Assembly (NCBI GenBank): GCA_963662275.1 | Contig: OY759316.1 | Location: 3,584,001 to 3,648,000 of the forward strand | From: Candidatus Cloacimonadales bacterium | GTDB taxonomy: Bacteria; Cloacimonadota; Cloacimonadia; Cloacimonadales; DAONDQ01 | Reading direction: 5' to 3' | DNA: 64,000 bases | In this document: one piece after another, positions 1-64,000 of the stretch | Layout: every line of letters begins with the position of its first letter | Position numbering within the stretch: position 1 is the stretch's first letter | Position numbers and translations under genes: made by a program | The notes under the pieces: generated by a model | What the model was told of the DNA's origin: nothing | The model's database searches: none | What the model saw: only the letters and a program-made list of their open reading frames with translations

Positions 1-2
1 AT

Positions 3-659
3 GGCATCGGCAAGGGTTTCCTGACCAATCTTCTCATGCCATCCTCCGGTTCTGAACTGAGAACAGAAGATCGTTGATGAGTGCTGATGCCTCGCTTCGA
101 TAATCTCCAAAAGATCTCTTGCCTCTTGTTCTCTGAGTGGTGTCAGCAGCCATTCATCAAGTATCAGCAGTTTGATCTGCTTGTATTGTTTTATGACTTT
201 CTTAAAAATACCTTCACCTCTGGCAACTGCCAGGTCATCCAGCAATTCGGGAAGTCGTATATATCTGACAGGATAATAGTTCCGGCAGGCTGCTATCCCG
301 AAAGCACAACCCAGCCAGGATTTCCCGTTTCCTGATGCTCCCATAATGATTATATTCCGATTTTCGCTGATGTAACTGCAGGTTGATAAACGGATAATCT
401 CAGATCGATCCAGCTTTCTGTCATCATGATATTCTACGTCTTCAATACTTGCCTGGCTGAACTTCAAGTTTGCCTTCTTAATTAGCCTCTGCAGTCTGTT
501 ATTTTTGCGTCTGGCCCATTCAGCATCTACGAGCAGACTGAAGCGTTCTTCGAAAAGCAAATCCTTAAATGCACCATCATGTAATTGCTGGCAGAAAGTA
601 TCAGCCATAGCACTCAAATGCATCTCGTGAAGCTTATTGACTGTTGATTGGCTGATCAT
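3..659 (-). CDS. istB: IS21 helper ATPase IstB (C-terminus runs off window)
   Basis: Manual translation from ATG at 659: MISQSTVNKLHEMHLSAMADTF...; Walker A GASGNGKS; overlaps istA stop. Confidence 0.9.
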   Translation of the reverse strand, partial: MISQSTVNKLHEMHLSAMADTFCQQLHDGAFKDLLFEERFSLLVDAEWARRKNNRLQRLIKKANLKFSQASIEDVEYHDDRKLDRSEIIRLSTCSYISENRNIIIMGASGNGKSWLGCAFGIAACRNYYPVRYIRLPELLDDLAVARGEGIFKKVIKQYKQIKLLILDEWLLTPLREQEARDLLEIIEARHQHSSTIFCSQFRTGGWHEKIGQETLADA

Positions 660-2200
660 TTATTTTTCCTCCCGTAGTAGTCTGCACCTCTGGTAATACC
701 AAAATCAGAAGCAGGATCATTCTTTGCAGTCTCTGCCGCATTATTGATCTTATCAAAACCCGTCTTGAGTATGGTTTGGATATTTTTATAACCGGGATTG
801 GGTGTATAAGATAATGCCCTTTGACATGCACTTTCGAGCCTCTGCACAGAATACCTGTCAGCTGATTTCAGAAGTGCCATACAGGAACGGTATCCCTGCT
901 GTTCAACACGATAGGATGCCAGAATAGACTTAATTACGATCATCGTATGTTCCCCTATTTCCTTTGCCCAGGAGATAAACCTCTCTGCATTCCATTCCTG
1001 ATATTTCTGATGCTGTTCAGGCATATGTTCAGGGAGTGTCTGATACTGACCGGGATGACCAAATTTCCTGACATGGGAAGCGATTCTGTTGGAGTTATAG
1101 AAAACCTCGACAACTCTGCTTGTGATGCGTACATCCACATAGTATTTTATGTATTCATAAGGAACCGAATAGTACATCTTATCCACGCTTATATGATAAT
1201 TGAACTGTACTGTTGCCTTTGACCAGGCAGCAAGCTCATATGGCGACAATGACAATGGAATAAGCATGGGCTGTTCTTCTGCCTGAAAGACACTTTCTCT
1301 GCTTCCTTCTTTCTTTTGAAAGGGCTTGGTATTGAACTCTCCCAGTTTTTCCCTGATTGACATATTGAGTTCATGAAGCGAAAAGAATGTCTGGTTTCGC
1401 AAGGCAGCAATGATCCAGGTTGAGATGACTCCAACTGTGCCTTCTGCACTGGGCTTATCCTTTGGTCTTCTAACTCTGGCAGGTATTACCGCAGTATCGT
1501 AATAAGCAGACATTTCTCCATAGGTTCTGTTGATAACGGGAGTATACCACGACACATGGTCAACTCCCGTCTTAAGATTATCAGGAACAAGTATTTTAGT
1601 AACTCCATTAAAGTACTTGAAGCTATTTATATGAGCCTGAATCCAGCTTTCCATATTCATGGAAAGAAAGGCTTCCACATAGGAATAACCACTGTACGGG
1701 AGGGTTGCTACAAAAACATAGGCTTTGATCGGTTCACCGGTAATGTTGTTTTTGATGGCGGCAGTCTGTCCAGCCCAGTCCACTTCCAGCTTTTCTCCTG
1801 GTTTGTGTTTTATTCGCATGGTTGCTTTTGTCTTTTGTGAGTAATCATGGTAATGTTTGCAAAATTGCGTATACTTGTAGGGAATAGCCTGATTATTCCT
1901 GCATCCCTCAGAGTATTCATGCCAGAGTAGCGACAGTGTTACACCACTCTTGGCAAGTTCCTTGTGTATGTGTTCATAATCAGGCATCTTCTGCGGGTTT
2001 GACGATAAGTAAGCCGGAAAGAGCTGCTCTTCGATCATCTCATTTGTTAATGTATCAGGAAGCGGCCATTCAAGGCTCTGGTCTGTTGCCCTTTGAATGA
2101 TCATCGACACGTTATTGCGGGAACAGGATAAACTCGCCGCTATGCCTCGTCTGCTTATTCCCTGGCTGTGTAAGCGAAGGATCTCTCGGTAATTGGTCAT
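656..2200 (-). CDS. istA: IS21-family transposase IstA
   Basis: N-terminal HTH; HKPGEKLEVDWAG, LVPDNLKTGV, PKDKPSAEG motifs; GGAGG RBS before ATG 2200. Confidence 0.95.
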   Translation of the reverse strand: MTNYREILRLHSQGISRRGIAASLSCSRNNVSMIIQRATDQSLEWPLPDTLTNEMIEEQLFPAYLSSNPQKMPDYEHIHKELAKSGVTLSLLWHEYSEGCRNNQAIPYKYTQFCKHYHDYSQKTKATMRIKHKPGEKLEVDWAGQTAAIKNNITGEPIKAYVFVATLPYSGYSYVEAFLSMNMESWIQAHINSFKYFNGVTKILVPDNLKTGVDHVSWYTPVINRTYGEMSAYYDTAVIPARVRRPKDKPSAEGTVGVISTWIIAALRNQTFFSLHELNMSIREKLGEFNTKPFQKKEGSRESVFQAEEQPMLIPLSLSPYELAAWSKATVQFNYHISVDKMYYSVPYEYIKYYVDVRITSRVVEVFYNSNRIASHVRKFGHPGQYQTLPEHMPEQHQKYQEWNAERFISWAKEIGEHTMIVIKSILASYRVEQQGYRSCMALLKSADRYSVQRLESACQRALSYTPNPGYKNIQTILKTGFDKINNAAETAKNDPASDFGITRGADYYGRKNK

Positions 2201-2347
2201 TGCATTGACCTCCATGAATTGATTTACACTGATACAGTGCATTAATTCATGTTGGTTTTTTCTTTCAAAATAGCAAGGTGGCTCTATTTTAGCGAAGACG
2301 TGGCTCTAAAACTCCGTACAAGTGGCTCTCATTTAGAATATTATTCA

Positions 2348-2623
2348 TTCTCTAAGCAACTCGCTACGTTTTCTGTCATAACTCTCTTTCTCTCCGTGGC
2401 TATCTCCATCAATTTCGATAGCAACCTTGAGTTTAGAGCAGTAAAAATCTACTATAAATGATGAAATTGGTTTTTGTTTTGTCCATTTATATCGGATTAG
2501 CTCCCTGTTAGATAAAATATTCGTCCACATCTTAATTTAAGCCGGATTACCCGCTTTACGGTTTTCTCTTGCATATTGTTTCAAGATAGGATCATAAGGA
2601 AATATTCTTTCTTTATTATGCAT
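2348..2623 (-). pseudogene. DUF559 endonuclease copy 1 (nonsense at codon 29; truncated by IS21)
   Basis: Near-identical to 2817..3218; TAA at 2537-2539; homology ends at IS end. Confidence 0.9.
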
Positions 2624-2659
2624 TTACCCTCCAATATTAGGTTGCAATGTATCTTTTCG

Positions 2660-2812
2660 ACCCCCCTACCCCCCTTCTCAAGGGGGGATATTTTTTGCTC
2701 CCACCTGGGAAGGATGTTTAATCAATCCCCCCTTGAGAAGAAGGATATTTTTTACTCCCACCTGATACGATGTTTAATCAATCCCCCCTTGGGAAGGGGG
2801 GTAGGGGGGTCT
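2660..2812. repeat. C/G-rich palindromic REP-like pair (CCCCCCTACCCCCCTTCTCAAGGGGGG ... CCCCCCTTGGGAAGGGGGGTAGGGGGG)
   Basis: Inverted pair of palindromes between DUF559 copies; recurs at 3255-3388, 3832-4095, 31021-31049, 63522-63548. Confidence 0.85.
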
Positions 2813-2816
2813 TTTT

Positions 2817-3218
2817 TCAGAACAGTGTCTCCAATCCCAGACTCTTTTCCCGTGCAATTAACTTTTCTTGTAAATCTTCGAAAATACCACCTATGTTCTC
2901 CAAAACATCATGATGTGCATATCTAATCACTATTATCCCGAATTCTCTAAGCAACTCGCTACGTTTTCTGTCATAACTCTCTTTCTCTCCGTGACTATCA
3001 CCATCAATTTCGATAGCAACCTTGAGTTTAGAGCAGTAAAAATCTACTATAAATGATGAAATTGGCTTTTGTTTTGTCCATTTATATCGGATTAGCTCCC
3101 TGTTAGATAAAATATTCGTCCACATTTTAATTTCAGCCGGATTACCCGCTTTACGGTTTTCTCTTGCATATTGTTTCAAGATAGGATCATAAGGAAATAT
3201 TCTTTCTTTATTATGCAT
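2817..3218 (-). CDS. DUF559 / Vsr-like endonuclease domain protein (intact copy 2)
   Basis: ARENRK..AEIKMW, QKPISSFIVDFYC..KVAIEIDGDSH..D..R motifs. Confidence 0.9.
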   Translation of the reverse strand: MHNKERIFPYDPILKQYARENRKAGNPAEIKMWTNILSNRELIRYKWTKQKPISSFIVDFYCSKLKVAIEIDGDSHGEKESYDRKRSELLREFGIIVIRYAHHDVLENIGGIFEDLQEKLIAREKSLGLETLF

Positions 3219-3393
3219 TTACCCTCCAATATTAGGTGCAAAGTATCTTTTCGACCCCCCTACCCCCCTTCTCAAGGGGGGATATTTTGCCGAAAAGGAT
3301 GTTTGATCAATCCCCGCTGTTAGCGTGATATAGAATGTACCACCTTGGGAATGATCAATCCCCCCTTGGGAAGGGGGGTAGGGGGGTCTTCTT

Positions 3394-3795
3394 TCAGAAC
3401 TGTGTCTCCAATCCCAGACTCTTTTCCCGTTCAATTAACTTTTCTTGTAAATCTTCGAAAATACCACCTATATTCTCCAAAACATCATGATGTGCATATC
3501 TAATCACTATTATCCCGAATTCTCTAAGCAACTCGCTACGTTTTCTGTCATAACTCTCTTTCTCTCCGTGGCTATCTCCATCAATTTCGATAGCAACCTT
3601 GAGTTTAGAGCAGTAAAAATCTACTATAAATGATGAAATTGTTTTTTGTTTTGTCCATTTATATCGGATTAGCTCCCTGTTAGATAAAATATTCGTCCAC
3701 ATCTTAATTTAAGCCGGATTACCCGCTTTACGGTTTTCTCTTGCATATTGTTTCAAGATAGGATCATAAGGAAATATTCTTTCTTTATTATGCAT
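3394..3795 (-). pseudogene. DUF559 endonuclease copy 3 (nonsense at codon 29)
   Basis: Full-length homology to copy 2 but TAA at 3709-3711 instead of GAA. Confidence 0.9.
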
Positions 3796-3831
3796 TTACC
3801 CTCCAATATTAGGTTGCAATGTATCTTTTCG

Positions 3832-4095
3832 ACCCCCCTACCCCCCTTCTCAAGGGGGGATATTTTTTTACTCACACCTGATACGATGTTTAATCAATCC
3901 CCCCTTGAGAAGAAGGATATTTTTTACTCCCACCTGCTACGATGTTTAATCAATCCCCCCTTGAGAAGAAGGATATTTTTTACTCCCACCTGATACGATG
4001 TTTAATCAATCCCCCCTTGAGAAGAAGGATATTTTTTACTCCCACCTGATACGATGTTTAATCAATCCCCCCTTGAGAAGGGGGGTAGGGGGGTC
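3832..4095. repeat. REP pair with internal ~57-bp tandem expansion (about 4 units)
   Basis: Repeated CACCTGATACGATGTTTAATCAATCCCCCCTTGAGAAGAAGGATATTTTTTACTCC. Confidence 0.85.
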
Positions 4096-4113
4096 AAATT
4101 CTGAATTTCGTAA

Positions 4114-5535
4114 CTACCCTCTATATTCTGAAGGATCGATCAAATAGTGAGAGAATTTCAGATACAGGTTCTGCCTGGGTATCTTTGATTGATCTGCGGC
4201 AAGAGAAATATTTCCATGGCAGCTCTTAAGAAGCTCTACCAGATATTCTTTTTCAAAGGATTGCTTAGCTTCCGGATAAGGTAACTGTGTTAAACGATTT
4301 AAAGACATTTCCTGTTCTTCAGCAAATATGTAGTCTGGTAAATCCTCTGGCACAAGAGCTGAATGTTCTGCCAGGATTACTGCATGTTCCAGGGTATTTC
4401 GCAACTCACGAATATTTCCTTCCCATTTTCTGGAATCGAGTATAGATAATACAGGTTTTGAGATGGTTAGCTGCTTCCCGTATTTCTGGCTGAATTCCTT
4501 CACAAATTCATGAGAAAGCAGTTTTATGTCTTCATGTCTTTCCCTGAGTGAAGGAATATGAATATTTATGATATTCAATCGATAATATAAGTCTTCCCGG
4601 AAATTACCATTGACGACTTCCTGTTTGATATCCTTGTTCGTAGCTGTAATGACACGTACATCAACATGAAAGTCCCTGTCTCCACCAACTTGACGAATCG
4701 CTCCCTTTTCCAGGGCTTTTAATAATTTGACTTGGAATGCCAAGCTTGTTTCCGTTATTTCATCCAGGAATAATGTGCCTCCGTTAGCTTCCATGAAGTA
4801 GCCCATTTTATCACGAACAGCATCTGTAAATGCACCTTTTTTATGACCAAAGAGCAAACTCTCTAGAAGTGTTTCTGATAAACTCCCACAATTGACTGCT
4901 ACAAATACTTGTTCCTTACGTTTACTATTCTGATGAATGAGTTCAGCAAATAATCCTTTGCCAACACCAGTTTCACCGGATATGAGAACGGTTGTATCTA
5001 AAGGAGCTATCTTCTGGACTTTATTAATGACAGATTGAATAGACAAGCTTGTCCCAATCACTCGTTGACCATCAAAGTTATCCTGCAGTAATCGATTTAA
5101 GCGGTCATTTTCCTCGACCAGCCATTGTGTTTTTAATATCTTCTTTACCATGAGATTGATCAATTCCAAGTTGCGAACAGGCTTCAAGATAAATTCATCT
5201 GCACCTAATTTCATGGCTTGAACTGCTGTTTCAATTGTAGCATGACCAGATATGACAATGACAGAGATGAAAGGCCATTGCATCTTGATCTGCTGAATCA
5301 GTTCCAAACCATTTTCACCGGGTAAAACCAAATCTGTCATGGCAATATGGAATCTTCTCAACTCTAGTTGCCTGAGTGCTTCCACGACTGTTAAAGCAGT
5401 AACTACTTCATAATCCTGGTACAACTGCATACTGAATAATTCCAAGGCATTCGGATCATCATCAACGATGAGAATCCTCGGTCTTACTTTATTGTTTTGG
5501 ATAACAGGTGTTGGTGATTCCTGGTTTTTTTTCAT
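4114..5535 (-). CDS. Sigma-54-dependent NtrC/AtoC-type response regulator
   Basis: Receiver (ILIVDDD), AAA+ (GETGVGK, GAFTDA, TLFLDEI, FREDLYYRL), Fis HTH. Confidence 0.95.
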   Translation of the reverse strand: MKKNQESPTPVIQNNKVRPRILIVDDDPNALELFSMQLYQDYEVVTALTVVEALRQLELRRFHIAMTDLVLPGENGLELIQQIKMQWPFISVIVISGHATIETAVQAMKLGADEFILKPVRNLELINLMVKKILKTQWLVEENDRLNRLLQDNFDGQRVIGTSLSIQSVINKVQKIAPLDTTVLISGETGVGKGLFAELIHQNSKRKEQVFVAVNCGSLSETLLESLLFGHKKGAFTDAVRDKMGYFMEANGGTLFLDEITETSLAFQVKLLKALEKGAIRQVGGDRDFHVDVRVITATNKDIKQEVVNGNFREDLYYRLNIINIHIPSLRERHEDIKLLSHEFVKEFSQKYGKQLTISKPVLSILDSRKWEGNIRELRNTLEHAVILAEHSALVPEDLPDYIFAEEQEMSLNRLTQLPYPEAKQSFEKEYLVELLKSCHGNISLAADQSKIPRQNLYLKFSHYLIDPSEYRG

Positions 5536-6629
5536 GATGCATCCTCCACAGGCAACTTAATAGTAACTGTTGTACCGACCAGCGGTTCTGAGATGACGAC
5601 AATATTTCCATGGCAATCGTGGATTACCTGCTTCGTAAAAGATAATCCTAATCCCAGGTGTTCACTTTGATCATCTTTCCTGGTTGAAAACCCCATTTGA
5701 TAAATAAAAGGCATATCTTTCGGGAGAATTCCTGATCCAGTATCTCTAATTATAATCTGAAGATATCCTTTTTCCATCTTTGTTTCAATATATATGTTTT
5801 TCTCTTCCTGGTCACATAAAGATTCAATAGCGTTCCAGAGAACTGCGTCAAGGCAGTAACTCAGATCACCATGAACCATTTTTATTTCCGGCAAGTGCTC
5901 AGATAATTCTAGCTGAACATTCACATTATGCTTGAAGAAGAGATTACTTTTTGCGATCTCCAGTTCATTCAGAATCACTGAATTCACATTAATCTGCTGA
6001 ATAAATTGTGATCTATTTGCTTCAATTTTATCAGATACACTTTTTAAAGATGCATCTATCTGAAAGCCTGATTCATAAATTTTCTTTAGCGCATTACTTT
6101 GAGGACTTTCACGCATCAGGATCTGGACATAACCGATGATCGTGTTTAACGGTGTGTTAATATTGTGAATCAATCCTTCGAGACGCTTCTCCAATATATG
6201 ATTCTGCTGGTTCTTGACTAACTGGAATTGAACGTGATTACACCATTCCTCATTCCGTATTTCTAAGGTTTGATTAGAAATTATACCTAATCCAATTGTT
6301 TTATTATTCTTCTGGATTTTAGTCAGTTTAAGATAAAAGGAAGTATCTGTACCTGGCAAAGTAAAAGCCATTGTCACAATTTGATTCATTTTCATATCAG
6401 GTCGATAATCAATCAATTCCAAGAGCTTAAAAATATCCTGCTTATGCAATTGCTCATGCGTACTAATTCCTAATAATTGCAGAAAACAGGAGTTCCAGCG
6501 AATAAGTTTCCAAGACTCATCAGTAATGAAGACACCGTCAGAAAAAACATCAATCCAGTTAAAATCCTGGATCTCCAACGATTCTATCATATCCTTTTCA
6601 GCAACTGATGGTTCATTTTTTGATATCAT
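5532..6629 (-). CDS. Sensor histidine kinase (PAS-like + HisKA/HATPase)
   Basis: HNINTPL H-box, WNAIES, DTGSGI, GLGLS; overlaps regulator by ATGA. Confidence 0.9.
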   Translation of the reverse strand: MISKNEPSVAEKDMIESLEIQDFNWIDVFSDGVFITDESWKLIRWNSCFLQLLGISTHEQLHKQDIFKLLELIDYRPDMKMNQIVTMAFTLPGTDTSFYLKLTKIQKNNKTIGLGIISNQTLEIRNEEWCNHVQFQLVKNQQNHILEKRLEGLIHNINTPLNTIIGYVQILMRESPQSNALKKIYESGFQIDASLKSVSDKIEANRSQFIQQINVNSVILNELEIAKSNLFFKHNVNVQLELSEHLPEIKMVHGDLSYCLDAVLWNAIESLCDQEEKNIYIETKMEKGYLQIIIRDTGSGILPKDMPFIYQMGFSTRKDDQSEHLGLGLSFTKQVIHDCHGNIVVISEPLVGTTVTIKLPVEDAS

Positions 6630-7835
6630 CTAAACGCAAATTCCTTTCATTTTGATATACTCACTTAAACCCATACGGAATATCTGCATCGCTTTCCGTA
6701 AATCTTCTTCATTGAGAATATACGCTATTCTTAGCTCATTTTTGCCCAACCCCGGTGTGGAATAAAATCCTTCCGCAGGGGCAGTCATGACCGTCTCATT
6801 ATCTACAGAATAATTCTTCAGCATCCAGATGATGAAATCCTCAGCATCTGTTATTGGCAGTTTAGCTATAATATAAAATGCTCCCCTGGGTTTCACACAA
6901 ATTATTCCAGGAATTAACTGAAGCTCTCCATATACAAGATCACGCCTCGACCGATAAGCTTCAATGATCTTTCGAAAATAATCTTCCCCTAATACAATAC
7001 AGGCTGTGGCAGCCATTTGATCAAGAGTAGGCGGACAGAGTCTTGCCTGGGCAAATTTTAACGTGGCAGCCATGAGAGATTTATTCCTGGAAATGATACA
7101 GCCAATACGTGCACCACAAGCACTATAGCGTTTTGAAATACTATCAACCATAATGGCTAGATCATCCATGCCGGGGATGGATAGAATACTCGTATGCCTG
7201 GCTCCATCATAAACAAATTCACGGTACACTTCATCAGATATGACATACAAATTATGTTTCTTTGCTATAGCAGCAACCATTTCCATCCCAACTTGATCAT
7301 ATACGGTTCCGGTGGGATTACCCGGGTTGCATAACATGATCGCCTTGGTCCTGGTATTAATCAAAGCTTCAAATCTATCTGCTGAAGGAAGGGCAAATCC
7401 GGTCTCTGCATAGGTCGTCAAAGGAACAAGTTTTACACCTGTCATAGATGCAAATCCATTATAATTTGTATAAAATGGTTCGGGGATAATCACTTCATCA
7501 CCAGGGTTGCAGGTTACAAGCAAAGCAAATACAATCGCTTCTGAACCTGCGGTAGTAACAATAATGTCCTCAATGGAAATGGCAATATTGTTCTTTTGAT
7601 AATAATGAACAAGGCTTTGGCGATATCTGTCTAAGCCTTGGGAAGGACCATACTCCAGTACTTTTTCATCATAATTATGATAAACTTCAAGCATCTCTTT
7701 CGGAGTTGGAATGTCCGGTTGCCCGATATTCAGATGATAGACTTTAATCCCATTTTTCTTCGCTTCATTTGCATAAGGCATCAGTTTTCGAATTGGTGAT
7801 GCCTGAACTTCCTCGGCACGTTTGGAGATATGCAT
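6630..7835 (-). CDS. PLP-dependent class I/II aminotransferase (aspartate aminotransferase-like)
   Basis: LNIGQPD, NPGNPTG, SDEVY, SISKRYSACGARIG. Confidence 0.92.
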   Translation of the reverse strand: MHISKRAEEVQASPIRKLMPYANEAKKNGIKVYHLNIGQPDIPTPKEMLEVYHNYDEKVLEYGPSQGLDRYRQSLVHYYQKNNIAISIEDIIVTTAGSEAIVFALLVTCNPGDEVIIPEPFYTNYNGFASMTGVKLVPLTTYAETGFALPSADRFEALINTRTKAIMLCNPGNPTGTVYDQVGMEMVAAIAKKHNLYVISDEVYREFVYDGARHTSILSIPGMDDLAIMVDSISKRYSACGARIGCIISRNKSLMAATLKFAQARLCPPTLDQMAATACIVLGEDYFRKIIEAYRSRRDLVYGELQLIPGIICVKPRGAFYIIAKLPITDAEDFIIWMLKNYSVDNETVMTAPAEGFYSTPGLGKNELRIAYILNEEDLRKAMQIFRMGLSEYIKMKGICV

Positions 7836-8042
7836 TTTTCACCTCATACTTCATTTTTAATTTGTCATATTAAAAGGACAAATAGCTAATAAAGAAAATG
7901 ATGTCAATCTTTATCTTAACAATATATAAAGAGTTAGGAACATACTATGCTTTTCTTACCGTGTGACATACAGATGAGACATGTAGATGATATTATCTCA
8001 TAGAGGAATAACTGTAAAATACAACCTTTAAATTGGGAATTG

Positions 8043-8146
8043 GCAGAACAAACACCTAGCACCTAGCACCTAACACCTAGAACCTAACACCTAAAACCTA
8101 ACACCTAGAACCTAACACCTAGCACCTAGAACCTAGCACCTTCTGC
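8043..8146. repeat. Heptamer tandem array (ACCTAGC/ACCTAAC/ACCTAGA) bounded by GCAGAA...TTCTGC
   Basis: About 12 heptamers; overlaps 3' end of DUF374 gene. Confidence 0.9.
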
Positions 8147-8757
8147 AAAACACTTCCCGGCAGTCTTTTTAACTCATCCTGTATCTTTAATAGTGCAGCA
8201 GGTATCTCATCTTTGTTTTGAATATAAGTAGGTTCTCCATAATAGAGTTCAATTGTCGAAAATGGCTTGGGAATGCGGAACTTATCCCAGGAATTCACAA
8301 TCCATTCCCTGCTGATATGAACACCAATGGGAATAATGGGAGAACCGGATAGCAAAGCAAGATAAAGTACCCCATCGCTCATTTGTTCTGCAGGTCCTTT
8401 GGGTCCGTCAGGAGTGATTGCTACTACATGATTTTTAGCTAATTTCAGCATCTCTCGAAATGCTTGGCTTCCCCCTCTCGTGGAAGAACCGCGAGCAGTT
8501 GTATAGCCCAGCACTTGAGCTGGTCCAGCCACCAATTGACCATCTTTTGAGGAGGAAATCATCACCACACCATTTGTATAACGATGCTGAATCAGGAGAG
8601 GAAGTAAATTCCGATGCCAGAATACATAGATCACCGGTTGTGTTGTTGCACGGTTCTGTTTGATTTTGAAGTGTATGGTCAAATTCAATAGGAGAAGCAG
8701 CCAGGCTCCTAAGTATTTTTCTAATCTCAATCCAATGTACTCTAGGGTTTTGTACAT
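8119..8757 (-). CDS. DUF374 lysophospholipid acyltransferase family protein (LpxJ-like)
   Basis: FWH, SSSKDG, RGSSTRGG, ITPDGPKGP, SWDKFRIPKPFS; directly downstream of lpxB. Confidence 0.88.
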   Translation of the reverse strand: MYKTLEYIGLRLEKYLGAWLLLLLNLTIHFKIKQNRATTQPVIYVFWHRNLLPLLIQHRYTNGVVMISSSKDGQLVAGPAQVLGYTTARGSSTRGGSQAFREMLKLAKNHVVAITPDGPKGPAEQMSDGVLYLALLSGSPIIPIGVHISREWIVNSWDKFRIPKPFSTIELYYGEPTYIQNKDEIPAALLKIQDELKRLPGSVLQKVLGSRC

Positions 8758-9878
8758 ATCAACTGTTCAATCAGGTCTGCTGTATTTTTGGAAGCGGAGC
8801 GATTTCCCAACAAATCATGAATTTCAATCAAAGCCGAAGCAAATTCAGTATAGCGCTTATGGTTCCCGAGGATTTTATCTATGTTCATGCGGATATTTTG
8901 CGGATTAGCATCATCCTGGATCAATTCGGGTGCAAGATCACGATCAAGAATGATATTCGGTAAACCGATGCGCTTGATCTTTACAAAACGTTTTCCTAAT
9001 TCATAGGACATCTGCTGCGCTATATAAACGATAAGAAAGGGAGTTCCAATATAAGCTGCCTCAAGAGTCGCTGTTCCGGAAGTGATGCAGAGAAAATCGG
9101 AATGTTTCATCATGGAATATGTATCACTTTTAATAATATGCGGTTTCACCGAAGATGAGGATAAAAGGATTTGGCTGAAAATTGCATCTGGTACTGTGGT
9201 TGCCTGTGAAATAAGAAATTCATATTGATTTGAAGAATAGAGGGCAATTGTTTTCATGAAAACAGGTAAAAGCCGTTTCACTTCATTAATGCGGCTTCCA
9301 GGGAAAAAGCCCAGCCATCTTTTTTCTGGATCAAGATGATGCATTCGAGCGAAATCTTCTTTCGTCTGTGAAATTTGTATCTCTTCAGCAATCGGATGTC
9401 CTACATAAGAGCAAACAACACTTGCATTTTCCAATAAAGGAATTTCGAAAGGAAGGATACAGGCAACGTGCCTGGTATATAAACGCAATTGCTCTACACG
9501 ATGAGCTTTCCACGCCCAGAATTGAGGACTGATATAATAGAGAACATGGATGCCAAAGAGTGTTGCCATTTTGGCAATTCGCATATTGAAACCAGGATAA
9601 TCCACTAAAACAACTAAACTGGGAGGATCAGTATGAAACCATTTTTCTATTTGCTTTTCCATCTCCAGGAAAAACTTCAGATGCTTGGCAACTTCCACGA
9701 AACCCATCACAGCAAACCGATCAAAGGGAACCAGGGCTTTAAAACCCGCTTCCTCCATACGAGCACCACCAATACCAAAATGTTCAACATCAGGATGCCG
9801 AAGATTCATCTCACGAATGATCTGTGAAGCATGTAAATCCCCGGAATTCTCACCGGCTATCCAGAATATACGTTTCAT
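8742..9878 (-). CDS. lpxB: Lipid-A-disaccharide synthase
   Basis: AGENSGDLH, VDYPGFN, YYISPQFWAW, FPGSR, SGTATLE, LPNII. Confidence 0.96.
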   Translation of the reverse strand: MKRIFWIAGENSGDLHASQIIREMNLRHPDVEHFGIGGARMEEAGFKALVPFDRFAVMGFVEVAKHLKFFLEMEKQIEKWFHTDPPSLVVLVDYPGFNMRIAKMATLFGIHVLYYISPQFWAWKAHRVEQLRLYTRHVACILPFEIPLLENASVVCSYVGHPIAEEIQISQTKEDFARMHHLDPEKRWLGFFPGSRINEVKRLLPVFMKTIALYSSNQYEFLISQATTVPDAIFSQILLSSSSVKPHIIKSDTYSMMKHSDFLCITSGTATLEAAYIGTPFLIVYIAQQMSYELGKRFVKIKRIGLPNIILDRDLAPELIQDDANPQNIRMNIDKILGNHKRYTEFASALIEIHDLLGNRSASKNTADLIEQLICTKP

Positions 9879-9951
9879 ATTTCTCCTATGAAATTGATCT
9901 TGATTTCAAATTGGTTTGAAAGAAAATGCCGTCAAGAATTTCATTTTCCAT

Positions 9952-10148
9952 GTAGAGCATGTTGCTGACCATGCTAGCTTCGTGGAGTAGGATTCCGATC
10001 CTACTGAATTTCAGTGTATAGCATGATGCCGACCATGCTAGCTTCGTGGAGTAGGATTCCGATCCTACTGAATTTCAGTGTAGAGCATGATGCCGACCAT
10101 GCTAGCTTCGTGGAGTAGGATTCCGATCCTACTGAATTTCAGTGTAGC
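9952..10148. repeat. 3 x 64-bp tandem repeat containing GTAGGATTCCGATCCTAC palindrome (GTAG-type REP)
   Basis: Units start 9952, 10016, 10080. Confidence 0.9.
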
Positions 10149-10203
10149 ATTTGATTCTCTGCTCTTCTCCTACAAGCTCACCGACTACTCAGAGTATACC
10201 AGT

Positions 10204-10250
10204 TTCAATCCTGTTTCATTCCTGTTTCATTCCTGTTTCATTCCTGTTTC
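10204..10250. repeat. 11-bp tandem repeat (ATTCCTGTTTC x ~4)
   Basis: Direct reading. Confidence 0.8.
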
Positions 10251-10415
10251 GAGAAATAGGAATGAGCTTAGTGTGAAACTGGGATAAACTTGGATAGAAC
10301 TTGGTATAATATACGTGGAATTGAAATGACCTATCTGCCGATGAGGAATCAGCGCTCCAAGATACGTCTGCTTTTCGCACTGTAAGCTGTACCCTGTCAA
10401 ATGTTAGCTTCTGCC

Positions 10416-10545
10416 TATTTCACTTCCAGCGTCAGTATTCCATCCCATGTGGCAGGTGGATTCTTAATCAGGTATTCGCAGCGTTCACGCATCGTGAGAG
10501 AGGGCTGGTCTTTCAGTCGGTTACATATTCCGACACTTTTAATAA
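10416..10545 (-). pseudogene. C-terminal remnant of adenylate/guanylate cyclase-type protein
   Basis: Manual translation DQPSLTMRERCEYLIKNPPATWDGILTLEVK*, resembling class III cyclase C-tails; no upstream gene body. Confidence 0.55.
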
Positions 10546-10715
10546 AATGGGAAATTGAATATTTCTCAGTAGAGTGAGCAAAGTTTTAGGTTACTGGAGA
10601 GGATAAGAATTTAACTTTTCCTAATCCATCTCTTGCTTTCCTAATTATTCAGTTTAAATTCTAATACAATATAAACAGAAATAAGAGTGAGTTTTTGAAA
10701 AAAAAGGGAGGGGAT

Positions 10716-11096
10716 ATGCTAGTTACACTGCATACTGATAAATCTGTGAGAGAAACTGCAGTAGCTTTACAGGCTGCTGTTGTGGCAAATAATTTTGGCG
10801 TATTGCAAATTCATAATCTCAAGGAAGCAATTGTAAAAAAAGGACTGGAATTTACTAACGAATGCTTAATTTACGAAATATGCCAGCCACTCCAGGCGAA
10901 AATGATTCTTGAAAAAAACATGAGCCTTTCCACCTTATTACCTTGTCGCATATCCATCTATGAAGATGGAGGGAAAACTGTCTTGGCTACATTAAAGCCA
11001 ACCTCTCTCCTGGCAATGTTCAATCTGCCTCAACTGGCAGCTATAGCCCTGGAAGTAGAGGAAACAATCGTTAAAATCATGCAGGAATCGGTATAA
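10716..11096 (+). CDS. DUF302 domain protein
   Basis: FGVL..HNLK, EICQP, LLPCRISIYE; GGGAGG RBS. Confidence 0.88.
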   Translation: MLVTLHTDKSVRETAVALQAAVVANNFGVLQIHNLKEAIVKKGLEFTNECLIYEICQPLQAKMILEKNMSLSTLLPCRISIYEDGGKTVLATLKPTSLLAMFNLPQLAAIALEVEETIVKIMQESV

Positions 11097-11139
11097 CTAC
11101 ACGCGGTTATGTTATCTCCCTTAATCTTATAATACAAAT

Positions 11140-11165
11140 GAGACGCCCGGTTCGGGCGTCTCTAC
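11140..11165. repeat. REP (GTAGAGACGCCC-family) between convergent genes
   Basis: GAGACGCCCGGTTCGGGCGTCTCTAC; relatives at 21434, 36156, 37582-37741, 61500. Confidence 0.8.
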
Positions 11166-11167
11166 TA

Positions 11168-11608
11168 TTATTTTGCGTCATGTTTATGACACTTGTGATG
11201 ACACATCTTATGCATCATAAGCATCATTATGCCTACTCCGATGAGGATATGCTTTGCACAAATAACCGGAATGAAACGTGTGTGATCTTCAGTGATCTCA
11301 AACATACCCAAGGGCATGGCTTTCCCTCCACCACCGCCACCGTTACCACTATTTGCAGAGATCTTTTTAACAGGCTCTTCATTTTCTTCTTCTGGTGTTT
11401 TCGGAATATCTTGTGCTTTCGAAACGGGTTGACCTTTCTTTCTCCCCCCCTGGTTTGAACCTGAGCCAAAGCCAAAGCCAAAAGAGACCGCCGTGACGGA
11501 AATGAATGTCCTATTCATGATTTCACGGGGCTCACCAAAAACGATTGTTGAACTCATATGCTCACTAAGTTTTTCTAAGATCGATTGCAGAATTTCCTTG
11601 ATTTCCAT
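11168..11608 (-). CDS. GerW/YtfJ-family protein
   Basis: IVFGEP, VSFGFGFGSG, GGGGGG..PLG. Confidence 0.8.
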   Translation of the reverse strand: MEIKEILQSILEKLSEHMSSTIVFGEPREIMNRTFISVTAVSFGFGFGSGSNQGGRKKGQPVSKAQDIPKTPEEENEEPVKKISANSGNGGGGGGKAMPLGMFEITEDHTRFIPVICAKHILIGVGIMMLMMHKMCHHKCHKHDAK

Positions 11609-11934
11609 GAGAAACCTCCTTTAATAATTAATTCTATAATGCAGATATCTTTGAACAAGTAATTTTTAAAAAATACATCGACAGAGATATATTATTACTG
11701 TAATGGATTTTCGCCAATCAAATTTGAACCAAGAGCAGAATAACTTAAAAACTATATTACTTGACGCTATCTTGTAATATTCTCATCTCACCTGTAGAGA
11801 GCAATATAATTTATGATTTTGACTGATAAGTCAAAAGGAGAACTGCTATGAGTAGCCGATATGTATTGCTGTGTATACCATTTTTCAGACCAAATATCTA
11901 CGCCAATTCTATCCTTAGTTATCATAAATGAATA

Positions 11935-12025
11935 GCAGAAGCGTACAGCGGACAGCGGACAGCGGACAGCGTACAGCGTACAGGTTCGAGGCAGAAGGTG
12001 CCAGATGCCAGGTGCCAGGTGTCAG
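11935..12025. repeat. Heptamer arrays (CAGCGGA/CAGCGTA; CCAGGTG), each starting at GCAGAAG
   Basis: Direct reading; similar array at 13148-13182. Confidence 0.8.
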
Positions 12026-12148
12026 TTTCATACATTCCTCCCTTTGGACAAAGGGGTGGTTGTAGGGGCGCTCGGAAGTACGCCCGTCTTCGGAGAGTTT
12101 GAGAGCTACATTACAACGAATTATCTGAATAAATAAAAGGAGTTCAAA

Positions 12149-13141
12149 ATGAAATTATATAACATTCTCCTGCTTTTCTGCTTTGCATTGTTACTTACTT
12201 CCTGCATTACTTCTCCAGACGGTCCACCGCAATATGATAGCTTTGTTTGTTGTATCAATGCAGATGGTACAGGTTTCCAAAAATTAATCAGTATCTCGCA
12301 ACTGCCATTTGAAATATCAAAATTATGGGATTTATATACAACGAAAAATGGAAAACTGATCTTTGCCGCTGATAAGTATTATATCAGCGAACCAGATACG
12401 ATTGCACCCGTACCTTTTATTGATATCAGAACAAATTTTGGGATAGGAATGACTTTATCAAATGATGATAAAGCCTATATATGTAGTAATGGTGATCTGT
12501 TCAAATACGATTTTCAAACACATAACCTAACTAATTTAACAGACGACTATCATGGATATCTTATGAACCCAAGAATATCAAATGATGATTCAATAATAAC
12601 AATGATTCAAAAAGATTCAATTTCATATAATCCAACGACTCTTTGTTATTACAAATTATTAGATTCAACTATTCATCTTTTACCAGAAGGGGGTTTATAT
12701 ACTCAGAATGGCATTTATTCTCCATCAGATAATAGGCTATATCATGAACAAAACAATGGGCTATACCGAATAAACTTGAATGGAGAAAATAACGAACATT
12801 TACTTTCCTATTCACCACTTTCATCAAAATCATTCAATCTGACATTTTATAACGATAATCTTATACTGATTAATTTATCCAACTTACTAAGTTTGTATGA
12901 TATTAACTCAGGTCTTGCTACTTTTACCCATCAATTGGATGCTCAAAATGAAATCAATGTAAAATGTACTAAAAATGCAAACAGGATATATTACACTGTT
13001 GGCAACAATATCTTTTATCATAATTTAGACGATCAAACTTCATTCAAGGTTCCAAATACTTCAGGTAGAGAATTTGCCATGTGCCCAACCTGGGATGGCA
13101 ATAAAATATATTATATTGCAAACTTAAGGATAAACAAATGA
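12149..13141 (+). CDS. Lipoprotein, TolB-like beta-propeller
   Basis: Lipobox LTSC; INADGTG, NLT..P.IS.D, INLNG, PTWDG repeats. Confidence 0.75.
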   Translation: MKLYNILLLFCFALLLTSCITSPDGPPQYDSFVCCINADGTGFQKLISISQLPFEISKLWDLYTTKNGKLIFAADKYYISEPDTIAPVPFIDIRTNFGIGMTLSNDDKAYICSNGDLFKYDFQTHNLTNLTDDYHGYLMNPRISNDDSIITMIQKDSISYNPTTLCYYKLLDSTIHLLPEGGLYTQNGIYSPSDNRLYHEQNNGLYRINLNGENNEHLLSYSPLSSKSFNLTFYNDNLILINLSNLLSLYDINSGLATFTHQLDAQNEINVKCTKNANRIYYTVGNNIFYHNLDDQTSFKVPNTSGREFAMCPTWDGNKIYYIANLRINK

Positions 13142-13306
13142 GAAACGGCAGAAGCGTACAGCATACAGCGGACAGCGTACAGGTGCAAACATTCCTCCCT
13201 TTGGTTAAAGGGATGGTTGTAGGGGCGTGCGGCAGTACGCCCGTCTTCCTGAGAGTTTGAGAGCTACATTACAACGAATTATCTGAATAAATAAATGGAG
13301 TTCAAA

Positions 13307-14296
13307 ATGAAACTATATAACATTCTCCTGCTTTTCTGTTTTACCTTATTACTTTCATCCTGTTTTGAATCTCAGCCGGAAGGTACGCCTTATGATGATT
13401 ATTTATGTGTTATCAATGCAGATGGAACAGGATTAATTCGACTACATAATGCAAGTGTTCTTCCTTTTGCAATGTCTCAACTCTGGGATTTATCTGTTAC
13501 TCAGGATGGGAGATTGATATTTGGAGCAGATAGATACTATATTACTGACCCGGATACGCTTAATCCAGTACCTTTCTCAGATTTGTTAACTGATACAGTT
13601 AGAAAAATATCTTTTTCAGAAGATAATAAAGCCTACTATTGTAATAATGGTGATTTACTTCAGTATGATTTATCAACTCAGATTACATCAAATCTGACCC
13701 AAAATATAAATGGTAATTTTAAGTGTCCCACAATTTCATCAGATGATAGCATAATTACTCTGTTCAGTATAGAACCTGACAGTAATGCCACAAGGAGACT
13801 TTGTTACTATAACTTATCAAATGATAGTCTGTATATGATCCCACAAGCCGGAACCAGAACAAATAATGGTGTATATAATTCTCGAGATCATAAAATATAT
13901 CATGAACAAAATGAAGGCTTATATCAGGTTAATCTGGATGGGACGGCGAATACTCAATTATTATCCTATTCTTGTTTTTCCAAGCAAGCTTTTGGAATTA
14001 ACTTAATGAATGATTTAATTACCACTATTGATTTTGAACTTGTTCTAAGGGTATTTGATATCAATGCTAACAATACGAGCTTTATGCAGCAATTGGATGG
14101 TCGTAAAATCTTAGCAAAGAACTCAAAAATGGCGAATCGAATCTTCTATATATATAATGGTGATAGCTATTATAAAGACTTTGAACTTCAAAATGTTGTT
14201 AAAGTAACGAATATTACAGGTGACTTTACAGTCATGTGTCCTAGTTGGGATGGTAGTAAAATCTTCTTTATCGCATATATGAGAGCATCAAAATGA
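13307..14296 (+). CDS. Lipoprotein, TolB-like beta-propeller (paralog of 12149..13141)
   Basis: Lipobox LSSC; same motifs; same signal peptide start. Confidence 0.75.
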   Translation: MKLYNILLLFCFTLLLSSCFESQPEGTPYDDYLCVINADGTGLIRLHNASVLPFAMSQLWDLSVTQDGRLIFGADRYYITDPDTLNPVPFSDLLTDTVRKISFSEDNKAYYCNNGDLLQYDLSTQITSNLTQNINGNFKCPTISSDDSIITLFSIEPDSNATRRLCYYNLSNDSLYMIPQAGTRTNNGVYNSRDHKIYHEQNEGLYQVNLDGTANTQLLSYSCFSKQAFGINLMNDLITTIDFELVLRVFDINANNTSFMQQLDGRKILAKNSKMANRIFYIYNGDSYYKDFELQNVVKVTNITGDFTVMCPSWDGSKIFFIAYMRASK

Positions 14297-17200
14297 ATAA
14301 GATTACTTTTTCAGTACTAAATATAATAATGTTTGTTATCATTGTTTTCCCTTTACATGCTTTTTATATTGATAATGCATTTGGAAATGCAATTCATGCA
14401 GATTCAGTTAAAACCGCCTGGTCAAAGTCTGGAGTCACTGACGGTGTTGAAAACATATCATACACAGGAATTGAATATGATATTACTACGTTACCAACAG
14501 AATGGGTAGGACATGCTCCATATAATGCAGTGAATGCTAATGCAAATGCAACCGACAATGCCTATGCTTTTACAAGAGCTATAAGAATAATGGATTCTTT
14601 ATCTACCAATATGAAAACACTTAAAATTCCACAAGGTACCTATAATATTACTGGTTCATTACAATTACCCCCTAATATAATCATAAAAGGTGATGGTTCC
14701 GGACAAACCATTCTTAATTTTATTGTACCTGAAAATCCAACATGGACTGCACATTGCCTGAATGCTTTTGAAATGATAGACATAGATCATACAGGAATAG
14801 AGGACTTGACTATTCAAAGGTTCTGTTTACCCAATGGAGGTAATGATTTGCATCAATATTTGATTGCTCCAAGTCATGGTGGCATGGATAATTCCAACAA
14901 TATTTTCATAAGGAAATCTGATCAATGTTGGGTCACAGGTGTTGAATCCATCGAACCTCTTAGGCATCATATGGAAATCGATAGCTGTAACAATATCACA
15001 GTTTCAGGATGCTACTTTGATAGCGCAAGGATACGTAGCGGTGGCGGTTTCGGATATGGTGTGCAATTATTAAATGGAGCCAATCAGTGTCTAATCGAAA
15101 ATAACATCTTCCATCACAATAGGCATGGTGTAGTATTCAATGATGGTTCACATTACAATGTTGTTGCTTATAATTACATAGGTGATAGTGAATGCGTTTC
15201 TGAATGGAATCCTCTTGGTCTGCCAACAATAATTATCCGTTCAAGTTATGGAGATATTAGTTTGCATGGGCAAAACGATGAAGAAGGATTTCCACTTACT
15301 TTCCAGGGTCCATACAATAACTTGATTGAGGGTAACAACTGTGATATTTTGGCAGTTGATACATCACATAAGGAAAATGGTGTGAATAATGTTTTTTTAA
15401 GGAATCGGTTAAAGAATGATGGTCTGCATATTTGCGGAGAGAAAGATTTAGATAGTCATATTGTTAGTGCTTTACACGATATGTTCTTAATACCATCTTG
15501 TTGGCCTGTGGCATTAGCTATGATATTTTCAGACTTAGCAACAACATGTTCCACATGTCTAATTGCTAAAGTAAATGATCCCGATTTATTTGCTGATCAG
15601 CCGAAGCAAATTTCAATAAATAACTGGTTACAAAACAACTCCTGGTGGAAATCTCAAATAATGGGATATCCATACAGACAGCATAGTAATCATGGTCAAT
15701 ATGAGAAAGTAGTACGAATGAAATACATTGGTTTCTGGGGGCAATGGAAAGAAAAAACAATTAATGATAGCCACGATGGAAGACAAGATTTCACTTATTT
15801 TCGGTACGCAATTGATCCCGATTCGAATAACCCGAGTTACTTTAAAGATGAAGATTGGCCTTATGGTCCGCAATCTAATATCAACCCAGCTAAAAGACGC
15901 TGGGACAGCGGGGGTGCAATCAAAACATTCTCACGAACGGATCCACCTGGTGGGAAATTTGTAATAACTACTGATTCAACATTTACTGGCAATCTTGTAG
16001 TTGATGCAGGAACATCTCTAAGCCTTCGGCCGGGAGTCATACTGAAATTCACATCGGGACATGGTATTATAGTTAACGGTGGTCTGGAAGCGATTGGCAC
16101 TCCAGCTCAACCTATAACATTTACGAATTCTGACTCAGTTAATATCCGATTACAAGGTTTTATTCCGAATACCGTCTGGGATGGGATGCATGTGTCTGGC
16201 AATGCTGGATCTAAACCTATAATCACCTTATCAAATTGCAAATTTTCTCATGCTACAGATTGTGCTTTGAAACTTGAGCATTATGAGGAAGCCACGCTGG
16301 ATAGCTGCTTATTCGAGAATAATACCGGAATGGGTGCCATCTCTGCTGATGACGGCAACCTGGTTCTGACAAACACAACATTTACAGATAATACCAGGTC
16401 AGGCGAAGATTATGGCGGTGCTGCGTTAACCCTTAAAAGCACAATAGCGGACATAGAGAATTGCAGTTTTTCAGAAAACGAATCTCATGTAAAAGCCGGT
16501 GCCATCCAAATTACAGGTACTGAAGGAGATTCCAGTACAGTCAATCTCACCAACTGCTATTTCAGCAACAACTTCAGTGAAGCAAGTTCTTATGCCGGAT
16601 GTGCAATCAATGCAGAGGATTACAATGGACCTATCAACGTAGTAAACTGCTCCTTTATCAACCAGAGAAAAGCAATTCACAGCACACTTACACAAAATAT
16701 GTTCATTTCTAATTCCCTTTTTAACAATACAAAAGATCCAAATGATAACCTGGTAATCCCAAATAATACCAGTACCGGGTATAAATACATTTTAGAGAGT
16801 AATTATTTTGCATTATTGAATTTAGGCACGATTTCTCCAGTTGTTACTATACTTGATACTATCTATACAGGAAATGCCGGTATTATCCTTAATGAGGATG
16901 AAGAACAAACAGGATTGTTTCAGACATCAAAATTAGTAAATACCGGTAATAAAGATGCTAATCTTGCTGCTCTTGATATATTGGGTCATCCGCGTACAAT
17001 AGGTAGAAATATCGATATCGGCGCATTTGAAACCTTAAAAGCCGAGATTCGTATTGATACGCTTGCTGTGGATTTCGGAGATACTCCGGTAGTATCTGAT
17101 CCTTCATTTGCTGTGAAGGAATATTCCCTGCGAATATACAACTTAGGCACATATGATTTAAACTTAGACAGCTTATCTGTACCAGCAGGATATACAGTGG

Positions 17201-19662
17201 AAACGACATCCCTGGTAATTCCTTCCGCTTATATTTATCATGAAAATGTAGATACAACATCATATGAACATGATCCGGATTCGAACAGCTCTTCATATAT
17301 AACCCTGAAGATCAAATTTTATCCTGTTAATCATAAGATTGATTATCAGAATAAGATGATCACATTTACCACAAATGACAGCCTGAACCAGCATATAGCA
17401 ATTTCAGTTAATGGCATAGGCAGGGCAGCACAATTATCTGCATCCTGTGATACTTTGCAGCTTGCTGACTTTCCGGCAAACAACACACCGTCTTTTGGAG
17501 ATGAATATATCAAAGTATGGAATTCAGGTAATATACCTCTTGTTATTGATTCTTTGACAGCTCCTAAGCAATTCCAATATGCAATAACGACAGTTTCGCC
17601 ACCTGGCAAATCAGTTATTTCCAATAAAGATATCAATTACCATAGAGGGAGAGCACAGCAGGATTTTTCATCAAAGAGGATATCTGAAGATTCCAGTGTA
17701 AGGTTACCGGCTTTGAAACCAGTGTCCAAAATTCAAAAAACGAAATCTAATCCCTCAAAATCAGGTTCAGATCTAACCTGGCTGAATTCAGGCTCACTTG
17801 TATTGAACCCCAATGATACTGTTTGCGTGAAAGTAAGATATAAGCCATATGAGATAAAGAAATACGCGGGAAATCTGCGATTCATAACAAACGATTCTTA
17901 CCAGGCAATTCATGAGATCTATATAGAAGGGCACGGAGATACACTAGTTGTGAGCAAAAATCCAATTCCTCCCGAAGTATCAGGCAACATCACCAGCGAT
18001 ACTTTATGGGTGTGTCCTGAAATCCAGGTTATGGATTCCGTTAAGGTTGCGAATGGAAAGACTCTGACAATATCACCATTCCACCGCAGTATAAAAATTA
18101 AAACTGAACCCCATATTGGTTTCATAGTTGAAGGCAATCTCCATGTCACAAATCTTGCGGATTCAATAGTGACTTTTACGGCAGTTGACCCCAATGCCGG
18201 CTGGTGGGGTATACAATTCAGGAATAACCTGTATGGCAGTTCAAATTTCAACCATACAATCCTTGAATATGGGACAAGCAATTTACGACCGATAACATCC
18301 GGCGGTATTATTTCTGCACATGATTATGGCATATTGAGTCTGAATTATTGTAGTTTAAGACATAATCATGCAACGGGAAATGGAGGGGCAATCAGTACGC
18401 AAAACAGTGTTATATCAGTCAATCACTGCGCTTTCACAAACAATTCTGCGATGAATGGGGGAGCTCTCTCATACACCGCGATTGCCAACAGTCAGAGTCA
18501 AATAAGTTACAGCAGCTTTTCCGACAACACTTCAACTAAAAGTGGAGGAGCTTTATTCTTAACGGGTATAGGTGAGATATCTCTTTATACCGACACTTTC
18601 AATCAGAATCTTTCTGCCAAAGGGGGAGCAATTGAATTCTATGAGAAAGCAAACAGATCTTTGATTACTAACTGCACTTTTACTGAAAATAATGCTTCTT
18701 TAAAAGGCGGAGCAATCAATGCAGAGAAATCCAGTTTTACTCTAAACAGCAATAATCATTTTAATGCAAACCATTCCTATATATCAGGGGGAGCTGTTAA
18801 TGCTGAGAAATGCCAGGTTAGTTCCGAAAATGATATCTATTCCGATAACTACTCAGCAATTGGTGGAGCTTTCGCATTGAATTCCTGTGAATACCTGGTC
18901 AGGAATAGTACATTGTCAGAGAATTCAGCCTCGAGCAATGGTGGAGGTATCTGTGTCAGTGATTCATCCACTATGATATATACTTCTCCAGACACTCTTG
19001 TCTGTGAGAAGAATATACATAGCAATGTAATAAAAACGAATTTTGCTATTGGAAATGGCGGAGGAATCTATATTTCTGAAACCTGTGACTTTCATGGCAA
19101 TGCCCTGGAAGATAACGAAGCAGCTAATGGCGGTGGAGCATATATTATAGCAGGAAATATTGCGTTTGATTCCAATACTGTCGCAGGAAATATTGCCGAA
19201 CACGGATGTGGTCTCTTTATCGAAGATAATGCCATCAATATGACAAATACACTCATTTGGGAAAACGGATCAGAAACTGATAAACCGATCTTCCTTGAGC
19301 ATGCCAGCCAAGTGAACTTAACAAATTGTAATATTCCACCGCTAGGATTTGAGGGTACTCCAGCCAGCATAACAAAGATAAATTGCCTATCTATAGATCC
19401 TCAATTCGAAAAGCATTTTTCAACGAATTGCTTTCCCGCCTATGCTTTAAGTAAAGTATCAAAATGTGTGAACGCTGGTTTACCTGGTACATTTGTACCC
19501 AGTGGTGAAACTGATGCAAATAATTCATTGCGAATCACTGATCAACATGGTACAGAGATAATCGATATTGGAGCTTACGAATTTCAGTTTATCAGGCTAC
19601 ATTGCTGCTTAATGACAATATATCAATTCTTGCTGATTCATCAACAACAGAGAGTCAATTGA
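14293..19662 (+). CDS. Very large secreted beta-helix protein (pectate-lyase-like N-terminus, choice-of-anchor D/Q-like modules, Pmp-like GGA(I/L)/FxxN repeats); probably frameshifted from its C-terminal part
   Basis: Signal peptide; IPQGTY..IIIKGDG; DILGHPR..IDIGAFE; repeated F..N.A..GGAI. Confidence 0.8.
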   Translation: MNKITFSVLNIIMFVIIVFPLHAFYIDNAFGNAIHADSVKTAWSKSGVTDGVENISYTGIEYDITTLPTEWVGHAPYNAVNANANATDNAYAFTRAIRIMDSLSTNMKTLKIPQGTYNITGSLQLPPNIIIKGDGSGQTILNFIVPENPTWTAHCLNAFEMIDIDHTGIEDLTIQRFCLPNGGNDLHQYLIAPSHGGMDNSNNIFIRKSDQCWVTGVESIEPLRHHMEIDSCNNITVSGCYFDSARIRSGGGFGYGVQLLNGANQCLIENNIFHHNRHGVVFNDGSHYNVVAYNYIGDSECVSEWNPLGLPTIIIRSSYGDISLHGQNDEEGFPLTFQGPYNNLIEGNNCDILAVDTSHKENGVNNVFLRNRLKNDGLHICGEKDLDSHIVSALHDMFLIPSCWPVALAMIFSDLATTCSTCLIAKVNDPDLFADQPKQISINNWLQNNSWWKSQIMGYPYRQHSNHGQYEKVVRMKYIGFWGQWKEKTINDSHDGRQDFTYFRYAIDPDSNNPSYFKDEDWPYGPQSNINPAKRRWDSGGAIKTFSRTDPPGGKFVITTDSTFTGNLVVDAGTSLSLRPGVILKFTSGHGIIVNGGLEAIGTPAQPITFTNSDSVNIRLQGFIPNTVWDGMHVSGNAGSKPIITLSNCKFSHATDCALKLEHYEEATLDSCLFENNTGMGAISADDGNLVLTNTTFTDNTRSGEDYGGAALTLKSTIADIENCSFSENESHVKAGAIQITGTEGDSSTVNLTNCYFSNNFSEASSYAGCAINAEDYNGPINVVNCSFINQRKAIHSTLTQNMFISNSLFNNTKDPNDNLVIPNNTSTGYKYILESNYFALLNLGTISPVVTILDTIYTGNAGIILNEDEEQTGLFQTSKLVNTGNKDANLAALDILGHPRTIGRNIDIGAFETLKAEIRIDTLAVDFGDTPVVSDPSFAVKEYSLRIYNLGTYDLNLDSLSVPAGYTVETTSLVIPSAYIYHENVDTTSYEHDPDSNSSSYITLKIKFYPVNHKIDYQNKMITFTTNDSLNQHIAISVNGIGRAAQLSASCDTLQLADFPANNTPSFGDEYIKVWNSGNIPLVIDSLTAPKQFQYAITTVSPPGKSVISNKDINYHRGRAQQDFSSKRISEDSSVRLPALKPVSKIQKTKSNPSKSGSDLTWLNSGSLVLNPNDTVCVKVRYKPYEIKKYAGNLRFITNDSYQAIHEIYIEGHGDTLVVSKNPIPPEVSGNITSDTLWVCPEIQVMDSVKVANGKTLTISPFHRSIKIKTEPHIGFIVEGNLHVTNLADSIVTFTAVDPNAGWWGIQFRNNLYGSSNFNHTILEYGTSNLRPITSGGIISAHDYGILSLNYCSLRHNHATGNGGAISTQNSVISVNHCAFTNNSAMNGGALSYTAIANSQSQISYSSFSDNTSTKSGGALFLTGIGEISLYTDTFNQNLSAKGGAIEFYEKANRSLITNCTFTENNASLKGGAINAEKSSFTLNSNNHFNANHSYISGGAVNAEKCQVSSENDIYSDNYSAIGGAFALNSCEYLVRNSTLSENSASSNGGGICVSDSSTMIYTSPDTLVCEKNIHSNVIKTNFAIGNGGGIYISETCDFHGNALEDNEAANGGGAYIIAGNIAFDSNTVAGNIAEHGCGLFIEDNAINMTNTLIWENGSETDKPIFLEHASQVNLTNCNIPPLGFEGTPASITKINCLSIDPQFEKHFSTNCFPAYALSKVSKCVNAGLPGTFVPSGETDANNSLRITDQHGTEIIDIGAYEFQFIRLHCCLMTIYQFLLIHQQQRVN

Positions 19663-21269
19663 TTTTATCTGATTCAGCTCCGGTCAGTTTTAATCATTCT
19701 AACCTGGTTGGCTGTAATGTGGAATCAGATAATACCTATCTCAGCTTTACTGAATCATATTTGAAAAACGTGCATATCCTGCAGAAGACAGAATCACTTT
19801 TAGCTGAGAACTCATATTTCAATTGCTCGAATATAGAAGGTTATAATTTACCCATAACTGATAAGGATTCTCTTTCAGTAATGGTTATCAACTGTATCTT
19901 TGAAAATATGCCTGATTCAACAGCGATAAGGCTTTATTCTTATCCCCGTTTTAAGATAGCAGGTAATACAATTTCCAACTATTACTCAGCTCTTTCCTTA
20001 TTCGAATATGGATTGGGAAATGATAATGAAGTTTCTAACAATACATTTACCGATAATCAATTTGGCTATGGAATACAAAGTTACCATTCCTATGCCAAAG
20101 TCATAGGCTCAAATGTGATTAAGAATAATTATATTGGTATCGCCGGACTTAGAAATTCAGAAATTGTAGTATGCGGATCTCCTAATCCACCATTACAAAT
20201 GATATATGATCAGTATAACCTGGAAATGGCTTTTATGCATGACAGCTTTCCAGGTAAGATGTATCATAATGTCGTCTTCGATATCGTTCATCCCAATGAT
20301 GCGCTAATCCAGTGTATGAACTGTCCCTATACTGAAATTCATGATTTAACACACAATAACTGGAACGATACAAAAGTTGACAATTATCTTTTACCAAGTG
20401 ATTACATGAACAATGAACCGGTATGGGACTTAGCAGCATCAGATTTACCAGGGTTATTGCCGGAAGCTGAAATTTACGAAATGGCTCTCAATAACATCCA
20501 AATTGGGAACTATCATTTAGCTGAATCCTTATTAAAACAGATTATTTCTGAATACCCTAATTCCATTAGTTATGTGAAATTAGCTGAAAAACAATTACTG
20601 GCTGCTTACAGTACTGCTGGCGATGACTTCTTTGTACTAAAGCATTTCTACGCATCAGAACCTAATTTGCATAATGATAATGGAATAGATCAATTAACAG
20701 ATTATCTGGTAGTTCGTTGTTTAATCAAATTAGAGGATTATGAATCAGCGATTCAATGGTTTGAATCTGTCATTTCAAATCCTGATACGCCCGAAGATGG
20801 CATTTATGCCACAATTGATCTCGCTTATACATATTTACTGATGAGCCAGGAAAAGAGTGCTCCGACTGTTGCAACGATATATCCAAATCTCGTTCCTCGA
20901 TCAATGCAGGAGTTTAAAAAGAAATCGGATGACAATATAAATCTGCTGCTGAAAGGCTTTCAGTCACAAAATACAGTGACTCCTCCTCCAATTACATTCA
21001 AAGTCTATCAGAATTACCCGAATCCCTTCAATGGCTCAACAACCTTCTCCTTTGATTTGCCTCGAACAGGTAAAGTGAAACTGGCTGTTTATAATATCAA
21101 AGGGCAATTGGTGAAAGATTTCCGTTTAGATTCCCTGGCTAAAGGAAAGCAGAAAGTTGTTTGGGATTGCAGAAACAAAGATGGTAGAGGTATAGCTTCA
21201 GGTATCTATTTTTATCGAGTCAGGTATGAGGGCAAAACGGTTACTAAAAAGATGTGCTATGTGAAGTAA
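19602..21269 (+). CDS. Beta-helix + TPR-like + FlgD-Ig CTD protein; likely C-terminal portion of the upstream giant gene
   Basis: No signal peptide or RBS, TTG start; ends QNYPNPFN...ASGIYFY...KKMCYVK. Confidence 0.75.
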   Translation: MLLNDNISILADSSTTESQLILSDSAPVSFNHSNLVGCNVESDNTYLSFTESYLKNVHILQKTESLLAENSYFNCSNIEGYNLPITDKDSLSVMVINCIFENMPDSTAIRLYSYPRFKIAGNTISNYYSALSLFEYGLGNDNEVSNNTFTDNQFGYGIQSYHSYAKVIGSNVIKNNYIGIAGLRNSEIVVCGSPNPPLQMIYDQYNLEMAFMHDSFPGKMYHNVVFDIVHPNDALIQCMNCPYTEIHDLTHNNWNDTKVDNYLLPSDYMNNEPVWDLAASDLPGLLPEAEIYEMALNNIQIGNYHLAESLLKQIISEYPNSISYVKLAEKQLLAAYSTAGDDFFVLKHFYASEPNLHNDNGIDQLTDYLVVRCLIKLEDYESAIQWFESVISNPDTPEDGIYATIDLAYTYLLMSQEKSAPTVATIYPNLVPRSMQEFKKKSDDNINLLLKGFQSQNTVTPPPITFKVYQNYPNPFNGSTTFSFDLPRTGKVKLAVYNIKGQLVKDFRLDSLAKGKQKVVWDCRNKDGRGIASGIYFYRVRYEGKTVTKKMCYVK

Positions 21270-21293
21270 TCTGGATTAGAGAATATGCAAAAT

Positions 21294-21321
21294 GAAAAGG
21301 CTGCCTTCTGGCAGCCTTTTC
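21294..21321 (+). terminator. Intrinsic terminator (possibly bidirectional)
   Basis: GAAAAGGCTGCC-TTCT-GGCAGCCTTTTC. Confidence 0.85.
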
Positions 21322-21551
21322 TATAGATGATTACATGTTTTGCATCAGGATGAATAAGAACACTAAGTAACATGAGAGTGTCTATCAAATGATAGAAATA
21401 TAACTTATCATACATACATCCTTATTAAGCAAAGTGGAAACGCCCAAGTTGGGCGTCTCTACTTCTTTCATTCTGCAATTGTGGTACCTGTTTCTTGTTA
21501 TTTTCAGATATTTCTATTGACAGCTAACCATCTTCAATTTCATACGTAATA

Positions 21552-21587
21552 AATGAATGGCTATTCATTCATATGAATCATTTTCAT
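21552..21587 (+). promoter_or_regulatory. Putative tandem TetR operators
   Basis: Palindromes AATGAAT-GGCT-ATTCATT and ATGAA-TCATT-TTCAT upstream of tetR; TTGACA at 21517. Confidence 0.65.
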
Positions 21588-21630
21588 TATTGAATGTATT
21601 TAATTATAACGTTACATGGAGGTTACTACA

Positions 21631-22245
21631 ATGGAAATTAAAAAAGATTTATCGAACAAGCAATTGTCAAAAAGGGAAGCGATTATCAATGCTGCCATCA
21701 ACGTATTTGCCCGAAAAGGCTACATGAAGGCAAAAATCTCTGATGTTGCCCAAAAAGCGAATGTAGCGGATGGTACCGTTTATTTGTATTTCAAGAACAA
21801 GGATGATCTGCTGATTCAAGCTATGCGGGAAATGCTGGAAGATAAACTGATAAAAATACGCCGCAAGATAGCTAAAAAGACTACAGCACGTGAAAAGCTC
21901 TTTAAATTTGCAGAATTGCATATTGATCTATATATCAAAAATCCTGATGTTGTACGCTTTATGGTTGTAGAATTACGTCAAAGCCAGGAATTTTATAAAA
22001 AATATCCGACTTTTGCTCCGATGAATGACTATCTGAATTATGTCCAACAACTCGTTGAAGATGCCATTGCTGAGGGCAGTATTCGAAAGGTTGATTCCAA
22101 GACACTTGCCTTGATGATCATTGGTATGATGGATTTTGTCCTGACCCAATGGGCTCTTGGATCGGAGAAACTTTCTCTTCATGAGATTACAGCCAACTTC
22201 ATAGATATCGTCCATTCCGGATTGCGGATTGATCCTAAAGAATAG
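21631..22245 (+). CDS. TetR/AcrR-family regulator (FadR/YsiA-like)
   Basis: IINAAINVFARKGY...ANVADGTVYLYFKNKDDL HTH. Confidence 0.93.
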   Translation: MEIKKDLSNKQLSKREAIINAAINVFARKGYMKAKISDVAQKANVADGTVYLYFKNKDDLLIQAMREMLEDKLIKIRRKIAKKTTAREKLFKFAELHIDLYIKNPDVVRFMVVELRQSQEFYKKYPTFAPMNDYLNYVQQLVEDAIAEGSIRKVDSKTLALMIIGMMDFVLTQWALGSEKLSLHEITANFIDIVHSGLRIDPKE

Positions 22246-22264
22246 CAACTGCCAGGAACATTCC

Positions 22265-23704
22265 ATGTTGAAAGAAAACAGTATCCTATTCAGATACATC
22301 ATACTCCCAGCCATAATCATATTCAGCTACGGAGTAATGCAGGCGCAAACTGGATTGACCTTAGAGCAATCTCATCAACTAGCGCTGAAGCATAATCAGC
22401 AGATTATTTCAGGGAATGAGTTCTTGGAATCTGCTAAAAACCTGCAAAAAGCTTCCTTCACAAAATTCCTGCCAACATTCCAGTTTATGGGTGATTATAC
22501 ACGTATGAACAAGCAGTTCAGGTATGAGCAGGGACTAGGCTTAGATAAGATTCTCCAGGGAATGGTGCAGGTTAATCCGGCAGTGAGTACAGACCCATTT
22601 TATCAGACACTGGCAGGAATGGCACAGCAAGGACTTATCCCCAATGAATTGGATTTATCATTGGGGGAAAAGAACAACTACCTTCTTACTTTTTCAGCAA
22701 CCCAGCCCCTCTTTACAGGCGGTAAGATTAGAGATCAGTATCGTATCAGTAAATATAGCAAAAACGCAGCAGAAATATCGTTGTTGCAGACTAAAACGGA
22801 AATCATCATGAAAACCGATACTGCTTACTGGACGACCGTATCCGTTGGTGAGAAAGTCAAACTTGCACATCAATACCAGTCCATGTTACAATCTCATGTG
22901 ACAGATCTGCAGAATATGCTGGATGAAGGTTTAATTACCAATAATGACTTATTGAAAGCACAAGTGAAGAAAACAGATTCAGATATCCAGGTGATGCAAG
23001 CTGAAAATGGATATGCCTTATCTCATATGGTATTGAATCAATTGCTCGGGCTATCACTTGATGATAGGACACCTTTGCTGGATTCCTTATCCAATGAGAT
23101 ACATCTCCAAACAGCTTATATGAATCAGATGAAAACACCTCTAAATCGTCCTGAAATACAGCAACTACAGCAGGTAATGGGTATCAGCAAAACGATGCTG
23201 CATTTGGCTAAGTCAGATTATTTTCCAAACCTTATGCTCCAGGGCAATTACACATACATAAATCCCAATCCGTATAATAGTCTTCAGACTGAATTTGGAC
23301 ATGATTGGCAGATCAGCCTGCTTGCCCAATGGCAATTGTTTGATTGGAATGCCCGTGGTTTTGATGTCAGTGCAGCACGTCATAAGAATAATGCGCTCCA
23401 GGCAAAATTGAATGAAGCAACTGAGATGGTAAACCTGGAAATAGAACAGTCACGCATGAAATATGATGTTGCCGTTCGTAAAACTGAAATGACCCATCTA
23501 TCACTTAGGCAAGCTGAAGAAAATCTGCGCAATGCCACAGAGCAGTTTCATGAAGGTGTTTTGACCAGCAGTGAAGTCCTGGATGCACAGACAACCTGGC
23601 AACAATCCTACTCCAATTGGATAGAAGCTCAAGCTGATGCGCATATTCAAGAAACTACCCTTCGAAAAGCTTTAGGGATCTTAGTTGATAAGGAGAATTC
23701 ATGA
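22265..23704 (+). CDS. TolC-family outer membrane protein
   Basis: TQPLFTGGK, SDYFPNL, WQLFDW, EVLDAQ. Confidence 0.9.
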   Translation: MLKENSILFRYIILPAIIIFSYGVMQAQTGLTLEQSHQLALKHNQQIISGNEFLESAKNLQKASFTKFLPTFQFMGDYTRMNKQFRYEQGLGLDKILQGMVQVNPAVSTDPFYQTLAGMAQQGLIPNELDLSLGEKNNYLLTFSATQPLFTGGKIRDQYRISKYSKNAAEISLLQTKTEIIMKTDTAYWTTVSVGEKVKLAHQYQSMLQSHVTDLQNMLDEGLITNNDLLKAQVKKTDSDIQVMQAENGYALSHMVLNQLLGLSLDDRTPLLDSLSNEIHLQTAYMNQMKTPLNRPEIQQLQQVMGISKTMLHLAKSDYFPNLMLQGNYTYINPNPYNSLQTEFGHDWQISLLAQWQLFDWNARGFDVSAARHKNNALQAKLNEATEMVNLEIEQSRMKYDVAVRKTEMTHLSLRQAEENLRNATEQFHEGVLTSSEVLDAQTTWQQSYSNWIEAQADAHIQETTLRKALGILVDKENS

Positions 23705-24693
23705 AGAAACCGAAAAAGATAAATCTTCTCTTGTGTATTCCTGTTATTGTCATTGTTGGAATTATCCTCTTTTATCTGATTACGCACATTCATCCTGCTC
23801 CACAGTATATTTTAGGAGAAATCGATGCCACCCAGGTAGATATCAGTTCGAAAATACCAGGCAGGATTGATTCTATTTTTGTAGAAAAAGGGATGCAGGT
23901 TGAAAAAGGCCAGGTTCTTGCCAGGCTGCTTTCCCCTGAAATTGAAGCTAAGGTTGAACAAGCTAAAGATGCTGTCAAATCAGCAAAAGCGCTCTTGGAT
24001 ATGGCATCGAATGGAACCCGTTCCCAGGATAAAGCTGCTGCCTATGAAATGTATTCTGCTGCGAAGGCTCAATCTGATTTTGCTTCCAAATCTTATCAGC
24101 GCATGAGTGTCCTGGTAGAAAAGAAAAGTATTTCTAAACAAGCTTTCGATGAAGTTGAAGCAAAGTATTTATCTGCCAAGGCACAGGAGGAAGCAGCCCT
24201 GCAGAAATGGAATATGGCAAAAGAAGGTGCTCGTATAGAAGAGATTCAAGCTGCTCGCGGTAATTATGAAAGAGCTGTCAATACGCTGAAAGAGGTTCAG
24301 TCATATTTAGATGAAATCAGTATCAAGGCATCCCAAGCAGGAGAAATTGATAATCTCATAGCTGATCCTGGTGAAATGGTAGCTGCCGGTTATCCGATAC
24401 TATCCATCGTTGATTTGAACAGTTGCTGGATTGTAGTGTATGTGAGTGAAGATAAACTCCCTCTGTTCAAAAAGGGAACATCACTCAATGCAGAAATCCC
24501 GGCAATAGGGAAGAAAGCATTTCCTTTTACGGTAAATTATATTAGCCCTGTTGCTGATTTTGCGACTAAAAGAGCAACCTCCGGCCAGGGGAGTTTTGAC
24601 TTAAAGTCATTCCAGGTACAACTAGTTCCAATACAGCCAATTCCAGATTTACGCCCTGGGATGAGCGCCAGACTTATGCTTCCCCGTTTATAG
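23701..24693 (+). CDS. HlyD-family periplasmic adaptor
   Basis: ISSKIPGRI..G.QV.KGQVLA lipoyl-like halves, coiled coil, LRPGMS. Confidence 0.92.
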   Translation: MKKPKKINLLLCIPVIVIVGIILFYLITHIHPAPQYILGEIDATQVDISSKIPGRIDSIFVEKGMQVEKGQVLARLLSPEIEAKVEQAKDAVKSAKALLDMASNGTRSQDKAAAYEMYSAAKAQSDFASKSYQRMSVLVEKKSISKQAFDEVEAKYLSAKAQEEAALQKWNMAKEGARIEEIQAARGNYERAVNTLKEVQSYLDEISIKASQAGEIDNLIADPGEMVAAGYPILSIVDLNSCWIVVYVSEDKLPLFKKGTSLNAEIPAIGKKAFPFTVNYISPVADFATKRATSGQGSFDLKSFQVQLVPIQPIPDLRPGMSARLMLPRL

Positions 24694-24706
24694 TATCAGA
24701 GATTAT

Positions 24707-25864
24707 ATGGACCACATCGTTCAGAAAATAGCACATGATGAGTGGAAATACAATCATCATCAAGCTTTCAATTGGATGGCTCTGTATGTGCTTCCCGTTG
24801 TGATAGCGATTCTGATTTGTCTCATTTATCAGCATCATGTTCTTGTGAAAATGCCGACTGTGATTGTGGACCAGGATAAGACAATCACTTCCCTGCGTTT
24901 GACAAGGATGTTGGATCAGCATAGATTTATCCATGTGAATGATAGAACAGACCAAGTGGCAGAAGGAATCAAAGCAATTCGAACTCGAAAAGCGTATGCG
25001 CTGATTATTATTCCACGTGATTTTGAAAAGAACTGGAAAAGCGGACAGCAGCCAGTCATTAGGGGATACAGTTACGGTACGAACCTTGTAGTGGGGAAAT
25101 CCATTCAAAAGGCAATTGTGGAAACGGTAAATCAAGTCAGCAGTGAAATCGTAGTTGGCAAATTAGCAGTCATGAGACACGAATCAACTGATTCAAAAGC
25201 AAACTTTCCTCCATTAAACCTGGATGTTCATAATCTCTATAATCCCGGGTATAATTATCAGTGGTTTTTACCACCGGGAGCTATTATCAGCATTCTGCAA
25301 ATGCTGATCGTCATGTTGGGTGCTACAGCATTTTGCAGTAAGAAAAGAAATCCAGGATCATCAGAGATAAGTTCCTTCTTCCAGTTGTATATTGGTAAAT
25401 CAATCCCAATCATCATTATCTACACACTCCAGGGTCTTTTCATCTGGCTTGTGCTATTCCCCCTGCTTGGCATTCCTGTCAGAGGAAACCTTCTAATAGG
25501 TTTACTCTTATGGGAAGCATTCATTATCACTAGCTATACCATTGGTTTTTCCATCTCCGCCATGATAAAGGATTCGATGATTGCCACAGTGGCTTCCATC
25601 TTTATCATGGCGCCTTCTTTTGCTTTTTCAGGTTATACATATCCATTTTGGGAAATGCCATTATTGCATCGTATCTTCGCATTGATCATGCCCTCCACTC
25701 ATTTCCTGCCTGCATTTCTCCAGTTTTTCCTGCAAGGCAGCGCTCTTTCTACCATGTTTCCGCAAATACTCAGCTTATGTATATTCTTCTTATGCATTTT
25801 TTTGCTTTTACTCATAAGTAAATTCATTCATAAATGCTACCCGAACGGATGGGAAAGAATATGA
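24707..25864 (+). CDS. ABC-2 type permease (YbhS-like)
   Basis: VDQD, LYNP.YNY, FSGYTYP, PSTH. Confidence 0.88.
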   Translation: MDHIVQKIAHDEWKYNHHQAFNWMALYVLPVVIAILICLIYQHHVLVKMPTVIVDQDKTITSLRLTRMLDQHRFIHVNDRTDQVAEGIKAIRTRKAYALIIIPRDFEKNWKSGQQPVIRGYSYGTNLVVGKSIQKAIVETVNQVSSEIVVGKLAVMRHESTDSKANFPPLNLDVHNLYNPGYNYQWFLPPGAIISILQMLIVMLGATAFCSKKRNPGSSEISSFFQLYIGKSIPIIIIYTLQGLFIWLVLFPLLGIPVRGNLLIGLLLWEAFIITSYTIGFSISAMIKDSMIATVASIFIMAPSFAFSGYTYPFWEMPLLHRIFALIMPSTHFLPAFLQFFLQGSALSTMFPQILSLCIFFLCIFLLLLISKFIHKCYPNGWERI

Positions 25865-27045
25865 AAACGCTTATGATCTTTCGTAATAAACGGGAATGGA
25901 AGATACTCTCCAACGAGAAAACCATCTTCCTGCTCGTGCTTATTGCACCGATTATATACCTGTTCTTTTATGGTGCGATTTATCGAAATAATACAGTAAC
26001 CAAGGCTGATATTGCTGTGATTGACCAGGATCATACGAAGTTTTCCAGGCTATACATCCAATATTTGGAAGCAGACCCAGTCTTAAGCACTCAGAAGATT
26101 CAACTGACTGATGAAGCACAGCAACTCCTGGAGCAGCAGAAGATTGCAGGATACATCATACTTCCCATTCATCTTGAAGAGAATGTGAAGAGGGGAAATC
26201 AGGTAGTCATTGCAGCATACATCAATACAGGAAGTTTTATGCTGGCAAATGAGTTGAATAAAAGGTTTCTGCAAATCAATACTACACTTTCAACTGGTGT
26301 TTTACTGAAAAGCTGGCAATCACAAGGTATTCCCATGAATACAGCCATGAAACAGGCATTACCTATCAAAGTGGATATCTCCTCAGTCGGTAATGCGGGT
26401 TATGGTTATGGAAACTTCCTGCTGGTGGGTCTCTTTCTCCTTATTCTGCACCAGTTAATGCTAATTTCTATTACAGAATCCGTTGCCAGGGAAAATGAAA
26501 AAGGAACGATACTGAATTGGTTCAATACTACTGGGTGTCATACTCTCAAAGCGCTTGGGTATAAGCTTCTCCCCTACTATCTCATATTCATGGTATACTA
26601 TTTATTTGTTCCTACCCTTCCATTCAAGACCTTTCACTTAGTTCAGAATGCTAATTTCTTCAGTCTTTTCTTATTAGGATTACCGGCTTTCCTGGTAATT
26701 GGAGAAATTGGATTACTACTTGGAAGCTTTTTTAAAACGCAGTTACAGGCACTTCAATTCATTGCTGTGATGTCCGTTCCTATATTTTTAATGAGTGGTT
26801 TTTCCTGGCCTATCGAACAAATGCCTTGGGTACTCAGATATTTGAATTATCTGTTACCAACTCATTTCCTGCTCCTGCCATTTCAATCCATGACTCAATT
26901 AGGTAGTTCTTTGCAGGAACAATTCCCGAGTTGGATGATACTTTGGTTACAAGCCTTAATTTATTTCTTGCTACTGTATTGGAGATATATAAAAGTATTC
27001 CATAAGGTGGAATACAATATTGAAGCAAACCAAAATAGACAATGA
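25861..27045 (+). CDS. ABC-2 type permease (YbhR-like)
   Basis: IAVIDQD, ARENEKGT, MSGFSWP. Confidence 0.88.
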   Translation: MKTLMIFRNKREWKILSNEKTIFLLVLIAPIIYLFFYGAIYRNNTVTKADIAVIDQDHTKFSRLYIQYLEADPVLSTQKIQLTDEAQQLLEQQKIAGYIILPIHLEENVKRGNQVVIAAYINTGSFMLANELNKRFLQINTTLSTGVLLKSWQSQGIPMNTAMKQALPIKVDISSVGNAGYGYGNFLLVGLFLLILHQLMLISITESVARENEKGTILNWFNTTGCHTLKALGYKLLPYYLIFMVYYLFVPTLPFKTFHLVQNANFFSLFLLGLPAFLVIGEIGLLLGSFFKTQLQALQFIAVMSVPIFLMSGFSWPIEQMPWVLRYLNYLLPTHFLLLPFQSMTQLGSSLQEQFPSWMILWLQALIYFLLLYWRYIKVFHKVEYNIEANQNRQ

Positions 27046-27904
27046 GATCACGCTTTTTTCAGCAAAAGATTCTTTTGTAAATGCTGTGCTGATTGAATAT
27101 GATACATTCCAGGTCTGCATAGATACTCTTCACTTACCAACTGACAGCAAGGAATTATCTTCTTTCATTCTCTCAAAAAATAAACCATTGAAATACCTCA
27201 TCAATACTCATGGTCATAGCGATCACTGTTTCGGAAATCGGACTCTTTATCAGCCTGGTACTTATCTCATCTCACATGAGAAATATCTACTTACTAATTT
27301 GGCAGAGAGAGCTTTTCTGAAGAACGTTCCGACAAGGATCAGTTCTTCAAAAATCATGCAGCCGGATATCACCTTTTCTGAGAAACTCAATATCCCCGAA
27401 TGTGATATGCAAATCATTCATACACCCGGTCATAGTCCTGATGCCTCTGTTATATATCTAGCTGAGAAGAAGTTACTCATTACTGGTGATACTGTCCTGA
27501 ACAGTGATTCGGAGTTGATAGCTATTCCCTATTTCTACTGGGATGATTTGGATTTGATGCTGAGTTCCCTGGAAAAACTGTCCGAAATGGACATCGGAAA
27601 AATTTTGACTGGACATGGAAATCCATGTCAATATAATAAGATTGAAAAAGATATTCTATATTTGAAGAACTTCAAACGGCTGATGGATGAATTCATGGAT
27701 ATGAATGCACTTATGACGATAGATCAGATGAAGGAAATGACTTTCATGCAGATTAGTGCTGAAGATTGCCTACCCGGGACAAATAAGAAGGACTTTTGGG
27801 TACTGAAAATGCATCAGCTTAACCAGGAAAGATACATTGAATGGAAGATTAATGGTAAATCAGTAGAATCACTTGCTTTTTCAATGCAAAAGAATGAAAT
27901 TTGA
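27020..27904 (+). CDS. MBL-fold metallo-hydrolase
   Basis: THGHSDH, HTPGHS, TGD, GHG. Confidence 0.88.
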   Translation: MKQTKIDNEITLFSAKDSFVNAVLIEYDTFQVCIDTLHLPTDSKELSSFILSKNKPLKYLINTHGHSDHCFGNRTLYQPGTYLISHEKYLLTNLAERAFLKNVPTRISSSKIMQPDITFSEKLNIPECDMQIIHTPGHSPDASVIYLAEKKLLITGDTVLNSDSELIAIPYFYWDDLDLMLSSLEKLSEMDIGKILTGHGNPCQYNKIEKDILYLKNFKRLMDEFMDMNALMTIDQMKEMTFMQISAEDCLPGTNKKDFWVLKMHQLNQERYIEWKINGKSVESLAFSMQKNEI

Positions 27905-27934
27905 AAGAAATCATATATCATACTGGAGGAATTC

Positions 27935-30430
27935 ATGAAGAAAATACTCTTATTACTAGTGATTGCAACCTTATTGATGACCTGCTTGTGGTCTGCTAAC
28001 CGGGTTATCGTTCGTTATGATAATCCAAGTACACAATTATTTCATCGTTTTTTAACAGAAAAAGCTGATATCGCAGCTTATCATCCCGGGATGTTCCTGG
28101 ATATAGTCGTTCCTCAAGAGCAAGTAACTCAATTACAGAATGAGTATCCTTCATTGCGCGTGATTCAGACCGAAGAACAAAGCCAGGCAAATCTTCACTC
28201 ACAGGAAAGGGATATTCCTGGCTATCGTTCCTATGATACAATGTTAACAGAATTACAAGCCATTGCTGCTGCACATCCTAATATCTGCCGATTATACAAT
28301 TTGGGAGAAACCTTGGGTAAACAGTATTTTGATGCAGGGAATAATCAGTATCAGCCGTATCAATTCAATATTTGGGCAATGAAAGTTTCCGATAATCCGG
28401 ATGTTGAAGAAGATGAACCCGGAGTTTATTATCTTGGACCTCATCATGCTCGCGAACCTCTTGCAGTTGAAGTAACCATGGAAATTCTGCATGAGCTTGT
28501 TGATAATTACGGTACGGATACTGAAATGACTGATCGAGTCAATAATATGCAGGTTTGGTTCGTCCCCCTGGTCAATCCTGATGGACATGAAGTTGTTTGG
28601 AGTGGTTTAGATATCTGGTGGCGTAAGAATATTCGAGATAATAACATCAATGGTGTTTTCGATAGCTATTATCAATATGGTTATGGTGAAGATGGTGTTG
28701 ACTTAAATCGCAATTATGGCACATATTGGGGTGCTCTGGGGGCAACAGATGATTTGTTCTCCCCTATATATCATGGAATCAGTGCTTTTTCTGAACCGGA
28801 AACCGTGATCATCAAGAACTTACTTGATTCTCATCATTTTGTTGCCGGTATCAGTTATCATACTTACGCCGGGCTTGTGCTCTACCCGACTGGATACTAC
28901 GTGGGAGCCAATGCTCCTGATTTTGATGCTTTACAAGCGTTAGCACAGGAAATGGCTGCTACAATACCGGATTATACAGCAGAATCAGAAGCTGAACTAT
29001 ATCCTGCCATGGGCGGAACGGATGACTATTCCTATGCAGAGCAAGGTACTTTTGCCTTCACCATAGAACTGGGAATCAATGAATTCATCCCACCTTCAGA
29101 GGAAATGAACGAGATCGTTGATCAAAATATGGATGCTGCCTTTATCCTAATGGATCGTGTTAAAACCTTATGTATCACAGGAATTGTTACAGATAGCCTG
29201 ACGAATCAACCCTTAGTTGCAACTATCACTGTCCCGGGAGTGGATAACCAGGGAGCCTATCGCAAACCATATCAAAGTGATGCTCAATATGGCAGATATT
29301 ATCGTTTGCTAGTTCCAAATTACCCGGTTATCAAATATTCTGCATACGGTTATAAGACAAAAACACAAGAAAATATATTACTGGATTTCGATGCACAAAC
29401 GATCATAGATTGCCAATTAGTTCCTGCCCTTCCTGCTTCTTTATCAGGAAGAGTAACGAGTGGTACTACCCTGGAAGCGATTTCCGGAGCAACTGTTAAG
29501 TTCCCTGGCACTCCAATTGGAGATACTGTGACTGATGCGAATGGGTATTTTACAATCACAAACACTTATGAAGGAACTTATACGATTGAAATCTACAAGG
29601 AAGGTTATGATTGGCTATGTGTTCCAGTGACTCTAAATGTCGGAGATAATCATATTGAATGGCAAATTCTGCTTCCTACCATCAATGTGACTTTTGAGTC
29701 CCCTTTGCAATGGATTACTACCGGATCATGGGTAACCACAACAGTGCAACATGTCTCCGGTTCACATTGCCTGACTGATAGCCAAGGTGATTACAGTGAA
29801 GTACCAGAATCAACAATAGCCCAATATCCTGTAGCAATTGATCTTCAAGATACACCGAATGTATCTGTTTCTTTTATGGTAAAGACGGATCTTCTCCAAA
29901 ATTATGATTATGTGAATTTTGAAGCCTCCAGGAATGGAACGGATTGGCTGACAATTGATTCCTATTACAATTCATCGAATTGGACACCAAAGACCTATAA
30001 TCTGAACCAATTCATACCTGGAAATCTGTATCTGCGTTTCCATATGGTCACAACGGGATACGGTATTGCAGATGGTATTTACATCGATGATTTTAAAGTA
30101 TTTTTGAACAGCCTTATTGTACCTGCAATTACGATTACACAGCCGGCATTGAAATTATCCTTACAGCAAAATAACCCGAATCCCTTTAATCCCGAAACCG
30201 CGATCAGCTATACAATACCAATGTCAGCCAATATCAGTCTGAATATCTTTAACATCAAAGGGCAAAAGGTTAGGACTCTTGTTTCCGAAAAACAGGAACG
30301 TGGAAATCACAGTATTCGTTGGGATGGAAAAGATGCATTAGGGAACAATGCTGCCTCTGGTGTTTATTTCTATCGACTTGATGCTGAAGGGCAGCCTTCT
30401 CAGACGAGGAAGATGCTGCTGCTGAAGTAG
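27935..30430 (+). CDS. Secreted M14 zinc carboxypeptidase with CarboxypepD_reg-like domains and FlgD-Ig CTD
   Basis: HHARE, VNPDG, WRKN, GVDLNRNY, SYHTY, FTIEL; NNPNPFNP tail. Confidence 0.92.
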   Translation: MKKILLLLVIATLLMTCLWSANRVIVRYDNPSTQLFHRFLTEKADIAAYHPGMFLDIVVPQEQVTQLQNEYPSLRVIQTEEQSQANLHSQERDIPGYRSYDTMLTELQAIAAAHPNICRLYNLGETLGKQYFDAGNNQYQPYQFNIWAMKVSDNPDVEEDEPGVYYLGPHHAREPLAVEVTMEILHELVDNYGTDTEMTDRVNNMQVWFVPLVNPDGHEVVWSGLDIWWRKNIRDNNINGVFDSYYQYGYGEDGVDLNRNYGTYWGALGATDDLFSPIYHGISAFSEPETVIIKNLLDSHHFVAGISYHTYAGLVLYPTGYYVGANAPDFDALQALAQEMAATIPDYTAESEAELYPAMGGTDDYSYAEQGTFAFTIELGINEFIPPSEEMNEIVDQNMDAAFILMDRVKTLCITGIVTDSLTNQPLVATITVPGVDNQGAYRKPYQSDAQYGRYYRLLVPNYPVIKYSAYGYKTKTQENILLDFDAQTIIDCQLVPALPASLSGRVTSGTTLEAISGATVKFPGTPIGDTVTDANGYFTITNTYEGTYTIEIYKEGYDWLCVPVTLNVGDNHIEWQILLPTINVTFESPLQWITTGSWVTTTVQHVSGSHCLTDSQGDYSEVPESTIAQYPVAIDLQDTPNVSVSFMVKTDLLQNYDYVNFEASRNGTDWLTIDSYYNSSNWTPKTYNLNQFIPGNLYLRFHMVTTGYGIADGIYIDDFKVFLNSLIVPAITITQPALKLSLQQNNPNPFNPETAISYTIPMSANISLNIFNIKGQKVRTLVSEKQERGNHSIRWDGKDALGNNAASGVYFYRLDAEGQPSQTRKMLLLK

Positions 30431-30438
30431 CAGGCAGA

Positions 30439-30993
30439 AGCTTACAGCGGACAGGTAACAGCTTACAGCGGACAGGTAACAGCTTACAGCGGACAGGTAA
30501 CAGCATACAGCGGACAGGTAACAGCATACAGCGGACAGGTAACAGCATACAGCGGACAGGTAACAGCATACAGCGGACAGGTAACAGCATACAGCGGACA
30601 GGTAACAGCATACAGCGGACAGGTAACTGCATACAGCGGACAGGTAACAGCATACAGCGGACAGGTAACAGCATACAGCGGACAGGTAACAGCATACAGC
30701 GGACAGGTAACAGCATACAGCGGACAGGTAACAGCATACAGCGGACAGGTAACAGCATACAGCGGACAGGTAACAGCATACAGCGGACAGGTAACAGCAT
30801 ACAGCGGACAGGTAACAGCATACAGCGGACAGGTAACAGCATACAGCGGACAGGTAACAGCATACAGCGGACAGGTAACAGCATACAGCGGACAGGTAAC
30901 AGCATACAGCGGACAGGTAACAGCATACAGCGGACAGGTAACAGCTTACAGCGGACAGGTAACAGCATACAGCGGACAGGTAACAGCTTACAG
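30439..30993. repeat. 26 x 21-bp tandem repeat (AGCWTACAGCGGACAGGTAAC; three heptamers per unit)
   Basis: 546 bp / 21 = 26 units plus a partial; starts 8 bp after the carboxypeptidase stop. Confidence 0.95.
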
Positions 30994-31063
30994 GCAGAGC
31001 AGAACTTGGCTTTAAAATATCCCCCCTTGGGAAGGGGGGCAGGGGGGTCAAATTCTGCTCTGC
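30994..31063. repeat. DUF559-type palindrome bracketed by 11-bp inverted repeat GCAGAGCAGAA...TTCTGCTCTGC
   Basis: IR at 30994-31004 and 31053-31063. Confidence 0.8.
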
Positions 31064-31635
31064 TTTTGTGTTTTTCATCTTAAAAGCTTCCCTCTTTTGA
31101 GCACAAGAGAGGGATGAGAGGGTGAGTTCGTGGTTGACTTTCTTCTCTGCAAATCTTAAATCTTAAATCTTAAATTCTGCCCCTCTTCTCTGTACTTCGC
31201 ACTTCGAAGTTCGAACTTCGCACTTCTCTCAGGATCCTCTCACAAATCTCTCACATCCTAAGAGATTTCTCACGCTATTTTCTGTGAATTCCATCCTCTT
31301 CCTCTCCGAATTTTCTTTCTGCTCTTTTTCCGAGCTATTCCCTACTCCCTATTCCCTTTTGCCCTTTTCTTTTCCGCTCTCTTTCCGCCCTGTTCGCTAT
31401 ACGCTATTCCCTTCTGCATATACTATCCGGACGGTTGTGGTTTTTTTTGTAGCTTACATTGGCAATGTGTTGTAACTGATAATGGTATTGTCAGATTTTC
31501 CATCAGGGATTGCCAATCCCCTCATACAACAGAATGCCATTCTATGTTACAATGCTGTGGCTATTTCCTTCAGATAATGTGTTTGCATGGTTTTGTAGCG
31601 CTTACTTCAGGATGTATCTGGTATGAAGAGCAGAC

Positions 31636-31716
31636 AGCAGGAACGGCGTCCTACTCTACAGCCAAACAGCAGGAACGGCGTCCTACTCTATAGCCAAACA
31701 GCAGGAACGGCGTCTT
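31636..31716. repeat. ~2.5 x 32-bp repeat with CAGCAGGAACGGCGTCCTAC REP
   Basis: Related to CAGCAGGATCGGCATCCTAC at ~59405. Confidence 0.8.
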
Positions 31717-31719
31717 GCT

Positions 31720-33618
31720 TTACTTTAATAGCTGTGCCTTTTTCTCTTCCAATTCTGTCCATCTATCAAAACTACGGGATAGTTCTGATTCAATGGATTT
31801 TAGCTCTTCATCAATCTTGATGTAATCCTCAGATTTGAGTGAATTGTCATTCAATCTGTCATTCAGATTATTCTGCTGATTCTCCAAATCAGAAATACGT
31901 GTTTCCAGATCATCCAATTCCTTCTGGTCATTGAATGTCAACTTACGCTGGATACGCTCGGTTGTCTTTCTCACGTTCCTGGACTTATCCTGCTCTTCTT
32001 TTTCTTCTGCCTGGAAACGTCTTACGAGTAAATAGTCTGAGTAATTACCAGGGAATTTACGGATACCATCCTTCTCAAATAAAAATAGATGATCCACGAC
32101 ACGATCTAAAAAGAAACGATCATGAGATACCACCAGTATGCATCCTTTGTAAGCATCCAGGTAATCTTCCAGGATCTCTAAAGTGGGAATATCTAAATCA
32201 TTCGTTGGTTCATCAAGAATTAGGAAATTTGAACCAAACATCAAGGAACGAAGTAAGTATAACCTCTTTTTTTCTCCACCGGAAAGACTGGAAATCTTTG
32301 ATTGCTGCATCTTTCCATCAAAGAGAAAGCGTTCCAGCATTTCATAGGCAGAATGTAACGCACCATCCTTAGTTCGGATATATTCTGCTTGCTCCTTGAT
32401 ATAATCGATCACTGAAATATTCAAGGGCATTTCATCGACTTCCTGCTTATAATAGGATAACAAAGTATTGATGCCAATCTTCACACTGCCTGACAACGGA
32501 TGAATATCTCCACTAAGAATATTGATCAGTGTTGTCTTACCACAGCCATTATCACCAATGATACCAATGCGTTCCAAAGCTTGAAAGATATGATTGAAGT
32601 TAGTAAAAAGCTCTCTCTTCCCATAACTCATACTGATTTGGTGCGCTTCCAAGATGGTTTTCCCTAATCTCTTGGTTTGGAAGGAGATGGATAAATCCTG
32701 CTGCGTAGTCAGATATGATTTGTCGATCAATTCCTTCACCCTGTCTATATGACTCTTGGGCTTCGATGTCCTGGCTTTGGAACCACGCTGCAGCCATTTG
32801 ATCTCTTTACGTAAAATAGCAGCTCTTCGTGTTTCTCTTCTCTGGTTATCAGCAGCTTCCATTTCCTTCTTTTCCAGGTAATGAGAGTAATTCCCCTGGA
32901 AGAAGCTCACTTCTCCTTTATCCATTTCCATAATACGATTTGATACACCATCCAGGAAATAACGGTCATGAGTTACGAAAACGATTGTACCATTGAAGTT
33001 TTCCAGGTAATTCTGGAGCCATTCTATAGCATCAATGTCAAGATGGTTGGTAGGCTCATCCAAGAGCAGGATATCCGGTTTTTCAAGCAGGACTCGGGCA
33101 AGGTCTATCTTTCGTTTCTGTCCACCGGAGAGTGTACCAATGATTTGCTGATCATCGTTCAAACCGAATATAGCCAGCACCGTTTTAGCTTGAGTTTCCA
33201 TGTCCCAGCCATGCAAATTATCAATTTTCTCAGCTAATTTCTGCTGTTCCTTGAATAGGTCATCAGAGAATTCAGCATGAAGAAGATGAGTGACACGATG
33301 ATACTGGCGTAGGATTTGAAAGATTTCAAGGTCTCCCTGGAAAATCTGATCCATGATGGACAATTGCAGATCCAAGACCGGTGATTGGGGAAGGTAAGAA
33401 ACTCGCATGTCATTACGGAATGTGATCTTACCAATATCGGAATGATCTTGCTTGGCAAGAAGACGCAATAATGTCGTTTTACCACAGCCATTCACACCAA
33501 TCAAACCAATACGGTCTCCATGATGAATACCGAAGCTGGCTTCTCGGACAATCAGTTTCTCTGCATATTGCTTATGGATGTTTTCTAATGTAATGACAAT
33601 GTCACCAATATTAATCAA
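31720..33618 (-). CDS. ABC-F family ATPase (Uup/YfmR-like)
   Basis: Two ABC domains (GVNGCGKT, GDNGCGKT, LSGG, DEPTN, HDR), no TM segments, C-terminal coiled coil. Confidence 0.93.
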   Translation of the reverse strand: MINIGDIVITLENIHKQYAEKLIVREASFGIHHGDRIGLIGVNGCGKTTLLRLLAKQDHSDIGKITFRNDMRVSYLPQSPVLDLQLSIMDQIFQGDLEIFQILRQYHRVTHLLHAEFSDDLFKEQQKLAEKIDNLHGWDMETQAKTVLAIFGLNDDQQIIGTLSGGQKRKIDLARVLLEKPDILLLDEPTNHLDIDAIEWLQNYLENFNGTIVFVTHDRYFLDGVSNRIMEMDKGEVSFFQGNYSHYLEKKEMEAADNQRRETRRAAILRKEIKWLQRGSKARTSKPKSHIDRVKELIDKSYLTTQQDLSISFQTKRLGKTILEAHQISMSYGKRELFTNFNHIFQALERIGIIGDNGCGKTTLINILSGDIHPLSGSVKIGINTLLSYYKQEVDEMPLNISVIDYIKEQAEYIRTKDGALHSAYEMLERFLFDGKMQQSKISSLSGGEKKRLYLLRSLMFGSNFLILDEPTNDLDIPTLEILEDYLDAYKGCILVVSHDRFFLDRVVDHLFLFEKDGIRKFPGNYSDYLLVRRFQAEEKEEQDKSRNVRKTTERIQRKLTFNDQKELDDLETRISDLENQQNNLNDRLNDNSLKSEDYIKIDEELKSIESELSRSFDRWTELEEKKAQLLK

Positions 33619-33815
33619 TGTTTCTTTCTCCCTGCTTCTATATGACTTCTTAAAAAATGTAATTGACTCGTCAAGCAGAAAGAAGCAATGTAGAAGCTGA
33701 TAGTCGATTCATCTTCATCAATTAATATTTCTTTACAAAAAATATCCCCATCCAACTCTAAACTACTTACGCAACAGAATGAGTTGCTTTACATGTCCTA
33801 AGATAAGGAGATACA

Positions 33816-36140
33816 ATGTTTTATTTTCGGTTCTTTGATAAGAATGATCAGGGTTCAGATATGCAATTGAATCTCAATATGAATAATAGTTCTTCTCAAA
33901 TCCATCGATTGAGAGAAATCATGGATATTGTAAATGATGCCATTTTCATACATGATCCAAGTACGGGGAAAATCCTCGAAGTCAATAAAAAAGCGTGCGA
34001 TTCTTATCAATATTCCCGAAAAGAATTGAAACTCCTTACGACAAATGATATCAGCTCCGGGGTTCATCCCTACACTCAGAAAGAAGCTATCAAACTGATG
34101 AAAAAAGCAGCTTCCGGAAAACCGCAACTCTTCGAATGGCACGCGAAAAAAAAGAATGGAGATCTATTCTGGATTGAAGTCAATGTTCAACTTTCAAATA
34201 TTGAAAACCAACTCTACCTGATTGCGATAGAAAGAGATATCACAGATAAAAAAATATTCATCAAAGAACTTGAAGAAAGTAAACGCCAAATCACATCACT
34301 CATGTCTAATTTACCTGGTATGGCTTATCGCTGTAAGAATGACAGGGATTGGACGATGAAAATTATCAGTGATGGCTGTTATCAGTTAACAGGATATTTA
34401 CCATCCGACTTAATAGACAATGCAAAGCATTCTTTCAATGATCTGATTATACCCGAAGACAGGCAATTTGTTTGGAATGAAACCCAGGCAGCGAATTTAC
34501 AAAAGATACCTTACCAAATCAGTTATCGTATACATACAAAAGATGGTGAAATCAGATGGGTATGGGAAAAAGGATCGCAAGTTAACTTGGAAAACGGTGA
34601 TTTAGAAGGCTTCATTATGGATATTACTGACTTGAAGACCACCGAACTGGAATTAATGGAGAGTAAAAGTCAATTCGAAGCGGTCGTCAATGTCGCACCT
34701 GTTGGGATTTTGATTTTTAATGATGAACAAGATATTATCTATTCCAACCAGGAACAAATGGAAATATTCGGCTATGAATCTGATGATTATCATAATACAA
34801 GCCAATTACTTAAATTAATGATTCCAGATGAAAAGTATCAAAACTACATTAAGGATGAATTGAATAAGAGATATCGGGATTCCATATCCATGAAAAAAGA
34901 CTTTGCTTCTTTTGAATTCAATGCTACATGCAAGAATGGACAAGTTAGTATGATTGAGGTTAGAATTGCTCATATGGGGAAACTGCATATTGCTGTCTCT
35001 ATGGATATGACAGCCCGAAGGGAAGCTGAAAAAGCTCTGATTGAGAAAACAGAAGAAATGGATAGTTTTTTCAATTTATCTATCGACCTGATGTGCATTA
35101 CCGATCTTGCCGGTCAATTCCATAGGTTAAATCCTGCTTGGCAAAAGACTTTGGGCTATTCCCTGGCAGAATTGAATCATATTGATTTCCTGGATCTGGT
35201 ACATCCTGAAGATTTGCAATTATCCTCAGATGCACTTTCCATCCTGAAAGGAGATAATGAAATCTTCAAGTTCGAAAACAGATATCGCTGCCAAGATGTT
35301 TCCTATCGCTGGTTAGAATGGCATGCTGTACCCTTCGGATCATTACTTTATCTAGCAGCAAGAGATACAACTGATCGAATAAAAACAAACGATGAAATTC
35401 GAGAACTAAACGCAGAATTGGAGAATCGTGTCCTCCAACGTACATCTGATCTTGCAGCATTAAATAAGGAACTGGAAAGTTTTGCCTATTCTGTTTCTCA
35501 TGATCTTCGTGCTCCACTTCGCAGTATCAGCGGTTTCAGTCATGCCCTGGATGAAGATTTTCATGAGGTGCTTAATGATGTGGGAAAAGACTATCTTCGT
35601 AGGATCACGGATTCAGCATCAAGGATGTCTGACCTTATTGATTCGCTGTTAAATTTATCTAGGGTAGCAAGAACAGAGATGAGTTTTACAAGTCTCAATT
35701 TGACCAAATTTGCCAATTCTATTGCAGAAGAACTACGGAAAACAGACCCAACTCGTAATGTTGAATTTATCATCGATCCTGATCTCGAAGCAGTTGGAGA
35801 TGCTGCATTAATTAATAATGTCCTGCAAAATCTCTTGGGAAATGCTTGGAAATTTGCCAGTAAAACTGAGAAAACTCGAATTGAAGTTGGAAAGATGTTC
35901 AATGAAGGAAAAACCGTTTTCTATGTCAGCGATAACGGAGCTGGCTTTGATATGAAATATGCAAACAAGTTATTCCAGCCGTTCCAAAGACTTCACGATT
36001 TGAATGATTTCCCAGGTTCCGGAGTTGGTCTAGCAACCGTCATGCGAATTATTAATCGGCATCGAGGCAGTATTTGGGCAGAAAGTATAGAAAATGTATG
36101 TACTACGTTTTATTTTACGCTGAACGTTGATCTGGATTGA
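33816..36140 (+). CDS. Cytoplasmic multi-PAS sensor histidine kinase
   Basis: Several PAS/PAC domains; SVSHDLRAPLR, NLLGNAWKF, DNGAGF, GSGVGLA. Confidence 0.93.
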   Translation: MFYFRFFDKNDQGSDMQLNLNMNNSSSQIHRLREIMDIVNDAIFIHDPSTGKILEVNKKACDSYQYSRKELKLLTTNDISSGVHPYTQKEAIKLMKKAASGKPQLFEWHAKKKNGDLFWIEVNVQLSNIENQLYLIAIERDITDKKIFIKELEESKRQITSLMSNLPGMAYRCKNDRDWTMKIISDGCYQLTGYLPSDLIDNAKHSFNDLIIPEDRQFVWNETQAANLQKIPYQISYRIHTKDGEIRWVWEKGSQVNLENGDLEGFIMDITDLKTTELELMESKSQFEAVVNVAPVGILIFNDEQDIIYSNQEQMEIFGYESDDYHNTSQLLKLMIPDEKYQNYIKDELNKRYRDSISMKKDFASFEFNATCKNGQVSMIEVRIAHMGKLHIAVSMDMTARREAEKALIEKTEEMDSFFNLSIDLMCITDLAGQFHRLNPAWQKTLGYSLAELNHIDFLDLVHPEDLQLSSDALSILKGDNEIFKFENRYRCQDVSYRWLEWHAVPFGSLLYLAARDTTDRIKTNDEIRELNAELENRVLQRTSDLAALNKELESFAYSVSHDLRAPLRSISGFSHALDEDFHEVLNDVGKDYLRRITDSASRMSDLIDSLLNLSRVARTEMSFTSLNLTKFANSIAEELRKTDPTRNVEFIIDPDLEAVGDAALINNVLQNLLGNAWKFASKTEKTRIEVGKMFNEGKTVFYVSDNGAGFDMKYANKLFQPFQRLHDLNDFPGSGVGLATVMRIINRHRGSIWAESIENVCTTFYFTLNVDLD

Positions 36141-36212
36141 TCTGCTGATATTGAAGAGACGCCCAATTGGGGCGTCTCCTCTTTCTCTTTTGACTGATAC
36201 CTGTTACCTTCT

Positions 36213-37565
36213 TTAGGCATATTTCTTTAATTTATCTTCAAATAATCTCTGTATTTCCAGCATCCTGGCTTCTGTCGTGGCTTCAAAACGCATGACCAGC
36301 ACCGGCTGTGTATTGGAAGCTCTAACCAATCCCCAGCCATCAGGGAAAGTGACACGGACACCATCGATATCATTCACATTATAGCCATCATCTTTGAAGG
36401 ATTGGGTCACTCTCTCCACATGTGCGAATTTGGTTTCTTCTATTGTATCAAATCGTATTTCAGGAGTGTTGAACATTATCGGTTCGTCAGAGAGCATATC
36501 TCCAACTGTCTGTTTCGATTTGGAAATGATTTCTACAATTCTCGTGCAGGCATAAATCGCATCATCGTAACCTAGATAGCGGTCACCAATGAACATATGT
36601 CCTGACATTTCTCCACCCATCTTGATACCGTTATCAGCCATATAGCCTTTAATATTGGCATGACCCGTTTTGTACATGATCGGCACACCACCATGCTTTG
36701 CAATATCATCAAAGAGGTTCTTGGAGCATTTCACATCCCCAACAACACGTTGCCCCTGATTGTCTTTCAGATAATCACGCGCAAAGAGATTGAGTATCTG
36801 GTCACCGTAAATCATACCGCCTTTCTCGTCGATGAGACCAATTCGATCTGCATCGCCGTCAAGACCGAGACCAACTTCCCATTCCCCTGTTTCCATCACT
36901 TTCACCAGGTCGATAAGATTTTTCAGGACAGTTGGATCAGGATGATGATTCGGGAAGGTACCGTCCATTTCACAGTACATTTCCTTCACTTCACAACCCA
37001 GTCTTCTCAGGATTTCAGGAAGATAAACACCGCCACAGCCGTTACCGGCATCAACCACACATTTCACAGGTCTTTCCAGCTTGATACTCTTCACTATGTA
37101 ATCGATATACATTTCATTAATATCATCACGATGACTAAGAATGCCAGTGCCCACTTCAAAATCACTTGTTTGGATAATTTTAAGGATTTCCTGTATCTCT
37201 TCTCCGTAAACGCTAACCAGTCCCTGGTTGAGCTTGATTCCGTTATATTCGGGTGGATTGTGACTGGCAGTGATCATTGCACCTGCGTCAGTCTTCAGCT
37301 TCCATATGGAATAATAAAGAGTAGGGGTTGACATGATACCCACATCGATAACATCACAACCCGTTTCCAACAAGCCTTTACAGAAATGTTCCTTGTAGCG
37401 GGGAGTGCTGATACGTGCATCACCACCGAGGGCAACTGTCTTCATATTGTGTCTGCGTAGGAAAGTGCCAAAGCCTTTGGCAATCAGATAGACGGATTCG
37501 TTTGTAAGATCGATGTCCACCAGTCCGCGTATGTCATATTGACGAAAAATCTCAGGATTAACCAT
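36213..37565 (-). CDS. Phosphomannomutase/phosphoglucomutase (AlgC-like)
   Basis: FRQYDIRG, TASHNP, DGDADR, GEMSGH, VRASNTQP. Confidence 0.95.
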   Translation of the reverse strand: MVNPEIFRQYDIRGLVDIDLTNESVYLIAKGFGTFLRRHNMKTVALGGDARISTPRYKEHFCKGLLETGCDVIDVGIMSTPTLYYSIWKLKTDAGAMITASHNPPEYNGIKLNQGLVSVYGEEIQEILKIIQTSDFEVGTGILSHRDDINEMYIDYIVKSIKLERPVKCVVDAGNGCGGVYLPEILRRLGCEVKEMYCEMDGTFPNHHPDPTVLKNLIDLVKVMETGEWEVGLGLDGDADRIGLIDEKGGMIYGDQILNLFARDYLKDNQGQRVVGDVKCSKNLFDDIAKHGGVPIMYKTGHANIKGYMADNGIKMGGEMSGHMFIGDRYLGYDDAIYACTRIVEIISKSKQTVGDMLSDEPIMFNTPEIRFDTIEETKFAHVERVTQSFKDDGYNVNDIDGVRVTFPDGWGLVRASNTQPVLVMRFEATTEARMLEIQRLFEDKLKKYA

Positions 37566-37581
37566 GATATATTCTCCTTAT

Positions 37582-37741
37582 GTAGAGACGACCAACTTGG
37601 GCGTCTCCTAATATTATTTTCGTTGTAGAAACGACCTATAAGAGCGCTTCATTTTTCATTCAATTCGGGTAGAGACGACCTACTAGGACGTCTCATTTCA
37701 TATTCAATCAGATTGAGACGCCCAAGCTTGGACGTCTCTAC
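37582..37741. repeat. Cluster of four GTAGAGACG-type REPs, two inside the rdgB 3' end
   Basis: Copies at 37582, 37625, 37669 (+) and 37715-37741 (-). Confidence 0.8.
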
Positions 37742-38320
37742 TAATATTGGTATTAACTTTCTCAATGCCAAGCCACGATGACTAAGCCTGTTCTTCTCTT
37801 CCTCATTCATTTCAGCATAGGTTAGACCGGTACTGTCAACAAGAAATATAGGATCATAACCAAATCCTTCACTGCCTTTATCTTCCGATGTGATCGTTCC
37901 TTCCACAATGGCATCCATCGTAGCGATCAAACCTTCAGGACTTGCCAACGCTACAACGGTTCTGAAATAGGCTTTCCGATTCGTCATACCTGCCATGTTT
38001 TTTAGAACCTTCCGCCGATTATCTTCAAAAGTACAAGGTTCACCCGCATAACGGGCAGCATATACACCCGGTTCGCCGTTCAAGGCTTCAATGAAAAGAC
38101 CTGTATCATCAGCAATGGCAAGACAATTCGCATGAATTGCATTTTCCATCGCTTTCTTGATTGCATTGCCTTCCAGGGTATCTTTATCTTCTTCGACATC
38201 GGGAATATCCGGATAATCAAGAGTCGATACCAGTTCTATATCCACAGCTCTCAATATATCAGTGATTTCCCTGATCTTGTGTTTATTCTTACTTCCAATG
38301 AGAAGGCGCATTCTACTCAC
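37649..38320 (-). CDS. rdgB: Non-canonical purine NTP pyrophosphatase RdgB/HAM1
   Basis: SKNKHKIRE, ADDTGL, GFGYDPIF, SHRG. Confidence 0.93.
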   Translation of the reverse strand: MSRMRLLIGSKNKHKIREITDILRAVDIELVSTLDYPDIPDVEEDKDTLEGNAIKKAMENAIHANCLAIADDTGLFIEALNGEPGVYAARYAGEPCTFEDNRRKVLKNMAGMTNRKAYFRTVVALASPEGLIATMDAIVEGTITSEDKGSEGFGYDPIFLVDSTGLTYAEMNEEEKNRLSHRGLALRKLIPILVETSKLGRLNLIEYEMRRPSRSSLPELNEK

Positions 38321-38873
38321 TTTTCTTATTGATCCAGTTGTTTATCTTCTTCCAGACATTCTTGTCCAGGAACTGATCAGCAGAGGATGTAATACGTGTC
38401 AGTAAATCCAACAAGTCTTCTTCACCGCTCCAGTTATCGAGTAGTATCTGCTTATCCACTTCTTTCAATATCTGGTTCAATCCAATCACAATGAGTACGA
38501 GATCATCAAGGTATCCAATAAAAGGAATAAAATCAGGTATGAAATCTAATGGCATAAGCACGTATGCTAAGATTGCACCGACAAATACTTTCTTTTTAGT
38601 TGGAACCCTGGAATCCATAGCCAGACGACAGACCAATACAAAGAAATCCGGTAATACGCATAAATATTCAGAGAGCGTTCCGCCTAGCTTTCCACCTTTA
38701 TCGGTTGAAACCTTTTTAAACTTGCGACGTAAATCTTCATAAAATTGCATCTTTCTTTCATCATCGGTAAAGACGACTTTGGCATCGATTTCCTCTGCCT
38801 TATCGGCAGGTATTTCCTGGGTTGGTTGTTCTTCGGATTCTTTCATTTCTTCTGGTTTGTCTTTGTCTATCAT
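38313..38873 (-). CDS. YkvA/DUF1232 family protein
   Basis: YVLMPLDFIPDFIPFIGYLDD; AGGAGG RBS before ATG 38873. Confidence 0.88.
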   Translation of the reverse strand: MIDKDKPEEMKESEEQPTQEIPADKAEEIDAKVVFTDDERKMQFYEDLRRKFKKVSTDKGGKLGGTLSEYLCVLPDFFVLVCRLAMDSRVPTKKKVFVGAILAYVLMPLDFIPDFIPFIGYLDDLVLIVIGLNQILKEVDKQILLDNWSGEEDLLDLLTRITSSADQFLDKNVWKKINNWINKKSE

Positions 38874-38906
38874 GATTCCTCCTAAGCTGTCTGTTTTCCC
38901 TCTCTT

Positions 38907-39455
38907 GTCTGATCTCCCTCCCTTTGGATAAAGGGAGGGGTTAGGGGAGAGTTTGATTCTCTGCTTCACTTATTCTAAGATCTGTTGTCTCTTATAGCTT
39001 TTCAAACTCTCCGACACTAAAGTGCCACCTCTCTTTATCCAAAGAGAGGAATGGACTTGCCATTCGCATCCTGTCTGATCTCCCTCCCTTTGGATAAAGG
39101 GAGGGGTTAGGGGAGAGTTTGATTCTCTGCTTCACTTATTCTAAGATCTGTTGTCTCTTATAGCTTTTCAAACTCTCCGACCTGAAGGTCACCTCCCTTT
39201 ATCCAAAGGGAGGAATGGACCTGTCATTCGCACTCTGTCTGATCTCCCTCCCTTTGGATAAAGGGAGGGATTAAGGGAGAGTTTGATTCTCTGCTTCACT
39301 TATTCTAAGATCTGTTGTCTCTTATAGCTTTTCAAACTCTCCGACCTGAAGGTCACCTCCCTTTATCCAAAGGGAGGAATGGACCTGTCATTCGCACTCT
39401 GTCTGATCTCCCTCCCTTTGGATAAAGGGAGGGATTAAGGGAGAGTTTGATTCTC
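38907..39455. repeat. ~3.3 x 164-166-bp tandem repeat, each with an inverted pair of CCCTTTGGATAAAGGG palindromes (BIME/REPIN-like)
   Basis: Units start 38907, 39073, 39237, 39401. Confidence 0.9.
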
Positions 39456-39506
39456 TTCTCTGTACCTATTACCTAATACCTAGCACCTAGCACCTGTCCC
39501 CTTCTG

Positions 39507-42158
39507 CTATTGCAAATCCTTCAATATCTCTTTCGTCAGGTCAAGTTTTGTTTTTACTTCCACCTGCTTTTCGTGTTCTTTTTCAATCACTTCCGGCTTG
39601 GCATGCTGAACAAAATTCTCGTTATTCAGTTTATTCTCGATACTGGATAATTCCTTATCCAGTTTCTCGATTTGCTTTTCCAACTTGGCTGTTTCCTGGG
39701 CAAGGTCCACCAGTCCGCATAAAGGCAGATAGATTTCGATATTACGTACCACAGCAGCAATGGAAGCCTTTGGTTTAGTAATGCCTTCTCCGGTTTCCAT
39801 GCTTACCACTTTCGCCAGCTTATTGAAATAGCTTCTATATTCATCGAATAACTTGGTCTGTTCTGCTTTGGCAACACGTATTACAATACTGATCTCCGTT
39901 GCAGGAGAAAGATTCACCTGCTTCCTCAAATTACGCACAGCAGTGATGGCTTCCTGCATGAATGTCATATGATCAGCAATATCACTGTCTATTTTCTTTT
40001 TATCTGCAACTGGGAATAAGGCTATTATTAAAGCCTTCTCTTCCATAGGATAATAGTTTTTGATTCCCTGCCAAATTTCCTCTGTCAGGAAAGGCATGAT
40101 CGGGTGCAATAAACGCATCGCGGTCTGCAACACATCGAGAAGCACGTACTTCGCTGTCTTCTGACCTTCCAAATCCTCTTCATTATAGATTCTATCCTTG
40201 GAAAGCTCAAGATACCAGGAACAGTACTCATCCCAAATGAACTTCATCAGATCGGAAGCTGCATCATTGAAACGAAGATTTTCATAATGAGTGGTCACGG
40301 ATTCTGTCACTTCATGAAGCCTGCTGTATATCCAACGATCTGCCAATTCTAATCGTAATTCATTCGGTTTGGGCATCCCTTCAATCTTTTCCACATTCAT
40401 CATGATATAACGATACGCATTCCAAATCTTATTGGCGAAGTTACGTCCGCTTTCGAGAATCGAATCTGACCACACGCTATCTGCACCCTTCGGAGTGTTG
40501 AAGATCATGGAGAAACGGAGAGAATCCGCTCCCACACTTTCGATGATATCGATAGGGTCAGGAGAATTACCCAAAGACTTGCTGAGCTTTCTGCCGAGAG
40601 TGTCTCTTACAGTTCCATGCAAAAGCACGGTATCGAAAGGAATTTTCTGTTCAAATTCAATGGTCGCCATGATCATGCGTGCCACCCAGAGATAGATGAT
40701 CTCAGGGGCTGTGATGAGCAGATTGGTTGGCAGGAAATACTCCAAATCTTTTGTTTTCTCAGGCCAGCCCATCGTTGAGAAGGGCCACAGCCAGGAAGAG
40801 AACCACGTATCCAACACATCTTCATCCTGTCTAAACGCAGAATGTCCGCATTTAGCACAAGTCTTTGGTGTTTCCAATGCCACCACCATTTCATTACAGG
40901 AATCACAATAATAAGCAGGAATGCGGTGCCCCCACCAGATTTGGCGAGAAATACACCAGTCACGGATATTCTCCATCCAGTGCATATACACTTTTGTCCA
41001 ACGTTCAGGCTGGAAGCGTACAGTTCCATTGTTTACCACTTCGATGGCAGGAACAGCAAGGGGCTGCATTCTCACGAACCACTGGTCGGAAAGATAAGGT
41101 TCTATCACAGTATCACAGCGGTAGCAATGACCCACCGCATGATTGTGCTTTTCTATTTTCTCTAAAAGTCCCTTTTCGGAGAGCATTTTGACGATCTTCT
41201 CACGGCAGGCATACCGGTCCATACCTTCAAAATCAGCACCGGCATTGGCATTCATGATACCATGCTCATCCATCACGAGGATTTGCTCCAGGTTATGACG
41301 GCGTCCCACTTCAAAGTCATTGGGATCATGGGCGGGTGTGATCTTCACATATCCGCTGCCGAATTCCTTTTCCACATAATCATCCGCTATGATGGGGATT
41401 TCTCTTTCCAGGAAAGGAAGGATGACCAACTTGCCGATTTGGTCGATATAGCGTTTATCCTTGGGATTTACTGCTACAGCGGTATCTCCCAACATGGTTT
41501 CAGGACGTGTGGTTGCCACAGTCACAAATCCGCTGCCATCTTTGAATGGATACTTGATATGCCACAGTGAGCCGTCTTCATCCGCATGCTCCACTTCATC
41601 ATTTGCCAGAGCTGTCACACAGCGCGGACACCAGTTGATGATGTATTTGCCTTTATAGATCAGGTCTTTTTCATAAAGATGGATGAACACTTCCTTCACT
41701 GCTTTGGAAAGACCTTCATCCATGGTGAAGCGTTCACGTGTCCAATCACAGGAACAACCCAACTGCTTGAGCTGTTCAATGATCCTGTCGCCTTTCTCCT
41801 GCTTCCACTGCCATATGCGTTTCACAAGTTCTTCCCTGCCGATATCATGACGGGAAAGACCTTCTTTCGCTATCGACTTCTCCACCATATTCTGCGTGGC
41901 AATACCGGCATGGTCTACACCCGGTATCCAGAGCGTTGGCACGCCTGTCATACGTTTGTAGCGTATCATCACGTCTTGCAGAGTATTGTTCAGCACGTGT
42001 CCCATATGCAGGACACCTGTCACGTTCGGCGGTGGTATCAGGATTGTGTAAGGCTTTTTATCAGGATCGATCGTTGGCGTGAAGAAACCTTCTTCCATCC
42101 AATAGGCATACCACTTCTTCTCAATCTGGGAAGGATCGTACGTTTTATTTAATTCCAT
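39507..42158 (-). CDS. valS: Valine--tRNA ligase
   Basis: PPPNVTG.LHMGH, ATTRPET, DWCISRQIWWGHRIP, DVLDTWFSS, KLSKS, C-terminal coiled coil. Confidence 0.98.
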   Translation of the reverse strand: MELNKTYDPSQIEKKWYAYWMEEGFFTPTIDPDKKPYTILIPPPNVTGVLHMGHVLNNTLQDVMIRYKRMTGVPTLWIPGVDHAGIATQNMVEKSIAKEGLSRHDIGREELVKRIWQWKQEKGDRIIEQLKQLGCSCDWTRERFTMDEGLSKAVKEVFIHLYEKDLIYKGKYIINWCPRCVTALANDEVEHADEDGSLWHIKYPFKDGSGFVTVATTRPETMLGDTAVAVNPKDKRYIDQIGKLVILPFLEREIPIIADDYVEKEFGSGYVKITPAHDPNDFEVGRRHNLEQILVMDEHGIMNANAGADFEGMDRYACREKIVKMLSEKGLLEKIEKHNHAVGHCYRCDTVIEPYLSDQWFVRMQPLAVPAIEVVNNGTVRFQPERWTKVYMHWMENIRDWCISRQIWWGHRIPAYYCDSCNEMVVALETPKTCAKCGHSAFRQDEDVLDTWFSSWLWPFSTMGWPEKTKDLEYFLPTNLLITAPEIIYLWVARMIMATIEFEQKIPFDTVLLHGTVRDTLGRKLSKSLGNSPDPIDIIESVGADSLRFSMIFNTPKGADSVWSDSILESGRNFANKIWNAYRYIMMNVEKIEGMPKPNELRLELADRWIYSRLHEVTESVTTHYENLRFNDAASDLMKFIWDEYCSWYLELSKDRIYNEEDLEGQKTAKYVLLDVLQTAMRLLHPIMPFLTEEIWQGIKNYYPMEEKALIIALFPVADKKKIDSDIADHMTFMQEAITAVRNLRKQVNLSPATEISIVIRVAKAEQTKLFDEYRSYFNKLAKVVSMETGEGITKPKASIAAVVRNIEIYLPLCGLVDLAQETAKLEKQIEKLDKELSSIENKLNNENFVQHAKPEVIEKEHEKQVEVKTKLDLTKEILKDLQ

Positions 42159-42205
42159 TTGTAGTTCCTTTATTTATGTAGGTTATTGATTTATGTATGA
42201 GTTTC

Positions 42206-42404
42206 TGGAGTTCAAATGCCCAAGCTACATATTAGTGAACTGACAGCCAAAAGGGCATGTGGACTTCAGCTGAAAACTAGTCGGTTCATTGAGTGATTTC
42301 GACGAAGGAGAAATTGTATCGAAATGTACCGACGAAATCAACCTAAATGGTAAATGTCGTCTCCTCGATACAAACAGATAAATCTGTTCACTCGGGGAAC
42401 TCAG
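42206..42404. mobile_element. Composite non-coding MITE-like element (modules A+B)
   Basis: Homologous copies at 48813-49060, 52435-52554 (inverted), 55444-55640. Confidence 0.7.
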
Positions 42405-42407
42405 TTT

Positions 42408-42959
42408 TTAAGCTTTCTCGATCGGATATTCCCTGCCCAGTCTCTGCATTTCCTTTTGAATGAAATACCGATGAGCAGCAAAGGCGATCGGGGGCAGCTT
42501 ATCCAGCGCGACATAGCATGCTTCTGCAGCGTCATCACCTGCAGCAAGCAAACCTCCGGCAACTTTCATATTAAAACCAAAAGAAAGAACCTGCTGATAT
42601 AACTCCGAATGACCGGAAAAATAACCGATGAAGTGATTCACTTCGCCAATGAGTCCTGTTTCTTCTTCCATTTCATCAATAGCCGTATCTTCAGGTGTTT
42701 GATAGATTTCCATATATCCACTCGGTAATGACCAACATCCCGCATGAGGCTCATCCTTTCGCTTGATAATGAGCAATTCATTTTTCTCATTGAAAACCAC
42801 AACCGCCACAGCAGGCACCGGATTTTTATAATAGATCCATTCACAAGCCGGACATTGCGGACGCAGCTTGCCTTCATGGTCATCTTTCAATACAAGACCA
42901 GTTCCACAACGCAGACAGTTGTTGATTCCAAGGTAGTTTTCTTTCGTTAAGTTACTCAT
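42408..42959 (-). CDS. NUDIX hydrolase with N-terminal zinc ribbon
   Basis: CLRCG..CPAC; PSGYME...EMEEETG; AGDDA. Confidence 0.9.
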   Translation of the reverse strand: MSNLTKENYLGINNCLRCGTGLVLKDDHEGKLRPQCPACEWIYYKNPVPAVAVVVFNEKNELLIIKRKDEPHAGCWSLPSGYMEIYQTPEDTAIDEMEEETGLIGEVNHFIGYFSGHSELYQQVLSFGFNMKVAGGLLAAGDDAAEACYVALDKLPPIAFAAHRYFIQKEMQRLGREYPIEKA

Positions 42960-43106
42960 AATTTGAAACTTTCAGGTATTTGTATCATGTCAAGGAAAAG
43001 TATGAAGTGCGAAGTGCGAAGTTGAAGAGCAGAACTAACTAACTTGACAAGATTATTATTTGATAGAAAATTAAAAAAATAAACTATGATGTATTGGGAG
43101 ATAATA

Positions 43107-43955
43107 ATGACTCGATATTTGATTCTTGTATTGTTGATATTATTACTATTATCCTGTTCAAAGCCCACTTCAAACGATAATACACCTCAATCTTTTTCCT
43201 TAACAATCAAGCTTCTGGATACCAACAACCAACCGCTGGATAATTATATAGTAGCGGTTGGTCCTAGTATTGATACTGAAGAGTATCACTTTCGACCTAC
43301 AACATATATTCCATTCACGATTGCTCATACTTGTCATGCCAAATTTGAAGTACAGGACTATTTCGGCAATCATGTTAAAACACTTATGGATCTTGATCTT
43401 CACCCAGGCAACCATACAGCCTTCTGGAATTCTACCGATGATTCAGGAAACTTCGTAAACAGAGATGGACTCTATAAGTTCCGGCTTGAGTGTTTTGAAA
43501 ATAATCAAAGTGTCTTTTGCGATTCTACCTATGGTTATCAATTAGTCTGGCTTTATGGTTCTCGTTCGCCTTATTCCACAAATTCTCATGGAGAATGCAC
43601 AATCACAAGCAAACTACCTTTCCCGATTCTCTATAATGAACAAATAATTCCAAAAACTGACGAGGAATCCAATAATTTAGGAGATATAGACTTTTCAGAT
43701 CAATTCCGTGTTATTGTATGCCAGGCTGATTCTACAGGTGAACCTCTGGGCGAAAAACGATACCAGGTATTTACAATACATGATGATTTGAATACACTCA
43801 CATTGAATTGGGATACCTTGAATATTTTGAATAACACAGCTCAAACTTCAAAGCAAATAAAAAAGGTACTACCGATCGGTAATCAAATGTTATCGAAAGA
43901 CGTACCTTCTTCATTATATAAGCTCTATCCTGTTTACCCAAACCCCTATAATTAG
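43107..43955 (+). CDS. Lipoprotein with internal FlgD-Ig-like domain and terminal YPNPYN
   Basis: Lipobox LLSC; GNHVKTL..PGNH...WNSTDDSG..GLY; ends LYPVYPNPYN. Confidence 0.75.
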   Translation: MTRYLILVLLILLLLSCSKPTSNDNTPQSFSLTIKLLDTNNQPLDNYIVAVGPSIDTEEYHFRPTTYIPFTIAHTCHAKFEVQDYFGNHVKTLMDLDLHPGNHTAFWNSTDDSGNFVNRDGLYKFRLECFENNQSVFCDSTYGYQLVWLYGSRSPYSTNSHGECTITSKLPFPILYNEQIIPKTDEESNNLGDIDFSDQFRVIVCQADSTGEPLGEKRYQVFTIHDDLNTLTLNWDTLNILNNTAQTSKQIKKVLPIGNQMLSKDVPSSLYKLYPVYPNPYN

Positions 43956-44027
43956 AGATTAAGCGGTTCACATCCGATTCATCTGCAACAATTTTAAGTT
44001 CGAAGTATACGATATAAATGTATTACG

Positions 44028-44495
44028 CTATTCTCCGTCATATGCATCCTTTAGTGACTTGAAATCCAGCTTAACAGAATTCAGCATAACCTTAGACACA
44101 CGTTCCCGGCGAAAGCTGTCGGTGTCGTGCATCATTTCGTCGAGTACATCAGGCACCACTACCCAGGAAAGTCCGAATTTGTCTTTCAGCCAACCGCACA
44201 TCACAGGTGCTCCACCGTCTGCAATCAGATCATTCCAGTAATAATCTATCTCCTCCTGGTCTTTACAACTGATTGTTAAGGAAAATGACTCATTCAAAAC
44301 GAAAGGTGAAGGTGCGCTCATCAGCAGAACTTCCATTCCATTCAGCCCCATCGTCACCAGATATACAGGTGCGCCATTAGGATCTTTGATTTCACTGCTC
44401 CTGATGATTTGGCTGCTCTTAAAAATCTCTTGATAGAACTTCGCCACTTCGCGGACATCGGTTTGAAACCAGAGTGTGGGAATAAGTTTGCTCAT
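44028..44495 (-). CDS. VOC/PhnB-like (3-demethylubiquinone-9 3-methyltransferase family) protein
   Basis: QEEIDYYW, CGWLKDKFGLSW. Confidence 0.9.
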   Translation of the reverse strand: MSKLIPTLWFQTDVREVAKFYQEIFKSSQIIRSSEIKDPNGAPVYLVTMGLNGMEVLLMSAPSPFVLNESFSLTISCKDQEEIDYYWNDLIADGGAPVMCGWLKDKFGLSWVVVPDVLDEMMHDTDSFRRERVSKVMLNSVKLDFKSLKDAYDGE

Positions 44496-45090
44496 AGCTG
44501 TTATGCCTCCATAAATTAATCATCATAAAATGAAGGAAAGAATAGCTCTTCCAAATGTCAAAGGAAATCCATTAAAACCCATTTAATCACATTGCAATGA
44601 AAGGAATAGCGAGCATAAATAACTCACAAATCGCACTCGAACTGCGCTCGAATGACATACTATTCAGCTACTAGCCGGATCCTAAAGTATTTTTAGTTTT
44701 TGGTTACCATCTTTTTATGATCTGTTTGGTTTCCGTTTTCTTGCTTATTCAAGAGCGAGAAGTGTGCCACTCATCTGCAACAATTCGAAGTTCGAAGTGC
44801 GAAGGACGAAGTTCGAAGTGGGGAATCACCAGGCAAAAAATCAACAAAAAAGACTCATATAAATTTAAGTAAGTTTCATCTAGGCATTATCTAGGCTTCA
44901 TCTAGGAATGATCTAGACTTTCTTAGTTTTTCTTAGGTAGATGCTTTGTTTTTTACTATTTTCAACATTCCTGATATTTCATGAGGCTCATATGACACTT
45001 ATTTTTTTATTATTCCAATTTTGAAATATCTTTATTTCTTTGTCAAATCAAAATCAGGCTTTATCAGAATGTAAGAGATGAGCTAAATAT

Positions 45091-45259
45091 TCAAGTCCAG
45101 TATGGACGATATATAATAACGCTCGGATTTCAATCCGGCGCAATGAATCGTTGCACCAATCTCAAGTCCAGTCAGGATGAAAGAAAGATGTCACTCCTAT
45201 AATCTATCCGGGACTGTGAGCTTTGTCGTACATATCGCCGGATTGAAATCCGAGCGTTA
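45091..45259. repeat. REP/MITE-like element with 24-bp perfect inverted repeat
   Basis: TAACGCTCGGATTTCAATCCGGCG (45117-45140) / CGCCGGATTGAAATCCGAGCGTTA (45236-45259). Confidence 0.8.
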
Positions 45260-45268
45260 ATATCTTTC

Positions 45269-47161
45269 GGAGATGTCCCGAAACTAAATGATAGAAAAAT
45301 AGCAACTATTAAATATTAATCATATTACTTGACATATTGTTATAGGGTGTATTGTTGCCTTTAAAAACTAAGCATAGAGAGAATTATGAATTTCAGAGAG
45401 CACAATCCGAATCAGGGGACACTCTATGGACTTAATATTGAAGAGAGAATACCTCCCCAGCACATGGTTCGTTATGTTAACGATGTCGTTGAGCAACTGG
45501 ACTTATCTGAGCTATATACAAGATACTCTGATGAAGGTACACCTGCTTATCATCCCAAGATGATGTTGAAGATCATTGTGTATGCCTATATCAATGGTAT
45601 TTATACCTGTCGGAAGATAGCTAAGGCTGTTCGGGAGAACATCAATTTTATCTGGCTGGCAGGAGAACAGGAACCTGATTTCAGAACGATCAACACCTTT
45701 GCCTGGACTAAGTGTTCTGATATTCTTATTGATGTATTTTATCAGGTAGTACTGAAAGCATCATCATTAGGATATCTTGATCTCGACACCTGTTTTGTTG
45801 ACGGGACGACGATTCACGCAAATGCCGGCAAGAATTCCTACATCTGGAAAAGCAATGCGCTTCGTTATCAGGAACTGGTCAAGACACGAGTTGAGGGATT
45901 GTTTAAAAAGATCGAGGAATATAATCAGGAAGAGCAACAGCAATATGGAACCGCTGATCTTCTTGAGCTTGGTGAGCAATTGCATGCGGTTGAATCAGAG
46001 AAAACTGCTACAGTCGCATCTGAACAGATCAGAGATAGACTGGTCTCAGCAGAAAACAAGCTGAAAGAAGCAATGTCCCGACTACAGAAAAATCATCCGT
46101 CAGATACTCGGGCTATCAAGAAAATCAAATCTCTTTTGCGCGAAATCTCCAAATCAAAGAGCAATGATATAACTAAGCTGGAGAAATATGAGCAACAGCT
46201 TGAGATAATTGGAGAAGGACGCAGCAGCACATCCAAGACTGATAATGATGCCACATTTATGCGATTGAAAAATGGACAGCTGGCACCGGGTTATGTTGCC
46301 AGTATCGGAACTTCAGAGCAATTTGTCACAGGCATTCACTTATTCAATATCCCTAAAGAAACCGTTGAATTTCCCAATCTCATGGAGCAAATGCATGATG
46401 AATTGGGACAATATCCTACCGACGTTGTTGGAGATGCTGCCTATGGCACTGCGCTGAATTTGAATTATGCTGCTGAAAAAGAGATAACAAGCTATCTCAA
46501 GACCCAGGATTATAAGAGAGATTATCGGGACTCTCTTCTGACAGGCTTCAGCTATGATGAGGAGCATGATGAGTGGGTCTGTCAATTTAATCGGAGACTG
46601 GTCAAAATCAAGGAAGAAGAGACAGAGAAGAACGGTCCGAAACGAATCGTGAAAACCTATATATGTAATGACTGCAGAGAATGTCCTCACAATAAAAAGT
46701 GTATTCCCTACAAGGATAAAACACATAAATCACTGACCTACGATCCTCATATAGCTCCACTAAAACGTCAGACCGTCAATAATCTGCTTTCTGAAAAAGG
46801 CGACAAGCTGAGAAAGCAAAGAGGCATCGAACCGGAGGCTGTATTTGCTTTCATGAAGTGGAACAGGAAGTTTGAGAGATTTACTGTCCGTTCATTGAGA
46901 AAATGCAAGGAACAGTTATCCCTCCTCTTTTTAGGACATAATATAGGGAAAATGTTTCTGCACTTACAAAATACTGAAGGAAAAGCCTGATGAAGACTCT
47001 TCCTACCAGAATTCAAACATGAATTAGGTAAATATTACTCCGTTTTTCCTTGTCTTTGCATCGCTTTTCGGAAACTATTGAGTAATTTAGTTTGCCTGTA
47101 AAAACAATCACATATTTTACAACAGAAGAAAATAAAATCATGCTAGTTTCGGGACATCTCC
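45269..47161 (+). mobile_element. IS1182-family insertion sequence
   Basis: 18-bp perfect terminal IRs GGAGATGTCCCGAAACTA / TAGTTTCGGGACATCTCC around the transposase. Confidence 0.9.
45386..46990 (+). CDS. IS1182-family transposase
   Basis: YHPKMMLK, PDFRTI, VDGT, SKTDNDATFM, DAAYG, EAVFA. Confidence 0.93.
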   Translation: MNFREHNPNQGTLYGLNIEERIPPQHMVRYVNDVVEQLDLSELYTRYSDEGTPAYHPKMMLKIIVYAYINGIYTCRKIAKAVRENINFIWLAGEQEPDFRTINTFAWTKCSDILIDVFYQVVLKASSLGYLDLDTCFVDGTTIHANAGKNSYIWKSNALRYQELVKTRVEGLFKKIEEYNQEEQQQYGTADLLELGEQLHAVESEKTATVASEQIRDRLVSAENKLKEAMSRLQKNHPSDTRAIKKIKSLLREISKSKSNDITKLEKYEQQLEIIGEGRSSTSKTDNDATFMRLKNGQLAPGYVASIGTSEQFVTGIHLFNIPKETVEFPNLMEQMHDELGQYPTDVVGDAAYGTALNLNYAAEKEITSYLKTQDYKRDYRDSLLTGFSYDEEHDEWVCQFNRRLVKIKEEETEKNGPKRIVKTYICNDCRECPHNKKCIPYKDKTHKSLTYDPHIAPLKRQTVNNLLSEKGDKLRKQRGIEPEAVFAFMKWNRKFERFTVRSLRKCKEQLSLLFLGHNIGKMFLHLQNTEGKA

Positions 47162-47458
47162 TTAGAATATTACTATTTTTCTCGCTTATTGAAATCTGGT
47201 GATCTTATCCGTCATTCCGATGATGAATCCCAATAACAAATCTTACATTTATATGGTACATACTATAAAATAGTATATACTTTTTACTGGTTCCTACCAT
47301 TAAAATGTAATGACAATTATATGGTTTGTCCAATAAGAATAACTTCACTGCTTTCCTAAATGCCTACCCAGATTCCACTTGTGCAACAATAAGATACACT
47401 TACCAGAATAAAGATAATGAAATTCCTGGCTGGGCAGTGTAGAAAATTAACGCCAAGC

Positions 47459-48730
47459 TTACATTTTCCGTATCATATACGCAAACAGCAGCACATTCAG
47501 CACCAGCACAATCACACCTGTCGCCCAGAGGAATATCTTATCAATCAGCGAATTGGCGTGTATTCCCATCACCTTTTTAGAGGATGTCAGGTAAATCTGC
47601 ATGAAGATAGTAATCGGTAATTGAATACTTAAGAGCATTTGAGAATAGACCAAACCTTTGAAAGGATTATTTATAAATTGGATAATGCAAGTCGCCAATA
47701 CCATAGTAATCCCAACCCCTACCTTACTATGCCAGTCATTGATATCGTATGATTCCTTAAACAAACCTGCAAAGATTGAACCGCCTGCCATACCGGCAGT
47801 AACGCTGGAAGCGATACCTGCAAAAAGAAGTGCGAAGGCAAATACCAAGGCAGCAGAATTACCGAGGATAGGTTTCAGCATTGCCTGTGCCTGGCTGAGT
47901 TCAGTTACTGCTATATGTTGGTGAAAGAAGGTAGCAGCAGCCACGAGGATCATTGCCGTATTGATAGCCCAACCAACTCCCATGGCAAATACTGTATCCA
48001 TAAACTCAAACTTCAACTGGTGCTTGATCTTCTTTTCATCATCCAAATTCCATTGACGACTTTGGATGATTTCTGAATGAAGATAGAGATTATGAGGCAT
48101 GACAATAGAACCTAATACACTTAATACAACCAGTATCGAACCTTGCGGAAAAGCAGGTGTGATCATGGAAGTTGAAGCTCTGACCCAGTCCAGGTGAACC
48201 AAGCTTAGTTCAAATATAAAGGAAAGACCAATAAGTGAAACAAATCCGATGATATATCTTTCCAGCAACCGATAAGAATTGGCATACAGAAGCCATAGAA
48301 TCAACCCCATAATCATAACACTGCCAATCCTGAGAGGAATGTGGAAAAGCATTTGCAGAGCAATGGCACCTCCCAGTATCTCAGCCAGGGCAGTGAAAAC
48401 TGATGCCAGGATAGCACTGGATAATGCTGTGATGGATATTGGTTTAGGCAGATAATGAGTTGCTGCTTCCGAGATACAAAGTCCAGTCACAATACCCAAA
48501 TGTGCGGCATTATGCTGTAATATGATCAGCATGATCGTACCGAGTGAAATCATCCACAGTAAAGCATATCCGTAACCAGCTCCTGCGGCAATATTAGCAG
48601 CCCAGTTCCCCGGATCAATGAATCCAACCGTGACAAGAAGCCCGGGTCCTATGTACTTCAGAATTTCCAGACCACCCAGTCGTGGATTATGCTTTACATT
48701 TGAATACAGTTTTCTTATATGTTTTATCAT
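47459..48730 (-). CDS. mntH: NRAMP-family divalent metal (Mn2+/Fe2+) transporter
   Basis: IDPGNW, VMPHNLYLHS; start uncertain (48730 favoured because the longer ORF runs into a repeat). Confidence 0.88.
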   Translation of the reverse strand: MIKHIRKLYSNVKHNPRLGGLEILKYIGPGLLVTVGFIDPGNWAANIAAGAGYGYALLWMISLGTIMLIILQHNAAHLGIVTGLCISEAATHYLPKPISITALSSAILASVFTALAEILGGAIALQMLFHIPLRIGSVMIMGLILWLLYANSYRLLERYIIGFVSLIGLSFIFELSLVHLDWVRASTSMITPAFPQGSILVVLSVLGSIVMPHNLYLHSEIIQSRQWNLDDEKKIKHQLKFEFMDTVFAMGVGWAINTAMILVAAATFFHQHIAVTELSQAQAMLKPILGNSAALVFAFALLFAGIASSVTAGMAGGSIFAGLFKESYDINDWHSKVGVGITMVLATCIIQFINNPFKGLVYSQMLLSIQLPITIFMQIYLTSSKKVMGIHANSLIDKIFLWATGVIVLVLNVLLFAYMIRKM

Positions 48731-48812
48731 TTGCTGATATGATAATTGGATTTCTATTATTTTGTACAGATTTTCTTTCTTTCTGATTTTGTACTTATTT
48801 GAAAGCAGAGTT

Positions 48813-49060
48813 TGGAGTTCAATTGCCCTAAACAAATTATCATTGAATACCTGGCTAAAAGGGCATTCGGACTTTACTGAAATCTAAGAGTCGGTTCATT
48901 GAGTGATTTCGACGAAGGAGAAATTGTATCGAAATGACCCAATGTGACACTATAAGGTTGTGCAATGTCGTCTCGATGCAAATAGATAAATCTGTTCACT
49001 CGGAGAACTCAGCTTTAATTCTCGGTAGCGAAAACTCGTTTACTGGGAAGTTCGATTCTG
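48813..49060. mobile_element. Composite MITE-like element (modules A+B+C)
   Basis: Homology to 42206-42404 and 52435-52554. Confidence 0.7.
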
Positions 49061-49169
49061 CATTTTCCATTCTGACTCTGTGGAAAAAAGTCCAGACAAG
49101 CATGCCGGAGTAAAAAAAGCCGTACTATCTAAAAAAAGAAAATACGGCTTGTCTAAAGGTTTATCTAAA

Positions 49170-51581
49170 TTACTTAAGCAGCACAACCTTTTGAATAGCT
49201 TGATATTTACCTGCAGTCATGCGGTAAAAATAAACTCCACTGCTGACTGATTTACCTTGTTCATCCTGTCCATTCCAAACCAAATGATGAGTTCCTGCGT
49301 TCCATTCTTTTGAAGTAAGGTTCAGTATTCTACTACCTTTTACGTCAAAAACTGTGATATCCACAAAGCTATCTGTTTTCAAATCAAATGAGATATTAGT
49401 TTCTGGATTGAATGGATTTGGATAGGCATTGTTTAGCTTTGTAAACGTAGGTATCACTGGAGGTAAGTTCGGATCATCCTGAGCAAGTACCTGTACAATC
49501 ACCGGTCCGCTAAATCCGCTGATTCCGCTGTAATCCACATATTCGAGCCAGTAGTAATAAGTATTTGGCGCTTCAACTGAAATGTCCGAAAAACTATATG
49601 AATAATGGCTGGAAGTATTCGTCCCCTGGATGATGGAAGTGTTCAAATTAATTGCGTTTGCCATGTTCATATTATTGGAACGAAGTATATTGAACCCAAG
49701 GTTGTTTGTTTCAGATTCTGTCGTCCAAAGTAAGTTCACCAAAAATTGCGATGTTGAGAAAGACGCTGTAAAGGAAGACAGTTCAACAGGAAGATCAACA
49801 TTGCCAGACTCTGAGCCAATTGTAAAAATATCTTTTGCACTAATTGAAGAAATAGCTGCTGTTATTGTACGCAAACCCGATGAGATTGTTGTCAATTTAG
49901 TAACTCCCTGATAGACAGCAGGAGTCTTGCCTGTCCAAACAAAGTTGTTATCGTCGCTTGCAGTCCAAGTAAAAGTAGCATATAAAGTGGACGATATTCC
50001 ACCGGAAATTGACCATTGCCTATTAATTCTCACTGGCATAAGGGTATCTATTGTCTCTGAAGCACCCAAACTCGTAACAATTCCTGTGCCGGGGAAAGTC
50101 AAATATGGTGTTCCCGCAAAGGATAACGAATTACCGTTTAAGTTCAGGCTACCGCTAGTACCTGTAAGGCTGCCAATGGTGATGGGATTGGGTAAGGTTG
50201 CTGTCCCTGAATTGTTGATAGTCAATGAGCTAAAAACAGAAGGTAAAATACCTGGATTTGATGTTGTTATTGAAACCAGCGAAGCACTGCCAGCATTAGA
50301 AGCTGAACCGGTACCACTATAGATGATATTGGGTATGCCGACAACTGCACCTGATATAGCCAAATTATAATTACCCAAAGTGATAGTTCCGCTAGTCAAT
50401 GTAAGTGTTCCTGTCACAGCTTTCGCACTATTCAGGACAATTCCGTTGGAATTATTAATCGTAACATTATGCGGACCACCGGACAAAGGCCATTCACTAG
50501 ATAAAGCGTTTTGAACACCAGAACCTGCATATTCCAATGTCGATGCTCCACCGTAAGTCAGAGTAAATGTACCTAAGGCGAAGGATGCTGTTCCGGCTAA
50601 GGTCAATTTACCATTGATGGTAGTATTCACACCTAGTGTTATTGTGTTTGTTCCACTTAACAAGATATCCACATAAGTAGTGAAGTTAGTACCGGAACTG
50701 GTAGCAGCAATCAGAGTTTGATTACCGGCTGCAGTATATTCAACGACACCATTATTAGCAAACGTTGTCATTGCAATTGTAGGAGCAGCTCCAGTTAATC
50801 TGAACGTACCATTATTTGTAAATGTGCCTGCGGAAGTAGTATTCGTCATTTTGAGAACAGCATTTGATCCAGTGCCCGTCGCTGAAGATTCAAATACTGT
50901 CCCTGGAGCTATAGAAAAGTTACCATTTGTTCCGTTATCTGTAGATACACTAGCATTTGCTCTTAAAATACCGGATGTTATTTTCCAGTCTTTAGCTTTC
51001 GTTGGTTTTGACATGGTTGCAGTTTGACCGCTATTCATAGCGATTTCAATTGCATAAGTAGTTGTTGAACCCGGATTCACGGCACCCCAATTTGTTGTAA
51101 AATCTCGGCTATTTCCTACGATTTTTACTAAACCGCTTGTACCTGCTGACGTAATGATTAAACTCGTTTGAGCATTATCACCAGTACCTGGAATTGTGCC
51201 TAATGTTGCGTAATAACATCTTAATGAACCGTAAACAGATATCGTGAAAGTAACCAACTTCAATTGCCCATCTGTACCAAGTCCTCCCGCGCCAGTTCCA
51301 TTTGATATATTCAAATTGTTCACTTCCTCATTTTGAGTAAGTGAGATAACGTGACCTGTTTGAATAAATACAGAATTTAATGATGTCGGTATTTTACCGG
51401 GGTTGTTTTCACCCACTCCATTGGCTTGCCATACGCCACCACTGCTATATCTTTCCCAGGAATTTGCAGCATTATAATTGCCGCTAGCTACGATTGATCT
51501 AAAGTCACCTGGACTTTGAGCAAATAACAAGCCTAAATGGAGTATGACGATAAGTGTAAGAATTAATACTAACTTTTTCAT
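49170..51581 (-). CDS. Large secreted Thr/Gly/Asn-rich beta-solenoid protein with LPVELSSF module and FlgD-Ig CTD
   Basis: Signal peptide; LTLTSGTITLG repeats; LPVELSSF; AYPNPFNP...SGVYFYRM. Confidence 0.85.
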   Translation of the reverse strand: MKKLVLILTLIVILHLGLLFAQSPGDFRSIVASGNYNAANSWERYSSGGVWQANGVGENNPGKIPTSLNSVFIQTGHVISLTQNEEVNNLNISNGTGAGGLGTDGQLKLVTFTISVYGSLRCYYATLGTIPGTGDNAQTSLIITSAGTSGLVKIVGNSRDFTTNWGAVNPGSTTTYAIEIAMNSGQTATMSKPTKAKDWKITSGILRANASVSTDNGTNGNFSIAPGTVFESSATGTGSNAVLKMTNTTSAGTFTNNGTFRLTGAAPTIAMTTFANNGVVEYTAAGNQTLIAATSSGTNFTTYVDILLSGTNTITLGVNTTINGKLTLAGTASFALGTFTLTYGGASTLEYAGSGVQNALSSEWPLSGGPHNVTINNSNGIVLNSAKAVTGTLTLTSGTITLGNYNLAISGAVVGIPNIIYSGTGSASNAGSASLVSITTSNPGILPSVFSSLTINNSGTATLPNPITIGSLTGTSGSLNLNGNSLSFAGTPYLTFPGTGIVTSLGASETIDTLMPVRINRQWSISGGISSTLYATFTWTASDDNNFVWTGKTPAVYQGVTKLTTISSGLRTITAAISSISAKDIFTIGSESGNVDLPVELSSFTASFSTSQFLVNLLWTTESETNNLGFNILRSNNMNMANAINLNTSIIQGTNTSSHYSYSFSDISVEAPNTYYYWLEYVDYSGISGFSGPVIVQVLAQDDPNLPPVIPTFTKLNNAYPNPFNPETNISFDLKTDSFVDITVFDVKGSRILNLTSKEWNAGTHHLVWNGQDEQGKSVSSGVYFYRMTAGKYQAIQKVVLLK

Positions 51582-51860
51582 AATAATTCACCATCTCCTT
51601 GTTATATTGTTTCGATTGATATTTAAAGATCCTACATATAACTATTTCCTTATATGCTGAATTAAATTAAACTAGTTATTACTTGTCAACCAAAATTTGC
51701 AGATATTCCCGCTTAAACTGAAGGGAGACCACTATGGAATAATCTCGATGAATCTCTTTACAGACGATCCGTTTATGAAGATATTTTTCCTAGCTTCACT
51801 CATACATTCTTATTAATTCACCTGACAATTGAAAGAATAATCGAATAAAATGTCACAGTG

Positions 51861-52406
51861 TTACGCTTCATTTCCTATCTGAATCAACTTGCTTATCGTC
51901 TTCCAATTTCTTGCTGTTGCCTGTGTCTGGAATTTCTTCTCAAAAAGAGTATTTGTAAGCTTTGAATCAGCAACTCCATTCGGAAGGTAGAGATAAACTG
52001 CTCTACCACTAACGATGAATTCATCCGGTAAATATAATACTGACGGGATGCTCTCAACTTGTTCAGGAGAAGGAACATCCCTCAAAAGCATTAAGTACAA
52101 ATGATCAATACTGATATTCCGCTCAATTTTGAACGGATTATTCTCGAAAATCTTTGCTAATTCCGACAACTCTGTTGCTAGTATATGGATAGGCTTTCCC
52201 ATCTTTTCCAAGAGTAATAGATCTAATCTGTCTGCCAATACCTTTGGCTCTGTATCCTTTGATTGAAAGACTATATTTCCACTCTGAATATAGGTTTGAA
52301 TATTCTGCCAGAGCAATTCTTCACAGTAGGAACGTAAGATATCCATCCTCAGCCGATTATGGCTGCCGACATTGATGCTGCGTAGTAAGGCGATATAAGT
52401 ACTCAT
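51861..52406 (-). CDS. DUF1697 domain protein
   Basis: YIALLRSINVG, TYIQSGNIVF, TARNWKT. Confidence 0.92.
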   Translation of the reverse strand: MSTYIALLRSINVGSHNRLRMDILRSYCEELLWQNIQTYIQSGNIVFQSKDTEPKVLADRLDLLLLEKMGKPIHILATELSELAKIFENNPFKIERNISIDHLYLMLLRDVPSPEQVESIPSVLYLPDEFIVSGRAVYLYLPNGVADSKLTNTLFEKKFQTQATARNWKTISKLIQIGNEA

Positions 52407-52580
52407 TATTTATCCTTATGATTTCGCTATCTCTCGATTTTGAACTTCCATGAAAGCAGGTTTTCGCTACCGATGATGAAAATGTCGGTTTGAAGTCCAT
52501 TTTCCATTTTAGTCAGGTATTCAATGATAATTTGTTTAGGGCATTTGAACTCCAAGATATCGTATTGTTGGGATAAACTA

Positions 52581-52606
52581 AAAGGGCTCATTCACATGAG
52601 CCCTTT
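52581..52606. terminator. Hairpin terminator after S9 peptidase
   Basis: AAAGGGCTCA-TTCACA-TGAGCCCTTT. Confidence 0.7.
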
Positions 52607-52622
52607 CAAGAATGGAAAAGGA

Positions 52623-54434
52623 TTATCCAATATATTTCTTCAGGAATGTCTCCATTTCCCGATAGAAATCAAATTGATTTTCCTCATTCTGGAAACCATG
52701 TCCTTCGTTATCTTTAACCATATATTCAACTTCGACACCTCTTGTCTTCAAGGCAGCCACCATCTGGTCAGACTCATGAATAGGTACACGCGGATCGTTA
52801 GCGCCTTGGGCGATAAAGAGCGGAGTTATGATCTTATCCGCATTGAGAGCTGGAGATGTTGCCTTAAATTGTTCAGCTTCCTTTTCAGGATGTCCAAGCA
52901 TTTCATACATCATTTCCCGCATTGGTTCCCAGTAGGGAGGGAATGCTTCCAACCAGGTAAATAGATTGGATACACCAACGTAATCCACAGCAGCAACAAA
53001 CAACTCTGGTGTCTTGATAATTCCCATGAGCGTGGCGTAGCCACCATAACTTGCACCGTAGATAGCAATCTTCTTAGGATTGGCAATGCCTTCTTTAATA
53101 ATCCATTGCACCGCATCTGTAACATCGTCCTGCATGGTTAGACCCCATTGTTTATAGGATGCTTCCTGGAATTTTCTGCCATAGCCGGTAGAACCTCTGA
53201 AATTCATCTGCAATACTGCATAACCACGATTCGCTAAAAACTGTACTTCTGGATTAAATCCCCAGGAATCTCTATACCAGGGACCACCATGTGGATTGAT
53301 GACTACAGGTAAATTCTTTGGCTCTATCCCTAATGGTAAAGTCAAATAGCCGTGTATTGTCAAGCCATCCCGGGAAACATATTGGATTGGCTTCATTTCT
53401 GCCAGTTCGTCTTCTTTCAGCCAGGGAGCCAAATCAAACAATTTGGTCAGTTCCCAAGTAATCAGGTTTAGATAATAATAACTTCCAAAAGTTCTATCCA
53501 AACCGGAATATACAATGCATTTACTCTCATCTTTATCAAAACAAGTAACGCTGTTTTCATACTTTGGTAATTTTTGGTCGACAAAATCCTGTATTTGTTT
53601 CCGGGTTTCATCAAAGAAATGAGGATGTTCCTTTTCCGTGTTATAGATTACCCCCGTAAGTACTTTTCTTTTTTTGGAATAGATAAGATCATAAACATCC
53701 ACCTCTGGATGTTCAAAAATGAGCTTCCCTTCTTTTCCGGTATTTAGATTATATTCAAAAATTCCATATTTATCTCTACCCACATTTGAGGCGGCATAAA
53801 TTGCCTTATTATCGAGGGTGAAGAACAATGGAATGACGTTTTCCTTAAAATTGTAAGAAGCAATTTCCCGCCATTCACTGTCTTCTGTTTCGCGATACTT
53901 CAAACCGACGTTAACTCCATCTGTTGTGAAAGCCAGACGTAATTTCCCATCCTGGTCAGTAATCCAGGCACGGACATCCCCTGGATTTTCTGCAATTGGT
54001 GTCATGGCTCCGGTATCAATATTTAAGCGATATATGTCGAATATTTCGGGATCTCTTTTATTCATCTGAAAAAGGATGTGTTCCGGGTCGTCTTCCAGTT
54101 TATCCACAATATCGCATTTCACTTTTTCGAAAGGAGTGAATTCAATGGGATTCGAACCATCATAATTGACACCATACAACCTGGTGTTTTCATCTCCTCC
54201 CTGGTCCATGACATAGATAATCCGATCATCACTTGCCCAAACATAACCGGCTATATCTCTTTCAGTAGCTCCAGTTATGCGCTTGATTTCTCCGGTTTTG
54301 ATGTTTTTGACAAACACATTCAATCTTCTTTCATATGGCTCCATCCAAGCTAAATACTCTCCATTGGGCGAGATATTAACGGATATTTGTTCCGGGTTCT
54401 TAAAAAAGTCTTCTAAAGGTATTAATCTTGTCAT
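52623..54434 (-). CDS. S9 family peptidase (acylaminoacyl/dipeptidyl peptidase-like)
   Basis: HGGPW, NFRGSTGYG, GASYGGY, GANDPRV, EGHGF. Confidence 0.95.
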   Translation of the reverse strand: MTRLIPLEDFFKNPEQISVNISPNGEYLAWMEPYERRLNVFVKNIKTGEIKRITGATERDIAGYVWASDDRIIYVMDQGGDENTRLYGVNYDGSNPIEFTPFEKVKCDIVDKLEDDPEHILFQMNKRDPEIFDIYRLNIDTGAMTPIAENPGDVRAWITDQDGKLRLAFTTDGVNVGLKYRETEDSEWREIASYNFKENVIPLFFTLDNKAIYAASNVGRDKYGIFEYNLNTGKEGKLIFEHPEVDVYDLIYSKKRKVLTGVIYNTEKEHPHFFDETRKQIQDFVDQKLPKYENSVTCFDKDESKCIVYSGLDRTFGSYYYLNLITWELTKLFDLAPWLKEDELAEMKPIQYVSRDGLTIHGYLTLPLGIEPKNLPVVINPHGGPWYRDSWGFNPEVQFLANRGYAVLQMNFRGSTGYGRKFQEASYKQWGLTMQDDVTDAVQWIIKEGIANPKKIAIYGASYGGYATLMGIIKTPELFVAAVDYVGVSNLFTWLEAFPPYWEPMREMMYEMLGHPEKEAEQFKATSPALNADKIITPLFIAQGANDPRVPIHESDQMVAALKTRGVEVEYMVKDNEGHGFQNEENQFDFYREMETFLKKYIG

Positions 54435-54534
54435 TTTTCCTCCTGCATTTTAGAATATATTTTGCTCTTATTTCTTTTCAGTATCTGGATTTGAACTTCA
54501 TCTGCTGAAAGAATAGGTGTATTACCACACGCCC

Positions 54535-55224
54535 CTACACAATTTCCTTGCGGTATTTGGACATGAACCTGATGTGGATGATCAATCCTGTAATAATCAT
54601 AACAACTCCAAGACCACCGCCTTTTAAGTACAATCTTGTCCAATCATTCGGATAAATCAACATTGTGATAGGGATAAACAACGCAATGAAAAACCAAAGG
54701 TACATCCTGGATACTCTGTACTTCATAGCGAGGAAACAGAGTACAGTTGTACCGCATACAGCAAATAGCAGATACATCAGCATATTGTCGAAGAGATTGG
54801 ATGGAATATTAATCTCTGCATTATATAAGATAGCAATCAGAATCATAATGCCGATAAAACCTGGGACAACAATAAGCTGATCTAAGCTGGCGGACATGGA
54901 AGTAAGCTCTTTTTTTGTCAGATCGGGATACTTCTTCTTGATGTAGCAATTTTGATAGGAGTTGATTAAATAGAGAATAATCAGGAACAGAATATATCCT
55001 ATCATTTTCATCCAGGAGGGAAATACATAACTTTTTATTATCGAAATCCCCACTACCCCCCAAAACATGAAAATTATTCCTACTACAATATCAATCAGAC
55101 CGTCTTTACTATTGAACTCCTTTTCAATTCCTACAAGCTGTTCTTTTCTTTCTTGTTTGCTTTGTTCGACATTTGGTGGATTAAGAGAAGTTTCTGTAGC
55201 ATTGACCATAATTTCTTCAGACAT
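54535..55224 (-). CDS. Hypothetical multi-pass membrane protein
   Basis: About 6 hydrophobic segments; AGGAGG RBS before ATG 55224. Confidence 0.7.
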   Translation of the reverse strand: MSEEIMVNATETSLNPPNVEQSKQERKEQLVGIEKEFNSKDGLIDIVVGIIFMFWGVVGISIIKSYVFPSWMKMIGYILFLIILYLINSYQNCYIKKKYPDLTKKELTSMSASLDQLIVVPGFIGIMILIAILYNAEINIPSNLFDNMLMYLLFAVCGTTVLCFLAMKYRVSRMYLWFFIALFIPITMLIYPNDWTRLYLKGGGLGVVMIITGLIIHIRFMSKYRKEIV

Positions 55225-55443
55225 AATATCCTCCTTCAATCGTATTTTCTCATATTCTTGTACAACCATGGGAGAGCATATATTTCAAGTTACAAAAAAA
55301 AACTTTATAAATACTATCTGTCAAACTATTTTAATGATTTCAGACAAATATGATGCTTTTAATAGGTTAATTATCTTTCATACGATTCTGATAATTATGA
55401 TTTAGGACAGGATGTTTGGAAGATTGTAGAATTTATATGAAAA

Positions 55444-55640
55444 CTGAGAGCCGGTTCATTGAGTGATTAAAACTTCCCTCTTTTGGAACAAGAGAGGGAT
55501 AAGAGGGTGAGTCGACGAAGGAGAAATTGTATCGAAATGTACCGTTATTACATTCAAGACTCTGTTAATGTCGTCTCCTCGATACAAATAGATGCATTTC
55601 GACTTCGCTCAATGACCATCTATTCACTCGGAGAACTCAG
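55444..55640. mobile_element. MITE module B carrying a 43-bp inserted palindrome
   Basis: Colinear with 42270-42404 except insert at 55469-55511 and a variant right arm. Confidence 0.75.
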
Positions 55641-55760
55641 ATACTGTCCAGCTTACGATGATCAAACAAGTAAGCAACCCAATATTTAAGCGCTTCCTTG
55701 CCAATACCCGAACCCCAAAGATCTGCTTCTGCAATAACGATGCCAATGGCAAAAAAACTA
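55637..55760 (-). pseudogene. GNAT (RimJ/RimL-like) acetyltransferase remnant
   Basis: Manual translation AIGIVIAEADLWGSGIGKEALKYWVAYLFDHRK; ends at the MITE boundary. Confidence 0.65.
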
Positions 55761-56002
55761 GTTTTAGGCTCGGATATTCTAACTGATTTCCATTACTGAG
55801 TTATGTATATTCATCGTAAATGTATCTATTTAAATCTTAAATACTTATATGTCTCACAATACCGGATGAAATACAAATAAATAACGATATAATAAGTTGT
55901 TAATATCAGCCATATTTCAGGAAAAATAAATTGCCTTTTTATGTTAAAGAAGTATTTTAATATCATGATGTATAGCTGGGCTACAAAATACGGAGGAAAA
56001 AA

Positions 56003-57469
56003 ATGAAAAATCTACTCAATTCCATGTTTCAAATCAAGTTTGCATGTTTACTCGTTGCACTTTACTTAACAATTTTGATGGTTCCAACTAACGTTTATTG
56101 TCAAACAACAGGAGATACGCTGATTTGTGATGTCTCAGTCGTTGTGGATCAATTTGCAGAGTCTGATGAAAGTACAGGTGGCTTGTCCAGCCTTGTTATT
56201 GCAGATGATTCTTTATCCACCACCGATTACTCCACAATCATCTCCTATGACGACTCTCTTCAAGTAGGTCACTGTGCTAAAACCAAAATTTATGGAGATT
56301 CAATACACGTCGAATGCTACATTACCAATGGGCAAATCAGAAATGTAGAAGTGCTCAATGATGCTGGGGGACATGCTATCTTTTATCTTAGAGAAAGCAG
56401 CAGCACAGCAACAACTTCCTATATTAAGGGCTACGTAAAACCAATCACAAAATATACTAGTGTTGTTTTTCATGTGAATCAACAAATAAAGCCCTCTACC
56501 AATTCTTGGCATACAATTACTGCTTCTGCAAAGATAGTAGGTGTGAGATATGTCAACTATTGGGATCACTTTTGGTACTATATCGCACCAGGGCAAAAAA
56601 AATATCTCGAGTGGTCTGGGGAGTTACCATATTGCCATGTTAATTACGGTTTTATCAAATATGTAATTATTGATGACAACGGACCAATGTTTATAGCTCA
56701 TTCGGAAGCTTATTACGATGATTTTGAAGAAATATCTTGGCCTTCTCTGATTTCTGATTTTGAAATTCCAATAAATCCACTTCACGATGATCTCACTGTT
56801 GTTTTTGGAATAGTAAGGCTCTCGAGCATAAAGTTTTTAGGAGAGGAATTACCCGTAGAATTATCCAGTTTTTCAGCTCAATATAATTCAGATTTTGTTT
56901 CATTATTGTGGGAAACACAATCCGAGACCAGTTTAGCTGGATATAATATCTACAGGGATACAAGCGAAAGTATGTCTAACCCGCTGAAAAGGAACGAAAT
57001 GTTAATTACAGCTACCAATTCATCACAGACACAGAACTATACTTTCAATGATCAGGAGGTGGAACCCAATTCCATCTATTACTACTGGCTGGAATCCGTT
57101 GATTGTGATGGGAAAACCCAACTGTATGGTCCAGTTACAGCCACAACAAATAATCCGGGTGAACCTGATACTCCGCCTGTTATTGAACCTAAAACATCGT
57201 TACTCTGTGCCTTCCCGAATCCCTTTAACCCGGACACGACGATACCCTTCGAATTAAAGAACGCATCAGATGTTAGGATGGACATCTTCAATATCAAAGG
57301 GGAGCTAGTCAAAAACTTCAGTTCACAGCATTATGAGAAAGCTGGTGTTTATGAAGTACATTGGGATGGTAAGACAGATGCCGGTCAAACACTTAGCAGT
57401 GGCGTATATTTCTATCGGATGACAGCAGGGACATATTCTGCAACTAAAAAGGTCATTTTAATGAAGTAA
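56003..57469 (+). CDS. Secreted protein with LPVELSSF module and FlgD-Ig CTD
   Basis: Signal-like N-terminus; LPVELSSF; AFPNPFNP...SGVYFYRM. Confidence 0.85.
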   Translation: MKNLLNSMFQIKFACLLVALYLTILMVPTNVYCQTTGDTLICDVSVVVDQFAESDESTGGLSSLVIADDSLSTTDYSTIISYDDSLQVGHCAKTKIYGDSIHVECYITNGQIRNVEVLNDAGGHAIFYLRESSSTATTSYIKGYVKPITKYTSVVFHVNQQIKPSTNSWHTITASAKIVGVRYVNYWDHFWYYIAPGQKKYLEWSGELPYCHVNYGFIKYVIIDDNGPMFIAHSEAYYDDFEEISWPSLISDFEIPINPLHDDLTVVFGIVRLSSIKFLGEELPVELSSFSAQYNSDFVSLLWETQSETSLAGYNIYRDTSESMSNPLKRNEMLITATNSSQTQNYTFNDQEVEPNSIYYYWLESVDCDGKTQLYGPVTATTNNPGEPDTPPVIEPKTSLLCAFPNPFNPDTTIPFELKNASDVRMDIFNIKGELVKNFSSQHYEKAGVYEVHWDGKTDAGQTLSSGVYFYRMTAGTYSATKKVILMK

Positions 57470-57496
57470 TATGACTTTCCCAATGCTATACATCGG

Positions 57497-57522
57497 AGGC
57501 TACCTATATCAGGTAGCCTTTT
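57497..57522 (+). terminator. Intrinsic terminator
   Basis: AGGCTACCT-ATATC-AGGTAGCCTTTT. Confidence 0.8.
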
Positions 57523-57789
57523 GTTATTCTTTCAAAAGAATACTCTCTTCATTTTCCTGTTGATCAAAATGCGGAAGGTTAAGCCATATCGAATATACCT
57601 GGCAAGGCTGCACTTTCCCAACCTGCAGAAATACTCATGATGAAGGATGTAACTTTTCGAAAGACGGTGAAGAATGTTCCATCTGCGGAATGAAGCGTAC
57701 GAATAAGCACATAGGAGATGATGATACCTGTTCCGTATGCTGGAAGGACAGTAGTTAACGAAAACAAGGTCTTTCTCTATAGAATGCTG

Positions 57790-59118
57790 CTACTCCTGTC
57801 TTTGTTTTATCCAGCCGGCGATATCCTCAATCACCGTAGGATCTACGTATTCCAACGTAAAATAGCTGTCCGGGGTTGATTTACCTTCGCTTTTCATAAA
57901 CAGATGGTCGAGGTTCGGATAGCTCTTCAGTATCACATTATTTCCGCTTGCCTTCTTCCAAAGATTATAATTCGTCATCGAAACCTGGTAATCCTTCTCA
58001 CCCTGGAGAATGAGGAAAGGAGCTTTGGATTGTTGGAAAACTTCCACCTGGTGATAGTTATTCAGGGAAAGCCAATAACCTTTCGGAACACCTAATAACA
58101 GCGTATCCGGGGCAGGTTTATCCTTGGAAAGTAGTTTTATGGCTGCTGCCTGGGCAGTGAGTTTATCCAGTTCCTTTTTCTTTTCCGGTGTCATCATATC
58201 CAAACCAAAGATGTATTTGTATTGCTCCACAACGAGGTCTTCCAAAGGTCTGGCGTTCCCAGCCAGCATGATGAACCCGGATACACCCTTCACTTCTTTT
58301 GCAGCAATCGGCAGCACATAGGCTCCCATACTATGACCTAAAAGGAAATACCCGTTCCCCTTAATGCTCTTATCAGCTTTGAGGAATTTCAGGGCAGAGA
58401 CAGTTTCAGGCAGATACTCATCTTTCATAGTAAATGATTCATTTCCTTTGAATTTAGAGGGATAATCCAGGGTCCTTTTAGACCAGCGCAGGGTAGCAAT
58501 TCCATGGTTAGCCAAGCCATTGGCAAGATCACGGAAAGGCTTGCGCCTTCTCACAGTTTCATCCATATCATTGGGACCAGAACCAGACAGCATCAGCACG
58601 ATCGGGTAGGAAACGGCTTTTGCCGGAACTGTCAGGATGCCATGAACCTGGAGACCATCGCAGTCAAAGGCAACTTCCCGGGTGATGATATTCTTAGCAT
58701 CCAGGTAATCAGGCAATTTGACATCCACACCCGGTTTCGGAACCGATGAAGGATTGAAGAATAAGCCCACGACAACGCCCTGGTCTGCCAGGGTTACTAT
58801 CATGTCGATCACCATTTTATCGAAATTCAAAACATATATATGTGTATGATTAGGCGGATTTTCCTTTTCATTGATCTCGAGCAAACCGAGGAACCCGCCT
58901 AACTGTTCGGACAATCCCTCCCAGGTTTCCTGCAGCTTTGCCGCTGACAGAGCCGTTTTCACTTGGTCCGAACTCATTTGCGTACAGGTTTCATAATCGC
59001 CATTAAGCAGGCTGTTAAAGTAAATATCCGCATTGTTATTCGGGGTGATTGGGATCTCGATCGCTTCCAGTACGCAGGAAGCCAGCAGTAAAAATATGAG
59101 AATCGTGAAGTAATACAT
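57790..59118 (-). CDS. Alpha/beta hydrolase with N-terminal DUF3887-like domain
   Basis: GSGPNDMDET, GHSMG, LQGEKDYQV, YPNLDHLF. Confidence 0.88.
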   Translation of the reverse strand: MYYFTILIFLLLASCVLEAIEIPITPNNNADIYFNSLLNGDYETCTQMSSDQVKTALSAAKLQETWEGLSEQLGGFLGLLEINEKENPPNHTHIYVLNFDKMVIDMIVTLADQGVVVGLFFNPSSVPKPGVDVKLPDYLDAKNIITREVAFDCDGLQVHGILTVPAKAVSYPIVLMLSGSGPNDMDETVRRRKPFRDLANGLANHGIATLRWSKRTLDYPSKFKGNESFTMKDEYLPETVSALKFLKADKSIKGNGYFLLGHSMGAYVLPIAAKEVKGVSGFIMLAGNARPLEDLVVEQYKYIFGLDMMTPEKKKELDKLTAQAAAIKLLSKDKPAPDTLLLGVPKGYWLSLNNYHQVEVFQQSKAPFLILQGEKDYQVSMTNYNLWKKASGNNVILKSYPNLDHLFMKSEGKSTPDSYFTLEYVDPTVIEDIAGWIKQRQE

Positions 59119-59404
59119 TACTCTTCCTCCAAAGATTGATTTTCGATATTATCATTCATAATTGCTCCCAAATAAGAATTATAAGGATTGATAAAAAAGT
59201 CAAAGTTAATTTATTTCCACTAAAAGGCATTACGGTACCAATACGGGAAATGATCTTGGGCGTGGAGTAGGATTCCGATCCTACTGAATACGAGACTATC
59301 GTTTTGAACAGTTCATCGTGGAATGTGATTCATAGCATTTACGCCAAATGCTGCATAATCGTTATATATAACCATCCACTTTCATTTAACAAGAGGTGCA
59401 AGTT

Positions 59405-59622
59405 CAGCAGGATCGGCATCCTACACTACAATGCAAGACACAGTTACGTAAGATTGGAATCTTATGCCACAACCGCGTAAATGCGGAGCTACGATACAGT
59501 AGGATCGGCATCCTACTCCACAACCGCGTAAATGCGGAGCTACGATACAGTAGGATCGGCATTCTACTCCACAACCGCGTAAATGCGGAGCTACGTATAG
59601 TAGGATCGGCATCCTACTCCAC
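59405..59622. repeat. 3 x 51-bp tandem repeat with GTAGGATCGGCATCCTAC REP
   Basis: Units start 59467, 59518, 59569; inverted partner at 59262-59289. Confidence 0.88.
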
Positions 59623-60168
59623 ATGAAATAGGAACACATTTGCTGGCACCGGTTACTTCCCACAAATTGAAACATCACACCTACCAGGGATATATCGCTA
59701 TGGAGAACCTGGCTCAGTATTTGAATATCAAGATGTTTCATTATACAGATTACAACCGTTCGGATGAAAGCTATTACCACTATCATTTTTTTCTGGAACT
59801 ATATGAAAAGCTGGATAAGCAATATCCCATGGCAAAGGTGCAGAAATTATTCAAACTTGCTGTAAAAAAGGCTGTGAAGGATGGGATTCAAGCAGGATAA
59901 ACAGTTTAACATTCATATTAATAAACGGACGAATCAACTCTCTGCTGGAGGAAAGACGGCATTAAAATTTTCTGAGAAACATTGAGCTGATAGATTTGGG
60001 ATTATAAAGAGCCCCCCCAAATAAAAGACAATCTCTTTCCTCATGACGATTTCAATGATATAGACACGCTATGTATTAGTATCATAAAAATATCCAAAAA
60101 TACTGCCTTATGGAATAAATTTTGTTACAAGAATAACCATAGTAACATCTGTCAAGAAGGAGCGAGCA

Positions 60169-61503
60169 ATGATGAGAAAATTGTTTTATTCTTATTTTAT
60201 TTTAATCTTCTTAACCGGAATCTTCTCTTTATCTGCTCAAACCTACCAGGCAACACGTCTAGTAGAACGGAATAGTGTGGAACATGGTTCCATGTGCACA
60301 GATGATATCTGGGAATCTTATACAGATTACAAACGGGAGATTGTACATTATTCCTCACTACAGGCAGATGTGATTGATTCCGTGGAAGTATTAAGTAAGC
60401 GAATCCAAACAGGTTATCCAAATAACTGGGTTCCATACCAGACCTATGATTTCCATCCTTCAGTTACTTTGTTAAATGAGGGAAGGATCGTCAATTTCAA
60501 TATCACCAGTACCCTAGGATGGTTTCCCAATTCGATCGTTGAAGTGTATGATTCAATGAACCATCTCGTTATGGTACACAGAGATTATGTTCACGATAAC
60601 ATACATACGGGAATAAGAAAGACTCTTTCCTATTTACCGGATGGCAATATCGACAATACATCAAGCTTTATATATGGCTGGGATACTGAACCAGATCAAT
60701 ATCTCAAGACAGTTCCCAATTATGATAACCAAGGCAGAAGGCTCTATGAAATACAATATACATCTCCTGATTCGATAACTTGGACTCCGGTAACCAAGAC
60801 CATCTTCACGTATACAGGAGAGACATATCCCGAGGGTTTGGTATTTCATACTTACCACCCCTTATTTTGTTTTAGTTCCTTTAATAACTGGGGTTCTGTT
60901 TTCTATAATGATGTTCCGGGTTTGCAAACTCCTTATGTAATAGATTCACTGGTCGTGCAACATTACTCCGATGGACAGTGGGCGGATAGTTTATATACTG
61001 ATTACCAGGTGAATCATTCGACAGGAAACGGATATGGATTTCAAACACGGGAGATCAATCTGACCATACCATTACCCATCGATGCTCAATACAAGCGAAT
61101 GAATTTTTATTTCCATGAAAATGGATATTATAACGGTGAATCCTATAGTATAGATGATGGACTCGCTCCACCTTGGGATCAAAGTATCAGCTATGCGTGG
61201 GAAGAGATAACTCCCAATCACGAACAAATTGCTATTCCTCAATCGGAAATCAGGATTGCTTGTTACCCGAATCCTTTTCAAATTAATCTGAATATCGTAC
61301 TTTCCAGCAAAGGAAACCAACCTACTGAGATATCAATCTATAACATCAGAGGGCAATTGGTAAGAAGTTGGCATCAAGTAAAAGGGAAAGAACTTACTTG
61401 GGATGGATTTGACAAGAATAAAAAGCATTCTCCTACTGGCATATATTTCATCAAGGCTCAACAAGGTAAAAGTGAAACCGTTAGGAAGTTCGTTAAAATG
61501 TAG
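60169..61503 (+). CDS. Secreted protein with FlgD-Ig/T9SS-like CTD
   Basis: Signal peptide; CYPNPF, IYNIRGQLV, GIYFIK. Confidence 0.82.
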   Translation: MMRKLFYSYFILIFLTGIFSLSAQTYQATRLVERNSVEHGSMCTDDIWESYTDYKREIVHYSSLQADVIDSVEVLSKRIQTGYPNNWVPYQTYDFHPSVTLLNEGRIVNFNITSTLGWFPNSIVEVYDSMNHLVMVHRDYVHDNIHTGIRKTLSYLPDGNIDNTSSFIYGWDTEPDQYLKTVPNYDNQGRRLYEIQYTSPDSITWTPVTKTIFTYTGETYPEGLVFHTYHPLFCFSSFNNWGSVFYNDVPGLQTPYVIDSLVVQHYSDGQWADSLYTDYQVNHSTGNGYGFQTREINLTIPLPIDAQYKRMNFYFHENGYYNGESYSIDDGLAPPWDQSISYAWEEITPNHEQIAIPQSEIRIACYPNPFQINLNIVLSSKGNQPTEISIYNIRGQLVRSWHQVKGKELTWDGFDKNKKHSPTGIYFIKAQQGKSETVRKFVKM

Positions 61504-61528
61504 AGACGCCCAAGTTGGGCGTCTCTAC
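61500..61528. repeat. Perfect REP GTAGAGACGCCCAAGTTGGGCGTCTCTAC overlapping stop codon
   Basis: 14-bp arms, 1-nt loop. Confidence 0.9.
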
Positions 61529-61569
61529 AATGATATGATACTACTAATCCAGGTAAACTCTTTGTGGAA

Positions 61570-61822
61570 TGATATCGGTTCAATAGCTCTTCACTTTTGA
61601 CAGCTTTGGGAAGATCAAAGCTGATAGTTGTGGAAGTATCAAGATTCCAAGCGTACTTCTCAACAAACTGTGCATGTGAAGGATTCGTGATATTATAAAT
61701 ACAAATTTCATTCCATGCAGTTTCAGGGAAGAAAAGAAGATCATCTTTAATATACAAAACCCTTACTGCTGACCTATCATAAGGTAATATACTCTGAATA
61801 ATAGCAGGATTAGCAGGATGTT
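61570..61822 (-). pseudogene. Remnant of LVIVD-repeat/CTD secreted protein
   Basis: HPANPAII..., ICIYNITNPSHAQFV, STTISFDLP fragments; no proper start. Confidence 0.55.
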
Positions 61823-62007
61823 ATATCCTGAAGCTTGTAACTTTTGGAGTCTGCACCTTCCAGAGTTATTGGGATGCAATCCCAACAATATAACAGCTTG
61901 CAAAGCTATGGTACGATGCAGATTCCGATAATACCATTATCGGTTACAACACATTACCAATGTAAGTTACAAGCATTTCGCAAAAGGCAAAAAGGGAAAA
62001 CTATAAA

Positions 62008-62895
62008 TCAAGGGGAAATCCTGACCAAGCGAAAGCCTATATCGCCGTAGCTGTAAGTCGAAGTGCTGTAGCTCCGAATGGAAACGGCGCAGTTGTTGTC
62101 ATTGCTGTACCAGCCACCGCCGCGTAGCACACGGTATGACCCGCTGACAGCGCCATGCGGGTTGGTCTGTGCACTACCCGGATAAGCACCATAAATGTCC
62201 CAATTCCACTCCCAGATGTTGCCACTCATATCATATAAGTCCAGTTCATTGGCTGTTTTCGTTCCAACTGTGTGACTCGTGCCACCAGAGTTATCACCAT
62301 ACCAAGCCACAATACCTAGCGTGTTACTGCCACTATAGGTATAACCATGAGTTGAGTTTCCACCCTTTGCAGCAAACTCCCATTCCGCTTCCGTAGGTAG
62401 ACGATAGCCATTGGCTGTCCAACTACAGGAGACATTGGTGTGATTGTTATAGTCTGTGTTCCAACCTGCAGGCCAGTCTGCAGGATTAGTCCCATAAGTA
62501 CTATAACTGTAGCAGGGAGTTATACCTTCATTCAAGCTGCGCCTGTTGCAATACTCAATGGTATTGAACCAGGAAACCTGTTCAACTGGTCCATTGGTCA
62601 CGCCAGTGAAATAGGAAGGATTCACTCCCATCACTGTCTGATAAGCAGACTGTGTCAGCTCATACTTATCCATGTAAAAGGAGGATACAGTTACATCAGA
62701 TGTGCCGTTATTGAAAGTACCGCCTGGAACAAGGATCATCTGGACAGGAGTTGTTCCCTGGCTGAAAGTGATATCCGTGATTTCATTCAGATTAAAAGTG
62801 GTTGTACCGTTTGTAGTATGCACATTCATCTGAGTCTGCGCAAAAAGAAAAGATGTAAAAAGTATAAGGCAGCTAATCAATAATATTTTGTACAT
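62008..62895 (-). CDS. Secreted formylglycine-generating-enzyme-like (SUMF1/C-lectin fold) protein, putative DGR target
   Basis: PVEQVSW, YRLPTEAEWEFAA, LYDMSGNIWEW, RVLRGGGW...IGFRLVR. Confidence 0.9.
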   Translation of the reverse strand: MYKILLISCLILFTSFLFAQTQMNVHTTNGTTTFNLNEITDITFSQGTTPVQMILVPGGTFNNGTSDVTVSSFYMDKYELTQSAYQTVMGVNPSYFTGVTNGPVEQVSWFNTIEYCNRRSLNEGITPCYSYSTYGTNPADWPAGWNTDYNNHTNVSCSWTANGYRLPTEAEWEFAAKGGNSTHGYTYSGSNTLGIVAWYGDNSGGTSHTVGTKTANELDLYDMSGNIWEWNWDIYGAYPGSAQTNPHGAVSGSYRVLRGGGWYSNDNNCAVSIRSYSTSTYSYGDIGFRLVRISP

Positions 62896-62904
62896 CGTAT
62901 GCTC

Positions 62905-63357
62905 CTATTTTAACATCAGCATTTTATTGACTTTGATTTGGTCATTGCACTTGACCTTATAAATATAAGGACCCGTGGCACATGCTTTCCCGGTTTCATT
63001 CAAGCCGTTCCAGGTCAGTTCGTGTACTCCTTTAGTCATATACTCTTTTGCCAGAACCTTTACCAATTGCCCTCTAATGTTATAAATTGCTACTTCTGTC
63101 TGATACGGTTCCGACAATTCAAACTTGATTATGGTTGAGGGATTAAACGGATTGGGGTAATTGGTTAAAAACTTAATGGGGACTTTAGACAGGAACGCAA
63201 CCCAATCATTATTGGAGACATTGCTGAAATTGATCTGCTGAATATCCTGAACCTGGAACTCCGCAGTAGTTCCATTTGTGAGATGGACATACATGACATC
63301 ACAATACAACAGAAACGGAATCAGAATTAATAAAACGAGGAATATAACTCTGAACAT
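62905..63357 (-). CDS. Small secreted protein: short N-terminal module + FlgD-Ig CTD
   Basis: Signal peptide; NYPNPFNP, IYNIRGQLV, KMLMLK; GGAGG RBS. Confidence 0.85.
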   Translation of the reverse strand: MFRVIFLVLLILIPFLLYCDVMYVHLTNGTTAEFQVQDIQQINFSNVSNNDWVAFLSKVPIKFLTNYPNPFNPSTIIKFELSEPYQTEVAIYNIRGQLVKVLAKEYMTKGVHELTWNGLNETGKACATGPYIYKVKCNDQIKVNKMLMLK

Positions 63358-63521
63358 ACAAACCTCCTTGCTGGTGATATTGGGTTATCTATCAACCAGG
63401 ATAAAACGTATTAACAAACTTGTTTTAATTACTAGTTCAATTAGTAAAAATTTAAGTTACTTAGTCAATATCTAAATTTGCAGCAGAAGGGGACAGGTTC
63501 AAGATGAATAGCAGAAATAGA

Positions 63522-64000
63522 CCCCCCTACCCCCCTTCTCAAGGGGGGATAATCATTAACGCCCCCCTTCTCAATGGGAAACTATCCTAAAAATCCTCCC
63601 TTCTCAAGGGAAAACTATCCTTAAAATCCCCCTCCTCAAGGGGAAACTATCCTTAAAATCCCCCTTCTCAAGGGGAAACTATCCTTAAAATCCCCCTTCT
63701 CAATGGGAAACTATCCTAAAAATCCTCCCTTCTCAAGGGAAAACTATCCTTAAAATCCCCCTTCTCAATGGGAAACTATCCTAAAAATCCTCCCTTCTCA
63801 AGGGAAAACTATCCTTAAAATCCCCCTTCTCAAGGGGAAACTATCCTAAAAATCCTCCCTTCTCAAGGGGAAACTATCCTTAAAATCCCCCTTCTCAAGG
63901 GGAAACTATCCTTAAAATCCTCCCTTCTCAAGGGGGAAACTATCCTTAAAATCCCCCCTTCTCAAGGGGAAACTATCCTTAAAATCCCCCTCCTCAAGGG
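63522..64000. repeat. DUF559-type palindrome followed by ~14 x 32-33-bp tandem repeat (runs off window)
   Basis: Unit CCCCCTTCTCAAGGGGAAACTATCCTTAAAAT with recurring variants; no unique spacers. Confidence 0.92.

Follow-up and report, generated by a model that had tools for sequence, protein, structure and literature searches.

The window analyzed here is a 64,000-nt stretch of DNA (G000:C1:3584001-3648000) from a genome (G000) that consists of one complete 4.38-Mb contig (4,378,784 bp), with a completeness of 99.97% and without any N. Close to the window end lies a two-gene cassette on the minus strand, in which a gene for an FGE-sulfatase-type protein of 295 residues is preceded by a shorter gene with a type-9 secretion system (T9SS) sorting domain, and is followed by two hairpins (Table 1). 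The codon string that the original prediction had read as a gene end is the reverse complement of positions 62008-62142, i.e., the final 44 codons and the stop of the minus-strand open reading frame 62008..62895.

The Pfam FGE-sulfatase domain (PF03781) spans residues 52–292 of the 295-aa protein (E 3.7e-39), and the top match in the PDB is Treponema denticola variable protein 1, TvpA (PDB code 2Y3C; E 9.2e-41, residues 63–291). The protein is thus predicted to have the C-terminal C-type-lectin/FGE-type fold of variable proteins that are targets of DGRs, judging from PF03781 and from an alignment with 2Y3C that runs through residue 291. Solved structures of catalytic FGEs match with E values of 1e-12 or worse and only in the C-terminal half (residues ~155–291), and no model of NCBIfam is matched above its cut-off, those for FGE, EgtB and related proteins included (best scores 72–73 bits, cut-offs 350–544). 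Assignment as a T9SS lipoprotein of the PorK/GldK type is not supported, with a score of 72.6 bits on TIGR03525, which has a cut-off of 350. The N-terminus is hydrophobic and, by eye, signal-like. The gene product is likely to be a secreted or surface protein with a TvpA-like C-type-lectin fold, and it would bind a ligand.

Table 1 Features of the cassette and its 3' flank (window positions)
Feature	Position	Strand	Basis or remark
TvpA-like FGE-sulfatase/C-type-lectin-fold gene, 295 aa	62008..62895	(-)	Open reading frame, Pfam and PDB match
VR-like segment, 117 nt, AGCGGG... to ...GGCTTTCGC	62029..62145	(-)	Mutagenesis footprint, no cognate template
Upstream gene, 150 aa, FlgD_ig/T9SS C-terminal sorting domain	62905..63357	(-)	Pfam
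Small hairpin ACATT-GGT-AATGT, 5-bp stem	61951..61963	(-)	45 nt past the stop
Larger hairpin CCGATAAT-GGT-ATTATCGG, 8-bp AT-rich stem, 3-nt loop	61925..61943	(-)	To 83 nt past the stop

The upstream gene matches Pfam FlgD_ig (E 9.5e-10) and Por_Secre_tail (E 8.5e-6). On its upstream side the cassette adjoins a tandem array (63531-64000, to the window end) of a 32-nt unit repeated 14.5 times, or alternatively of a 65-nt unit repeated 6.7 times, with a palindrome of the CCCCTTCTCAAGGGG type in each unit; the array has no spacers, which rules out a CRISPR-like nature. A second tandem repeat, with a 51-nt unit in 3.1 copies at 96% match, occupies the intergenic positions 59467-59623.

The FGE gene is a member of a lineage-specific expansion, with 48 FGE-domain matches in the 4.38-Mb genome. 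Outside the window, a 3333-aa open frame (G000:C1:2908014-2917562) comprises about eleven tandem FGE-sulfatase domains. The two nearest paralogs (G000 3761663-3762553 and 4325562-4326446) share 82% and 80% amino-acid identity with the 295-aa protein, and alignment of the three paralog loci reveals that the gene was duplicated together with the upstream T9SS-tail gene, the 3' end of which is alignable across all three loci, and with the 3' hairpin. In an exploratory tree of 61 domain sequences with the variable region removed, to be read as a sketch only, the gene falls into a clade of its own genome and DGR-linked targets are scattered elsewhere.

DGRs in related genomes

With the Bordetella phage Brt protein as query, a high-scoring DGR reverse transcriptase (RT) of 343–433 aa is found in seven of 40 related genomes (E 3.9e-52 to 2.4e-27). 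All seven RTs contain the motif [LI]P[VI]GNL[ST]SQ, which we take to be a marker of DGR RTs and which is absent from the group II RTs described below. In two of the genomes, G003 and G035, the element is arranged on one strand as FGE target/HRDC/bAvd/RT/template repeat (TR). TR adenines account for all 22 mismatches between TR and variable region (VR) in G035, for 16 of 19 and 20 of 24 in the pairs of G007, and for 19 of 25 in G003. The relatives' elements share their mechanism with the Mtd/Brt system of Bordetella phage BPP-1, as seen from the match of their RTs to Brt and from the adenine-specific TR/VR mismatches. In G001, the sole genome of the same genus, a DGR RT is lacking, and so is a close orthologue of the FGE gene.

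The order of genes in G003 and G035 is that of the HRDC-containing DGRs, which Wu et al. (2018, PMC5758913) term architecture C and for which a Treponema DGR stands as representative; in that survey HRDC genes are given for 14 of 372 DGRs, of which roughly half also have avd. The survey further includes FGE-sulfatase targets, remote ones among them. Unlike G003 and G035, which carry the full set of target, HRDC gene, bAvd, RT and TR, the genome studied here has kept no more than the target-like gene and the neighbor upstream of it.

The best non-self match of the 295-aa protein is the DGR target of G003 (65% identity, E 3.6e-116). The likeness extends beyond the protein: the gene upstream of the G003 target (L047:6144-6977) has FlgD_ig/T9SS-tail domains, as does 62905..63357, and a T-rich stretch directly past the stop is common to both target genes. 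Furthermore, the segment 62029..62145 can be aligned column for column with the TR/VR pairs of G003, G035 and G007. The assignment of the C-terminal segment as a DGR-type VR in the original prediction is therefore upheld by the homology to the VRs of relatives, by TvpA as top PDB match, and by variation at template adenines and at codon positions 1 and 2 as detailed below. The real DGR target of G003 (L047, G003:C1:1387000-1395000; VR 5047-5190 (-)) has an in-frame TGA where the TR has AAA, and this looks like a nonsense codon produced by the DGR's own adenine mutagenesis.

Composition and mutational footprint of the variable region

A GC content of about 55% in an AT-rich context had been noted for the gene end, and the values bear this out: positions 62008-62142 have 54.8% GC, whereas the window as a whole has 39.8%, the genome 39.1% and the remainder of the gene 44.5%, and only 0.26% of the 135-nt segments of the 64-kb stretch have a GC content as high or higher. 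The proposed prevalence of NNC/NNT codons is borne out as an excess of the C-ending type. Two-fold codons ending in a pyrimidine number 14 with C and 3 with T in the VR (82% C), compared with 23 and 42 in the remaining domain (35%; Fisher p = 7.5e-4). The same holds for the family, where 45 of the 48 domains (leaving aside the two halves of one frameshifted gene and a fragment at 1953199) give 370 C to 330 T in the VR (53%) and 942 to 2061 upstream of it (31%; p = 9e-26). Since a synonymous bias toward C-ending codons lies beyond the reach of selection at the protein level, a template made of AAC codons is its simplest cause.

The G003 TR provides an independent map of template adenines, against which variation among the FGE gene and its two nearest paralogs was scored. 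Columns that vary among the three paralogs make up 32 of the 39 with A in the G003 TR, compared with 17 of the 78 with another base (odds ratio 16, p = 4e-10); broken down by template base, the variable columns are 82% for A, 9 of 29 (31%) for C, 5 of 27 (19%) for G and 3 of 22 (14%) for T. The templates of G035 and G007 give 31 of 39 and 28 of 37 variable A columns, respectively. The distribution over codon positions is inverted with respect to the rest of the gene, with 22, 16 and 11 of 39 first, second and third positions variable in the VR (56, 41 and 28%), compared with 33, 29 and 124 of 250 upstream of it (13, 12 and 50%); the third positions of the VR are less variable than those in the remainder of the gene (p = 0.015). 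Read indirectly, via paralogs and the TR of a relative, the variation is thus adenine-specific, with codon positions 1 and 2 varying and the third base kept. The low divergence at third positions suggests homing into the VR after the three paralogs had split.

Compared directly with the G003 TR, the VR of the gene itself has mismatches at 18 of 39 A sites and 17 of 78 non-A sites, a moderate bias (odds ratio 3.1, p = 0.01). With the G035 TR the odds ratio is 2.6, and with the G007 TR no adenine bias is seen (odds ratio 1.3, p = 0.55). These values are of the same size as those for real VRs compared with foreign templates, which range from 1.4 to 4.4.

The footprint has to be weighed against an origin in which a retroelement was never involved, and in which the loops of the FGE/C-type-lectin fold diverged by mutation and diversifying selection, with the GC content and NNC bias being a compositional quirk. 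The C-terminus of the form R-V-x-R-G-G-x-W ... G-F-R is general to PF03781 proteins, true FGEs included, and the family has members in 39 of the 41 genomes of the order that were searched, the present one counted, compared with a DGR RT in only seven of the 40 relatives. Variation at codon positions 1 and 2 is, moreover, what binding-site residues would be expected to have, and because TR adenines lie at positions 1 and 2 of such residues, diversifying selection on the protein could yield part of the enrichment in A columns. However, protein selection explains neither a synonymous preference for C that is confined to the VR nor third positions that are less variable than in the remainder of the gene, the variation follows the adenines of an independent template, base by base, and the top match in another genome is an established DGR target that comes with a TR of its own. 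We therefore consider divergence by selection alone an improbable origin of the VR.

Search for DGR machinery and hairpins

Pfam RVT_1 and the Bordetella phage Brt protein detect an identical set of 18 RT loci in the genome. Seventeen of these belong to two multi-copy families of group II intron RT/maturases, with 11 copies of 412–465 aa and 6 copies of 444 aa, respectively; TIGR04416 (cut-off 300) gives 408 and 378 bits for representatives of the two families, and these also have a GIIM domain. The nearest group II intron RT lies at 3649746-3651143, ~1.7 kb past the window end. The remaining locus, also outside the window, encodes an 896-aa Cas6-RT-Cas1 fusion (G000:C1:3092718-3095408) with the domains Cas_Cas1 (E 3.8e-59), RVT_1 (E 3.4e-17) and Cas6 (E 1.3e-6). 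Fusions of this type are linked to the uptake of spacers from RNA.

No DGR-type RT or RT remnant is present in the genome as searched by tblastn with the DGR RTs of four relatives; only six of 76 matches lie off the known RT loci, all with E values of at least 0.12. Three matches to bAvd (PF22296) are found in the genome, with none above the cut-off; they are proteins of the PF05635 four-helix type at a distance from every RT. Four proteins of this type were considered as Avd candidates and rejected, since none reaches the bAvd cut-off and none is near an RT or an FGE gene. An HRDC accessory gene is not found in the genome with the G003 HRDC protein as query (best E 0.065).

A cognate TR is likewise missing from the genome. 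The original prediction had pointed to a blastn search of the VR against the genome as the way to a template that differs almost only at adenines, but the 44 matches are all ends of paralogous genes, at 60–80% identity and with mismatches distributed across all bases. Comparison of the C-terminal stretches of the 48 FGE-domain matches with the whole genome gave no adenine-biased, FGE-derived TR/VR pair, and a TR/VR profile built from the relatives found 46 matches in the genome, 42 of them in FGE gene ends and 4 at noise level (E of at least 0.4). The profile matches have at most 29% A and at most 7 AAY, compared with 32–33% A and 15–17 AAY in real TRs. Fragments consisting only of the C-terminal part, at G000 615402, 1701075, 1211909 and 1953199, were rejected as templates, being truncated or frameshifted remnants that are not A-rich. 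Strongly A-biased matches were also discarded as a TR signal, as all of them stem from a non-FGE flank beside the 1953199 fragment. This ~90-nt flank, upstream of the degraded fragment (G000:C1:1953080-1953290), has dozens of matches in the genome at ~80% identity, with mismatches mostly at the adenines of the flank, and is probably an A-rich dispersed repeat that we take as unrelated.

Outside the genome, two degenerate exact patterns derived from the 3' half of the VR, with N at positions possibly derived from adenines, have no match in viral contigs and none in metagenome contigs; templates with any non-adenine difference would escape these patterns, and the contig sets may omit records of this genome. 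Taken at the level of this one assembly, from which a DGR-bearing plasmid or phage could be missing, the searches do not bear out the proposal that a DGR at another site of the genome acts on the VR in trans, as neither a DGR-type RT, a bAvd above cut-off, an HRDC gene nor an A-rich TR is present. The original prediction had also held that the assignment would fall if TR and RT were absent from the genome or its relatives and variation had no adenine bias; TR and RT are found in relatives, and the variation is adenine-biased, but the genome itself has neither TR nor RT.

The short-loop hairpins that were noted 45–83 nt past the stop do exist, on the coding strand, and with coordinates, GC content and both hairpins as described, the original observation is confirmed. 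Their nature is another matter. The small hairpin is partly conserved in the paralog alignment and lies outside the minimum-free-energy fold, and the 111-nt 3' flank folds no better than its shuffled versions (z -0.9, 41 of 200 shuffles equal). The motif of the larger hairpin occurs twice in the window, compared with 0.04 matches expected, and is thus non-random. It is the palindromic repeat GAYAATGGTATTRTC with its GGT loop, present in 25 copies in the genome, e.g., at window positions 61927-61941 and 31478-31492. When 37 FGE-domain ends out of the 48 matches are considered, 15 of the 25 copies are located no more than 400 nt downstream of such an end, at 10 genes, and in 14 of them the coding strand carries the GGT loop. 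Copies are sometimes in tandem, at a spacing of 56, 91 or ~149 nt. Both nearest paralogs have compensatory changes in the stem of the larger hairpin, by which pairing is kept. Since most of the genes with a linked copy fall into the own-genome clade of the exploratory tree, the association of hairpin and FGE gene owes much to shared ancestry of the 3' flank.

The target hairpin described by Guo et al. (2011, PMC3240598) for phage-related DGRs has a GC-rich stem of 7–10 bp and a 4-nt GRNA loop, and is located 4–34 bp from the VR; in BPP-1 it lies beside the VR of a phage tail-fibre system. In contrast, the hairpins here have AT-rich stems of 5 and 8 bp and 3-nt GGT loops, lie 45–83 nt past the stop, and the larger one is a genome-wide repeat. 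A role as DGR recognition elements is rejected on stem composition, loop and distance; the real VRs of the relatives carry different hairpins, and the larger hairpin is absent from their flanks. Intrinsic terminators are rejected as well, with no terminator-like site in 61400-63600.

Origin and present state of the variable region

In contigs assembled from public sequencing runs, the VR (62008-62145) is covered by a contig of 608–955 nt in all four runs used and has no differences; these are four of five listed runs from two studies, which may not be independent, and the run with the best coverage may be the source sample. Contig joints that skip 67–154 nt over the VR were considered as alleles and are read as paralogs or relatives, with flanks at 85% identity and VRs that cannot be aligned. 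The 295-aa protein is the sole member of its 90% cluster among ~15 billion sequences. There is no sign of ongoing diversification in the run contigs or in the 90% cluster; contigs hide rare variants, and because such variants are dropped in assembly, diversification at a low level could still take place. Among the three paralogs, 17 of the 78 non-adenine scaffold columns differ, which is about the gene-wide rate, and differences of this kind mean that uniformity of the scaffold is not maintained by any single template today.

The same data bear on whether the VR could be an active remote target, rewritten in trans by a DGR on a missing plasmid, phage or other replicon, or from the surrounding community. 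PMC5758913 documents remote targets at distances above 100 kb from the RT, and avd, TR and brt placed on a plasmid are reported there to function in trans. The order to which the genome belongs does have DGRs with the appropriate architecture, and the low count of variable third positions in the VR (11 of 39, compared with 124 of 250 upstream) suggests template-driven resetting after the paralog split. However, a closed 4.38-Mb genome without N has no DGR RT, bAvd above cut-off or TR, the scaffold columns have drifted apart among the paralogs, the VR is identical in the contigs of all four runs with no other allele in the 90% cluster, and the cognate-TR patterns found nothing in viral and metagenome contigs, from which records of this genome may have been omitted. 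We therefore consider present-day rewriting in trans very unlikely.

What we consider the likely explanation is that the gene end is an orphan, frozen VR of a TvpA-like protein, which was once diversified by a DGR of the HRDC/bAvd/RT/TR type that has since been lost. In the past, this DGR would have rewritten the C-terminal ~117 nt of the gene, and error-prone reverse transcription of its template repeat would have randomized adenines, mostly in AAC and AAT codons. The retroelement would have been of the HRDC/bAvd/RT/TR type that survives in related genomes. With the loss of the DGR from the lineage, the VR would have become an orphan that is frozen and changes by ordinary mutation, and the paralog expansion would keep many differently diversified binding sites as separate genes. 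The analysis directly shows the homology to a DGR target, the mutational footprint, and that RT, Avd and TR are absent, and from these we infer that the DGR was lost, as opposed to never having been present, and that it acted after the paralog split. Instead of such a loss, the target gene alone may have been acquired.

Persistence of target genes beyond the retroelement has a precedent in Treponema denticola, where, as reported in PMC4891356, isolates lacking RT and TR retain target genes in which the differences between VRs and TRs fall mostly on adenines. The present case resembles the TvpA DGR in fold class (2Y3C, E 9.2e-41), in the C-terminal position of the VR, and in adenine-patterned VRs of target genes that outlast RT and TR; the HRDC gene in the architecture of the relatives' DGRs is a further likeness. 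It differs in that it concerns another lineage, that the orphan belongs to a far larger family of 48 domains, and that the TR available for comparison is from another family of the same order, whereas in T. denticola it is from an isolate of the same species. The template being from another family accounts for the weaker adenine bias here (odds ratio 3.1). An orphan VR that outlives its DGR has thus already been described in T. denticola, going by that report, and the supplements of DGR surveys may list further cases.

A more far-reaching reading, which we put forward tentatively and regard as possible rather than likely, is that the 48 domains are a frozen repertoire built up by repeated DGR mutagenesis and duplication, in which one template served remote paralogs after they had split, and the module was lost afterwards. 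Service of the paralogs by one template after the split would explain the low third-position divergence of the VR. If this reading is true, the extent to which the C-ending bias has faded in each paralog would time the last homing of that copy, and the 3' ends of the gene set would be marked by the hairpin repeat with the GGT loop.

Three tests that require no template from the genome itself distinguish the footprint of a DGR from the usual divergence of paralogs, i.e., variation in the TR-adenine columns of a relative, inversion of variability among codon positions, and the bias toward C-ending codons. A VR-like gene end alone is no proof of an active DGR. With a clear footprint, and with the machinery absent from a closed genome, the locus would be a clean case, from a lineage other than Treponema, in which a target gene has outlived its retroelement, and the large paralog family with its graded footprint can be used for studying how diversity made by a DGR becomes fixed as a gene family.

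Follow-up and report, generated by a model that had tools for sequence, protein, structure and literature searches.

A small CTD-bearing protein and an adjoining CTD-less FGE-domain protein share an N-terminal mini-domain in a Cloacimonadales genome: a possible type IX sorting signal supplied in trans

The window, the whole stretch of 64,000 nucleotides analysed here, is part of a 4.38-Mb single-contig genome (six-frame set of 13,929 ORFs) and carries two adjoining genes, one for a short protein composed of a signal peptide, a mini-domain, a linker and a T9SS type-A CTD, named here the adaptor, and one for a longer protein devoid of a CTD, named the cargo, which starts with a related mini-domain. 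We put at about even the chance that the adaptor supplies its CTD in trans to the cargo, the gene pair thus being a "split" type IX secretion substrate. Sec would export the two proteins to the periplasm, and each mature chain would start with a unit of ~27 residues made of three beta-strands; the unit of the adaptor would pair with that of the cargo, probably by beta-sheet extension, and the type-A CTD of the adaptor would bring the complex to the SprA translocon. The PorU sortase would cut off the CTD, and the remaining stub of ~45 residues (mini-domain plus linker) would be fixed at the surface, holding the cargo non-covalently and leaving free the cargo C-terminus, the variable and presumably ligand-binding end of the FGE/C-type-lectin-like fold.

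Binding of the adaptor to the cargo, their co-translocation and their anchoring are steps that we infer. Supply in trans is the simplest explanation because a dedicated CTD carrier adjoins a CTD-less cargo with which it shares a unit; it is also favoured because fused forms were absent from the samples, the cargo bodies are unrelated and the arrangement is conserved across four lineages. Against it stands that, to our knowledge and in the literature searched, co-export of a non-covalent complex through the T9SS has not been demonstrated.

The gene pair and its shared mini-domain

Table 1. Features of the adaptor-cargo locus, in positions of the window.
Feature	Position	Strand	Description	Basis
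Adaptor gene	62905-63357	(-)	150 aa; signal peptide, mini-domain, linker, T9SS type-A CTD	ORF, Pfam/NCBIfam, AF2
Adaptor mini-domain	63214-63297	(-)	residues ~21-48, directly after the signal peptide	profile match 63214-63294 (genome 3647214-3647294)
Adaptor type-A CTD	62908-63159	(-)	residues 67-150	TIGR04183 and PF13860 above cut-offs
Spacer between adaptor and cargo genes	62896-62904	(-)	9 bp	equal in 5/5 genome cassettes
Cargo gene	62008-62895	(-)	295 aa; signal peptide, mini-domain, FGE/C-type-lectin-like domain; no CTD	
Cargo mini-domain	62752-62829	(-)	residues 23-48	profile match (genome 3646752-3646829)
FGE-sulfatase domain of cargo	62020-62742	(-)	residues 52-292, reaching the C-terminus	PF03781
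Hypervariable C-terminal stretch of cargo	62011-62127	(-)	gene nt 769-885	paralogue comparison
Conserved element with 8-bp hairpin, 45-58 nt	61915-61972	(-)	3' of cargo stop; part of the duplicated cassette	

The preliminary description had placed the two genes on the same strand, 9 bp apart, and had noticed that the proteins share 13 of 24 residues right after their signal segments, that the first is otherwise only a sorting CTD and that the second has none. All of this agrees with our translations, alignment (13 identities over 24 aligned positions, with one gap) and domain searches. In the adaptor, TIGR04183 (37 bits, cut-off 23) and PF13860 FlgD_ig (38.8 bits, cut-off 27) match residues 67-146, and PF18962 falls marginally below its cut-off over the same residues (26.4 bits against 27); a search of the whole 150 residues gave no other Pfam or NCBIfam match. 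Its N-terminus is hydrophobic, with a predicted helix at residues 2-17 taken as a putative Sec signal peptide, and the linker between mini-domain and CTD is ~18 residues long. The cargo begins with a hydrophobic signal segment, also of putative Sec type, and matches PF03781 FGE-sulfatase with 135.4 bits (E 3.7e-39, cut-off 23.3); the Pfam/NCBIfam search gave no CTD match for it and no NCBIfam equivalog at or above its cut-off. The cargo was also considered as a lipoprotein, a reading rejected because the cysteine at residue 9 is not conserved among the paralogues, one of which has serine there.

The hairpin element found 3' of the cargo stop has 12 copies in the genome, 5 of them at most 200 nt 3' of FGE genes; its fold z-score (-1.43) was not significant, and a promoter/terminator scan found no more sites than in shuffled sequence.

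Searched by phmmer against the 13,929 six-frame ORFs, the cargo mini-domain retrieved adaptor-type CTD proteins as next-best matches (E 0.047-0.13). A cross-phylum profile was built from 15 adaptors of other phyla, including no cargo and nothing from this genome; against the same ORFs it recovered the 5 adaptors of the genome at E 3e-10 to 4e-8 and next exactly 6 FGE cargos at E 1.7e-6 to 1.9e-3, the following ORF lying at 0.24. When both roles were combined in one profile, 11 of the 13,929 ORFs were found (the 5 adaptors and the 6 FGE proteins), the next having an E value of 0.37. Judged by these comparisons, the mini-domains of adaptor and cargo are homologous, their similarity going beyond chance. 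The two roles also carry their own signatures, all 11 mini-domains of this genome being matched better by the Calditrichota profile built for their own role; in relatives of the same order the result was mixed, with 11 of 17 assigned to the expected role, which counts against the main reading.

The AF2 model of the window adaptor (33-row alignment, mean pLDDT 81) comprises the signal helix at 2-17, a hairpin at 21-25/31-35, a helix at 49-57 and the CTD beta-sandwich at 61-149, the latter with pLDDT above 90; the expected third strand of the mini-domain (39-48) was modelled as unpaired coil. For the adaptor of a relative that has two units in tandem (L010, 7-row alignment), strands were predicted at 22-27, 30-35, 39-45, 48-53, 58-62 and 66-71 with pLDDT 85-89, a model that would fit mini-domains completing each other, the pairing being read from secondary structure and pLDDT alone. 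Foldseek on the L010 model matched only the CTD, to FlgD Ig-like domains and to PorZ and PorU entries. No match covering the mini-domain was obtained in Pfam, NCBIfam or PDB sequences (best PDB profile E 0.79), and a search of the ESM Atlas with adaptor residues 19-62 gave a best score of 0.76, which is uninformative. Prediction of the complex between mature cargo (21-295) and mature adaptor (20-150) reached scores of 0.14 and 0.11, below the mark of 0.32, and is evidence neither way.

Recurrence of the pair in the genome and across phyla

The adaptor-cargo cassette is present in 5 copies in the genome, always with the adaptor first and the 9-bp gap. DNA similarity among the copies runs from ~50 nt 5' of the adaptor to 90-120 nt past the cargo stop; being bounded at the gene pair, it indicates that duplication involves the pair as a whole. 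Copies m4 and m5 share 85-86% identity with the window copy across the adaptor and the first ~180 nt of the cargo, but only 66-68% across the FGE body; this "head", being far more alike than the body, is thus exchanged en bloc. One more FGE gene, the sixth to bear a mini-domain (genome 457565-458524), has no adjoining adaptor, which counts against the main reading.

All 41 genomes of the same order matched the adaptor query through the CTD, and 11 of them have a short ORF spanning the whole query. At the nine same-order loci examined (L010-L017 and L019) a same-strand gene follows 3-18 nt downstream; in eight it starts with a signal peptide and the mini-domain as detected by HMM (E <= 1), five of these cargos reaching E <= 0.01, and in the ninth (L019/L138) the mini-domain was recognized by eye only. 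Several of the adaptors bear two tandem mini-domains. The cargos are diverse: FGE-sulfatase (L010, L012, L017 and L137), Laminin_G_3 (L013), CpeT (L015), a weak polysaccharide-lyase-like match (L014) and weak Ig-like matches (L019); no same-order cargo had a CTD match.

Within the phylum sample, the mini-domain was found at E <= 1e-4 in 27 of 232 genomes (67 matches) and in none of the 98 genomes of the largest sampled family; this patchy distribution counts against the main reading. Of these matches, 49 fall in 22 clusters, each spanning two adjacent ORFs. The remaining 18 of the 40 clusters have the mini-domain in one ORF only, which counts against the main reading; 3 of them lie at contig ends and 1 is an already known pair whose cargo matches only weakly. 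Of the other searches, a family-level search around G043 gave no match, a region search with the cargo N-terminus returned only 10 close relatives, a contig search with the adaptor alignment drew on the generic motif NYPNPFNP and found the mini-domain in 1 of 80 loci (L070), and the full adaptor profile against five genomes was swamped by ordinary CTD proteins.

The arrangement extends to other phyla. Among 151 Calditrichota genomes, 12 matched the adaptor at E <= 1e-30, of which 7 had short full-length adaptor ORFs; at all 7 of these loci the downstream gene begins with the mini-domain, the cargo domains being Fib_succ_major, Cthe_2159, Laminin_G_3, DUF6923 or none of a known family. Four adaptor loci were found in 151 Ignavibacteria genomes, the mini-domain being detected in the downstream gene by HMM in three and by eye in the fourth. 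A single Marinimicrobia locus, from a MAG, encodes an adaptor with two units and, 8 nt further on, a protein of 866 aa which also has two units, along with beta-propeller-like and multihaem cytochrome matches. A CTD match was absent from the cargos of every lineage examined. By their domain matches the cargo bodies are unrelated across lineages (FGE, Laminin_G_3, CpeT, Fib_succ_major, Cthe_2159, DUF6923 and cytochromes), and the system appears generic, one adaptor family being paired with unrelated cargo domains in several FCB phyla. Conservation of the pairing, proposed in the preliminary description as a check, is thus supported by the 5 of 5 genome adaptors that are paired and by its recurrence in several phyla with unrelated cargos. 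We give roughly equal odds for and against a widespread, modular "CTD-in-trans" branch of the T9SS, in which adaptors of ~150 residues would serve many CTD-less cargo folds, docking through an N-terminal unit of three strands.

It is highly improbable that the two proteins are functionally unlinked, the N-terminus they have in common having arisen incidentally when 5' gene ends were duplicated or recombined. The block-wise recombination of the head in m4 and m5 speaks for it; however, adaptor and cargo units share ~50% of their residues and not more, the units of this genome keep role-specific signatures across phyla, and adjacency is kept in four lineages with unrelated cargo bodies.

Regarding fused forms, 34 ORFs of the genome have an FGE domain and 252 a CTD, and none has both. 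The FGE domain forms the very C-terminus in 29 of the 34 and ends 6-12 residues from it in 4 more; other FGE paralogues start with lipoprotein-like signals or with a different recurrent N-terminal module. These counts fit the conflict put forward in the preliminary description, in which a binding region and a sorting tag would both need the C-terminus. The mini-domain occurs in 5 of the 252 CTD ORFs, all of 149-150 aa. A database search with the adaptor for proteins of near length gave 660 clusters at E <= 1e-10, and among the best 120 of these homologues 83 have the mini-domain (median length 151 aa, starting at about residue 22), including proteins labelled Caldithrix abyssi, Ignavibacterium and Marinimicrobia. 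The adaptor homologue encoded by Caldithrix abyssi DSM 13497 is Calab_0829. The best 120 longer homologues (264-2000 aa) all match the adaptor through the CTD; none of them has the mini-domain (best E 0.24) and PF03781 is absent from their precomputed domains. Of the 16 with an organism name, 15 come from Cloacimonadota-type MAGs. This negative is weak evidence because the search for longer homologues was word-limited. The absence of the mini-domain from these proteins agrees with the count of 5 in 252 in the genome itself.

The mini-domain is always located at the mature N-terminus, in adaptors and cargos alike, and individual proteins have 1 to 3 copies of it, in no simple stoichiometry. Both features would suit a mini-domain that binds some other envelope component, adaptor and cargo making no contact and the adaptor perhaps competing or regulating. 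We regard such a common third partner as unlikely: it leaves unexplained the absence of the mini-domain from the best 120 long CTD proteins and the adjacency of adaptor and cargo across phyla, and comparison of the 5 cassette copies revealed no conserved third gene.

The T9SS itself is represented in the genome by SprA (best piece 282.6 bits, rising to 456.3 when neighbouring in-frame pieces are added; cut-off 200) and by the PorU sortase (582 bits, cut-off 420). For PorV there is only a homologue below the cut-off (152 bits against 250), a point that counts against the main reading. A variant in which the adaptor is a T9SS-anchored peg, and the cargo leaves the cell separately (in vesicles, by lysis or via some other system) to be caught later through the mini-domains, would rest on the same comparative pairing evidence as supply in trans and would need no export of a complex through SprA; yet the cargos have a Sec-type signal peptide only, with neither a conserved lipobox nor a CTD, and no other export route is evident for them, which makes docking at the surface without co-export improbable.

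The variable C-terminus of the cargo

The three closest paralogues of the cargo gene were compared by codon position. Over nt 1-768 the fractions of variable sites at the first, second and third positions are 0.14, 0.12 and 0.49, and over nt 769-885 (~39 codons) they are 0.54, 0.44 and 0.31 (Fisher p 1.7e-7). This C-terminal variation is NNC-like, falling mainly in codon positions 1 and 2, and was seen between paralogues only; the codon pattern may be read either as a DGR-like footprint or as the result of strong diversifying selection.

DGR variable proteins of the C-type-lectin/FGE fold include lipoprotein-anchored targets. The cargo is like them in having an FGE-type domain at the C-terminus, the last ~39 codons hypervariable and an NNC-like variation, and it would also be like them in being anchored through the N-terminus rather than the C-terminus. 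It differs in that this complete genome is without a detected template repeat or DGR reverse transcriptase. Short-word BLAST and a genome-wide, adenine-tolerant ungapped scan found no template repeat, even the best non-self window of the scan, over 132 nt, having 26 or more non-adenine mismatches. None of the 18 RVT_1 matches of the genome was found to be a reverse transcriptase of DGR type: 16 are ORFs of 444-465 aa present in multiple copies, which we assign to the group II intron type on the basis of that copy number and of one model test, another (a 412-aa frame, 397-aa ORF) was tested directly and fits a group II intron RT/maturase model, and the last is an 893-aa ORF adjoining a tandem repeat array. 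Nor were DGR genes present 3' of the FGE cargos in two relatives, G024 and G030.

Sequencing runs were compared over window positions 61900-62455, where one contig per run, in 4 runs of 2 studies, showed 0 differences, contigs being a form of data that drops rare variants. Other contigs that aligned to this region were mostly cross-mapped paralogues.

Since neither a template repeat, nor a DGR reverse transcriptase, nor differences between runs were found, we treat the C-terminus as hypervariable between paralogues, with a DGR origin unproven. Of the "VR-like" region named in the preliminary description, the hypervariability therefore stands, whereas the DGR framing is not supported. Nor is the system confined to VR-bearing proteins, since its cargo domains include LamG, CpeT, Cthe_2159, beta-propeller and multihaem cytochrome.

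Known systems and implications

In canonical T9SS type-A substrates the CTD is fused to the passenger; PorV acts as shuttle, PorU as sortase, and anchoring is through A-LPS. The adaptor is like these substrates in having a signal peptide and a type-A CTD, in a genome with SprA and PorU; it is unlike them in that its own passenger amounts to a 27-aa unit and a linker, while the real passenger would be a separate CTD-less protein. In cellulosomes, the small docking modules cohesin and dockerin mount diverse proteins on a surface-anchored carrier. The mounting principle would be alike, but there is no homology, each cargo gene has one adaptor gene and there is no multi-site scaffold.

Two papers describe T9SS cargos as bearing the CTD themselves (PMC8545088, PMC10202324). 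Co-translocation of a hitchhiker is described for the Tat pathway, where the small subunit of hydrogenase carries the signal for the large one (Rodrigue et al. 1999, as cited in PMC9251779). Tat hitchhikers and peroxisomal piggyback import resemble the proposed route in that a partner lacking a targeting signal is carried, within a folded complex, by the subunit that has one. The machinery, membrane and signal are other ones, however, with no homology, and here the signal carrier would be a dedicated mini-protein instead of a functional subunit.

Conserved gene pairs are also known for type-B CTDs, the cargo genes adjoining genes for PorP/SprF-like anchors (PMC9143113). Such a pair likewise joins a T9SS cargo to a surface-anchoring partner; the type-B CTD belongs to the cargo itself and an outer-membrane barrel serves as partner, whereas in the window pair the partner has a type-A CTD and the cargo none.

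PorA of Porphyromonas gingivalis is a small CTD protein whose CTD acts as a ligand of PorY (PMC12152298). Compared by architecture only, PorA and the adaptor are both small, CTD-dominated proteins with a role other than that of an enzyme or adhesin; PorA has a larger N-terminal domain, a single copy, a regulatory function and no partner with a matching domain. An adaptor that reported the status of the T9SS to a regulator in the manner of PorA, and was merely co-expressed with a secreted protein, would have a precedent in the CTD of PorA being the PorY ligand. This is quite unlikely, however, given that PorA, by the same paper, has 246 aa with a domain of ~135 residues before the CTD, as opposed to a 27-aa unit, and that five copies, each tied to a cargo sharing its N-terminal unit, exceed what a single regulatory ligand would need.

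Literature searches on T9SS cargos exported with the help of a partner, on DGRs combined with the T9SS and on the T9SS of Cloacimonadota, subscription-only papers being outside their scope, found no description of an adaptor that lends its CTD in trans. If supply of the CTD in trans is true, the T9SS would have its first described hitchhiker route and its first mounting system akin to cohesin and dockerin; it would then be able to carry non-covalent complexes, and the display of proteins whose working end is the C-terminus would be accounted for. Surface display in Bacteroidota-type hosts would also gain a very small docking pair of natural origin. Moreover, prediction of T9SS cargos relies on a CTD in the cargo itself; if a partner supplies it, many bacteria of the FCB group would secrete or display more proteins than are now counted, with lectin-like binders, carbohydrate-binding proteins and multihaem cytochromes among those missed.

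Sequence elements surrounding the cassette

The cargo gene, which encodes a signal peptide, the N-terminal mini-domain (unit) and an FGE-sulfatase domain (PF03781), is followed by a short hairpin element, a second copy of which lies inverted elsewhere in the window. Genome-wide this element of 45-58 nt occurs in 12 copies, five of them located at most 200 nt downstream of FGE genes and on the same strand, with several others close to FGE genes. Its fold was not significant and a U-tract was absent; the element could be a terminator moving along with the gene or, alternatively, a target-site element.

Directly upstream of the adaptor gene, 32-33-nt units are repeated in tandem in an array that continues past the window end, and a C-rich/G-rich palindromic motif is common to this array and to repeats in two other parts of the window. 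Convergent with the cargo gene runs the gene of a 444-aa protein having an ordinary cis CTD (T9SS C-terminal sorting domain), whose CTD coding region is 85% complementary to that of the adaptor over 40 nt. A homologue of PorV-like outer-membrane proteins (50.5 bits, below the cut-off) was detected 1 kb downstream of copy 3 of the five cassettes (adaptor gene plus cargo gene), which is not the cassette of the window.

Positions of the features discussed
Feature	Reference	Positions	Remarks
Hairpin element, 8-bp hairpin	window	61915-61972	downstream of cargo stop
Hairpin element, second copy	window	31447-31504	inverted
444-aa protein	window	60169-61503 (+)	cis CTD, PF18962, 44.9 bits
32-33-nt array	window	63498-64000	at least 12 copies
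Repeats sharing palindromic motif	window	2643-3866, 31018-31059	
Long 21-nt-unit tandem array	window	30305-31102	at least 26 register-shifted copies, 97% identity
7-nt-based repeats	window	11940-12009, 13139-13215, 8037-8155	resemble 21-nt-unit array
PorV-like homologue	genome	4327457-4328410	
Cassette copy 3	genome	4325103-4326449	
893-aa ORF	genome	3092718-3095399	outside window
Array adjoining 893-aa ORF	genome	3091197-3092284	outside window
Reverse-transcriptase ORF copy, read as group-II type	genome	3649746-3651098	1.7 kb past window end
FGE paralogues, other N-terminal module	genome	2269172-2270293, 3036192-3037280, 3951846-3952943	examples

Reverse transcriptases in the genome

An 893-aa ORF with a weak match to the reverse-transcriptase family RVT_1 adjoins an array of tandem repeats spaced by 72 and 126 nt, where 10 of the 14 mismatches of one repeat pair fall on adenines; this layout is unlike that of a classic diversity-generating retroelement. 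Seventeen reverse-transcriptase ORFs found genome-wide, with frames of 412-465 aa and including sets of copies with identical scores, were read as being of the group II intron type, and the mobile-intron load of the genome is therefore heavy.

Unit numbers and N-terminal modules

In an order relative (locus L138, G039:C4, 1366-4322) an adaptor with two tandem units precedes a pair of consecutive genes for CTD-less proteins of 400 and 399 aa, both beginning with a diverged unit, an arrangement hinting that the number of adaptor units may sometimes equal that of cargos; however, this fails at other loci such as L140, another adaptor locus, with one adaptor unit against three cargo units.

At least eight FGE paralogues across the genome have in common a second kind of N-terminal module, placed right after the signal peptide, and further paralogues carry lipoprotein-type signals. 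The FGE family of this genome therefore has at least three N-terminal mounting strategies, with a CTD in none.
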